From Pseudonocardiales bacterium (GTDB taxonomy: Bacteria; Actinomycetota; Actinomycetes; Mycobacteriales; QHCA01): a stretch of 42,868 nt of DNA. The position numbers and the translations under genes were made by a program. Positions 1-42,868 of this stretch are shown here, one piece after another. Location: positions 1-42,868 of the forward strand of contig JBDUBV010000002.1 of assembly GCA_040003795.1 (NCBI GenBank). The letters are read 5' to 3'. Under the pieces are notes generated by a model. It was given only the letters and a program-made list of their open reading frames with translations. It did no database searches and was not told the origin of the DNA. The first letter of the stretch is position 1; each line of letters begins with the position of its first letter.

Positions 1-78
1 GTCGGTGCGCACCGCGAGGGACTGCATGTTCTTGGTCAAGGCGACGAGGCTCGCGTGCTCCACGCTGATGTCGGGCAT
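1..78 (-). CDS. 5' end of an unknown protein (runs off the window)
   Basis: ATG at 78 (minus strand). The 26 visible codons (MPDISVEHASLVALTKNMQSLAVRTD) all end in G/C, as true genes here do. No family recognised. Confidence 0.35.
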   Translation of the reverse strand, partial: MPDISVEHASLVALTKNMQSLAVRTD

Positions 79-132
79 GGGCAAAGCCTAGGGATTTCGG
101 GGACCCCGGCCGGCTCGCTGTCCACAGGTTGG

Positions 133-1308
133 TCAGGGGTCCAGCCGGGCAAGGCGGGAGACCGCCTCATCGAGCACCTCGTCCCGCTTGCAGAAGGCGA
201 ACCGGACGAACGGCCGGCCCGCCTCGGGGTCGTCGTAGAACACTGCCGTCGGGATGGCGGCGACGCCGACGCGGGCGGGCAGCGCCCAGGCGAGTTCCGT
301 ACCGTCGGTGAACCCCAGCGGTCCTACGTCGGCCTGAATGAAGTACGTCCCGTCCGGCCGGACTACGCCGAACCCCGCAGTCATCAGCCCGGCAGCCAGG
401 CGGTCGCGTTTGGACTCCAGCGACGCGCGCAGTGCCTCGACCCAGGCCTGCTCGTGCGTCAGCGCGTGGGCGACAGCCAGTTGCAGGGCGCCGTTGGCGG
501 TGAACGTGAGGAACTGCTTGACTGTTCTGACCGCCGCGATCAGCTCCGGCGGGGCGCAGATCCAGCCGATCTTCCACCCGGTGACCGAGAAGGTCTTGCC
601 GGCCGAGGAGATCGACACGGTCCGCTCGCGCATCCCCGGCAAGGTGGCCAGCGGCACGTGCGCGACCCCGTCGAACGTCAGGTGCTCGTAGACCTCGTCG
701 GTGACCGCGAGCAGGTCGTGCTCCAAGCACAGTGCCGCGATCTCGGTGAGTTCGTCGAGGGCCAGAACGGTGCCGGTCGGGTTGTGCGGGGAGTTGACCA
801 GAACCAGCCGGGTCCGCGGCCCCACCGCTGCCCGCAGGGCGGCAGGGTCAAAGCTGAACCGGCCCTGTGCCGACGGCCGCAACGTCACCGGCCGCCGCAC
901 GGCGCCGGCCAGCGTGATCGCGGCGGCGTAGGAGTCGTAGTACGGCTCGAAGACGATCACCTCGTCGCCGGGATCGCACAGGGCGAGCAGGGCGGCCGCG
1001 ATCGCCTCTGTGGCGCCCACGGTGACGAGGACCTCGGTGTCGGGGTCGTGGACCAGCGCGTAGCGGGATCGGCGCTGCTCGGCGACCGCTGCGCGCAGGG
1101 CCGGCATGCCCGGACCCGGCGGGTACTGGTTGACACCCCCCCGGATCGCCTCAACGGCCGCCTCGATCATCGAGGCCGGGCCGTCGGTGTCGGGAAACCC
1201 CTGGCCGAGGTTGACCGCACCGGTGCGGGCGGCCAGCGCCGTCATCTCGGCGAAGATCGTCGTGCCGTACGGCTCCATCCGGGCGGTCAGCGGGCTGCGG
1301 TCGGGCAC
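133..1308 (-). CDS. PLP-dependent class I aminotransferase (YbdL/DapC/MtnE-like)
   Basis: 391-aa ORF with NLGQGFPD and a PLP-lysine context SISSAGKTFSVTGWKIG. Length and fold-type I layout fit. An alternative start lies at M11 (1278). Confidence 0.85.
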   Translation of the reverse strand: MPDRSPLTARMEPYGTTIFAEMTALAARTGAVNLGQGFPDTDGPASMIEAAVEAIRGGVNQYPPGPGMPALRAAVAEQRRSRYALVHDPDTEVLVTVGATEAIAAALLALCDPGDEVIVFEPYYDSYAAAITLAGAVRRPVTLRPSAQGRFSFDPAALRAAVGPRTRLVLVNSPHNPTGTVLALDELTEIAALCLEHDLLAVTDEVYEHLTFDGVAHVPLATLPGMRERTVSISSAGKTFSVTGWKIGWICAPPELIAAVRTVKQFLTFTANGALQLAVAHALTHEQAWVEALRASLESKRDRLAAGLMTAGFGVVRPDGTYFIQADVGPLGFTDGTELAWALPARVGVAAIPTAVFYDDPEAGRPFVRFAFCKRDEVLDEAVSRLARLDP

Positions 1309-1331
1309 CCGCCGAGACTAGCGTTGGCAGC

Positions 1332-2144
1332 GTGCTCGTCGCCGCCGCGCAGTTCACCGCCTCGCCCGACAAGGCGGCCAACCGCGACGGCTGCTGCGCG
1401 CTGATCCGCTCGGCCGCCGGCCGCGGTGCCGACCTGGTCGTCCTGCCCGAGGCGGCAATGCTGCCCTTCGGCCGGGGCGACGAGCCGCTGGCGGCGGTCG
1501 CCGAGCCGCTCGACGGCCCGTTCGTCGAGGGGCTCGGCGCGGCGGCCCGCGACGCGGGCGTCACCGTACTGGCCGGAATGTTCGAGGCCGTCCCCGGCGA
1601 CCACCATGTCTTCAACACCGTCGTCGCGGTCGACGGCTCCGGGGTGCTCGGTGCCTACCGCAAGGTGCACCTGTTCGACGCGCTCGGCTGGAAGGAGTCC
1701 GACCGCCTGCGGGCCGGCGAGCCGGCCGATCCGCTGCTGACCATGGCTCTGGGCGGCCTGACGGTCGGCGTGCTGACCTGCTACGACCTGCGTTTCCCGG
1801 AGCTGACCCGGGCCCTGGTCGACGCCGGCGCCACCCTGTTCGCGGTGCCGTCGGCGTGGGTGGCCGGCCCGCTCAAGGAGGACCACTGGGTCACCCTCGC
1901 CAGGGCGCGGGCGATCGAGAACACCTGCTACCTCGCCGGTGCCGGCCAGGGACCACCGGTCTACGCCGGGTGCAGCCTGATCGTGGACCCCATGGGCCTG
2001 GTGCTCGCGCAGTGCGGCGAGGTCGACGGCGTGGCGTTGGCCGAGGTAACGGCCGGGCGGGTGGCCGAAGTGCGCGCGAAACTGCCGTCACTGGAGCACC
2101 GCCGGTTTGCCGTCATGCCGGGTGTGCCGGTACCCGGCCGATAG
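1332..2144 (+). CDS. Carbon-nitrogen hydrolase (nitrilase superfamily, omega-amidase/Nit-like)
   Basis: 270 aa with a GTG start. Catalytic Cys context VLTCYDLRFPE, plus VVLPE and YRKVHLF, the elements of the Glu-Lys-Cys triad. Confidence 0.85.
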   Translation: MLVAAAQFTASPDKAANRDGCCALIRSAAGRGADLVVLPEAAMLPFGRGDEPLAAVAEPLDGPFVEGLGAAARDAGVTVLAGMFEAVPGDHHVFNTVVAVDGSGVLGAYRKVHLFDALGWKESDRLRAGEPADPLLTMALGGLTVGVLTCYDLRFPELTRALVDAGATLFAVPSAWVAGPLKEDHWVTLARARAIENTCYLAGAGQGPPVYAGCSLIVDPMGLVLAQCGEVDGVALAEVTAGRVAEVRAKLPSLEHRRFAVMPGVPVPGR

Positions 2145-2155
2145 GATCGGCGCTC

Positions 2156-2881
2156 GTGACACCTATTCCGGACTCGGAGATCCAGCGCGTCCTCGTCGTG
2201 ACGGCTCATCCCGACGACGTCGACTTCGGCGCGGCAGGCACCATCGCCGGCTGGACCGCAGCTGGCATCGAGGTCTCGTACTGCCTGGCGACCTACGGCG
2301 ACGCAGGCGGCTTCGACCCGGCGGTGCCGCGCTCGGAGATCCCGACGATCCGGGAGGCCGAGCAGCGGGCCGCCGCGGCAGTCGTGGGAGTCGAGGACGT
2401 GACATTCCTGGGCTACCCCGACGGGCGGGTCGACGTCTCGCAGGACCTGCGCCGCGACATCTCCCGACAGATCCGCCGGGTCCGGCCGCAGCGGGTGCTC
2501 ACCCAGTCGCCGGTACGCAACTACCAGCGGATCGGTGCCAGCCACCCCGACCACCTGCACACCGGCGAGGCGGCCCTGTGCGCCGTCTATCCAGACGCCC
2601 GCAACCCCTACGCCCACCCCGAACTCCTCCTCAACGAGGGACTGCAGGACTGGAAGGTCGCCGAGGTGTGGCTCATGGGCGGGCCGGAGCGCGACCACTA
2701 CTTCGACGTGACCGGCACCTTCGACAAGAAGGTGTCTGCGCTGCGGGAGCACAAGAGCCAGACGGCGCACATGGACGACCTCGAAGGGCTGCTGCGCACC
2801 TGGCTCACCGCCGGCGCGGAGGCGGCCGGCCTGCCCGATGGCCGGCTGGCGGAGGGCTTCCAGGTCGTCTCGACGGCCTGA
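2156..2881 (+). CDS. PIG-L/LmbE family deacetylase (MshB/Mca-like)
   Basis: GTG at 2156 begins VTPIPDSEIQRVLVVTAHPDDVDFG (AHPDD motif); a later HPDH is present. The ORF-track N-terminal extension from 1856 overlaps the previous gene. Confidence 0.8.
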   Translation: MTPIPDSEIQRVLVVTAHPDDVDFGAAGTIAGWTAAGIEVSYCLATYGDAGGFDPAVPRSEIPTIREAEQRAAAAVVGVEDVTFLGYPDGRVDVSQDLRRDISRQIRRVRPQRVLTQSPVRNYQRIGASHPDHLHTGEAALCAVYPDARNPYAHPELLLNEGLQDWKVAEVWLMGGPERDHYFDVTGTFDKKVSALREHKSQTAHMDDLEGLLRTWLTAGAEAAGLPDGRLAEGFQVVSTA

Positions 2882-2961
2882 GCGCTGCTGCGGCGGCCGT
2901 GCGGGTCGGCCCCATCCGCCGCCCCTTGCCCTGCCCCGCCCTCGACCCTGGCCCTGCACTG

Positions 2962-3049
2962 CGGCCGCCCGCCGCCGCCCCGCACCTGGTGATCATGGAA
3001 CTTTGCAGGGCAACACGCCAGTGGGGCCCACCAGAATTCCATGATCACC
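2962..3049. repeat. Palindromic intergenic repeat, copy 1 (REP/MITE-like hairpin)
   Basis: Perfect 13-bp inverted arms GGTGATCATGGAA (2988-3000) and TTCCATGATCACC (3037-3049). The GC-rich lead-in and core GTGATCATG..TTTGCAGG..CACGCC recur at 32183-32266. It sits between convergent genes. Confidence 0.55.
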
Positions 3050-3101
3050 ATCGATGGTGGTAGGCGGGCCTCGGAAGGATTTGGCGGGGAGGCGGCGGGT
3101 G

Positions 3102-3737
3102 CTAGACGATCCGGCGGTCGGTGGCCCACCGGGTGAGCTCATGACGGTTGGACAGTTGCAGCTTGCGCAGCACGCTGGAGGCATGGGTCTCGACCGTCTT
3201 GATCGAGATGAACAGCTCCGCGGCTATCTCCTTGTACGCATAGCCCCTGGCGAGCAGGCGCAGCACCTCCCGTTCGCGGGAGGTGAGCAGGTCGAGTTCG
3301 GGATCACTGACCTGGGTATCCGCCCGGTAGGAGAAGGCATCGAGGACGAAGCCGGCCAGCCGCGGGGAGAACACCGCGTCACCCTCGGCGACCCGGCGGA
3401 CCGAGTCGGCGAGGTCGGCGCCGGAGATGGTCTTGGTGACGTAGCCGCGGGCGCCGGCGCGGATGACCCCGATCACGTCCTCGGCGGCGTCGGAGACGCT
3501 GAGCGCGAGGAAGCGGACCTCGGGATGGGTCGACCGCACCGCCTCGATGACCGCCTTGCCGCCGCCGTCGGGAAGGTGCACATCGAGCAGCACCACCTCG
3601 GGCTCCGTGCCGCGAATCCCGGTCACGGCCTCGGCGACCGTACCGGCTTCTCCCAGCACCTCGAACAGTCCGCCGAGCTCGGCGCGTACGCCCGTGCGGA
3701 ACATCGCGTGGTCGTCGACCAGGAAGACGGTAGTCAT
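3102..3737 (-). CDS. NarL/LuxR-family response regulator (LiaR-like)
   Basis: 211 aa. Receiver residues are intact (VFLVDDH, VVLLDVHLPDG). C-terminal HTH LTSREREVLRLLARGYAYKEIAAELFISIKTVETH. Its start overlaps the kinase stop by 4 nt. Confidence 0.9.
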   Translation of the reverse strand: MTTVFLVDDHAMFRTGVRAELGGLFEVLGEAGTVAEAVTGIRGTEPEVVLLDVHLPDGGGKAVIEAVRSTHPEVRFLALSVSDAAEDVIGVIRAGARGYVTKTISGADLADSVRRVAEGDAVFSPRLAGFVLDAFSYRADTQVSDPELDLLTSREREVLRLLARGYAYKEIAAELFISIKTVETHASSVLRKLQLSNRHELTRWATDRRIV

Positions 3738-4939
3738 GCCGGCGCCCTCGTCATCGTCAGCCGCACCTCTGTGCCCTCGCCGGGCGTGCTGCGCACGTCG
3801 GCGGTGCCGCCGTGGCGTTCCATCCGGCCGACGATGGACCCGGTCACGCCGTGCCGGTCAGGATCCACGGCAGCCGGGTCGAATCCCTTGCCACGGTCGC
3901 GGACGAAGACGGTCACCTCGGCGGGCTCCACCTCGGCATAGAGGGACACTTCGCCGACCCCTGCGTGGCGTGCCGCGTTGACCAGCGCTTCCCGCGCCGC
4001 GGCTACCAGCGCGGTGAGCCGCTCGTCGACCGGGCAGTCGGCTACCACAACCGTCTCGACGGACACCGCGAACTCGTCCTCCACGGCAGCCGCGGTGGCT
4101 TCCAGGGCGGCGGCGAACCGCTCGTCCGGTGATCCCGCCGGCCGGTAGAGCCAGCTGCGCAGCTCACGTTCCTGCCCGCGGGCCAGCCGGACCACCTCGC
4201 GCGGGTCCTCGACGTGGCGCTGGATCATGGCGAGGGTGTGCAGGACGGAGTCGTGCACGTGGGCCGCGACTTCGGCCCTCTCCTGGCTGCGGATGCGCTC
4301 CCGCTGCTCGCTGGCCAGGTCCTGCCAGATCCGCCACAGCCACGGGCCGGTCACCACGGCCAACCCGATGAGGATGACTGCCGTACCGATGAGCCCGCGC
4401 CGGATGACCCCCAACTGGCCGCTGATCGCCAGGGCGCCGGCCAGCCCGATCGTCACCAGTACGACACCCAACACGACCCGCAGGACTGCCCTTCTGCGGC
4501 CGCCCGCGACGCCACCCATCAGCCGCTGCCACCTCATCCGCTGGGCGTCGTCGGCCTGCCGCCAGATGAGGGCGCCTCCGGCGACCACCACCGCCACGGG
4601 CACGACGAAGGTGCTGCCGGCACCCAGGTCCAACTGCTGTACGGCGATCAGCAGGCCGGCCGCCAGCGCACCGAAGGCCACCAGTTGGCCGGGCACCTCC
4701 GTGCGGGGCCGGGTGGCCGGGATGGGGACAGGGACGGAGTCGCCGGGAGCCTCGCGGACGAATGCCCAGAAGGCGGCGTACAACACAACACCCAGCCCGT
4801 TGAAGGCAGTGAGCACCACGAAGGCCAGCCGGACCTGCAGGGGGCTCAGCCCCAGGTGGTCGGCCAGCCCACGGGCGACGCCGGCGACGAGCCTGCCGTC
4901 GCTGCGCCGGTAGAGCCGGGGTGAGTCGGTCATCGTCAT
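3734..4939 (-). CDS. Sensor histidine kinase with N-terminal PspC domain (NarL-type HisKA_3)
   Basis: 401 aa. N-terminus LYRRSDGRLVAGVARGLADHLGLSPLQVRLAFVVL is PspC-like, followed by several TM helices. H-box AAHVHDSVLHTL; HATPase region ALVNAARHA...DRGKGF. Confidence 0.85.
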   Translation of the reverse strand: MTMTDSPRLYRRSDGRLVAGVARGLADHLGLSPLQVRLAFVVLTAFNGLGVVLYAAFWAFVREAPGDSVPVPIPATRPRTEVPGQLVAFGALAAGLLIAVQQLDLGAGSTFVVPVAVVVAGGALIWRQADDAQRMRWQRLMGGVAGGRRRAVLRVVLGVVLVTIGLAGALAISGQLGVIRRGLIGTAVILIGLAVVTGPWLWRIWQDLASEQRERIRSQERAEVAAHVHDSVLHTLAMIQRHVEDPREVVRLARGQERELRSWLYRPAGSPDERFAAALEATAAAVEDEFAVSVETVVVADCPVDERLTALVAAAREALVNAARHAGVGEVSLYAEVEPAEVTVFVRDRGKGFDPAAVDPDRHGVTGSIVGRMERHGGTADVRSTPGEGTEVRLTMTRAPA

Positions 4940-5075
4940 CTGCCCTGATGGTCACACGGCGCGCGCCGCCGGCACATCAGGCCGCACCCCTGGGATCGGG
5001 TGGCAAGCAAGACCAGGGTCAGCTCAGGGTGTGCCCCGATGGTCCCCCGCAGTCCCGATCGACAGGATCGGGGGC

Positions 5076-6296
5076 ATGACACAAGACGACAGGGACACCG
5101 AGGGCACCGCCACCGCTCAGGAAACGTTCGCCCCACCTCCCGCTGATCCGCCCACGAGCCGGCCGGCGTTGCGCCGCAGCAGCGTCGACCGCAAGATCGC
5201 CGGCGTCTGCGGCGGGCTGGGCCGTTACACCGGCATCGACCCGATCGTGTTCCGGGTGGTGCTCGCCGTGACGTCCATCTTCGGTGGGCTGGGCCTGCTG
5301 ATCTACCTGGGTGCGTGGCTGTTCCTGTCGGCAGACGGTGACACAGCGTCGCCGGTGGAGGCACTGCTCGGGCGTGGCCTCAGCAGGACGTCGGCGACGA
5401 ACACCTTGCTCCTCGCCGTCGCGGCCTGCCTCGCCCTCGCATTCGTCGTCGGCCGCCCGAGCTTTCCCCTGGTCGCTCTCGCCGTGGTGGGCGTCGTCCT
5501 GTTCGTTCGCCACCGGCAGCCGGCCGGCCTGACCACCATCTCCGATGCCCCGGGCGCCACCTTCAGCCCGCCCGTTGCAGAGTCGCACCCCCCCGACCCC
5601 CCGCCCTTTGCCCCGCACGGCCCATACGGTCCGCCGTACGCCGGAGCGCCTGTTGTCCCGCCGTTGCCGACACCAAGACGGGTGCCCTCACCGCTGGGTC
5701 GGATCGTCCTGTCGGCGACGCTGCTCCTCGTCGGAGCGATGGCCGCGATCGACCAGGTGCACGGCGTGCACATCCCTGCACCGGCCTACGTGGCAGCCGC
5801 GCTGGCTCTGGTGGGCTGCGGCCTCGTCGTCGGCGCGTGGTTCGGCCACGCCCGATGGCTGATCGCCGTCGGTCTGGTGCTCTGCGTAGCGCTCGCCGTG
5901 GCCAGTGCCGTGCCGCACGCCCGGCACATCGGCACTGCTACCGGTAATCGCACCTGGGTGCCGATGCACGCGTCGGACATCCACGCGGTCTACCAGCTTG
6001 GCGCCGGCAACGCCACGCTCGACCTGACGAGGGTCGACTTCACCGACGCCACCGCGGCCACGACGGTGCACCTGGGAGTCGGAGAGGTGCGCGTGCTGCT
6101 CCCGGCGCATGTGGACGCAATAGTGCACGGCAGCACGGGCGCGGGCGCGCTGGAGATTCTCGGCAAGCGCGCCAACGGCACCGGCCTGCGCGAGACGGTG
6201 ACCGACCCCGGTGCCGACGGTACCGGCGGCGGGACGCTCCACCTTTTCCTGGACAACGGCATCGGCAACGTGGAGGTCACCCGTGAACAGGCATAG
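5076..6296 (+). CDS. PspC-domain membrane protein with LiaF-like C-terminal domain
   Basis: ATG at 5076 (MTQDDRD...). PspC motif LRRSSVDRKIAGVCGGLGRYTGIDPIVFRVVLAV, multiple TM helices, and a beta-rich C-terminal region (GNATLDLTRVDF...GVGEVRVLLP...GIGNVEVTRE) as in LiaF/DUF2154. Divergent from the kinase operon. Confidence 0.8.
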   Translation: MTQDDRDTEGTATAQETFAPPPADPPTSRPALRRSSVDRKIAGVCGGLGRYTGIDPIVFRVVLAVTSIFGGLGLLIYLGAWLFLSADGDTASPVEALLGRGLSRTSATNTLLLAVAACLALAFVVGRPSFPLVALAVVGVVLFVRHRQPAGLTTISDAPGATFSPPVAESHPPDPPPFAPHGPYGPPYAGAPVVPPLPTPRRVPSPLGRIVLSATLLLVGAMAAIDQVHGVHIPAPAYVAAALALVGCGLVVGAWFGHARWLIAVGLVLCVALAVASAVPHARHIGTATGNRTWVPMHASDIHAVYQLGAGNATLDLTRVDFTDATAATTVHLGVGEVRVLLPAHVDAIVHGSTGAGALEILGKRANGTGLRETVTDPGADGTGGGTLHLFLDNGIGNVEVTREQA

Positions 6297-6519
6297 CAGC
6301 GATGTCGTGTCCCTGGTGGCAGGGTTGATCTTCATCGGCATCGCGGCACTGTGGGCAATGGCCCGGGCCGACCTGCTGCCCGGCAGCCGCGGCTGGTTGC
6401 TGCCGGTCGTGCTCGTGGCGGCCGGCGCCGCCGGGCTGTACACCGCCGTACGGCGCGGCCGCGACGCCGAGGGAGCAGGCCAGGAACCCCTCGGGGGTCA
6501 GGAGGGCGGGCCGGCGTGA
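6283..6519 (+). CDS. Small two-TM membrane protein (78 aa)
   Basis: GTG at 6283 overlaps the PspC/LiaF gene end by 14 nt. Two hydrophobic helices (VVSLVAGLIFIGIAALWAM; WLLPVVLVAAGAAGLY). High GC3. Confidence 0.5.
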   Translation: MNRHSSDVVSLVAGLIFIGIAALWAMARADLLPGSRGWLLPVVLVAAGAAGLYTAVRRGRDAEGAGQEPLGGQEGGPA

Positions 6520-6698
6520 TCTCGGCTGCACTGGCCGCGATGCTGCTGCCGGTCCCGGTGCTACTCCTCGGCTGGGCGGTGTGGCCGCCGGAATTCGACG
6601 ATGACCCGAGCAGTTACCCGACGGCGGTGATGGTGGCTGACGTGCGGTCGAGTAGCAGGGCCGCGGAGTCGGCCATGCTGTCACCTCTGCCGACTTGA
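6516..6698 (+). CDS. Possible small membrane protein (60 aa)
   Basis: GTGA start/stop overlap with the previous small ORF (6516-6519). One hydrophobic helix (ISAALAAMLLPVPVLLLGWAVW). GC3 is moderately high. Confidence 0.35.
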   Translation: MISAALAAMLLPVPVLLLGWAVWPPEFDDDPSSYPTAVMVADVRSSSRAAESAMLSPLPT

Positions 6699-6763
6699 TC
6701 GGCCAGCTCGGGGAGCGCTTGTGGAAACCGCACCTTCGGCGATTGCCCCACCGTCCGGACCGG

Positions 6764-8317
6764 CTACTCCCACTCGATGGTGCCGGGGGGCTTGCTCGTC
6801 ACATCGAGGACTACCCGGTTGATCTCGCGTACCTCGTTGGTGATCCGGGTCGAGATCCGGGCCAGCACGTCGTAGGGGACCCGCGACCAGTCGGCGGTCA
6901 TCGCGTCCTCCGAGGACACCGGCCGCAGCACGACGGGGTGGCCGTAGGTCCGCCCGTCGCCCTGCACGCCCACTGATCGGACATCGGCCAGGAGCACGAC
7001 GGGGCACTGCCAGATCTCGCGGTCCAGGCCGGCCAGCGTCAACTCCTCGCGGGCGATCGCGTCGGCCTCGCGCAGGACGTCAAGGCGCTCGGCGGTGACC
7101 GCGCCGACGATCCGGATCGCCAACCCCGGGCCGGGGAAGGGCTGCCGCCAGACGATCTCCTGCGGCAGGCCGAGTTGCTCGCCCACCCGGCGTACCTCGT
7201 CCTTGAACAACGTCCGCAGCGGCTCGACCAAGGCGAACTGCAAGTCCTCGGGCAACCCGCCCACGTTGTGGTGGGACTTGATGTTGGCGGTGCCCGAGCC
7301 TCCGCCGGATTCCACCACGTCGGGATACAACGTGCCCTGCACCAGGAAGTCCACGGCCTCCGACGCCGAGATCGCACGTGCCGCGCCCTCGAACGCGCGG
7401 ATGAACTCCCGGCCGATCGCCCTGCGCTTGTCCTCCGGCTCGCTCACGTCGTCCAGCGCCGCCAGGAACGCAGCGGTCGCATCGACGACATGCAGGCGTA
7501 CGCCGGTGGCCGCCACGAAGTCCCGCTCCACCTGTTCGGCCTCACCCTTGCGCAGCAGGCCATGATCGACGAAGACGCAGGTCAGCTGCTCGCCGACGGC
7601 CCGCTGCACGAGGGCGGCGGCGACCGCGGAGTCGACCCCCCCGGACAAGCCGCAGATCACCCGCTTGCCGCCGACCTGGGCCCGGATCCGGTCGACCTGG
7701 GCGTCGATGATGTTGGTCTCTGTCCACTGCGGGAGGCAGCCCGCGCCGTCGTACAAGAATCGTTCGAGCATCCGCTGGCCGTACTCGGTGTGCAGGACTT
7801 CCGGGTGGAACTGCACCCCGAACAGCGCCCGGGAGGGGTCCTCGAATGCTGCCACCATGGCCCCCGGCGTGGTGGCGGTCACGGTGAAGGCAGGCGGCGC
7901 GGCGGTGCATGAGTCGCCGTGCGACATCCACACCGGCTGGTGCTGGGGCAGGCCGCGCAGCAGCACACCGGGTGTCACCACCGACATCGAGGTGCCGCCG
8001 AACTCCGACAGCCCGGTGTGGGTCACCTCCCCGCCGAGCGACTGCGCCATCGCCTGGAAGCCGTAACAGATCCCCAGGGTCGGCACGCCGGCCGACAGCA
8101 GGGCCGGGTCGAGGGCCGGCGCCCCCACCGCGTAGACCGAGGACGGCCCGCCGGAGAGGATGATCGCCTTGGGCCGGCGGGTCAGCAGGTCGGCGACCGG
8201 AGTGTCGTGCGGCACGATCTCGCTGTAGACGTGCGCCTCCCGCACCCGCCGGGCGATGAGCTGGGCATACTGCGCGCCGTAGTCGACGACCAGGACGGTG
8301 TCGGTGGACGCGGTCAC
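6764..8317 (-). CDS. guaA: GMP synthase (glutamine-hydrolysing)
   Basis: GTG at 8317 begins [24 protein letters not shown]. GATase Cys LGICYGFQ; ATP-PPase loop SGGVDSAV; C-terminal PPGTIEWE. Confidence 0.95.
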
Positions 8318-9261
8318 GCCGCGGGGGCGCTCAGCTCTTCGTAGCGAACGCCGGTCAACTCCTTCGAGACCTCCCAGAGCCGGGCCGCGCTCGGCTCGTC
8401 GCCGGCCCAGGTGCTGCGGCCGACGCGTTGGGGGTAGCCGCGCTGCTCGCCCATGCCGCTCGGACCGAAATACTCGTTGCCGACGACATCGGGCATCGTG
8501 GCGGCGTAGAGCTGGGGCCACGCGCCGGCAGCCTCACTCTGCCCGAACAGCTTGAACACCACCTTGGCACCCAGGCTCTTCAGTCGCGAGGTGGGCTGGC
8601 CGGGCCGGGCCTGCATCAGGCTGGTCGCGGCGAGCCCGGGATGCGCCGCAGCGCTCACCAGGGAGGTCCCGGCGGCGCCGGCCCGGCGGTCGAGCTCGGC
8701 GGCGAACAGTAAGTTCGCCAGCTTGGACTGGGAGTACGCCCCGATGGCGCTATAGGAGCGTTCGCTCTGCAGGTCGTCGAAGTTGATCCTCTTCGCCCCG
8801 CGGTGGGCATTGCTGCTCACCGTCACGACCCGGGGTGCAGGTGCGGCGAGCAGCAGGGGGAGCACCCGGCCGGTCAGCGCGAAGTGACCGAGGTGGTTGG
8901 TGCCGAGCTGCTTCTCGAAGCCGTCAGCGCTGTGTTGGTGCGGGATCGCCATCACCCCGGCGTTGTTGACCAGGATGTCGAGGCGCTCGACGCGGGACGC
9001 GACGTCGGCGGCGGCCGAACTGATCGAGGACAGGTCGGCCAGGTCCAGGGGAACCAGCTCGAAGGACGCATCGGGTGCGGCCGCACGGGCCCGTTGCATG
9101 GCCTGCTCCCCACGTGACACGTCGCGGGTGGCCATCAGCACTCGGGCACCGTGCCTGCCCAGCTGCAGGGCGGTGTGGAAGCCCAGCCCGCTGTTGGCCC
9201 CGGTGACCAGGGCCGTCCGGCCACTCTGGTCCGGGATGTCCTCCGCCGTCCACCCTGCCAC
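8314..9261 (-). CDS. Short-chain dehydrogenase/reductase
   Basis: GTG at 9261 lies 7 nt after [15 protein letters not shown] (TGxxxGxG), NNAG and YSQSK (YxxxK) are present. Its stop overlaps the guaA start as GTGA. The rest of the 624-aa track ORF is an out-of-frame overlap with guaB3. Confidence 0.85.
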
Positions 9262-9302
9262 GAGGTCGCTCCTCCATTGTGTCTGCGTACGCCTTGGTCT
9301 GT

Positions 9303-10430
9303 TCAGTAGCGGTGAACCAGTTCTACCTTCTGGAAGGCCTTGAGGTCGGAATACCCGCACTTGGCCATCGCCCGCTTCAGGCCGCCGAACAGGTTGCTCC
9401 GGCCCTCGGCGAAGCGATCCGGGCCGTGCAGGAGGCGAGCCAGCGGTTCGAGCTCCTTGTGATTGTCCGGCGGGATGCCGACGTGCCCCCGGGGCAGGGT
9501 GGGGTGCGCGGCCACCGATTCCCACCACGCCCCGCGCCCCGGGCTCTCCTGCGCCTCTGCCAGCGCCGAGCCGAGCATGACAGCGTCGGCGCCGCAGGCC
9601 AATGCCTTGGCGACGTCGCCGCTCGTTTCGATGCCGCTGTCGGCGATCACATGGACGTATCGGCCGCCGGTCTCGTCGAGGTAGTCCCGCCGGGCGGCGG
9701 CGGCGTCGGCGATGGCGGTGGCCATGGGTACGTGGATGCCGAGGACCTCGTGGGTGGTGGACAGGTAGTCGGCGCCGACGCCGATGATGATACCGGCCGC
9801 ACCGGTGCGCATCAGGTGTAGAGCGGTCTGGTAGTTGGCGCAGCCGCCGACGATTACCGGGACGTCGAGGTCGGCGATGAACGTCTTGAGGTTGAGCGGC
9901 TCGACGTCGGTCGACACGTGCTCCGCCGAGACGATCGTGCCCTGGATGACCAGCAGGTCGACCCCGGAGTCGAGCACGGTGTTGGCGAGGGTCAACGTGT
10001 GCTGGGGCGACAGGCGGACCGCGACCGTGACCCCGGCCGCACGGATCTGCGAGATGCGCTCTGCGATGAGCTCGGGTTTGATCGGCTCGGCATAGACTCG
10101 CTGGATCACCTCGGTGGCACTGTCCACGTCGGCCGCCGCGGCCAGCAACTCGTCGTAGACCGGCTGCGGGTCGTCGTAGCGGGTCCACAGGCCCTCGGCA
10201 TTGAGCACGCCCAGCCCACCGAGCCGGCCGGTCTCGATGACCGTCGGCGGGCTCATCGTCGCATCCGAGGGATGGCAGACCATCGGGATCTCGAAGCGGA
10301 ACGCGTCGATCTCCCAGGCGACGGACACCTCGTCGACGTCACGCGTGCGCCGCGACGGCACGATGGCCACGTCGTCGAGGTCATAGCCTTGGCGCGCGGT
10401 GCGACCCCGGCCGATTTCGACGTCAGCCAC
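9303..10430 (-). CDS. guaB3: GuaB3-type IMP dehydrogenase-related protein (no CBS pair)
   Basis: 375 aa. MADVEIGRGRTARQGYDLDDVAIVPSRRTRD and a TIM-barrel IMPDH-like sequence. It lies directly downstream of guaB, as in mycobacteria and streptomycetes. Confidence 0.9.
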   Translation of the reverse strand: MADVEIGRGRTARQGYDLDDVAIVPSRRTRDVDEVSVAWEIDAFRFEIPMVCHPSDATMSPPTVIETGRLGGLGVLNAEGLWTRYDDPQPVYDELLAAAADVDSATEVIQRVYAEPIKPELIAERISQIRAAGVTVAVRLSPQHTLTLANTVLDSGVDLLVIQGTIVSAEHVSTDVEPLNLKTFIADLDVPVIVGGCANYQTALHLMRTGAAGIIIGVGADYLSTTHEVLGIHVPMATAIADAAAARRDYLDETGGRYVHVIADSGIETSGDVAKALACGADAVMLGSALAEAQESPGRGAWWESVAAHPTLPRGHVGIPPDNHKELEPLARLLHGPDRFAEGRSNLFGGLKRAMAKCGYSDLKAFQKVELVHRY

Positions 10431-10431
10431 G

Positions 10432-11988
<1,557 letters not shown>

Positions 11989-12001
11989 TTACCGTGACGA
12001 A

Positions 12002-12394
12002 GTGACAGAGGATCCGCTCGACCCCTTCTCCGGTGACCCCACCGACCCGGCGGCCGACCTCGGCGATGCCATCGGGCCGGATGACGGCCATGAGTCCTTG
12101 TCCCCCGAGGACCGCGAAGACGTCCTGGCCGACCTTGCCGATCTCGAGGTCTACCAGACACTGCTCGAGCCGCAGGACGTCCGCGGCCTGGTCGTCGACT
12201 GTGAGGACTGCGGGACCTCGCACTATTTCGGCTGGGCATTGCTGCGCGGCAACCTGCGTCAGCTCCTCGACGCCGGGCAGACCACCGTGCACGAGCCGGC
12301 CTACGACCCCGACCCCTCGCACTACGTGACCTGGGAGTACGCCCGCGGTTACGCCGACGGAGTGCAGGACACCGAGTCACAGCGCGACACTTGA
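12002..12394 (+). CDS. Conserved actinobacterial protein (Rv3412/DUF5319-like)
   Basis: GTG at 12002, 130 aa. Acidic N-terminus, then VVDCEDCGTSHYFGWALLRGNLRQLL. Its position next to guaB matches the mycobacterial arrangement as I recall it. Confidence 0.65.
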   Translation: MTEDPLDPFSGDPTDPAADLGDAIGPDDGHESLSPEDREDVLADLADLEVYQTLLEPQDVRGLVVDCEDCGTSHYFGWALLRGNLRQLLDAGQTTVHEPAYDPDPSHYVTWEYARGYADGVQDTESQRDT

Positions 12395-12395
12395 A

Positions 12396-13649
12396 CTACG
12401 GCCTCCCGTGGCCAGGACTCGGCCGGCCAACCGGTGACTTCTGGGGGCTCGGGTCGGGGCTGGGCGTGGGCCCGGGTGAGGGCGACACGCTCGGTGCGGG
12501 CCCGGGACTCGATGACGGGACATCGGCCGGCGAGGCCAGGGGCGACGCGCTCGGCCCAGGACTGGCCAGTGGGTCGGGTACCGGCGAGTAGAGGGCGGCA
12601 CGGAGCTTGGCCACTTCGGCCTGCAACGTGGACTTGCCGTCGGCGGCCTGCACGTCGTCGACGCGGCTCATCGCGTCGTCGAGGCTGGCCCGGGCGGCCG
12701 CCGCGTCGCCTCGCTTGGCCTGCCGCTTGGCCGCCGCCAGAGTCCGCATGACGCGGTCACGAGCCAGGATGCTCTGCGCGTGGCGGGGCGCCACCACCTC
12801 GGTCACCGGCCACAGCACGCTGCCGGGTGTCGCCCGGGAGGCTGCGGCCGCGACGCCACTGGCAGAGAGCAGCACGCCGACGAGAACCAGTCCGATCAGG
12901 ACCGGGCGGCCGGTACGTCGCCCGAGCGAGCCGCCGGCGGACACCTCCTTCTGCGCCGCCGAAGGCCCCTGCCCGTCGCAGACGTCATCGCGCCACCCGG
13001 CCAGCAGGGCAGTGAGGGCGTCGGTGCGGTCGGCCATGTCACACCGCTGGCTCAGGCTGTCGAGCAGCTGGTCGTCCCGCTGGACCGCGGCGAGCTCCAG
13101 GGGACCGGCCACGCCGACACCTCCGGCAGCCACCTCAGTTGCGAGAGCCCCAGACAGCGCCCGATGCTGTGCAACCCGGACCGCCCCGAGGCTCATGCCC
13201 AGCGCGGCCCCGGTCTCCTCGGCGGTGAATCCGACGGCAATCCGCATCACCAGAACGTCGCGTTGGGGGGGCGGCAGCCTCTCCAGCAGGGCCCGGGCGG
13301 CTCCGCCGAGGTGGACCTCCGACGCGTCAAGCATGTCGTGGTGGTCGTGAGCAACAGCCCGATGCACCTCGGCAACCTTGTGAGCAGCGATCCCGAAGAC
13401 GAAGGCTGTGAAGGGCCGCCCGACATCGCGATAGTGCGGCAAAGCTGTCATCACCCCCAGGCAGACCTCCTGTGCGACGTCCTCGGCGACCCGATAGGTA
13501 CCCTCGGTGCCGGGCCCCAGGCGTGCCCGGCAGTACCTCACCACGAGGGGGCGCAGGCGTGAGACCAGGGACTGCGCAGCGGACTGTTCGCCCGCTGTTG
13601 CTCGCCTGGCCAGAGCCGACAAGTCCGGCTCCGACTGCGTCCTGTCCAT
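12396..13649 (-). CDS. ECF sigma factor (SigD-like) fused in frame to an RsdA-like anti-sigma factor
   Basis: Sigma region 2 (AQEVCLGVMTALPHYRDVGRPFTAFVFGIAAHKV) and region 4 (LPPPQRDVLVMRIAVGFTAEETGAALGMSLGAVRVAQHRAL) run without a stop into LELAAVQRDDQLLDSL. That is an RsdA-type sigma-binding motif. It is followed by one TM helix (PVLIGLVLVGVLLSASGVAAAA) and a Pro/Ser-rich tail. Confidence 0.8.
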   Translation of the reverse strand: MDRTQSEPDLSALARRATAGEQSAAQSLVSRLRPLVVRYCRARLGPGTEGTYRVAEDVAQEVCLGVMTALPHYRDVGRPFTAFVFGIAAHKVAEVHRAVAHDHHDMLDASEVHLGGAARALLERLPPPQRDVLVMRIAVGFTAEETGAALGMSLGAVRVAQHRALSGALATEVAAGGVGVAGPLELAAVQRDDQLLDSLSQRCDMADRTDALTALLAGWRDDVCDGQGPSAAQKEVSAGGSLGRRTGRPVLIGLVLVGVLLSASGVAAAASRATPGSVLWPVTEVVAPRHAQSILARDRVMRTLAAAKRQAKRGDAAAARASLDDAMSRVDDVQAADGKSTLQAEVAKLRAALYSPVPDPLASPGPSASPLASPADVPSSSPGPAPSVSPSPGPTPSPDPSPQKSPVGRPSPGHGRP

Positions 13650-13715
13650 CGACGTCCCTCTGTTACCCCGGTTGGACAAACGGTAGCTTGCTCGGGGGCG
13701 AAACGTCTGGCAGAA

Positions 13716-14339
13716 CTAGCAAAGAAGACCCATCCTGAAACCGGACGCGACGGCGTGTGCCCTGTCGTTCACGCCCATCTTGCGGAAGAGCCGCTGGGCG
13801 TGGGTCTTGACCGTGTCCTCGGACAGGTAGAGTTCGCGCCCGATCTCGGAGTTGCTCTTGCCCTCTGACATCCCGAGCAGCACCTGGCCCTCACGCTCCG
13901 TCAGCGCCGGCCGCTGGAGTGGCACCTGGGCCGCAGCCGACCGCCGGGGCTCGCCAAGCCAGCCGGAGCGGTCGCGGCTCACGGCATGCGCGACGAGAAC
14001 CGCCAACTCGGCGCTGGTCGGGTCCGACCGGAGGAACCCGCTGGCGCCCGCGGCCAGCGCAAGGGCCATCGCGGCGAAATCCTCGCGTGAGTCGAGCACG
14101 ATCACCCGGGGAGCGCCGGCGCCGATCACCCAGCGGCGGATGAGATCGGGCCCGGCGCCGGGCAGCTCGGCTTCGATGAGGACCACGTCGGGAGAATCAC
14201 TGCGCACCATCGCGCCGGCCGTCGTCACGTCGGCGGCCGAGCGCACCCTGTCGAGTCCGGGCACCCCCAGGGCGCAGCGCTCCAGAGCAGCGCGCGTCTC
14301 TGGAGCCCGGACACACATGAGCAGCGTGACCACCCGCAT
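13716..14339 (-). CDS. bldM: BldM-like orphan NarL-family regulator with degenerate receiver
   Basis: C-terminal HTH LTEREGQVLLGMSEGKSNSEIGRELYLSEDTVKTHAQRLFRKMGVNDRAHAVASGFRMGLL closely matches BldM as I recall it. Its position between the ECF sigma and whiD/whiB3 matches S. coelicolor. The start is ambiguous (GTG 14372, ATG 14339 or GTG 14333). Confidence 0.75.
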   Translation of the reverse strand: MRVVTLLMCVRAPETRAALERCALGVPGLDRVRSAADVTTAGAMVRSDSPDVVLIEAELPGAGPDLIRRWVIGAGAPRVIVLDSREDFAAMALALAAGASGFLRSDPTSAELAVLVAHAVSRDRSGWLGEPRRSAAAQVPLQRPALTEREGQVLLGMSEGKSNSEIGRELYLSEDTVKTHAQRLFRKMGVNDRAHAVASGFRMGLLC

Positions 14340-14412
14340 TCCCTCCAGTCGCCGAAGCAGGCTTCTTCTCACCCGATGTTTCGGCAGAAACGGGCAGCTA
14401 CTGGACTGCTGA

Positions 14413-15187
14413 TCAGCTGCGCGCCCAACGCGTCAACCTCAGGGCGGCCAGCCACTCGGCACGCAGGGCAGGCGGCAGGTGAGCGGAAGCGCCGAGGTGT
14501 CTCTGCCAGGGCACCCGCCCGGCGCAAGCTGTCGACGGCTTCCAGGGGGTCCCCAACGACTGGGCCCGGCCGAGCAGGACCAGCCCCGCAGCGACGGAGA
14601 GCGGTGCGCGGAGACTCTCGGCCCGCGCGACCGCCGCCTCGGCGAGGCACCGCCCTGGATACCGCCCCCTCAAGCAGTGCCGCCTCCGCGCGCACCCAGT
14701 CCAAGGGGGCCGCCGGCGTCACCAGCGGCTGGGATCTGAGGGCAGCAGAGCGGCGGCTCGGTCGAGCTGCTCGTCGGCATCGGCCTGCGCGGCGGCGGCG
14801 TCGCGGGAGCGGCGGCGGTGAACCCCGGCGAGGGGGTGGAGCCGGCCGGCGAGGCGAACAGCCGCTGCTCCGCCGCCGCTGCGGCACCCGAGGCCGCCAG
14901 CGGCTCAGCAGGAGTCTCGCGGCGCCGAATCGACCGAGTGCGGCCAGCGCGACCCCGAGCAACCGGGTGGCAGCCGTATCCTCGGCGCCCATGCCGCGCT
15001 CGCTGGTGAAGGTGATCGCCTGCTGCAACGGGTCGAGGGCCGCGCCGGGAGCGCCGTGGAAGACCGCCTGCTCGCCGCTGGCGAGCAGGCTCGCCAGGTC
15101 CGGGTGCTGGGTCAGGTCCGCACCCTGAACGCGCCCCTCCTGGAAGATCGGCAATGGCCGCTGCATGATCCCATCGAAACGGGGCAT
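14413..15187 (-). pseudogene. Possible doubly frameshifted gene of unknown function
   Basis: The high-GC3, protein-like reading moves through all three minus frames. Frame 1 covers about 15187-14910 (MQRPLPIFQEGRVQGADLTQHPDLASLLASGEQAVFHG...). Frame 2 covers about 14910-14680 and frame 3 covers 14673-14413 (GRCLAEAAVARAESLRAPLSVAAGLVLLGRAQSLG...). No single clean ORF exists. Confidence 0.3.
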
Positions 15188-15238
15188 GCCTGCCGAGTCC
15201 GTCCTTCGCGCCAGGGTCTGCGCACGATTGGAGTCGAC

Positions 15239-15517
15239 ATGGCCGACATCCGCCGCCTCCCGAGCCCACGCGCGGACCTCTGGGATTGGCAGCTGCAGGG
15301 TGCCTGCCGGGGCAGCGACAGTGATTTGTTCTTCCACCCGGAGAACGAACGCGGGCAGGCCCGTGAGCGGCGGGAGGCCGCCGCCAAGGCGGTGTGCGAC
15401 CGATGCCCGGTGCTCCAGAGGTGCCGCGAGCACGCCCTGACGGTCGGCGAGTCCTACGGTGTGTGGGGCGGCATGTCGGAGTCGGAGCGTGAGGGGATGC
15501 TCACGGCAGCGCGCTAG
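15239..15517 (+). CDS. whiB3: WhiB-family Fe-S transcription factor (WhiB3/WhiD orthologue)
   Basis: ATG at 15239 begins MADIRRLPSPRADLWDWQLQGACRG... Four Cys residues in the C-X29-C-X2-C-X5-C pattern. GVWGG turn present. Synteny with groEL1. Confidence 0.9.
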   Translation: MADIRRLPSPRADLWDWQLQGACRGSDSDLFFHPENERGQARERREAAAKAVCDRCPVLQRCREHALTVGESYGVWGGMSESEREGMLTAAR

Positions 15518-15596
15518 ACCCCGCTAGTACACGTGCGGCGGATCGGCCACGCCAGCAGAGGGTGGCCGATCCGCGGCACTTCGCGGCTTGTCGGGC

Positions 15597-17303
<1,707 letters not shown>

Positions 17304-17612
17304 TTACTTCTCGATGACCGCGAGGACGTCGCGGGAGGACAGCACGAGGTACTCGTCGGCGCCGTACTTGATCTCGGTGCCGCCGTACTTCGAGTAGAGG
17401 ACGGTGTCGTCGACCTTGACGTCGATCGGCACACGGTTGCCCTTGTCGTCGATGCGGCCGGGGCCGACGGCGATGACGGTGCCCTCCTGGGGCTTCTCCT
17501 TGGCGGTGTCGGGAATCACGAGCCCGGAGGCCGTCGTGGTCTCGGCCTCGTTGGCCTGAACGACGATGCGGTCCTCGAGGGGCTTGATCTTGACCTTGGT
17601 AGCGGTGGCCAC
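17304..17612 (-). CDS. groES: Co-chaperonin GroES
   Basis: 102 aa: [46 protein letters not shown]. Confidence 0.95.
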
Positions 17613-17692
17613 GAACTCTCCTGGTAGGTCATAGGCGAAACGGATGCCGCGTCGTCTGCCCTGCCGTCGCGGGGGTCAGGAGCACGTACGCG

Positions 17693-17719
17693 CTGGCACA
17701 CTCAGGGGGAGAGTGCTAA
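17693..17719. promoter_or_regulatory. CIRCE-like HrcA operator (imperfect left arm)
   Basis: CTGGCACAC-N9-GAGTGCTAA compared with the consensus TTAGCACTC-N9-GAGTGCTAA. It lies upstream of groES. Confidence 0.55.
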
Positions 17720-17738
17720 CCGCCACATTAGGACCGAG

Positions 17739-17765
17739 CTAGCACTCCGTCAAGGCGAGTGCCAG
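17739..17765. promoter_or_regulatory. CIRCE HrcA operator
   Basis: CTAGCACTC-N9-GAGTGCCAG. The 9-bp inverted arms have the canonical 9-nt spacer. It lies in the groES upstream region. Confidence 0.75.
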
Positions 17766-17766
17766 C

Positions 17767-18966
17767 ATGACCTCCGTGAAGGTCAGCGAGGTGGCCGCAC
17801 TGCGTTCACCCGTCGGGCGAGCGATGCTCGAGGCCATCGGCAGCTACGACAGCGCTGCGACGATGCGGATCGCCGAGACCCTGCGAGCCGCCGGGCATCC
17901 GGCGGACTTGGTCGCCGCGGCGTTGACGCAGGCCCGGCTGCGGGACCGGGCGCGAGTGAAGTTCGGCCCGGACGCCGAGCGGATGCTCTTCACTGCGGCT
18001 GGCCTGCAACAGGCAACCAGGGCCGTCGTCGCTGCCCACCGGGCGGGGCGGCTGTGCACGCTCGGCGCCGGAGAACTTCGGGTCGCCGATCTGTGCTCGG
18101 GGATCGGTGGTGACACCCTCGCCCTCGCCCGAGCGGGGTGCACGGTGGCGGCAGTCGAGCTCGATTCGGTGACCGCCGCGATGGCAGCGGGCAACATCGA
18201 CGAGTTAAGCCTTGCCGACCGCGCCCACCTCACCTGCGGCGACGCCACCGGCGTCGACCGCTCCGCCTTCGATGCGGTGTTCCTGGATCCCTCACGCCGA
18301 GCGGGCGGCCGGCGGATCTTCAACCCCGAGGCCTACCTGCCGCCGTGGGAGTTCGTGCTGTCCACCCTCGCCGGCCCGGCCTGCGTCAAGGTGGCACCAG
18401 GTATCCCGCACGAGCGGATCCCGGCCGGCGTCGAGGCGGAGTGGGTCTCCGACCACGGCGAGGTCAAGGAAGCCGCCCTGTGGTCGGCTGCCCTGCGTAC
18501 CGCCGACCGTCGGGCCACTCTCCTGCCGGGCGGCGCGACCGTCACGGGCACCGGACTGGCGCGAGCGCCGGTGCGACCGCCCGGCCGATGGCTTTACGAA
18601 CCCGACGGCGCCGTCATCCGGGCGCACCTGGTCGCTGAGGTGGCGGCCCAGATCGACGCCGGGCTGATCGACCCGCAGATCGCCTACCTGACGGCGGACT
18701 CGCTGGTGGCCACGCCCTTCGCGACCGCCTACGAGGTCACCGATGTCCTGCCCTTCTCCGTCAAGGCGCTGCGGGCGCTGTTGCGGGCGCAGGAAGTGGG
18801 CGCGGTGACGGTCAAGAAGCGGGGCTCAGCCATCGAGCCCGAGACGCTGCGCCGGCAACTACGGCTGACGGGCGCCGAGCACGCGGTCGTCGTCGTCACG
18901 CGGGTGACAGGCAAGCCGACGGTGTTCGTCTGCCGGCCTCCCGCGAGTCCAACCGGAACGCACTGA
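17767..18966 (+). CDS. Class I SAM-dependent methyltransferase
   Basis: 399 aa. SAM motif I VADLCSGIGGDTLALA and VFLDPSRR are present. The C-terminal conserved region looks THUMP-like, a tentative assignment. Confidence 0.75.
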   Translation: MTSVKVSEVAALRSPVGRAMLEAIGSYDSAATMRIAETLRAAGHPADLVAAALTQARLRDRARVKFGPDAERMLFTAAGLQQATRAVVAAHRAGRLCTLGAGELRVADLCSGIGGDTLALARAGCTVAAVELDSVTAAMAAGNIDELSLADRAHLTCGDATGVDRSAFDAVFLDPSRRAGGRRIFNPEAYLPPWEFVLSTLAGPACVKVAPGIPHERIPAGVEAEWVSDHGEVKEAALWSAALRTADRRATLLPGGATVTGTGLARAPVRPPGRWLYEPDGAVIRAHLVAEVAAQIDAGLIDPQIAYLTADSLVATPFATAYEVTDVLPFSVKALRALLRAQEVGAVTVKKRGSAIEPETLRRQLRLTGAEHAVVVVTRVTGKPTVFVCRPPASPTGTH

Positions 18967-19016
18967 TCAACCACTACGGTGGGCCCGTTGACCGACATCT
19001 GACACCGGGTGGTCGC

Positions 19017-19211
19017 ATGCATTCTCCGGATAGGTTCGGAACGTCTGAGGAGCCTCCCCCACCAGCGCCCTTCCACCCTGGGTACGAGCCGCCGTTCGAC
19101 CCCGCCCCCGAACGGGACGAGCCAGCACCGCCGCCGCCTTTCCGACCGGCCAAGGAGCCTCCCGATGGGCCGCCGGAGCCGGAGCCGTTCGGTCCTGACG
19201 AAACCGGCTGA
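19017..19211 (+). CDS. Possible Pro/Glu-rich small protein (64 aa)
   Basis: ORF MHSPDRFGTSEEPPPPAPFHPGYEPPFDPAPERDE... lies 30 nt upstream of, and co-oriented with, the pentapeptide-repeat gene. GC3 is only moderate. Low complexity, so coding status is uncertain. Confidence 0.35.
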   Translation: MHSPDRFGTSEEPPPPAPFHPGYEPPFDPAPERDEPAPPPPFRPAKEPPDGPPEPEPFGPDETG

Positions 19212-19241
19212 GTCCCGCGGCAGTGCGTGAAGGGAGGGCAG

Positions 19242-20132
19242 ATGGCTGACGAGAAGCCTCCGGAAGGTCTGGCTGCTGCAAACGACAAGGTCCGCGGTGC
19301 CGCGAAGTGGCTCCTCGGGGCCACCGCCGCGGTCGGCGCGGCGCTCATCGGCGGCAGCCAGCTATCTAGCATCGGCAAGCTGGAGGCCTGCACGGGAAGC
19401 AGCCAGCAGTGCCTGCGACTGCCCATCGCTGCCCTGAGTTCGGTGATCGCCCTCGTGGCCCTCGCCTACATCATCTGGACCGCGGTCGGCATCCTGCTGC
19501 CGGTGGCCGTCACTGTTGCCGACCTGGACCAGGCTTGGGATGCCGGTAAGCGTGCGGACGTCAAGTTCCTCAAGGCCAACACCCCGCTGCTCGGCTACGC
19601 CCGGCCCAGCGACCTGGAGACAGCCCGAACCCAGGCGTGGAACGATCTCGTGGCCGCACGAAAGGCGCTCAAAGATGCGGATGCGGACGACCCCACCCGA
19701 GCCGCGAAGACGACCGCTCACGACCTGGCAGAGAGCGCTTTCAAGGACAAGCAGCAGCGCGTCGCAACAGTGACCGATATCGCACAGTACGAACTGCTGC
19801 AATCAGACTTCAGGTCACTCATGGCGCGCTTGTTGCCGGCAACCGCCGTAGTTGCCCTGGGCATCGTCACCTTCGCCTGGGCAGCGAATCCCCCCGCTGC
19901 CGAAACCCCCTCGGCGAAGTTGGCAGGGGCGAATCTGACGAATGCTGACCTGAGCGGCGCCGACCTCAGCGGTGCCGACCTCACCCGTGCAAACTTTTCG
20001 AATGCCGATCTAAGCGGCGCCTCCCTGAGCCACGCCAAGCTGCGCGGGGCGGTCTGGAAGCACACCACGTGCCCTGATGGAACCGACAGCGATGACCATT
20101 CGAAAACCTGTTTAGGACATCTTTCGCCGTAG
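19242..20132 (+). CDS. Membrane-anchored pentapeptide-repeat protein
   Basis: ATG at 19242 follows AAGGGAGGG. Three predicted TM helices and a helical charged domain. Nine consecutive A(D/N)LXX pentapeptides at 19914-20048 ([30 protein letters not shown]...), then a Cys-containing tail. Many A/T-ending codons. Confidence 0.75.
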
Positions 20133-20149
20133 CCTCACCGATTCTGTAG

Positions 20150-20167
20150 CCGCACCGTTTCGTGCGG
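20150..20167. terminator. Small hairpin between convergent genes
   Basis: CCGCAC-cgtttc-GTGCGG. The stem is only 6 bp, so this is weak. Confidence 0.2.
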
Positions 20168-20183
20168 TGGCATTCGCCGCGCA

Positions 20184-21098
20184 TCAGCGCAGGGTGTAGC
20201 CGGCAAACAGCAGGTAGCCGGCGACGAGCAGGACACCGGCCAGGCGCGAGAGCCGGCCGTGCCGTAGCGCGAGGACCACCACCACGAGCGGCAGGACGGC
20301 GGCGGCGATGGCCGCCCGGATGATGTGCACGCCGGCCAGCGGCCGCACTAGCGCTGCAACGCCCAGGGTTGCGGTGGCGTTGTAGGCCGCCGACCCCACC
20401 ACACCGGCAACCGCGATCTCGGTAGCCCCACGCCGGGCCGCGACCACGACCAGGGCGAACAACTCGGCAGTGGTCGCCAGGGCGAGCAGCGTCAGCCCGA
20501 TGCTGTCGTCACTGCGGCCCAGAGCCTCGACCACCCTGGTCGCACCGGCAACCGCCACGACACCCCCGCCGGCCATCAGGACCAGCCCCGCCAGCAGCCC
20601 GGGAAGGCCGTAGCCGGTCTCCTCCTCGTCGATCTCGGCCAGCTCGCCGATCGCCGGCGGCGCCTTCTCGATCCGCCAGACGAGGGCGACCCCCACGACG
20701 TACGCGGCCAGCAGCCCGGCACCCTCCAGACCCGAGACATGCCCGTCGAGGAGGGCGAGGACGGCGAGGCCGCCGCCGGCCGCTGCCCCGATGGCGTACC
20801 GGCGGACCCGGCGGCCCACCGGCAGCCCGGCGACGACGGCGGCCAAACCGAGGGTGAGGGTGAGCATCGTGACGTTGGCACCGATCGCGTCACCGGCGGC
20901 CAGGCCGGGATGGCCGCGGCCGGAGGCGTACGCCGCGGTGATGAGCTCCTCCGGCTCGGCGCCGGCCAGCAGCAGGCCCACCGCGACGACGGTGAGCCCC
21001 AGCCGCCGCGCCGCCCCACCCATCGACTCCACGAAGAGCTCGGCGCCGGCGATGAGCAGCATCGCCGATCCGGCCAGCAGCAGCAGCCCGATCAGCAC
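20184..21098 (-). CDS. Sodium/calcium exchanger (CaCA) family membrane protein
   Basis: 304 aa, about 10 TM helices. Two internally repeated halves, each with an alpha-repeat-like GAEPEEL / ATTAELF segment. Confidence 0.8.
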
Positions 21099-22132
21099 CG
21101 GATCACGTCGACCGCCATCGCTGAGTCAGCCGGCAGGCCCAGGGCCGAGGGTGCCGCCCCGCCCGCGACCAGTAGGGAACCCAGCGCCGCCACCATGGCA
21201 CCGTTGTCGGTGCACAGGCCCGGACGGGGCACCCGCAAGCGCACGCCAGCTGTGGTGCAGCGCGACTCGGCGAGTGCGCGCAGCCGGGAGTTGGCGGCAA
21301 CGCCACCGCCGAGCAGCAGGTCGCCCACCCCTGTCTCCTGGCAGGCGCGGATCGCCTTGGCGGTGAGGACGTCGACCACGGCCTCTTGGAAGGAGGCGGC
21401 GACGTCAGACACAGGAACCGGATCGCCGGCTCGCTGCCGGAACTCCACCCACCGGGCCACGGCAGTCTTGAGCCCGGAGAAGGAGAAGTCGTAGAGGGAG
21501 TCCCGCGGCCCCGTCAGTGCCCGCGGGAAGGCCACCGCGGCGGGGTCACCGTCGCCGGCCAGCCGGTCGATGTGGGGGCCGCCCGGGAACGGCAGTCCGA
21601 GGACGCGGGCCACCTTGTCGAATGCCTCCCCTGCGGCGTCGTCGAGGGTGGCGCCCAGCGGGATGATCGCCTCGGTGACCGACTCCACCATCAGCAAGCA
21701 GGAGTGGCCGCCCGAGACCAGCAGGGCGATGCATGGCTCCGGCAGCGGTCCGTGCTGCAGGGTGTCGACGGCGATGTGGGCGGCGAGGTGGTTGACGCCG
21801 TACAACGGCTTGTCCAGGGCCAGCGCGTAGGCCTTGGCAGCGGCGACCCCCACCAGCAGGGCACCGGCCAGCCCGGGGCCGGCCGTGACCGCGACGGCGT
21901 CGATGTCGCCGAGCCGCACCCCCGCCGTGTCCAGTGCACGTCGCACCGTCGGGACCATCGCCTCCAGGTGCGCGCGCGAAGCCACCTCGGGCACGACACC
22001 GCCGTACCGTGCATGGCTGTCCACACTGGAGGCCACGGCGTCGGCGAGCAGCGCCGAGCCGTGCACGATGCCCACCCCGGTCTCGTCGCACGAGGTCTCG
22101 ATGCCGAGTACGAGCGGGTGCTCAGCCGTCAC
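21092..22132 (-). CDS. tsaD: tRNA N6-adenosine threonylcarbamoyltransferase
   Basis: [23 protein letters not shown]...; HLEAH-type metal site region. Synteny with rimI-tsaB-tsaE. Confidence 0.95.
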
Positions 22133-22568
22133 GGACCATCACCACCGCGTTGGCGCCACTGGGCTGGTAGTAGCCACGCCGCAGGCCGGCCGGCTCGAAG
22201 CCGTGCCGGGCGTAGAGCCGCTGGGCGGCCACGTTGTCGGAGCGCACCTCCAGGCTGACCGTGGTCACCCGCCGCCGCTGGGACTCCGCCAACAGCGCCG
22301 CCAGCAGGTCGCGCCCGATGCCGCCCCCCTGCCGGTCCCTGCGTACGGCGAGGGTCTGGACGTAGGCCTGCGCGCCGTACGTGCAGAGCCCGCCGTAGCC
22401 GAGCACGCTGTCGGCGCCGTCGAGCGCCACCAGGTAGTGCCGGGACTCGTGTTCTGCCAACTCCTGCCAGAACATCGCCGCGCTCCAGTGGTCGGCGCCG
22501 AACAGGTCGTGCTCCAGGAGGAACACCTCATCGAGATACCACCATCGCATCCGGGACAGCCGGCTCAT
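22122..22568 (-). CDS. rimI: Ribosomal-protein-alanine N-acetyltransferase (GNAT)
   Basis: 148 aa. GNAT motif [15 protein letters not shown]. Located between tsaB and tsaD. Confidence 0.9.
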
Positions 22569-23236
22569 CGGCGCAGGGTGGTCTTGGCCGCCCCTGGCTC
22601 GGTAGCGTCGGGCCGGCGGAGATACAGCGGGCTGAGTGCCTCCGACGGCGCTCCCGCCTGCAGCCGGCTAGCGGCCAGCGCGACGAGTGCCACGGCGGGT
22701 GGGTAAGTCGGCTCCCCGACCGGCAGGCGCAAGACCTCGGCGTAGATCAGGGCGCCGGCCCCTCGCGCCAGCCGGCAGCCGTCGGTGGGCACCTCGGCGG
22801 GCCGGTCGACCGAGGGCTTGGTGAGCCGGTGGCCGCCCGGACCGTAGGTTGCCCAGTAGACCTCCCGGCGCCGGGCGTCGGTGGCCACCAGCAGCGGGCT
22901 GGGTGCCTCCCATGGCGGGTAGGCGACGGCGTCGAGCGAGCAGACACCGTAGGTGGGCAGACCGATGGCGTCGGCGAACGTCGCGGCGGTGACCAGGCCG
23001 ACCCGCAGGCCGGTGAACGGGCCCGGCCCCACCCCGGCGACCACCGCGGACAACTGTCCCAGGCCGGCGCCCGCCTCGGCGAGCACGGCCTCGATGGACG
23101 GTGCGAGCAGCTCGCCGTGCCGCCGGGCGTCGACGGTCACGCATTCGGCGAGCACCTCCGGACCCCCGGTGACACCGAGCTCGACCACCGCCGCGGTGAC
23201 CGCGGGGGTGGCGGTGTCGAGGGCCAGCACAAGCAC
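22565..23236 (-). CDS. tsaB: tRNA t6A biosynthesis protein TsaB
   Basis: MLVLALDTATPAVTAAVVEL...; 223 aa. 4-nt overlap with rimI. Confidence 0.9.
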   Translation of the reverse strand: MLVLALDTATPAVTAAVVELGVTGGPEVLAECVTVDARRHGELLAPSIEAVLAEAGAGLGQLSAVVAGVGPGPFTGLRVGLVTAATFADAIGLPTYGVCSLDAVAYPPWEAPSPLLVATDARRREVYWATYGPGGHRLTKPSVDRPAEVPTDGCRLARGAGALIYAEVLRLPVGEPTYPPAVALVALAASRLQAGAPSEALSPLYLRRPDATEPGAAKTTLRR

Positions 23237-23272
23237 AGCGCAGAGCGTAATCGCGGCCCCCGGCGGCCTGGG

Positions 23273-23725
23273 TCAGCCACCCGCCAGTTCGGCTACCCGG
23301 TGCGCCCAGCGGCCGCCCACCGCCAGCACCTCGGCCACCCGGGACTCGTCGACGGCCGCACGCTGCAGCCTGATCTCCAGGTGGGCCGGCGCCAGCCGCT
23401 CGACCAGTCCGGCACCCCACTCCACGACGGTGACCGAGTCCGACACCACTGCATCGAGGTCGAGGTCGTCGACCTCGGCGAGGCCGCCGAGCCGGTAAGC
23501 ATCGACGTGCACCATCGGCAGCCGCCCGCCGCGGTGCACGCGCGCGATCACGAAGGTCGGCGAAGTGATCGGCTCGGCAACGCCCAGACCGGCGCCGATC
23601 CCCTGGGCCAGCACCGTCTTGCCCGCACCCAGCGGGCCGGTGAGCAGCACCAGGTCGCCGGGCTTCAGCAACGCCGCCAGCCGCCGGCCTAAGGCGCGGG
23701 TGTCCTCGGCGGTCGGCAGGATCAC
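23273..23725 (-). CDS. tsaE: tRNA t6A biosynthesis ATPase TsaE
   Basis: GTG at 23725 begins VILPTAEDTRALGRRLA... P-loop GPLGAGKT, then SPTF and HVDAYRL. Only the C-terminal 150 aa of the 324-aa track ORF are real. Confidence 0.9.
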   Translation of the reverse strand: MILPTAEDTRALGRRLAALLKPGDLVLLTGPLGAGKTVLAQGIGAGLGVAEPITSPTFVIARVHRGGRLPMVHVDAYRLGGLAEVDDLDLDAVVSDSVTVVEWGAGLVERLAPAHLEIRLQRAAVDESRVAEVLAVGGRWAHRVAELAGG

Positions 23726-24288
23726 CCGGCCGCCAGCAGCCCGGCAGCCAGCCCCAGGTCGGCCCGCAATGCCGCCAGGGGTGCGCCGGCCGGGCCGAAC
23801 CGCAAGGCCGCCGAAGGGTGATAGGTGGGCAGGACCTGCCACCCGTCGACGAGGTGCAGCCGGCCGCGCACCGCCCCCAGCGTGATCCGGCGGCCGAGGA
23901 ACCAGCGGGCGGCCGACAGGCCGAGGGCGACGGTCACCTCCGGCCGCACTATGTCGAGTTGCTGCTCGAGCCAGGGCCGGCAGTTGGCAACCTCGGCCGG
24001 CCGCGGCGTGCGGTTGCCCGGCGGCCGGCACTTGAGGACGTTGAGCACGGCCACGCCGGACCTCGGCACGCCGACTTCGGCCAGCAGGGTGTCCAGGAGA
24101 GCGCCGGCCCGGCCGACGAAGGGCCTTCCGAGCGCGTCCTCCTGGGCACCGGGGGCCTCCCCGACCAGGGCCAGCCGGGCCCCCGGCGATGCCTCCCCGA
24201 CAACCACCGTCGTCCGGCTGGCGGCGAGCTCGAGGCACCGCGTGCACGCCCGCATGGTGTCGGCCAGGGCCGGCCAGGGGGCACTCAC
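23722..24288 (-). CDS. Family-4 uracil-DNA glycosylase (Fe-S type)
   Basis: CTRC...GEAPGAQED...LKCRPPGNR...ANCRPW...HPSAALR. These are motif A, four Cys residues and the HPS motif B. Its stop overlaps the tsaE start by 4 nt. Confidence 0.85.
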   Translation of the reverse strand: MSAPWPALADTMRACTRCLELAASRTTVVVGEASPGARLALVGEAPGAQEDALGRPFVGRAGALLDTLLAEVGVPRSGVAVLNVLKCRPPGNRTPRPAEVANCRPWLEQQLDIVRPEVTVALGLSAARWFLGRRITLGAVRGRLHLVDGWQVLPTYHPSAALRFGPAGAPLAALRADLGLAAGLLAAG

Positions 24289-25358
24289 CGCCCGGGCACC
24301 GACGCAGCGGCCCGCACCAGGAAGTCGCTCAGGTGGGAGTTGACCTCCTCGGCGTGATCCATCAGGGCCAGATGGGCCCCCCCTGCGATCTCGACGAATT
24401 CAGCGCCGGGCATCGCTTCGGCCAGCCGCCGGGTGTGTCCGATCGGGGTCATCAGGTCCTTGTCACCGCCGATCAGGATCGTCTCGATACCGTCAAAGAC
24501 GCGCAGCGCGGCATAGCGCTTGTGGTCGGACAGGGTGGCCAGGAAGCCGGCGACGGTCTCCATAGGAGTGCCGGAGTTCATCTGCTCGACGTAGCCCACC
24601 AGCGCCGGGCTGGCCTTGCGAGTGCCGAACGCCCAGCGGCGGGTGGCCAGCCAGACCACGTCGCTGCCGGCCCGCCGCGCCTTCTCGAGCAGGCCGGCGC
24701 GGGTGCGCAGGCCGTTGGCCAGCGCCGGCATCAGCGGCTTGCGGATGGCGTTGGCCAGCCTCGGCATGCCGAAGGACACCGTGTCGAGGTCACCGCCGGA
24801 GGAAGAGATCAGAGCCACGCCCACGACCCGCTCGGCGAACAGCGACGGGCGCTGCTCGGCCAGGGCCATCACGCTCATGCCACCCATCGAGTGTCCGCAC
24901 AGCACGAGCGGCCCGACCGGTGCGACGGCGTCGATCACCGCCTCGAGGTCGCGGCCGAGTTGCTCGATCGTGTAGCGCTGCGGCTTGCCACGACCCGACC
25001 GGCCGTGACCGCGCTGGTCGTAGAACACCAGCCGCAGGCGGGGATGCCGCAGGCCGGCCAGCCCGCGCCGCTGGAAGTGCCACGTGCCCATGTCCAGGCA
25101 GTAGCCGTGCACGAAGATCACCGAGAGCTCGGCCTTCCCCCGGCCCACCACCTCCACGTGCAGGTCCACGCGGTCGCTCGTCCGGACGGTCATCTCCTCG
25201 TCGGCCACGAGCAGCCCGAACGGCTCGTCACCGGCCGGATCGGCGGCCAGGCGGGCCCGGCCGACGGCGATCCGCTCGGCCGCCAGGCCCACCGCCACCC
25301 CCGTCGCCGCCAGGCCCATGACCGCACCTATCACCCCGGCTCGCTGCCGCCGGCTCAC
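24285..25358 (-). CDS. Alpha/beta hydrolase with N-terminal membrane anchor
   Basis: 357 aa. N-terminal TM AGVIGAVMGLAATGVAVGLAA, an HGY oxyanion region and the nucleophile elbow GHSMGG. 4-nt overlaps on both sides. Confidence 0.8.
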   Translation of the reverse strand: MSRRQRAGVIGAVMGLAATGVAVGLAAERIAVGRARLAADPAGDEPFGLLVADEEMTVRTSDRVDLHVEVVGRGKAELSVIFVHGYCLDMGTWHFQRRGLAGLRHPRLRLVFYDQRGHGRSGRGKPQRYTIEQLGRDLEAVIDAVAPVGPLVLCGHSMGGMSVMALAEQRPSLFAERVVGVALISSSGGDLDTVSFGMPRLANAIRKPLMPALANGLRTRAGLLEKARRAGSDVVWLATRRWAFGTRKASPALVGYVEQMNSGTPMETVAGFLATLSDHKRYAALRVFDGIETILIGGDKDLMTPIGHTRRLAEAMPGAEFVEIAGGAHLALMDHAEEVNSHLSDFLVRAAASVPGR

Positions 25359-26476
25359 CCGCCCGCTCCGGAGTAGGTGCGCGGCACCCGGGGCCCGATC
25401 CGCGTGACGATCTCGTAGGAGATGGTGCTCAGCACGTCGGCCCAGTCGTAGGCCGTGGGCTCGCCCTGATCACCCGGCCCGAACAGCACCACCTCGTCGC
25501 CCGCGGCGACCGGGTCCGCACCCACGTCTACCACGAACTGGTCCATGCACACGGTGCCACTGATCCTCCGGCGGCGGCCGGCCAGCCACACCTCGGCGAC
25601 GTTGGTGGCGGCCCGGGGCACGCCGTCGGCGTACCCGAGCGGGACCAGGGCCAAGCGTGACGAACCGGCCGTAGTGTAGCGGTGGCTGTACGACACGCCG
25701 CTGCCGGCCGCGACTTCCTTGGCCAGGGCGACCCGGGCCCGCAGGGTCATGGCGGGGCGCAGGCCGTAGGTCGACACCTGCGGCACCGGCGAGAGCCCGT
25801 AGACGGCGATGCCGGGCCGGACCAGGTCGAAATGGGCGGCGGGCAGGGTGAGCGTGGCGGCGGAGTTGGCCAGGTGGCGCACCTGCGGCGCCAGACCGTG
25901 GCGCTCGGCCAGCGAGGCGGCCGCGCGGAACACCTCGACCTGGGCGGCGATGGTCGGGTGGCCGGGATTGTCGGCGTAGGCGAAGTGACTCCACACGCCC
26001 ACGACCGTCACCTCGCCGGAGGCCTCGGCCTTGGCAGCGGCCGTGACGAGATCGGGCCAGTCGGCCGTCGTCGCCCCATTGCGCGACAGCCCGGTGTCGA
26101 CCTTGAGGTGCACGCGGGCCGGCCGGCCGGCAGCGCGGGCCGCGGCCACCGTCTCCTCGACCGACCACAGTGCGGACACCGACAGGTCGACGCCAGCCGC
26201 GACGGCCCGGTGCAGGGGCTCGCCCGGCACGTTGAGCCAGGACAGCACGGGGGCGGTGATCCCGGCGGCCCGCAGGGCCAGGGCTTCCTCGAGCATGCAG
26301 ACGCCCAACCAGGTAGCGCCGCCGGCCAGCGCCGCCCGGGCCGAGGGCAGCAGCCCGTGGCCGTAGCCGTCGGCCTTGACCACCGCCATGAGCTCAGCCG
26401 TGGGCGCCCCCTCGTGCAACCGCGCGACGTTGTCGGAGATGGCGGCAAGATCGATCGCCGCCTCTGCCCGGAGCAT
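25355..26476 (-). CDS. alr: Alanine racemase
   Basis: PLP-lysine motif AVVKADGYGHG; 373 aa; canonical position upstream of tsaE. Confidence 0.95.
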   Translation of the reverse strand: MLRAEAAIDLAAISDNVARLHEGAPTAELMAVVKADGYGHGLLPSARAALAGGATWLGVCMLEEALALRAAGITAPVLSWLNVPGEPLHRAVAAGVDLSVSALWSVEETVAAARAAGRPARVHLKVDTGLSRNGATTADWPDLVTAAAKAEASGEVTVVGVWSHFAYADNPGHPTIAAQVEVFRAAASLAERHGLAPQVRHLANSAATLTLPAAHFDLVRPGIAVYGLSPVPQVSTYGLRPAMTLRARVALAKEVAAGSGVSYSHRYTTAGSSRLALVPLGYADGVPRAATNVAEVWLAGRRRRISGTVCMDQFVVDVGADPVAAGDEVVLFGPGDQGEPTAYDWADVLSTISYEIVTRIGPRVPRTYSGAGG

Positions 26477-26494
26477 GGCGCCAGTCTCTCAGGG

Positions 26495-27922
26495 TCAGGC
26501 CAGGACGGCGCGGGCTGCCTCGGGCAGGGCGTTGAGTACGTCGACCGCGCTGATCGGGCCGCCGGCGCTGGCCAGCCGGCCGGCCAGCCCGTGCAGGAAG
26601 GTGGCGGCGGTGGCAGACCGGAGCGCCGGGACGCCAGCGGCCAGCAGCGAGCCGGCCAGGCCGGACAGCACGTCGCCGCTGCCGGCCGTGGCCAGCCAGG
26701 GGGTGCCCGAGGCGTCGACGCTCACCTGACCGTCCGGCGAGGCGATCACTGTGGCTTCGCCCTTGAGCAGCACGGTGGCACCCAGGGTGGCTGCCGCGCG
26801 GCGGACTGCACCGATCCGGTCCTCCCCCACCTCGCCGGCCAGCCGCTCGAATTCCCGCTCGTGCGGGGTGAGCAGCGTCTCGGCGCTGCGGCCGGCGAGC
26901 CACTCGGGATGCCGGGCCAGGATGGTGAGCCCGTCGGCGTCAACGAGCACCGGCACGTCGGCGGCCAGAGCCTCCCCCACCGCGCGGTCGGCCCGGTCGT
27001 CGGTGCCGAGCCCCGGGCCGACCACCCAGGCCTGCACCCGGCCGGCAGCACCGGGACCGCCCTCGCTCACGACCACCTCGGGCCACCGGGCCCTGATGGC
27101 GTCGGCGGCCTGCCCGGTGTAGCGCACCATGCCGGCGAAGCCCCGCACCGCCGCACCGACGGAGAGCACGGCGGCCCCGCCGTACTCCGCAGAACCGGAG
27201 GCGACCCCCACCACACCGCGGGCGTACTTGTCGTCGAGCGGCCCGGGCACCGGCAGCCAGCCGGCGACATCGACGCGGTCGGGCACGTAGATGCGCGGCT
27301 CGGGGAGATGGGGACGCAGGCCGATGTCCACCACGTCGACGACGCCGGCGTGCTCGCGGCCGGGGTCGACGAGCAAGCCCGGCTTGAGGCAGCCGAACGT
27401 GACGGTGAGGTCGGCCGCGAAGGCCGTACCAGCCACCGTGCCGGTGTCGGCGTCGACGCCACTCGGCAGGTCGACGGCGACGCAGATCGCGTCCGACGCC
27501 GCCGCAGCCTCGACCAGGCGCCCGGGATCCGGCCGCAGCCCCCCACGCCCACCGAGCCCCAGAATGCCGTCCACGATCAGGTCGGCGCCGGTCAGGTGTG
27601 CCGGGTGGGCGCTGCGGATGTTGCCGCCGGCGGCCTGTAGCGCCGAGAGGCCGCCGGCATGTGCCCGCTCGGGGGCCAGCAGGAGCGCGTCGACCCTGGC
27701 CCCACGCCGGGCCAGCCGGGCGCCGGTGTACAGCGCGTCGCCGCCGTTGTTGCCGGCCCCGACCAGCAGGACGACCCGGGCCCCGTAGGTCGTGCCCAGC
27801 ACCTGCGCGCAGCGGGCGGCCAATCCGGCCGCGGCGCGCGCCATCAGGGCGCCCTCAGGTGCGTCCCGCATCGCGACAGCCTCGGCGGAGCGGACCTGCT
27901 CGACCGGCCAGGCGCCCCTCAT
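26495..27922 (-). CDS. nnr: Bifunctional NAD(P)H-hydrate repair enzyme (epimerase/dehydratase)
   Basis: N-terminal YjeF_N region (LVGAGNNGGDAL) and a C-terminal carbohydrate-kinase-like dehydratase (ATAGSGDVLSG). 475 aa. Confidence 0.9.
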   Translation of the reverse strand: MRGAWPVEQVRSAEAVAMRDAPEGALMARAAAGLAARCAQVLGTTYGARVVLLVGAGNNGGDALYTGARLARRGARVDALLLAPERAHAGGLSALQAAGGNIRSAHPAHLTGADLIVDGILGLGGRGGLRPDPGRLVEAAAASDAICVAVDLPSGVDADTGTVAGTAFAADLTVTFGCLKPGLLVDPGREHAGVVDVVDIGLRPHLPEPRIYVPDRVDVAGWLPVPGPLDDKYARGVVGVASGSAEYGGAAVLSVGAAVRGFAGMVRYTGQAADAIRARWPEVVVSEGGPGAAGRVQAWVVGPGLGTDDRADRAVGEALAADVPVLVDADGLTILARHPEWLAGRSAETLLTPHEREFERLAGEVGEDRIGAVRRAAATLGATVLLKGEATVIASPDGQVSVDASGTPWLATAGSGDVLSGLAGSLLAAGVPALRSATAATFLHGLAGRLASAGGPISAVDVLNALPEAARAVLA

Positions 27923-27943
27923 GCCCCGGTGGGCGTGCGCCGC

Positions 27944-28306
27944 TCAGACACCGGACTGGCCGGGCGCTCGGCTCGCCGGCTGGAACTCCATGTCAAAGGG
28001 GATCGTCGTCCCGGGAGCGAGCGAGACGGGCTCGGAGTAGACCTCACGCCCATCACTGATCTCATCGTCGAGCATGTCCAGCGTCTCGATGTTCACGAGT
28101 CGCCAGCGCACCTCTTCGTCGGTGTTGCTCGTGTAGGTACGCTCCATGCTCAGCCCGATCTCCACAGCACGCGCCTTGGCGGCCGGAAAGTCCTCAGCGC
28201 GGAAAAGGATCACACTGCGCGACATCTGGTCGCCGCCCGCCCCCTGCACGAGAATCATGAAGCGCAGCATGGCGCTGAACCAGACCGCGCTCACTTGGAC
28301 TTCCAT
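27944..28306 (-). CDS. DUF4288-like small acidic protein; candidate immunity protein
   Basis: 120 aa (VWFSAMLRFMILVQG...SVILFRAEDFPAAKARAVEIG...VRWRLVNIETLDMLDDEISDGREVYS). This resembles the DUF4288 pattern as I remember it. The ATG at 28306, or a GTG at 28294 forming GTGA, overlaps the end of the upstream toxin-like gene. Confidence 0.65.
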   Translation of the reverse strand: MEVQVSAVWFSAMLRFMILVQGAGGDQMSRSVILFRAEDFPAAKARAVEIGLSMERTYTSNTDEEVRWRLVNIETLDMLDDEISDGREVYSEPVSLAPGTTIPFDMEFQPASRAPGQSGV

Positions 28307-29493
28307 CGCCCGTCCGTCAGCAGTTTGCGAACCGTCGAGTCGCCCGATCTCAGCGCGTCCTCGACGGTCTGACCCTTGTATTCACCGGGAAACACCCGGT
28401 TGACCTCCGCGTTGCGGAACTTGCCGATGAAGTCCTGTACCGTCATCTGCCGGTTGGCGATCGCCGGATTGTCGACGTCGAGCTTGATCTTTCGCGCGAA
28501 CTTGAGATCTCCGGCGGGGTCGCTCGACCCCCCCACGCCGCCGCCGCTGTACCCGCCACCACTGCCGCCTCCGGTCTGCACGGCCTCGACCGGATTGTCT
28601 GCGGCGTCGCGGGCCATCTGCAGGATTCCGGCACCGGCCAGACCTGCTCCGCTCGCGATGACGCCGGCCGACAGGACGTTGACCGGCACTCCCACGAGGG
28701 CACCCACGCCAGTCAGGTCCAAGGCGACTCCGCCCACCTCACCGCCAGCACCGAGCACCATCAACGTCCCCCCGGCGAGAGTCTCCGCCAGGGCGGCCGG
28801 ATCGTTGAGCATCGCCTGCCCGTAGGACGCCAGAACGTTCACCACGTCTCCGCCGAGGTGTTCCAGGGTGTTCCCCGCGCTGCTGAAGAAGTCGCCTACC
28901 TCGTCCCAGAACCCCGGCTTCTCGGGAGCCTCGTCCCGGCCGGCACCGACGACCTTCTCTGCCGCGTCTCCAGCGGTCTGGAGCTCGGCGCGAGCGTGGT
29001 TGAGTTTGTCGCGCGCGGCTTGGCGCTTGGCCTCGCCGGCGTCCACGAACGGGATACTTGCAGGGGTCGTCGGGGTCCCGGCCGTCGTCTTCACTGCAGC
29101 GTCCTGCTGCGCCTTCTGTACTGCCTGATCATGCTGCGATATGGCCGCGGCCGTGTCGGCCTCCCCCTGATTCCACAAAGTGATGGCGCCGGCCGCCTCG
29201 TGCTGCACCCAAGTCAACTTCTCCGCGTAGGTTGACAGCGCCGCCGCCGCGCCGTGGAAGGCCTGACCTGCCTGCGTCCACTTGGCCGGCTTGCCATGGA
29301 ACTTGGAGCGGAACTGGTCACCGGCCGGCCCGCTCCATCCGGCCTCGGTATCGACCCGCACCAATCCCTCACCCGCCACGTGCAGCAGGTCGCCGTAGTC
29401 GGTCATCTGCAGTTGGGTCTTGTGCACCGCACCAGGATCGCCGGGGACCAGGGCTTGGGGGTCAGACGTCTGACCGAGTTCGGCTGCCATCAC
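28291..29493 (-). CDS. Putative T7SS-secreted modular (polymorphic-toxin-like) protein
   Basis: 400 aa. Residues 1-110 form a helical domain with a W-S-G motif and resemble the 'putative T7SS-secreted protein' N-domain. Residues 236-292 are a Gly-rich hydrophobic block. Residues 307-323 are a poly-Gly linker. Residues 324-400 are a basic module with no His or Cys and no assigned family. Confidence 0.75.
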   Translation of the reverse strand: MMAAELGQTSDPQALVPGDPGAVHKTQLQMTDYGDLLHVAGEGLVRVDTEAGWSGPAGDQFRSKFHGKPAKWTQAGQAFHGAAAALSTYAEKLTWVQHEAAGAITLWNQGEADTAAAISQHDQAVQKAQQDAAVKTTAGTPTTPASIPFVDAGEAKRQAARDKLNHARAELQTAGDAAEKVVGAGRDEAPEKPGFWDEVGDFFSSAGNTLEHLGGDVVNVLASYGQAMLNDPAALAETLAGGTLMVLGAGGEVGGVALDLTGVGALVGVPVNVLSAGVIASGAGLAGAGILQMARDAADNPVEAVQTGGGSGGGYSGGGVGGSSDPAGDLKFARKIKLDVDNPAIANRQMTVQDFIGKFRNAEVNRVFPGEYKGQTVEDALRSGDSTVRKLLTDGRWKSK

Positions 29494-29813
29494 TGCGCGG
29501 CCGGATCGGGACCAGAGCCCTGCAAGATCTGTTCCATCCGGTGCTGACCGGTCCGATCGATCTTGAGGTAGACGTCAGCACTGCGCACCAGTCGATCTGC
29601 CACCTCTTGGGTGTCCTTGATCAGATGCTCCACGCCGATCTGCCAGCGATCGCAGAAGTCCGACACCGTACCGGCCAGATGATCATGACCGAACGACGAC
29701 TTGGCGCGGTCGATGTCACTTACCCGCTTTTCGCCCACCGCCTGCATGGTGCCGACAACACCGTCAGCGGCTTCGGTCAGGGCCTTGACATCGACGCGAA
29801 ACCCGTCCGCCAT
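29490..29813 (-). CDS. EspC/WXG100-like small helical T7SS helper/target protein
   Basis: 107 aa: MADGFRVDVKALTEAADGV...FGHDHLAGTVSDFCDRWQIGVEHL...SADVYLKIDRT. A YxxxD motif lies at 29556-29570. Its stop is embedded in the start of the toxin-like gene (GTGATG). Confidence 0.7.
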   Translation of the reverse strand: MADGFRVDVKALTEAADGVVGTMQAVGEKRVSDIDRAKSSFGHDHLAGTVSDFCDRWQIGVEHLIKDTQEVADRLVRSADVYLKIDRTGQHRMEQILQGSGPDPAAQ

Positions 29814-29897
29814 GCTCCGACCCTCTCCCCGAGCGAAATATCCAGTCGGCAGAGTGTAGAAGAAATCCCCTCGTGGCAGACTGCCCCGTTATCGCCG

Positions 29898-30266
29898 TCA
29901 GTTCTCGGCCACCACCATGGCCGAGGCGATGCCGCCGTCGTGGGACAGCGACAGATGCCAGCGGGTGACCCTGCGCGCCTGGGCAGCTGCAGCAACGCTG
30001 CCGGCGACCACCAGCTCCGGCCTGCCGTCGGCGGCGGTGCGCACCTCGCAGTCGTGCCACTCGAGCGCCGCCGGGGCCCCGAGTGCCTTGGCCACAGCCT
30101 CCTTGGCGGCGAAGCGGGCCGCCAAGGACTCGGGAGTCCGCGAGATGCCGGCCGCGGTGACCCGCTCGGCAGCGGTGAACAACCGCTCGGCCAGGCCCGG
30201 CGTGCGCCGCAGCGATGCGGCGAACCGCTCCACCGGCACGACATCGATCCCCACGCCGACGATCAT
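29898..30266 (-). CDS. acpS: Holo-[acyl-carrier-protein] synthase
   Basis: [15 protein letters not shown]...[10 protein letters not shown]...SLSHDGG; 122 aa. Confidence 0.9.
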
Positions 30267-30275
30267 CGTGGCGGG

Positions 30276-32132
30276 TTACTCGACCGTGACGGACTTGGCA
30301 AGGTTGCGCGGCTGGTCGACGTCGTTGCCCCGGCCCGCGGCGATCTGGCAGGCGAGGACCTGCAACGGCACGACGGTGACGAGCGGGGCGAGCAGGGTCG
30401 GGATCACCGGCACCCGGATCAGGTGGTCGGCGTAGGGCTCGACGTCGTGGTCGCCCTCCTCGGCGATCACGATGGTGAAGGCACCGCGGGCGCGCACCTC
30501 CTGGAGGTTGGAGACCACCTTGCCGTGCAGCGAGTCGCGGCTGCGCGGCGAGGGCACCACGACGATGACCGGCGTGCCGTCCTCGATCAGCGAGATCGGC
30601 CCGTGCTTGAGCTCGCCGGCCGCGAAGCCCTCGGCGTGCATGTAGGCGATCTCCTTGAGCTTCAGCGCGCCCTCCAGGGCCACCGGGTAGCCCACGTGCC
30701 GGCCGATGAACAGCGCCTTGGGGGCGTGGACGAGGTCGCTGCCGAGTTGGCGTACCGGCTCCATCGTGGTCAGCACCTGCTCGAGCATCTGCGGAGCACG
30801 CTCGAGGTCGCGTACCACCGCCGCGACCTCGTCGCCGTACATCACCCCGCGTACCTGACCGAGGTACAACGCGACGAGGTAGACCGCCACGACCTGGGTG
30901 AGGAAGGCCTTGGTGGACGCCACGGCGACCTCGGGACCGGCGCGAGTATAGAGCACGGCATCGGATTCCCGCGGGATGGTCGAGCCGTTGGTGTTGGAGA
31001 TCGCCAGGACACGGGCGCGCTGCTCCTTGGCGTGCCGCAGCGCCATCAGGGTGTCCATCGTCTCGCCGCTCTGGCTGATCGCGATCACCAGCGTGAAGCG
31101 GTCGAGCACCGGATCCCGGTAGCGGAACTCACTGGCCAGCTCGACCTCGCACGGCATGCGGGTCCAGTGCTCGATGGCGTACTTGGCGATCAGTGCGGCA
31201 TGGTAGGCCGACCCGCAGGCGACGATGAACACCTTGGCGATCTCGCGCAGGTCCTCGTCGGGGATGCGCACCTCGTCGAGGACGATCTGCCCGGCGCGGC
31301 CGAGCCTGCCGCGCAGCGTGTTGGCGACGGCCGTCGGCTGCTCGGCGATCTCCTTGAGCATGAAGAAGTCGTAGCCGCCTTTCTCGGCCGCCGAGACGTC
31401 CCAGTCGACGTGGTAGTCCTTGCCCACGGCCGGCGACCCATCGAAGCCGGTAATGGTGACCGCGTCACGGGTGATCTCCACCACCTGGTCCTGCTCGAGC
31501 TCGACTGCCTCGCGGGTGTGCTCGATGAACGCGGCGACGTCGCTGCCGAGGAAGTTCTCCCCGTCGCCGCGGCCGACAACGAGAGGACTGTTGCGGCGGG
31601 CCCCGACGACCGTGCCCTCGACGTCGGCATGCACCGCGACGAGGGTGAAGGCGCCGGCAAGGCGGCGGCACACCTGGCGCATCGCCTCGGCCAGGTCGAT
31701 GTGCGTGCCCTGGGCGGCGGTGATCTCCTCGAGCAGGTGGGTGACCACCTCGGTGTCGGTGTCGCTGGTGAGCAGGTGCCCGCGCTCCTCCAGTTCGGCC
31801 CGCAGGGCAACGAAGTTCTCGATGATGCCGTTGTGGATCACTGCGATCTTGCCCGTGCAGTCGCGATGCGGGTGGGCGTTGCGGTCATTGGGTGCCCCGT
31901 GAGTGGCCCAGCGGGTGTGTCCGATACCGGTGGTGCCCTCTGGGAGGTGGTCGGCGGCGACGGCTTCCTCGAGGTTGGCCAGTTTGCCCGCCCGCCGTTC
32001 GGTAGCCAGTCGGCCCTGCCACACGATCGCCACGCCGGCGGAGTCGTAGCCGCGGTACTCCAGCCGGCGCAGTCCGTCGATGACGACGTCGAGGGCCCGC
32101 TGCCCGCCCACATACCCCACGATCCCGCACAT
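30276..32132 (-). CDS. glmS: Glutamine--fructose-6-phosphate aminotransferase
   Basis: MCGIVGYVG (Cys2 nucleophile), two SIS domains, C-terminal NLAKSVTVE. 618 aa. Confidence 0.97.
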   Translation of the reverse strand: MCGIVGYVGGQRALDVVIDGLRRLEYRGYDSAGVAIVWQGRLATERRAGKLANLEEAVAADHLPEGTTGIGHTRWATHGAPNDRNAHPHRDCTGKIAVIHNGIIENFVALRAELEERGHLLTSDTDTEVVTHLLEEITAAQGTHIDLAEAMRQVCRRLAGAFTLVAVHADVEGTVVGARRNSPLVVGRGDGENFLGSDVAAFIEHTREAVELEQDQVVEITRDAVTITGFDGSPAVGKDYHVDWDVSAAEKGGYDFFMLKEIAEQPTAVANTLRGRLGRAGQIVLDEVRIPDEDLREIAKVFIVACGSAYHAALIAKYAIEHWTRMPCEVELASEFRYRDPVLDRFTLVIAISQSGETMDTLMALRHAKEQRARVLAISNTNGSTIPRESDAVLYTRAGPEVAVASTKAFLTQVVAVYLVALYLGQVRGVMYGDEVAAVVRDLERAPQMLEQVLTTMEPVRQLGSDLVHAPKALFIGRHVGYPVALEGALKLKEIAYMHAEGFAAGELKHGPISLIEDGTPVIVVVPSPRSRDSLHGKVVSNLQEVRARGAFTIVIAEEGDHDVEPYADHLIRVPVIPTLLAPLVTVVPLQVLACQIAAGRGNDVDQPRNLAKSVTVE

Positions 32133-32182
32133 GGCTGTGGAGCCTAGCCGAGGATCGGTCCTGCGCCGGGGCCTCGCCCGTC

Positions 32183-32266
32183 GGCCGCCCCCCGGCCGCC
32201 CCTCGTGATCATGCAGGTTTGCAGGACGTCACGCCCGAAGAGCCCGAGCAAAGGTGCATGATCGCC
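32183..32266. repeat. Palindromic intergenic repeat, copy 2
   Basis: Arms GTGATCATGCA (32206-32216) and TGCATGATCGC (32256-32266). It shares the lead-in CGGCCGCCC..GCCGCCCC and the core GTGATCATG..TTTGCAGG..CACGCC with copy 1. Confidence 0.55.
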
Positions 32267-32296
32267 GGACTGGGGCCGTTGAGGGGCCGCTGAGGG

Positions 32297-33367
32297 TCAG
32301 GCGGGCCCGTCCATGAGGGCGGCGTACTCCGCCACGGTCGACCGGACGGATTCCCGTACGGAGTTGGCCTCAGCGGTCGCCCGGGCCGCCTGGCGCAGTG
32401 CCCGCAGGGCACTCGGCTCGCCGAGCATTTCGATCGCCCGGTCGAGCGCCCGGGACAGGTCGGCCACGTCGCCGGGCTCGGCCAGCAGGCCGTTGCGCCC
32501 GTCGTCGACGGTGACCGCCAGGCCGTCCACCCGCGACGCGACGACGACACAACCCGCTGCCATGCCCTCCAGGGCCACCAGTCCGAGCGCCTCGTCGCGC
32601 AAGGTCGGCACCGCAAGAACGTCGGCTGCGCACATCGCCCGGCCGATCTCGGCGGGCGTCACCTCTCCCCGCCACTCGATGTTCAGCCCGAGCTCGGCGG
32701 CCAGGGCGGTCCACCCGGCACGTTGCGGACCGTCGCCGCACACCGTCACCGTCCGAAAGCGATCGGGGCGCAGGACCAGCGCCCGCAGGAGCACGTCGAC
32801 GCCCTTACGCTCGATCAGATGCCCGGCGAAGAGCAGGCGCGGCCGGTCGTGGGGCTCCCGCGGCGGCCCGCCCTCGAACAGCGTCAGGTCGATCCCCGGG
32901 CTCACCTCGACCAGCCGGCGAGGCTCCCCCACCCGGCGGCGCAGCGCGGCGCTGAGCACCGGGCCGTTGGAGACCACCAGGTCGGCCCTGCGGAAGAGCC
33001 GGCGGGACAGCACCGCGTCGAGACGGCTGCGGTCGGGGAGGGAGAGCACGTCGGCGCCGTGGGCGAACAGCACCAGCGGGGCGCGCAGGAGGGCCGCCAT
33101 CGGCCGGGCGAGCAGGCCCGTCGGGTAGCCGATGTGGGCCTCGACGACGTCAGTTCGCCGGGAGCCGGCCAGCGCCCGGAGCGCCGTGACACCGGTGGCC
33201 CTGGCCAGCAGGCCAAGGTAGCGTCGCCACGCCGGGCCGCTGCCGGGTGAGACCAGGGCCACCTGGTGCCCTTCGGCGCGCAGGGCGTCGACCCTGGTTG
33301 CGACGAAGGTGCCCCAGCCGGGCCGGGCCGGGCTCGGGTAGAGGTTGGCCACAACGAGAATGCGCAT
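32297..33367 (-). CDS. GT4-family glycosyltransferase
   Basis: 356 aa with a GT-B layout. The E-x7-E region is EALGLVALEGMAAG. Confidence 0.85.
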   Translation of the reverse strand: MRILVVANLYPSPARPGWGTFVATRVDALRAEGHQVALVSPGSGPAWRRYLGLLARATGVTALRALAGSRRTDVVEAHIGYPTGLLARPMAALLRAPLVLFAHGADVLSLPDRSRLDAVLSRRLFRRADLVVSNGPVLSAALRRRVGEPRRLVEVSPGIDLTLFEGGPPREPHDRPRLLFAGHLIERKGVDVLLRALVLRPDRFRTVTVCGDGPQRAGWTALAAELGLNIEWRGEVTPAEIGRAMCAADVLAVPTLRDEALGLVALEGMAAGCVVVASRVDGLAVTVDDGRNGLLAEPGDVADLSRALDRAIEMLGEPSALRALRQAARATAEANSVRESVRSTVAEYAALMDGPA

Positions 33368-33376
33368 CGGGCCCGA

Positions 33377-34726
33377 CTACCGTCCAGCCGTGCGCACGAC
33401 CTCGACCAGCCGCTCTGCGACAGCCTGCGCCTGGCCCTGGTCGGGAGCTTCCACCATTACCCGGACGAGTTGCTCGGTGCCCGACGGTCGCAGCAGCACC
33501 CGGCCGTGCGCCCCCAGCGCCGCGCTCTCCTGCGCCACGGCTGCCGCGACGGAGGGTGCAGCGGCCACCGCCTCTTTGTCACCGACGGCGACATTGAGCA
33601 GCACCTGAGGCAGCACCTGCACCACCGAGGCCAGATCGGCCAGCGTCCTGCCCGATCGGGCGACGCGGGCCAGCAGTTGCAGTCCGGTGAGGATGCCGTC
33701 GCCGGTGGTCGCGAGGTCGGGCAGCACGATGTGCCCGCTCTGCTCACCGCCGAGGGACAACCGGCGGGCGGTCAACTCCGCGAGGACGTGCCGGTCGCCG
33801 ACCGGGGTGATGTCGAGGTCGATGCCGTGCTCGCGCAGGGCGATGTGCAGGCCGAGGTTGCTCATCACCGTCGCGACGACGGTGTCCTCGCGCAGCCGGG
33901 CGTCTTCGCGCATGGCCAGGGCGAGGACGGCCATGATCTGGTCGCCGTCGACCACCACCCCGTCGGCGGAGACGGCCAGGCAGCGGTCGGCGTCGCCGTC
34001 GTAGGCCAGCCCCGCGTCCGCGCCCTGCTCGACCACGGCCGCGGCCAGGCCCGCCAGGTAGGTGGAACCGACCCCGTCGTTGATGTTGAGTCCGTCGGGC
34101 TCGGCGGCGACCATGACCACCTTGGCGCCGGCCCTCTCGTGGACCTCCGGCGCCACGCCGGATGCCGCGCCGTGGGCGCAGTCGATGACGACGGCCAGCC
34201 CGTCGAGCCGGTTGGGCAGCGTGGCCAGCAGGTGATCGGCGTACGTCTCCCGGGCACCCTCCAGCGGGCGCACCCGGCCGACGCCAGCCCCGGTCGGCCG
34301 CTCCCGCGACCCGACCAGCCCGGCGGAGACGGCGTCCTCGATGGCGGCCTCGATGGAGTCGGCCAGCTTCAGCCCGCCCCGGCCGAACAGCTTGATCCCG
34401 TTGTCGGCCATCGGATTGTGGCTGGCCGAGAGCATCACGCCGAAGTCCGCGCCGGTCTGTGCGGTGAGGTAGGCGACGGCTGGGGTCGGCAGGACGCCGG
34501 CCAGCAGGACGTCGGCGCCCGCGCTGGTCAGCCCGGCGACGACGGCGGCCTCGAGCATCTCCCCGCTGGCCCGCGGGTCACGCCCGATCACCGCCACGGG
34601 ACGGCGGGTGCCGTCGCTTTCCCCGAGGACATGCACCGCTGCCAGACCGATCGAGAGGGCCAACTCGGGGGTGAGATCCCGGTTGGCCAGACCGCGAACG
34701 CCGTCGGTGCCGAAGAGTCGGCGCAC
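33377..34726 (-). CDS. glmM: Phosphoglucosamine mutase
   Basis: [12 protein letters not shown]...; phosphoserine loop [13 protein letters not shown]. 449 aa. Confidence 0.95.
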
Positions 34727-34738
34727 GATCGGCGTCCC

Positions 34739-35143
34739 CTAGCGCTTCGAGTACTGCGGCGCCTTGCGGGCCTTCTTGAGCCCGTACTTCTTGCGCTCCT
34801 TGACCCGCGGGTCACGGGTGAGGAAGCCGGCCTTCTTCAGGGCCGGCCGGTCGTCGATCTCGACCTTGATCAGCGCCCGGGCGATGCCCAGGCGCAGTGC
34901 GCCGGCCTGCCCGCTGATGCCGCCACCCTTGAGCAGCGCGACCACGTCGTAGGCCTCACCCTTCTCCAGGGTGACGAAGGGCTCCCGGATGGCCTGCTGG
35001 TGCACCTTGTTGGGGAAGTACTGCTCCAGCGTGCGGCCGTTGAGCGTGAACTGTCCGGTGCCAGGGGTGAGCCGTACCCGGACGATGGCCTGCTTACGAC
35101 GGCCGACCGTCTGGACGGGCTTTTCGGCGGTGGTAGTGCTCAC
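34739..35143 (-). CDS. rpsI: 30S ribosomal protein S9
   Basis: GTG start after AAGAGGAA. ...[12 protein letters not shown]...[19 protein letters not shown]...[12 protein letters not shown]. Confidence 0.95.
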
Positions 35144-35175
35144 GCGTTCCTCTTCTGCTCAGTCCCGGTGCACAT

Positions 35176-35619
35176 CTACTGCGCGACCTGGGAAATCTCG
35201 AAGGGCACCGGCGCCTGCGCCTGGTGCGGGTGCTCGGGCCCGGCGTAAACCTTGAGCTTGCCCAGCATGTGCCGGCCCAGCGTCGTGTGCGGCAGCATGC
35301 CCTTGACCGCCCGTTCGATCACCTGCGCCGGCCGGCGGGCCAGCAGGTCACCGTACGGCTCGGCCTTGAGCCCCCCGGGATAGCCGGAGTGCCGGTAGGC
35401 CATCTTCTGTTCGCGCTTGTTCCCCGTCAGGGCTACCTTGCCGGCGTTGACGATGATCACGAAGTCACCGGTGTCGACGTGCCGGGCGAACATCGGCTTG
35501 TGCTTGCCGCGCAGCAACTGGGCGGCCTGGCTGGCCAAGCGGCCCAGCACGACGTCTGTCGCGTCGATGACATGCCACTGCCGCTGCACGTCGGCGGGCT
35601 TGGGGTTGAACGTGGGCAC
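35176..35619 (-). CDS. rplM: 50S ribosomal protein L13
   Basis: GTG start after [35 protein letters not shown]... 147 aa. Confidence 0.95.
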
Positions 35620-35649
35620 AGCTCTACTTCCTGTTCAGGCTTCGTGATG

Positions 35650-35674
35650 GCGCGGGTGCACGAACACCCCGCGC
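35650..35674 (-). promoter_or_regulatory. GC-rich hairpin in the rplM leader
   Basis: GCGCGGGTG-cacgaa-CACCCCGCGC, a 9-bp stem with one bulge. It lies 31-55 nt upstream of the rplM start. Confidence 0.25.
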
Positions 35675-35937
35675 AGCGCGGCAACGACTGATCACGATAC
35701 CTTCCGCGCCCATGGCGGGTCAAAAGCCACCGCCCAGGGCCGCTCGCCGCCCTCTGGCCAATACCGTACGGTCACCGACGTCGACCAGGGGATCGCGGCA
35801 CTGATCGTCGCTGAGTTGTCAGAGGAGCTGATCCACGATGCCGACGTCGAGATGAATGCGATGAAATCGGCATCTCACAGCCCCTTGCGCCTCTCCGGCA
35901 TCGGCTGAGCGCTGCTCGTCGCACGGGGCCACTCGGC

Positions 35938-37635
35938 TCAGCGGGACCGCACCACCCGGCCCTCGTCCCAAACCGGCTCCGTCGACTCGTAGACCTCACC
36001 GTCGGCACCGAATATCAGGAACCGGTCGAAGGACCTGCCGAACCACCGGTCGTGGGTGACCGCCAGGACCGTCCCCTCATAGAACTCCAGCCCCTCCTGC
36101 AACGCCTCTGCGCTGGCGATGTCGAGGTTGTCGGTCGGCTCGTCGAGCAGCAGCAGGGTGGCCCCGGCGAGCTCGAGCAGCAGGATCTGGAACCTCGCCT
36201 GCTGGCCGCCGGAGAGCGTGCCGAACTGCTGGTCGCCCTGCTGGTCGAGCTCGTAACGACGAAGTGCCCGCATCGCGCCGAAGCGATCGGTGCCCGACCG
36301 GTGCTCGTCGCCGCGCCACAGGATCTCGACCAGGGTGCGACCGAGGAGCTCGGGACGGTCGTGGGTCTGCGCGAAGAGCCCCGGCCGCACCCGGGCGCCC
36401 AGGGTGGCCGTCCCGGTGTGGGCGACCGGCGCGACAGGCGCACCGTCGACCGGTCCTTCACCGGCGCTGCCTCCGCCGGCCAGCAGGCGAAGGAAGTGCG
36501 ACTTGCCCGAGCCGTTGGAGCCAAGCACCGCGACCCGCTCGCCGAAGAACACCTCGAGGTCGAACTGCCGCATCAACCCGGTCAGCTCCAGGCCCTTGCA
36601 GACCACCGCCCGCTTGCCGGTGCGCCCGCCGCGCAGTCGCATGACGACGTTCTGCTCCTGCGGTCGTTCCTCGGGCGGGCCGGCCTCCTCGAACTTTCGC
36701 AGCCGGGTCATCGCAGCCTGCAGGCGGCTGGCCATGTCGGAGTTGTACGACGCCTTCTGCCGGTACATCAGCACCAGGGCCTTGATCTTGGCGTGCTCCT
36801 CGTCCCAGCGGCGGCGCAGCTCGTCGAGGTGCACGTGGCGATCGGCGCGGGCCTGGTGATAGGTGGCGAAACCGCCGCCGTGCGTCCAGGCGGTGCCGCC
36901 CTCGATGGTGACCACCCGAGTGGCCGTCCGCGCCAGCAGCTCCCGGTCGTGGCTGACGTACAACACGGTCTTGGTGGACTCGGTCAACCGCTCCTCCAGC
37001 CAACGCTTGCCCGGAACGTCGAGATAGTTGTCGGGCTCGTCGAGCAGCAGCACCTCGTCGGTCCCACGCAGCAGCGCCTCCAGGGCCAGCCGCTTCTGCT
37101 CACCGCCGGACAGCGTGCCGACCGGACGGTACAAGGCGCGGTCGTACGGCACGCCGAGAGCCGCCACCGTCACCGTGTCCCACAGCACCTCGGCGAGGTA
37201 GCCGCCGGCATCGCCCCATCCAGTCAGCGCATCGGCGTACCGCAACTGGGTGCGCTCGTCGTCGGCCTCCATCAGCGCCTGTTCCGTGGTGTCGAGGGCA
37301 GCACCGGCGGCCCGCAGCGGTGCCGGAGCCAGCGACAGCAGGAGATCCCGGACGGTGGACTCGTCGCGGATCGACCCGATGAACTGCCGCATCACCCCGA
37401 GCCCGCCGGCACGGGCGATGCCGCCACCGGTGGGTCTCAGGTCGCCGGCGACGATGCGCAGCAGGGTGGTCTTGCCGGTGCCGTTGGCCCCGACCAGCGC
37501 GACCTTGGCACCCTCGCCTACCCGGAAGGACACGTCGCCGAACAGCTCGCGCCCGTCGGCCAGTGTGAAGGAGAGGCTTGCGGCATCGACGTATCCCACG
37601 CCGACCAGTGTGCCGGTCGGCGGCGGGGCCGTCAT
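35938..37635 (-). CDS. ABC-F family ATPase (tandem ABC domains, no TM)
   Basis: ATG at 37635. Walker A GANGTGKTT and GSNGSGKSH; signatures LSGGEQKR and LSGGQQAR; charged inter-domain linker. Confidence 0.9.
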   Translation of the reverse strand: MTAPPPTGTLVGVGYVDAASLSFTLADGRELFGDVSFRVGEGAKVALVGANGTGKTTLLRIVAGDLRPTGGGIARAGGLGVMRQFIGSIRDESTVRDLLLSLAPAPLRAAGAALDTTEQALMEADDERTQLRYADALTGWGDAGGYLAEVLWDTVTVAALGVPYDRALYRPVGTLSGGEQKRLALEALLRGTDEVLLLDEPDNYLDVPGKRWLEERLTESTKTVLYVSHDRELLARTATRVVTIEGGTAWTHGGGFATYHQARADRHVHLDELRRRWDEEHAKIKALVLMYRQKASYNSDMASRLQAAMTRLRKFEEAGPPEERPQEQNVVMRLRGGRTGKRAVVCKGLELTGLMRQFDLEVFFGERVAVLGSNGSGKSHFLRLLAGGGSAGEGPVDGAPVAPVAHTGTATLGARVRPGLFAQTHDRPELLGRTLVEILWRGDEHRSGTDRFGAMRALRRYELDQQGDQQFGTLSGGQQARFQILLLELAGATLLLLDEPTDNLDIASAEALQEGLEFYEGTVLAVTHDRWFGRSFDRFLIFGADGEVYESTEPVWDEGRVVRSR

Positions 37636-37675
37636 GCGCATTCGGTCCAGCAGCCGGCGGCAGTACCCTGCCGCC

Positions 37676-38050
37676 ATGGCCGACAACACGTCGTGGCTCG
37701 AGCAACGCTCCGCCGAGACTGAGCAGCGCCTCTCCCGGATCAGCGCCATTCATGCCGAGCTCGGTCAGGTGCACTCGACCGGACGCTCGCCCGACAACCT
37801 CGTCGCCGCCACGGTGTCCGGGCACGGCAAGCTGACCAGCGTCGAGATCGCCGACCAGGCCATCCGCAAGGGCGACGCCGGCGCCATCGGCCGGGCCGTG
37901 GTCGCGGCCGTCACCGCCGCCTTCGACGCCGCCCAGGCCACCGGCCGCGAGCGCATCTCCGAGGTCGTGGACCTCAGCGCCTACGACGCGGTGCTGGCGG
38001 AGATAGGCAACCCGGGGCACGACGACGCACCACCGGTCATCGGCTATTAG
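37676..38050 (+). CDS. YbaB/EbfC-like small protein
   Basis: ATG at 37676, 124 aa. N-terminal coiled region, then VAATVSGHGKLTSVEIADQAI...AIGRAVVAAVTAAFDAA, the pattern typical of actinobacterial YbaB-like proteins. Confidence 0.65.
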   Translation: MADNTSWLEQRSAETEQRLSRISAIHAELGQVHSTGRSPDNLVAATVSGHGKLTSVEIADQAIRKGDAGAIGRAVVAAVTAAFDAAQATGRERISEVVDLSAYDAVLAEIGNPGHDDAPPVIGY

Positions 38051-38061
38051 GCCGTGTCTCG

Positions 38062-38258
38062 TCATGAGAGCCAGGGCACGATCGATGCGAGGGCGATGCC
38101 GCCGCGATAGGTGGTCGGGTACTTGTCGTAACGTGGGCAGGCCACGCTACGAGGGATCACTACCACCTGGCCGCGGGTTCGCAGCGGGTCTGCGTTCTTG
38201 CCCCGGAATAGGCCTTGTCAGCGCGCAGAGCCGATGGTGTGGGCGGTCTAACCGGGGC
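38062..38258 (-). mobile_element. Relic of an IS5-family (DDE) transposase gene, frameshifted and internally deleted
   Basis: The minus strand reads ...ALRADKAYSG in one frame. After a frameshift and a stop it continues KNADPLRTRGQVVVIPRS|VACPRYDKYPTTYRGGIALASIVPWLS*. ADKAY, VIP and xxRYDK...WL are the hallmark C-terminal motifs of IS5-family transposases. About 50 aa between VIPRS and RYDK are missing. Confidence 0.5.
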
Positions 38259-38363
38259 CCAGTCTCGGGACGCGAAGCTCGGCGATCGACCTGGTCTGCG
38301 ATGTGGGTTCGATGGGCTGAGCGGGCGTTCGGTCTGTCGGTGCCGGGTGCGACACTGGCAACC

Positions 38364-38858
38364 ATGGAGGAGACCAAAGCGGCGTTGCAACGCTCGCTGG
38401 GCGGGCAGCGAGGCCATGTCTGCGGAATCCTCGAGGGACTCGATGCAGAGGCATTGCGTCGCCCGGTGCTGCCGACGGGCTGGAGCTGTGCGGGCCTCAT
38501 CCAGCACCTCGCACTCGACGTCGAGCGGTTCTGGTTCCGGGCTGTCCTGGCGGGCGAGCAGGCGGTCTGGGAGGGCTTCGGTGACGGCGACGCGTCGGCG
38601 TGGCAACTCGCCGACGACACCGACCCCCAGTCGGTAATCGCGCTATACCGCGACGAGGTGCGGCTTGCCGACGAGGTCATCACCGCAATGTCACTCGACG
38701 CACCGCCTGCTCGCTGGCCCGAGGAACTGTTCGGTGACTTCCGGCTGCCCGATCTGCAAGCCGTGCTCTTACACGTGCTGACCGAGACCTCGACCCATGC
38801 CGGGCACCTGGATGCAGCCCGCGAGCTCATCGACGGCCGAACGTGGATGGTGCTCTGA
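38364..38858 (+). CDS. DinB-fold (DUF664/mycothiol-transferase-like) protein
   Basis: ATG at 38364, 164 aa. Features: LDAEALRRPVLPTGWSCAGLIQHLA, LLHVLTETSTHAGHLD and His residues in DinB positions. Confidence 0.75.
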   Translation: MEETKAALQRSLGGQRGHVCGILEGLDAEALRRPVLPTGWSCAGLIQHLALDVERFWFRAVLAGEQAVWEGFGDGDASAWQLADDTDPQSVIALYRDEVRLADEVITAMSLDAPPARWPEELFGDFRLPDLQAVLLHVLTETSTHAGHLDAARELIDGRTWMVL

Positions 38859-38907
38859 GCGTCCGCCTGGGGCTGCCGGGGCTCGCGACGCCTGGGCGCG
38901 GCCTATT

Positions 38908-39333
38908 GTGAGCGTCGAGGTGATGGCAGTGGCCGAGTGGCTGTCAATCGAGGTCTTCGACGGGGCGTTCGCGGCCAGTGTGTGGCAGGACTCCCATGGG
39001 GACGCCTTGACCGAGGCCGCGGTGTCCCGTGGCGCCCGGTACTGGCAGTGGCACCGGCACCGCTGGGGCGTGGTGTTGGAGATTCTGTTCGACGACGACG
39101 AAACGCCGACGACCTTTCGCAACCTGACCGGCGTGCGAGCCGCGTTGGATGCGGTGCCGGACCCGGTGAACGGCCTCCTGGTCTACCGCGGACGCGGAGG
39201 GGGTGCCGGGGCGTCGGTGCCTCGCCGCCCCCGCCCCTTGCCGATGTCCGGTGCGGCGGAGCTGCAGCAGTGCGTAGATCCGGTGCCACGCCTGGCGCTT
39301 CACCCGCCCGCAGCGACGTACCCCCTCAACTGA
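38908..39333 (+). CDS. Hypothetical protein
   Basis: GTG at 38908 or ATG at 38923. An N-terminal domain of about 100 aa (AEWLSIEVFDGAFAASVWQDSHGDALTEAAV...VVLEILFDDDETPTTFRNL) is followed by a Gly/Pro/Arg-rich tail. No family recognised. Confidence 0.45.
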   Translation: MSVEVMAVAEWLSIEVFDGAFAASVWQDSHGDALTEAAVSRGARYWQWHRHRWGVVLEILFDDDETPTTFRNLTGVRAALDAVPDPVNGLLVYRGRGGGAGASVPRRPRPLPMSGAAELQQCVDPVPRLALHPPAATYPLN

Positions 39334-39451
39334 GAGCTGCACCCGCCCCAGGGCCGTACGCCGATCAGGGGTTCCTGCGCCGCCGGCTGGCGGCACTGCG
39401 TTCTCAGTGACGCCAAGCGCGGCAAGCCGACCAGCTGACGCGGACGTGCGG

Positions 39452-39489
39452 CGGCCCCGGCGACCGCTCCAGGCGGTGCACCGGGGCCG
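39452..39489 (-). terminator. Nested GC-rich hairpin downstream of the WXG100 pair
   Basis: CGGCCCCGG...(ACCGC-tccag-GCGGT)...CCGGGGCCG. It lies 25-62 nt after the stop at 39514. There is no U-tract. Confidence 0.35.
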
Positions 39490-39513
39490 ACCGGTCTTGG
39501 GGTGGGGGGGTCG

Positions 39514-39801
39514 CTAGGTCCAGATGCGGGTGTTGCTGCGCTCACCGTCGGCGAAGTCGTCGCGGGCCAAGCCGACGGCCACGCCGATCTGGCCGAGAAT
39601 CGCGTTGAGGTCCGCGGCGGCGGTGTCCCACTCGCGCTGCCTGGCCTGGTAACCGGTCGCGGCCTCACCCGTCCACGAGTGGGTGATCTTGGAGACGAAG
39701 ACGCGGAGGTCGTCGAGCTGCTGGTTGATGCTGGCCTTGGTGTTCTGGATGTCGGTCTCCACCTGCTGGAGGCTGCCGAAACTGACGAGAATCTCTGACA
39801 T
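39514..39801 (-). CDS. WXG100 family protein (EsxA-like)
   Basis: 95 aa helical hairpin with W-T-G (HSWTGEAA) at its centre. Confidence 0.85.
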   Translation of the reverse strand: MSEILVSFGSLQQVETDIQNTKASINQQLDDLRVFVSKITHSWTGEAATGYQARQREWDTAAADLNAILGQIGVAVGLARDDFADGERSNTRIWT

Positions 39802-39820
39802 CGCTATCTCCCTGTCCCGG

Positions 39821-40129
39821 TCAGCCGAGCACGCTGGCGATGGAGTTCATGGTCTGCTCGGAGTTCTGGTCGAGCGTGTGGTAGGTCGTCTTCGACGCGT
39901 CGATGGCGTCGGCGATGTGGGCGAGAGCTTCGTTGAGCTTGGTGGCATCGGCGTGCCAGCGCTGGCGCAGGCGCTGGAAGGCGACGGCCGCCCCACCCTT
40001 CCAAGCCGAGGCCTGCCCGTCGAGTTCGGTCATGAGCCTGGTCAGTTGTCCCTGGACCTGGCTGTTGACCTGGCGTACGTCATTGGCAGCCTTGGCCATG
40101 TCGTTGAGATCGGCGCTGTAGTCGGCCAC
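39821..40129 (-). CDS. WXG100 family protein (EsxB-like, carries YxxxD)
   Basis: GTG at 40129 lies 5 nt after GAAGGAAG; the track ATG at 40180 is an alternative. W-K-G (SAWKGGAA) at the centre and a C-terminal Y-H-T-L-D export motif. Confidence 0.85.
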   Translation of the reverse strand: MADYSADLNDMAKAANDVRQVNSQVQGQLTRLMTELDGQASAWKGGAAVAFQRLRQRWHADATKLNEALAHIADAIDASKTTYHTLDQNSEQTMNSIASVLG

Positions 40130-40205
40130 GTCACTTCCTTCGCCAGGGCCTCCGGGCCGGTCGCTGGTGTTCCGGGGCAACGATGCAGCGGGCGCGCCGA
40201 TACCG

Positions 40206-42868
40206 TCAAACGGGCATAGCCGGTGTAGCCGTGCCGACCTCCAGCTCGACGGGGGCCAGCCAGGCGACCTGGGTGAGCTGATCGCCCGTGCGGCGGCTGA
40301 CCAGCACCCCCCTGCCCGGCTGCATGGGTCCCGATCGCACGTTGCCGAGCAGGACCCCCTCGTCGCGGTGTGCCGACATGGCCAGGCCGGGAGAGCCCAA
40401 CTCCTTGATCCGCTGGATCACCGGGTCGAACAGTGCTCGGCTGGCTCCGCCGCTGCGCCGCGCGACGATCAGGTGCAGGCCGATGTCGCGCGCCTGCGGC
40501 AGCAACTCCGCGATGTCGCTCAGCGGGTTGCCCGACTGCGTAGCCACCAGGTCGTAGTCGTCGACCACCAGGAACAGCTCCGGGCCACTCCACCACGACC
40601 GGTTGCGCAACTGCTCGGGTGTGACGTCGGGACCCGGCAGCCGCCGCAGCATGGAGTCGCGGACATCGTTGATCATCGGCCCGGCGGCCGCACTGCCGGT
40701 GGCATAGCCGAGCATGTGCGGCGAGTCGACGGCCTCGAGCAGCGTCCGCCGGTAGTCCACGGCGATAATCCGGGCATGCTCAGGGGTGTAGCGCACGGCG
40801 ATCCCGGCGAGCAGCAACCGGAGCAGGCCGGTCTTGCCGCACTCGACGTCGCCGAAGCACACGAAGTGCGGGTCGGCGTTGAAGTCGAGGTGGACCGGGC
40901 CGAGATCGGCCTCGCGAATGCCGATCGGGATGCCCGCCGGTGAGGAGACCGGGTCGGCGGACGGCAGGTCACCGGCCGAAAACATGGCCGGCAGCAGTCG
41001 CACCCGCGGCGAGGGCAGCCCCCGCCAGGCCTGGGCGATCGCCCCGACCGCCGTGGCAGTGGCCGCGGACAGGCCCGCCGCCGACCACTGCCCGTCGATG
41101 CGCGGCAGGGCAGTGAGCAGGTGCAGCTTGTCGCGGGTGAGTCCCCGGCCCGGGCACGCCTCGGGTACGTTGGCCGCCGCGCGGCGGTCGATCTCGGACT
41201 CCGACGGGTCACCCAGCCGTAGTTCGAGCCTCGTGCCGATCATGTCGCGCAGGGCAGACCGGATCTCGGCCCATCGGGTGGCACCGAGCACGACGTGGAT
41301 GCCGTAGCTCAGGCCGCGGGTCGCCAGGCCGATGATGACCGGCTCGAGCAGCTCGAACTCGGTCTTGAACGTGGTCCAGCCGTCGATCACCAGGAAGACG
41401 TCGCCGAAGCGGTCCTCGGGGACGTCACCCGAAGCCCGACGGGCGCGATAGGTGGCCATCCCATCGATGCCGAGCTCGTAGAAGCGGCGTTCACGCTCCT
41501 CCAGCACCCCGGTCACTTCGGCGACCATCCGCCGCACCATGTCGGGATCGAGGCGCCCCGCGACGCCCCCGACGTGTGGCAGGCCGGTCACCGATGTCAG
41601 CGAGCCGCCGCCGAAGTCGAGGCAGAAGAACTGCACCTCGGCCGGGGTGTGCGCCAGCGCAAGGCTGGTGATCAGCGTCCGCAGCAGGGTGCTCTTGCCG
41701 CTCTGCGGGCCGCCCACGACTACGCCGTGCCCGGCCGCGCCGGACAGGTCGGCCCACAGCGGGTCGCGGCGCTGCTCGAAGGGCCGGTCGACCAGGCCGA
41801 CCGGCACGGTCAGCGAACCGATGGACGGCCAGTCGACCGGACATAACCCGCGGTCGGCGGTGACGGCAATCGGGGGATACAGCGAGTCCAGCGGCGGCGG
41901 CTCCTCCAGCGGCGGCAGCCAGACCTGATGCGCGGCGGGACCGCGGCCGGCGAGCCGCCCGACCGCCACGTCCAGCAGGGTCTCGGGCACCGGCATGTCG
42001 GGCGCCCCGGCCGCCGGCTGCTCGTCGAGGAAGGACTCCAGCGCGGCCGGGGCTGCCTGCGCCGGCGCGACGTAGCCAGTCGAGAACGGCACCGGCAACT
42101 CACCGCCCACCACCGCGGTGCCCCGGTCACGCACCGCGTTGCCGCCGTAGGCGCCGGAGACGTAGGCAGCCTTGAACCGGGTGAGTGTGGTCGTGTCGAC
42201 CTTGAGATAGCCCGACCCGGGGACAGCGGGGAGCTCGTAGGCATCGGGCACGCCAAGGACGGTCCGGCTCTCGGCAGCGGAGAACGTGCGCAGGCCGATT
42301 CGGTAGGACAGGTGGCTGTCCAGGCCGCGCAGCCGGCCCTCCTCCAGCCGCTGGGAGGCCAGCAGGAGGTGGATGCCCAGGCTGCGGCCGAGCCGGCCGA
42401 TCGCGACGAACAGGTCGATGAAGTCGGGCTTGGCGGTGAGCAACTCGCTGAACTCGTCGCACACGATCAGCAGCGACGGCAGGGGCAGCAGGTCGGCGCC
42501 TTTTTCGCGGGCCCGCTCGTAGTCACGCACCGACGCGAAGTTGCCGGCCGACTTGAGCAGCTCCTGGCGGCGCAGCAACTCCCCCTGCAAGGCGTCGCGC
42601 ATCCGGTCGACCATGGTCAGGTCATCGGCGAGGTTGGTGATGACTGCGGCGGTGTGCGGCAGGCCGGCCAGGCCGGTGAAGGTCGCGCCGCCCTTGAAGT
42701 CGACGAGGACGAAGTTGAGGGTCTCCGACGAGTGGGTCATCGCCAGGCCGAGTACGAGAGTGCGCAACAGTTCACTCTTGCCGGAGCCGGTGGAGCCGAT
42801 CACCAGCCCGTGGGGGCCCATCCCCTCCTGCGCCGACTCCTTGAGGTCTAGCTCGACCGGCTCGCCAC
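40206..42868 (-). CDS. eccC: Type VII secretion FtsK/SpoIIIE ATPase EccC (N-terminus outside the window)
   Basis: The frame stays open to the window edge (GEPVELDLKESAQEGMGPHGLVIGSTGSGKSELLRT). Three P-loops are present: GSTGSGKS, GGPQSGKS and GDVECGKT. It lies directly upstream of two WXG100 genes. Confidence 0.95.
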   Translation of the reverse strand, partial: GEPVELDLKESAQEGMGPHGLVIGSTGSGKSELLRTLVLGLAMTHSSETLNFVLVDFKGGATFTGLAGLPHTAAVITNLADDLTMVDRMRDALQGELLRRQELLKSAGNFASVRDYERAREKGADLLPLPSLLIVCDEFSELLTAKPDFIDLFVAIGRLGRSLGIHLLLASQRLEEGRLRGLDSHLSYRIGLRTFSAAESRTVLGVPDAYELPAVPGSGYLKVDTTTLTRFKAAYVSGAYGGNAVRDRGTAVVGGELPVPFSTGYVAPAQAAPAALESFLDEQPAAGAPDMPVPETLLDVAVGRLAGRGPAAHQVWLPPLEEPPPLDSLYPPIAVTADRGLCPVDWPSIGSLTVPVGLVDRPFEQRRDPLWADLSGAAGHGVVVGGPQSGKSTLLRTLITSLALAHTPAEVQFFCLDFGGGSLTSVTGLPHVGGVAGRLDPDMVRRMVAEVTGVLEERERRFYELGIDGMATYRARRASGDVPEDRFGDVFLVIDGWTTFKTEFELLEPVIIGLATRGLSYGIHVVLGATRWAEIRSALRDMIGTRLELRLGDPSESEIDRRAAANVPEACPGRGLTRDKLHLLTALPRIDGQWSAAGLSAATATAVGAIAQAWRGLPSPRVRLLPAMFSAGDLPSADPVSSPAGIPIGIREADLGPVHLDFNADPHFVCFGDVECGKTGLLRLLLAGIAVRYTPEHARIIAVDYRRTLLEAVDSPHMLGYATGSAAAGPMINDVRDSMLRRLPGPDVTPEQLRNRSWWSGPELFLVVDDYDLVATQSGNPLSDIAELLPQARDIGLHLIVARRSGGASRALFDPVIQRIKELGSPGLAMSAHRDEGVLLGNVRSGPMQPGRGVLVSRRTGDQLTQVAWLAPVELEVGTATPAMPV

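What the first reader, a model, noticed from the sequence alone, without database searches (positions are those of the whole stretch)
27944..29813. T7SS-type effector cassette (YxxxD helper, WXG-bearing modular protein, overlapping small ORF) inserted in the acpS-nnr-alr housekeeping block
Seen in sequence:
- Three minus-strand ORFs have interlocked stops and starts (GTGATG at 29488-29493; overlap at 28291-28306). An 84-nt lower-GC spacer follows acpS, and nnr starts 21 nt downstream of the cassette.
- ORF1 (107 aa, helical) carries Y-L-K-I-D at 29556-29570.
- ORF2 (400 aa) opens with a helical domain of about 110 aa containing W-S-G at 29329-29337. An Ala/charged helical stretch, a Gly-rich hydrophobic block, a poly-Gly linker and a 77-aa basic C-terminal module follow.
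- ORF3 (120 aa) is acidic.
- A/T-ending codons are visibly more frequent than in the flanking genes.

Established knowledge: WXG plus YxxxD/E on paired helical hairpins forms the composite ESX/T7SS export signal. A trafficking domain, a variable C-terminal toxin and a downstream immunity gene make up the polymorphic-toxin layout, as in Firmicute LXG/Lap systems.

Inference: this is a T7SS-exported toxin/immunity module served by the eccC-esx locus about 10 kb away. To my knowledge this helper / C-terminal module / DUF4288 combination has not been characterised.
Basis: partly seen in the sequence, partly recalled or inferred. Interest (0 to 1): 0.85.

Follow-up and report, generated by a model that had tools for sequence, protein, structure and literature searches.

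The report
Secreted toxin cassette with immunity gene
Three small genes wedged between two housekeeping genes of an actinobacterium encode a helper protein, a modular secreted toxin and its antidote. This kind of bacterial weapon is already known, but its toxin tip and its antidote family (DUF4288) have not been described.

Summary
Three translationally coupled minus-strand genes form a 1.97-kb insert with lower GC3 between acpS and nnr. An ESX-4-like eccC/esx locus lies about 10 kb away.

ORF2 carries Pfam T7SS_signal (E=1.7e-40). After a Gly-rich block its homologues carry many different toxin domains, which is the polymorphic-toxin signature.

ORF1 belongs to a 108-aa family distantly related to EspC/WXG100. 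It has an invariant Tyr with D/E four residues later, and it precedes T7SS_signal genes in every locus examined.

ORF2's 73-78-aa basic C-terminal module is a family no Pfam model covers. It always sits at the extreme C-terminus, also of Rhs, PT-HINT, eCIS and ALF proteins. In 6 of 8 contexts a DUF4288 gene follows it, so DUF4288 is its immunity family.

Relatives have no cassette at this site, the same cassette, or one with a different toxin and immunity pair.

The module's confident model (pLDDT 90) matches no solved fold, so its activity is unknown.

The kind is known: Pfam and NCBI label such proteins, and an ESX-4-dependent toxin with helper and immunity proteins was shown in mycobacteria in 2026. 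This is a new member of a known kind, of moderate interest. Nothing about export or toxicity was tested.

The parts
29814..29897 (-). 84-nt spacer between the acpS stop and the ORF1 start; upstream edge of the insert
   Evidence: Read directly. Relatives L001-L003 have acpS abutting nnr. No sigma-70-like promoter consensus was found.
29490..29813 (-). ORF1, the helper: a 107-aa acidic helical protein, a distant relative of EspC/WXG100, proposed to be the signal-bearing partner of ORF2
   Evidence: Pfam EspC E=0.034 and WXG100 E=0.14, both below the cut-offs. 18 of 25 family members hit EspC, best 1.1e-5. 76 homologues of about 108 aa in Actinomycetota. It sits directly upstream of T7SS_signal genes in L004, L040, L049 and L050.
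29556..29570 (-). Y-L-K-I-D, a YxxxD/E motif in ORF1
   Evidence: Tyr82 is invariant, and D or E lies four residues later in 25 of 25 aligned family members.
29493..29510 (-). Conserved C-terminal tail of ORF1 (G-P-D-P-A-A-Q region), a candidate contact for the EccC ATPase
   Evidence: G101, D103 and P104 are invariant in alignment A3. The proposed role is inference by analogy with the EsxB C-terminal signal (established knowledge).
28291..29493 (-). ORF2, the modular carrier-toxin (400 aa from GTG 29493; more likely 399 aa from ATG 29490, whose A is shared with the ORF1 stop in TGATG)
   Evidence: Homologues start MAAELGQT or MAELGQT.
28915..29481 (-). T7SS_signal N-domain (aa 5-193): an elongated three-helix bundle
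   Evidence: PF21725 E=1.7e-40, 139.9 bits against a cut-off of 27. AlphaFold pLDDT is above 90, with helices 20-47, 56-137 and 154-188.
29329..29337 (-). W-S-G (WxG) in the loop between helix 1 and helix 2 of the N-domain
   Evidence: W53 is invariant and G55 is at least 90% conserved in 45 homologues. It falls in the loop 48-55 of the model.
28579..28911 (-). Conserved Gly-rich hydrophobic pre-toxin block (aa 195-305, core GAGGEVGGVALDLTGVGALVGVPVNVLSAGVIA)
   Evidence: Conserved in all ORF2 homologues whatever their toxin (L258, D259, T261 and G264 at least 90%). Also present just before the toxin in Rhs-associated proteins and in proteins with WXG100-like or Hydro_N_hd N-domains. Not recognised by Pfam PT-TG. 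AlphaFold confidence is low.
28522..28578 (-). Poly-Gly/Ser linker (aa 306-324) where homologues diverge
   Evidence: Alignment A5 loses all conservation after this point.
28294..28527 (-). C-terminal toxin module (aa 323-400, conserved core from G-D-L-K-F-A-R-K at aa 328): basic, all-alpha, in no Pfam family
   Evidence: 169 representative clusters at E<=1e-3, always at the extreme C-terminus. Carriers include RHS, PT-HINT, eCIS_core, ALF and WXG100_2 proteins. No Pfam hit. AlphaFold pLDDT 90.1. No Foldseek match in the PDB or BFVD. pI 9.7.
27944..28306 (-). ORF3, a DUF4288 protein and the proposed cytoplasmic immunity protein (120 aa from ATG 28306; 116 aa if it starts at GTG 28294, which overlaps the ORF2 stop as GTGA)
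   Evidence: PF14119 E=5.5e-11, 43 bits against a cut-off of 27. pI 4.3. A DUF4288 gene follows the toxin module in L040, L041, L044-46, L047-48 and L052.
27923..27943 (-). 21-nt spacer before nnr; downstream edge of the insert
   Evidence: No flanking direct or inverted repeats.
39514..40180 (-). Two WXG100 (esx) genes of the neighbouring T7SS locus
   Evidence: PF06013 E=1.3e-12 and 2.1e-15.
40206..42868 (-). C-terminal part of eccC (FtsK/SpoIIIE ATPase), cut by the window end; the proposed exporter
   Evidence: PF01580 E=1.2e-90 with three domains. The reading frame is open to the window edge.

Best explanation
The three genes are one polymorphic-toxin cassette of the actinobacterial type VII secretion (ESX-4-type) class. 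It was acquired as an accessory insert between acpS and nnr.

**Shown by computation**
- ORF2 is built from four parts: a conserved T7SS_signal helical domain with WxG, a conserved Gly-rich hydrophobic pre-toxin block, a poly-Gly hinge, and an exchangeable 73-78-aa C-terminal toxin domain.
- ORF1 is the family-specific small helical partner and carries a conserved YxxxD/E motif and a conserved G-x-D-P tail.
- ORF3 (DUF4288) is the gene that travels with this toxin domain on several unrelated scaffolds.

**Inferred mechanism**
1. ORF1 pairs with the ORF2 N-domain in a helical bundle. This brings WxG and YxxxD/E together as the composite export signal read by EccC of the neighbouring T7SS.
2. 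In the producer, acidic ORF3 binds and blocks the basic toxin domain.
3. After export, the hydrophobic Gly-rich block helps the toxin domain cross the target cell's membrane.
4. The toxin domain acts on a cytoplasmic target. The target is most probably a nucleic acid or the translation apparatus, but that last step is a weak guess (about 0.35).
For: **Carrier and polymorphism**
- ORF2 hits PF21725 at E=1.7e-40.
- 50 homologues share residues 1-320 and then carry Ntox28, Ntox24, CdiA-type tRNase, RNase A-like, glutamine deamidase or unknown ends. NCBI names them 'putative T7SS-secreted protein'.

**Helper**
- The helper family has an invariant Tyr with D/E at +4 in 25 of 25 members, a conserved R-W-x-x-G and a conserved G-x-D-P tail.
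- 18 of 25 members give EspC hits.
- The helper gene is coupled to a T7SS_signal gene in Actinocrispum (with Ntox28 and a CdiI_3 immunity gene) and in Streptomyces (with Ntox24).

**Toxin module and immunity**
- The C-terminal module has 169 representative clusters and is always C-terminal. Its carriers include RHS (12), PT-HINT (7), eCIS_core (5), ALF and WXG100_2 proteins.
- A DUF4288 gene follows the module in 6 of 8 contexts. One is an Rhs orphan array where the pair sits beside a barnase/barstar pair.
- The module is basic (pI 9.7) and ORF3 acidic (pI 4.3), with nothing resembling a signal peptide or transmembrane segment seen in ORF3 by eye.

**Locus and machinery**
- The same chromosomal site is empty in L001-L003, identical in L040, and holds helper, T7SS_signal protein, another toxin and another immunity gene, plus a decayed second copy, in L004.
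- GC3 is lower than in the flanks.
- eccC and two esx genes lie in the window.

**Precedent**
- ESX-4-dependent EatA with Tap helpers and the EatI immunity protein; similar loci are reported across Actinomycetota (PMC13444075).
Against: - No experiment: export, heterodimer formation, toxicity and neutralisation are all untested.
- ORF1 itself scores below the Pfam cut-offs (15 bits against 23.5).
- The ORF1-ORF2 complex could not be modelled because only single chains can be predicted here.
- Foldseek of the ORF2 model returned only generic long-helix (BAR-like) matches at E>=0.014, and no T7SS substrate.
- The toxin module has no conserved His or Cys and no detectable fold relative, so no activity can be assigned.
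- Two diverged module variants are followed by proteins that are not DUF4288.
- One DUF4288 gene stands alone on an Acinetobacter plasmid with no module nearby.
- Only eccC and the esx genes of the machinery are visible. eccB, eccD and mycP would lie outside the window.
Confidence: 0.75

Rival explanations
1. The short module plus DUF4288 is in essence an intracellular toxin-antitoxin or abortive-infection pair. In this lineage it happens to be fused to a secretion carrier, and its main role is inside the producer cell rather than in killing neighbours.
For: Free-standing short module genes (50-108 aa) paired with DUF4288 exist without any trafficking domain. Some lie next to transposases or near antitoxin-type genes such as TacA1.
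Against: Most longer carriers are classic delivery scaffolds: Rhs, PT-HINT, eCIS and T7SS. The short copies look like the orphan cassettes that typically trail polymorphic toxin genes, as in the Rhs array of L044-46. In the window the module is fused in frame to an intact, conserved T7SS_signal carrier with a coupled helper gene.
Confidence: 0.08
2. The cassette encodes a secreted T7SS substrate that is not a toxin, for example a developmental, adhesion or signalling effector. DUF4288 would then act as its chaperone.
For: No enzymatic motif or known toxin fold is found in the module. In Actinomycetota many T7SS substrates are not antibacterial toxins (established knowledge of Esx and Esp proteins).
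Against: The module occupies exactly the position that known toxin domains take in its ORF2 homologues. It also sits at the tip of Rhs, HINT and eCIS proteins. The downstream gene changes together with the C-terminal domain. A basic module with an acidic partner is the usual toxin/immunity pattern.
Confidence: 0.08
3. The toxic principle is the Gly-rich hydrophobic block, which would act as a membrane-depolarising, glycine-zipper-like pore. The C-terminal module would be only an accessory or targeting piece.
For: The block is strongly hydrophobic (GRAVY +0.59) and rich in small-residue repeats. Membrane-depolarising T7SS toxins are known in Bacillota, for example TspA (background in PMC9484751).
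Against: The block is present unchanged in homologues that end in recognised enzymatic toxins (Ntox28, Ntox24, tRNase domains). It also lies upstream of the toxins of Rhs proteins. That behaviour fits a shared delivery or pre-toxin element, not the payload. ORF3 has no membrane segment, as a membrane-toxin immunity protein usually would.
Confidence: 0.06

Closest known systems
Actinobacterial Eat/Tap loci: the ESX-4-dependent toxin EatA with TapA1/TapA2 helpers and the EatI immunity protein (Benedict et al., Nat Commun 2026, PMC13444075)
   Same: Same phylum and the same gene order: small helical helper gene(s), then a protein with an elongated N-terminal helical domain and a C-terminal payload, then an immunity gene. 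The likely machine is also the same, an ESX-4-type T7SS. That paper reports such loci across Actinomycetota with diverse payloads, 47% of them of unknown function.
   Different: Here there is one helper, not two. The payload is a 73-78-aa basic cytoplasm-directed module, not a GH183 arabinanase acting on the cell wall. The immunity protein is cytoplasmic DUF4288, not a lipoprotein. Sequence relatedness of ORF1 to Tap proteins, or of the ORF2 N-domain to EatA, was not tested because those sequences were not at hand.
Pfam PF21725 T7SS_signal proteins (named 'putative T7SS-secreted protein' by NCBI)
   Same: ORF2 is a clear member (139.9 bits). It shares the WxG and the Gly-rich block, and the family shows variable C-terminal toxins.
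   Different: ORF2 matches only profile positions 58-241, so it lacks the N-terminal extension some members have. Among the hits of the 5.8-billion-protein search, its C-terminal module on this carrier was found in only one other sequence, P0002.
LXG toxins with Lap helpers of the Bacillota T7SSb
   Same: The logic is the same: helper(s) carrying part of a composite signal, an N-terminal helical carrier, an exchangeable C-terminal toxin and a downstream immunity gene.
   Different: No LXG domain is detected, the phylum and the machine differ (T7SSa versus T7SSb), and there is a single helper. It works like this system but is not a member.
Rhs (YD-repeat) polymorphic toxins with orphan toxin/immunity arrays
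   Same: The same C-terminal module, at 60-70% identity, ends Rhs proteins. The module plus DUF4288 also occurs as an orphan cassette downstream of an Rhs gene, beside a barnase/barstar pair.
   Different: The window protein has no Rhs repeats. Its delivery domain is T7SS_signal.
WXG/PT-TG/toxin architectures of Bacillota (PMC13483458)
   Same: An N-terminal WXG-type domain, then a Gly-rich pre-toxin element containing a T-G motif, then a toxin, with small helical proteins encoded upstream.
   Different: The Pfam PT-TG model does not match the window's block. The taxa and the toxin families differ.

Membership tests
Polymorphic toxin system (as defined by Zhang et al. 2012, PMC3482391) | A conserved N-terminal trafficking region with unrelated C-terminal domains among close homologues | tested here: met
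   45 homologues align over residues 1-320 and then diverge completely. Their ends include Ntox28, Ntox24, CdiA-type, RNase A-like and deamidase domains.
Polymorphic toxin system (as defined by Zhang et al. 2012, PMC3482391) | The same C-terminal domain reused on other delivery scaffolds | tested here: met
   The module is found at the C-terminus of RHS (12), PT-HINT (7), eCIS_core (5), ALF (1) and WXG100_2 (1) proteins among 90 representatives.
Polymorphic toxin system (as defined by Zhang et al. 2012, PMC3482391) | An immunity gene immediately downstream that changes together with the toxin domain | tested here: met
   DUF4288 follows this module in 6 of 8 contexts. Other immunity genes follow other toxins on the same carrier (L004 138 aa; L049 CdiI_3; L050 167 aa).
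Polymorphic toxin system (as defined by Zhang et al. 2012, PMC3482391) | Toxicity of the C-terminal domain, neutralised by the cognate immunity protein | not testable with these tools
   This needs expression experiments.
Pfam PF21725 T7SS_signal | HMM score above the gathering threshold | tested here: met
   139.9 bits against 27, E=1.7e-40, residues 5-193.
T7SS substrate with a composite export signal | A conserved WxG at a helix-helix turn | tested here: met
   W53 is invariant and G55 at least 90% conserved. It lies in the loop 48-55 between helices 20-47 and 56-137 of the model.
T7SS substrate with a composite export signal | A YxxxD/E motif on the substrate or its partner | tested here: met
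   ORF1 has Y82-L-K-I-D. The Tyr is invariant and D/E lies at +4 in 25 of 25 family members.
T7SS substrate with a composite export signal | A helical-bundle heterodimer of the substrate domain and its partner | not testable with these tools
   Only single-chain prediction was available. An attempt to build a fused alignment misaligned and was dropped.
T7SS substrate with a composite export signal | T7SS machinery encoded in the same genome | tested here: met
   eccC (three FtsK domains, E=1.2e-90) and two WXG100 genes lie in the window. eccB, eccD and mycP are not visible because the window ends inside eccC.
T7SS substrate with a composite export signal | EccC-dependent secretion | not testable with these tools
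   This needs a comparison of the secretomes of wild type and an eccC mutant.
WXG100/EspC clan (for ORF1) | HMM score above the gathering threshold | tested here: not met
   ORF1 scores 15.0 bits on EspC (cut-off 23.5) and 12.9 bits on WXG100 (cut-off 27.3). Across the family 18 of 25 members hit EspC at E<=1 (best 1.1e-5) and 13 of 25 hit WXG100. This indicates a distant relative, not a demonstrated member.
LXG domain (PF04740) with Lap helpers | An LXG HMM match on the carrier | tested here: not met
   There is no LXG hit for ORF2 at E<=1.
PT-TG pre-toxin domain (PF14449) | An HMM match on the Gly-rich block | tested here: not met
   At E<=5 there is no PT-TG hit for ORF2 residues 195-325, nor for Rhs-associated proteins that share the block.
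Pfam PF14119 DUF4288 (for ORF3) | HMM score above the gathering threshold | tested here: met
   43 bits against 27, E=5.5e-11, covering profile positions 1-84 of 84.
Eat/Tap loci (PMC13444075) | Sequence or structural homology of the helper to TapA1/A2 and of the carrier to the EatA N-domain | not tested
Only the locus architecture was compared.

The most novel reading that the evidence does not exclude
The 73-78-aa C-terminal module may be a toxin fold and activity not yet described. It is small, all-alpha, lacks His and Cys, and is shared by T7SS, Rhs, HINT-processed and eCIS weapons in several phyla. DUF4288 would be its dedicated immunity family. If so, the module hits a universal cytoplasmic target by a mechanism unlike the known nuclease, deaminase, ADP-ribosyltransferase or NADase toxins.
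Probability: 0.35. Interest if true: 0.6.

Novelty: new member of a known kind. Interest (0 to 1): 0.42.

Why it matters
- It gives a function to a Pfam domain of unknown function: DUF4288 is proposed to be an immunity protein.
- It defines a widespread toxin domain that no Pfam model covers and that has no structural relative. The domain is small enough (about 75 residues) to be easy to study.
- It adds a clear case to the recent picture of ESX-4-type secretion systems in Actinomycetota as antibacterial weapons. The same chromosomal site is empty, filled, or filled with another toxin in close relatives.
- It defines a one-helper family with a conserved YxxxD/E motif and tail. That family could be used to find more T7SSa substrates.
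- It does not change the understanding of how such systems work.

Tried and rejected
- **Fold of the toxin module.** The model is confident (pLDDT 90.1). Foldseek found nothing in the PDB (best E=1.4) or in BFVD (best E=0.96). A profile search of PDB sequences gave only chance HEAT-like matches.
- **Helix-turn-helix reading.** The motif T-V-E-E-A-L-x-S-G-x-S-T-V-R-K-L-L looks like an excisionase-type helix-turn-helix. No HTH family matched in Pfam scans of 56 members beyond a single E=0.076 hit, and Foldseek gave no HTH match. The idea is not supported.
- **Gly-rich block as PT-TG.** No hit.
- **ORF1 plus ORF2 N-domain as one fused chain.** MAFFT misaligned the ORF2 homologues onto the helper part.
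- **Foldseek of the ORF2 model.** Only BAR-domain-like long helices at non-significant E-values. This says nothing either way about membership of the T7SS substrate fold.
- **Insertion signatures.** No flanking direct or inverted repeats, and no integrase or transposase in the insert. No consensus promoter or terminator.
- **NCBIfam.** No hit for any of the three proteins.
- **ORF3 against PDB sequences.** No hit at E<=10.
- **Profile search with the word-indexed database.** It returned only 24 short proteins. That was enough for genomic contexts but not for a census.
Full report
**1. The observation**

The sequence shows the GTGATG junction at 29493-29488, Y-L-K-I-D at 29556-29570 and W-S-G at 29329-29337. 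It also shows an 84-nt spacer after acpS and 21 nt before nnr.

Pfam confirms the flanking genes. They are glmS, acpS, nnr and alr, then a tsaB/rimI/tsaD block on one side, and glmM, rpsI, rplM, an ABC-F protein, two WXG100 genes and eccC on the other. eccC is cut by the window end. The rest of the window holds housekeeping genes: guaA, guaB, sigD/rsdA-like genes and groEL. From my own knowledge of the M. tuberculosis genome, the order rplM-rpsI next to esx-eccC is that of the ESX-4 region. I therefore call this locus ESX-4-like. That label is a lead, not a test.

GC3 is 0.73, 0.81 and 0.83 for ORF1-3, against 0.90-0.93 for the neighbours. Two small corrections apply:
- ORF2 probably starts at ATG 29490, with a TGATG overlap, as its homologues do.
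- ORF3 may start at GTG 28294, with a GTGA overlap, which fits the homologues' N-termini.

**2. What the parts are**

*ORF2 carrier.* Residues 5-193 match Pfam T7SS_signal at E=1.7e-40. A search of 5.8 billion proteins returned about 50 full-length relatives from Actinomycetota. They include Kitasatospora, Streptomyces, Amycolatopsis, Actinoplanes and Miniimonas, and NCBI names several of them 'putative T7SS-secreted protein'.

The alignment is conserved through residue ~305. W53 is invariant, G55 is conserved, and an L-D-x-T-G-V-G core lies in a Gly-rich hydrophobic block. All similarity is lost after a Gly/Ser hinge. Beyond the hinge the relatives carry Ntox28, Ntox24, CdiA-type tRNase, RNase A-like, glutamine-deamidase or unannotated domains. 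That is the defining pattern of a polymorphic toxin.

AlphaFold2 with this alignment gives a confident N-domain (pLDDT >90): helix 20-47, a WxG loop, a 70-80-residue helix 56-137 and helix 154-188. The Gly-rich block has low confidence. Foldseek found only generic long-helix matches, so the fold comparison with solved T7SS substrates is inconclusive.

*ORF1 helper.* It has 76 homologues of about 108 aa in Actinomycetota. In 25 aligned members Tyr82 is invariant and position +4 is always D or E. An R-W-x-x-G motif in mid-chain and a C-terminal G-x-D-P tail are also invariant.

ORF1 itself scores below the Pfam cut-offs for EspC and WXG100. Across the family, however, 18 of 25 members hit EspC (best 1.1e-5) and 13 of 25 hit WXG100. 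This points to a distant relative of that clan.

In Actinocrispum and Streptomyces the helper gene overlaps the start of a T7SS_signal gene by one base. Those genes carry Ntox28 (followed by a CdiI_3 immunity gene) and Ntox24 respectively. The helper therefore travels with the carrier, not with the toxin.

*C-terminal module.* An exhaustive HMMER scan of 1.84 billion representative proteins with ORF2 residues 323-400 found 169 clusters at E<=1e-3. In all but two likely spurious repeat proteins and one apparently read-through case, the match ends within a few residues of the C-terminus. The carriers range from 50 to 2320 aa.

Among the 90 carriers of at least 180 aa, Pfam finds RHS repeats (12), PT-HINT (7), eCIS_core (5), DUF6531 (3), ALF (1) and WXG100_2 (1). 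The three longest are Rhs proteins.

No Pfam model matches the module itself, whether in ORF2 or in 56 diverse members scanned one by one. Conserved positions are mostly basic or acidic: R38, E49, E56, R67, K68 and R74, within the motif V-R-K-L-L-x-D-x-R. There is no conserved His or Cys.

The AlphaFold2 model is confident (mean pLDDT 90.1) and consists of six short helices. Foldseek finds no relative in the PDB (best E=1.4) or in BFVD (best E=0.96).

*ORF3.* It is a DUF4288 protein (E=5.5e-11) and is acidic (pI 4.3, against 9.7 for the module). I saw nothing resembling a signal peptide or membrane segment in the sequence; this was by eye, not by a predictor.

I looked at eight genomic contexts of the module.

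| Context | Gene after the module |
|---|---|
| The window | DUF4288 |
| Metagenome twin L040 | DUF4288 |
| Cellulomonas composti (L041), 70-aa orphan module | DUF4288 |
| Rhs orphan array (L044-46), beside a barnase/barstar pair | DUF4288 |
| Stand-alone pair next to a transposase (L047-48) | DUF4288 |
| L052 | DUF4288 |
| Diverged variant in Scytonema (L051) | unrelated small protein |
| Diverged variant in L053 | unrelated small protein |

A lone DUF4288 gene with no module nearby sits on an Acinetobacter lwoffii plasmid. The linkage is therefore strong but not absolute, as is usual for toxin and immunity families.

**3. The locus in relatives**

I used Nnr as a probe against one genome per species.

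| Locus | Nnr identity | State of the acpS-nnr site |
|---|---|---|
| L001, L002, L003 | 70-74% | acpS abuts nnr, no cassette |
| L004 (the closest) | 80% | helper, then a 416-aa T7SS_signal protein with a different C-terminal domain, then a 138-aa candidate immunity gene, then a second, frameshifted copy of the same arrangement |
| Metagenome contig L040 (GlmS 94% identical) | not measured | the window's arrangement, with 67-79% identical proteins |

More distant Nocardioidaceae mostly have acpS next to nnr. Some carry unrelated inserts of 1-7 kb there.

No repeats, integrase or transposase flank the window's insert. Exchange by homologous recombination through the conserved flanks, or through the conserved carrier, is the simplest reading. 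That is inference.

**4. How it most likely works**

Shown:
- the domain architecture;
- the conservation of WxG on ORF2 and of YxxxD/E on ORF1;
- the coupling of the three genes;
- the modular exchange of toxin and immunity genes;
- the presence of eccC and esx genes nearby.

Inferred from established T7SS knowledge (Esx pairs, LXG/Lap, and the 2026 EatA/Tap work, PMC13444075):
- ORF1 and the ORF2 N-domain form a helical bundle whose composite signal is read by EccC;
- ORF3 neutralises the module in the producer;
- the conserved hydrophobic Gly-rich block, shared with Rhs-associated proteins, helps the module enter the target cell;
- the module acts in the cytoplasm.

The cytoplasmic site rests on the immunity protein appearing soluble. 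The guess that the target is a nucleic acid or the translation apparatus rests only on the charge pattern of a basic toxin and an acidic immunity protein. I give it about 0.35.

**5. Comparison with what is known**

The kind is known. Polymorphic toxins with WXG-type T7SS leaders in Actinobacteria were catalogued in 2012 (PMC3482391), Pfam has the T7SS_signal family, and NCBI labels its members. In 2026 an ESX-4-dependent antibacterial toxin with Tap helpers and an immunity protein was demonstrated in Mycobacterium abscessus. That paper states that similar loci with diverse payloads, nearly half of them unknown, are widespread in Actinomycetota.

The cassette works like LXG/Lap systems but is not a member, because no LXG domain is detected. 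Its Gly-rich block resembles the PT-TG pre-toxin element, but the Pfam model does not match it.

What appears undescribed is the toxin module family and the role of DUF4288. No paper in the searchable library mentions DUF4288 or PF21725. Supplementary tables of other papers could not be searched.

**6. Verdict**

The finding is a new member of a known kind. It yields a useful by-product, namely a new toxin domain with no known fold and a proposed function for DUF4288. Export, toxicity and immunity remain to be tested.

Noticed in passing
L004:6254-7935 (closest relative, same acpS-nnr site): After the first cassette there is a second helper/T7SS_signal/toxin/immunity copy. It is broken by frameshifts: the helper is fused to the N-domain in one ORF, and the toxin end and the immunity fragment are split. 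This looks like a tandem duplication in decay, and its last immunity fragment runs into the nnr start.
   Followed up: partly
L008, L011, L016, L017, L019-L021, L023, L030 (acpS-nnr gaps of 1-7 kb): In several Nocardioidaceae the same acpS-nnr junction holds unrelated inserts. By their sequences alone these look like a DUF559-like endonuclease gene, an HNH/DUF222-like gene, a transposase and a large amidase-like protein. The junction therefore seems to be a recurrent landing site for accessory DNA across families.
   Followed up: partly
L044-L046:4701-7784 (Rhs orphan array): Downstream of a 1715-aa Rhs/PT-HINT protein lies an orphan array: an 83-aa ORF, the module (84 aa) with DUF4288, two unknown ORFs, then a 220-aa barnase-type ribonuclease with barstar. 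It is a ready-made natural control for testing the module/DUF4288 pair.
   Followed up: partly
Immunity proteins of the window (27944-27964), L040, L041 and L044: The actinobacterial DUF4288 proteins that follow the module all end in the same tail, (E/D/A)-P-G-Q-S-G-V. The more distant ones end in P-x-Q-T-[IV]. A conserved extreme C-terminus is unusual and might be the part that plugs into the toxin.
   Followed up: no
Representative hits P0085-P0213: Many carriers of the module outside Actinomycetota share a further conserved stretch just upstream of it (…N/R-S-G-P-I-x-[RK]-S-L-G-A-A-S-R-A-E-M-L-A-[RK]-K-L…). It may be a processing site or a second pre-toxin element specific to that subfamily.
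   Followed up: no
L054 = NZ_MT742180.1:64668-65012 (Acinetobacter lwoffii plasmid): A DUF4288 gene stands alone next to an integrase fragment, with no module-like sequence within 4 kb. It is either an orphan immunity gene or a sign that DUF4288 has other roles.
   Followed up: yes
window:37100-38065 (-) and 38797-39333 (+): Two ORFs with coding-like composition lie between the ABC-F gene and the esx pair. They have no Pfam match and were not examined. They sit beside the T7SS locus and could be further substrates or accessory genes.
   Followed up: no
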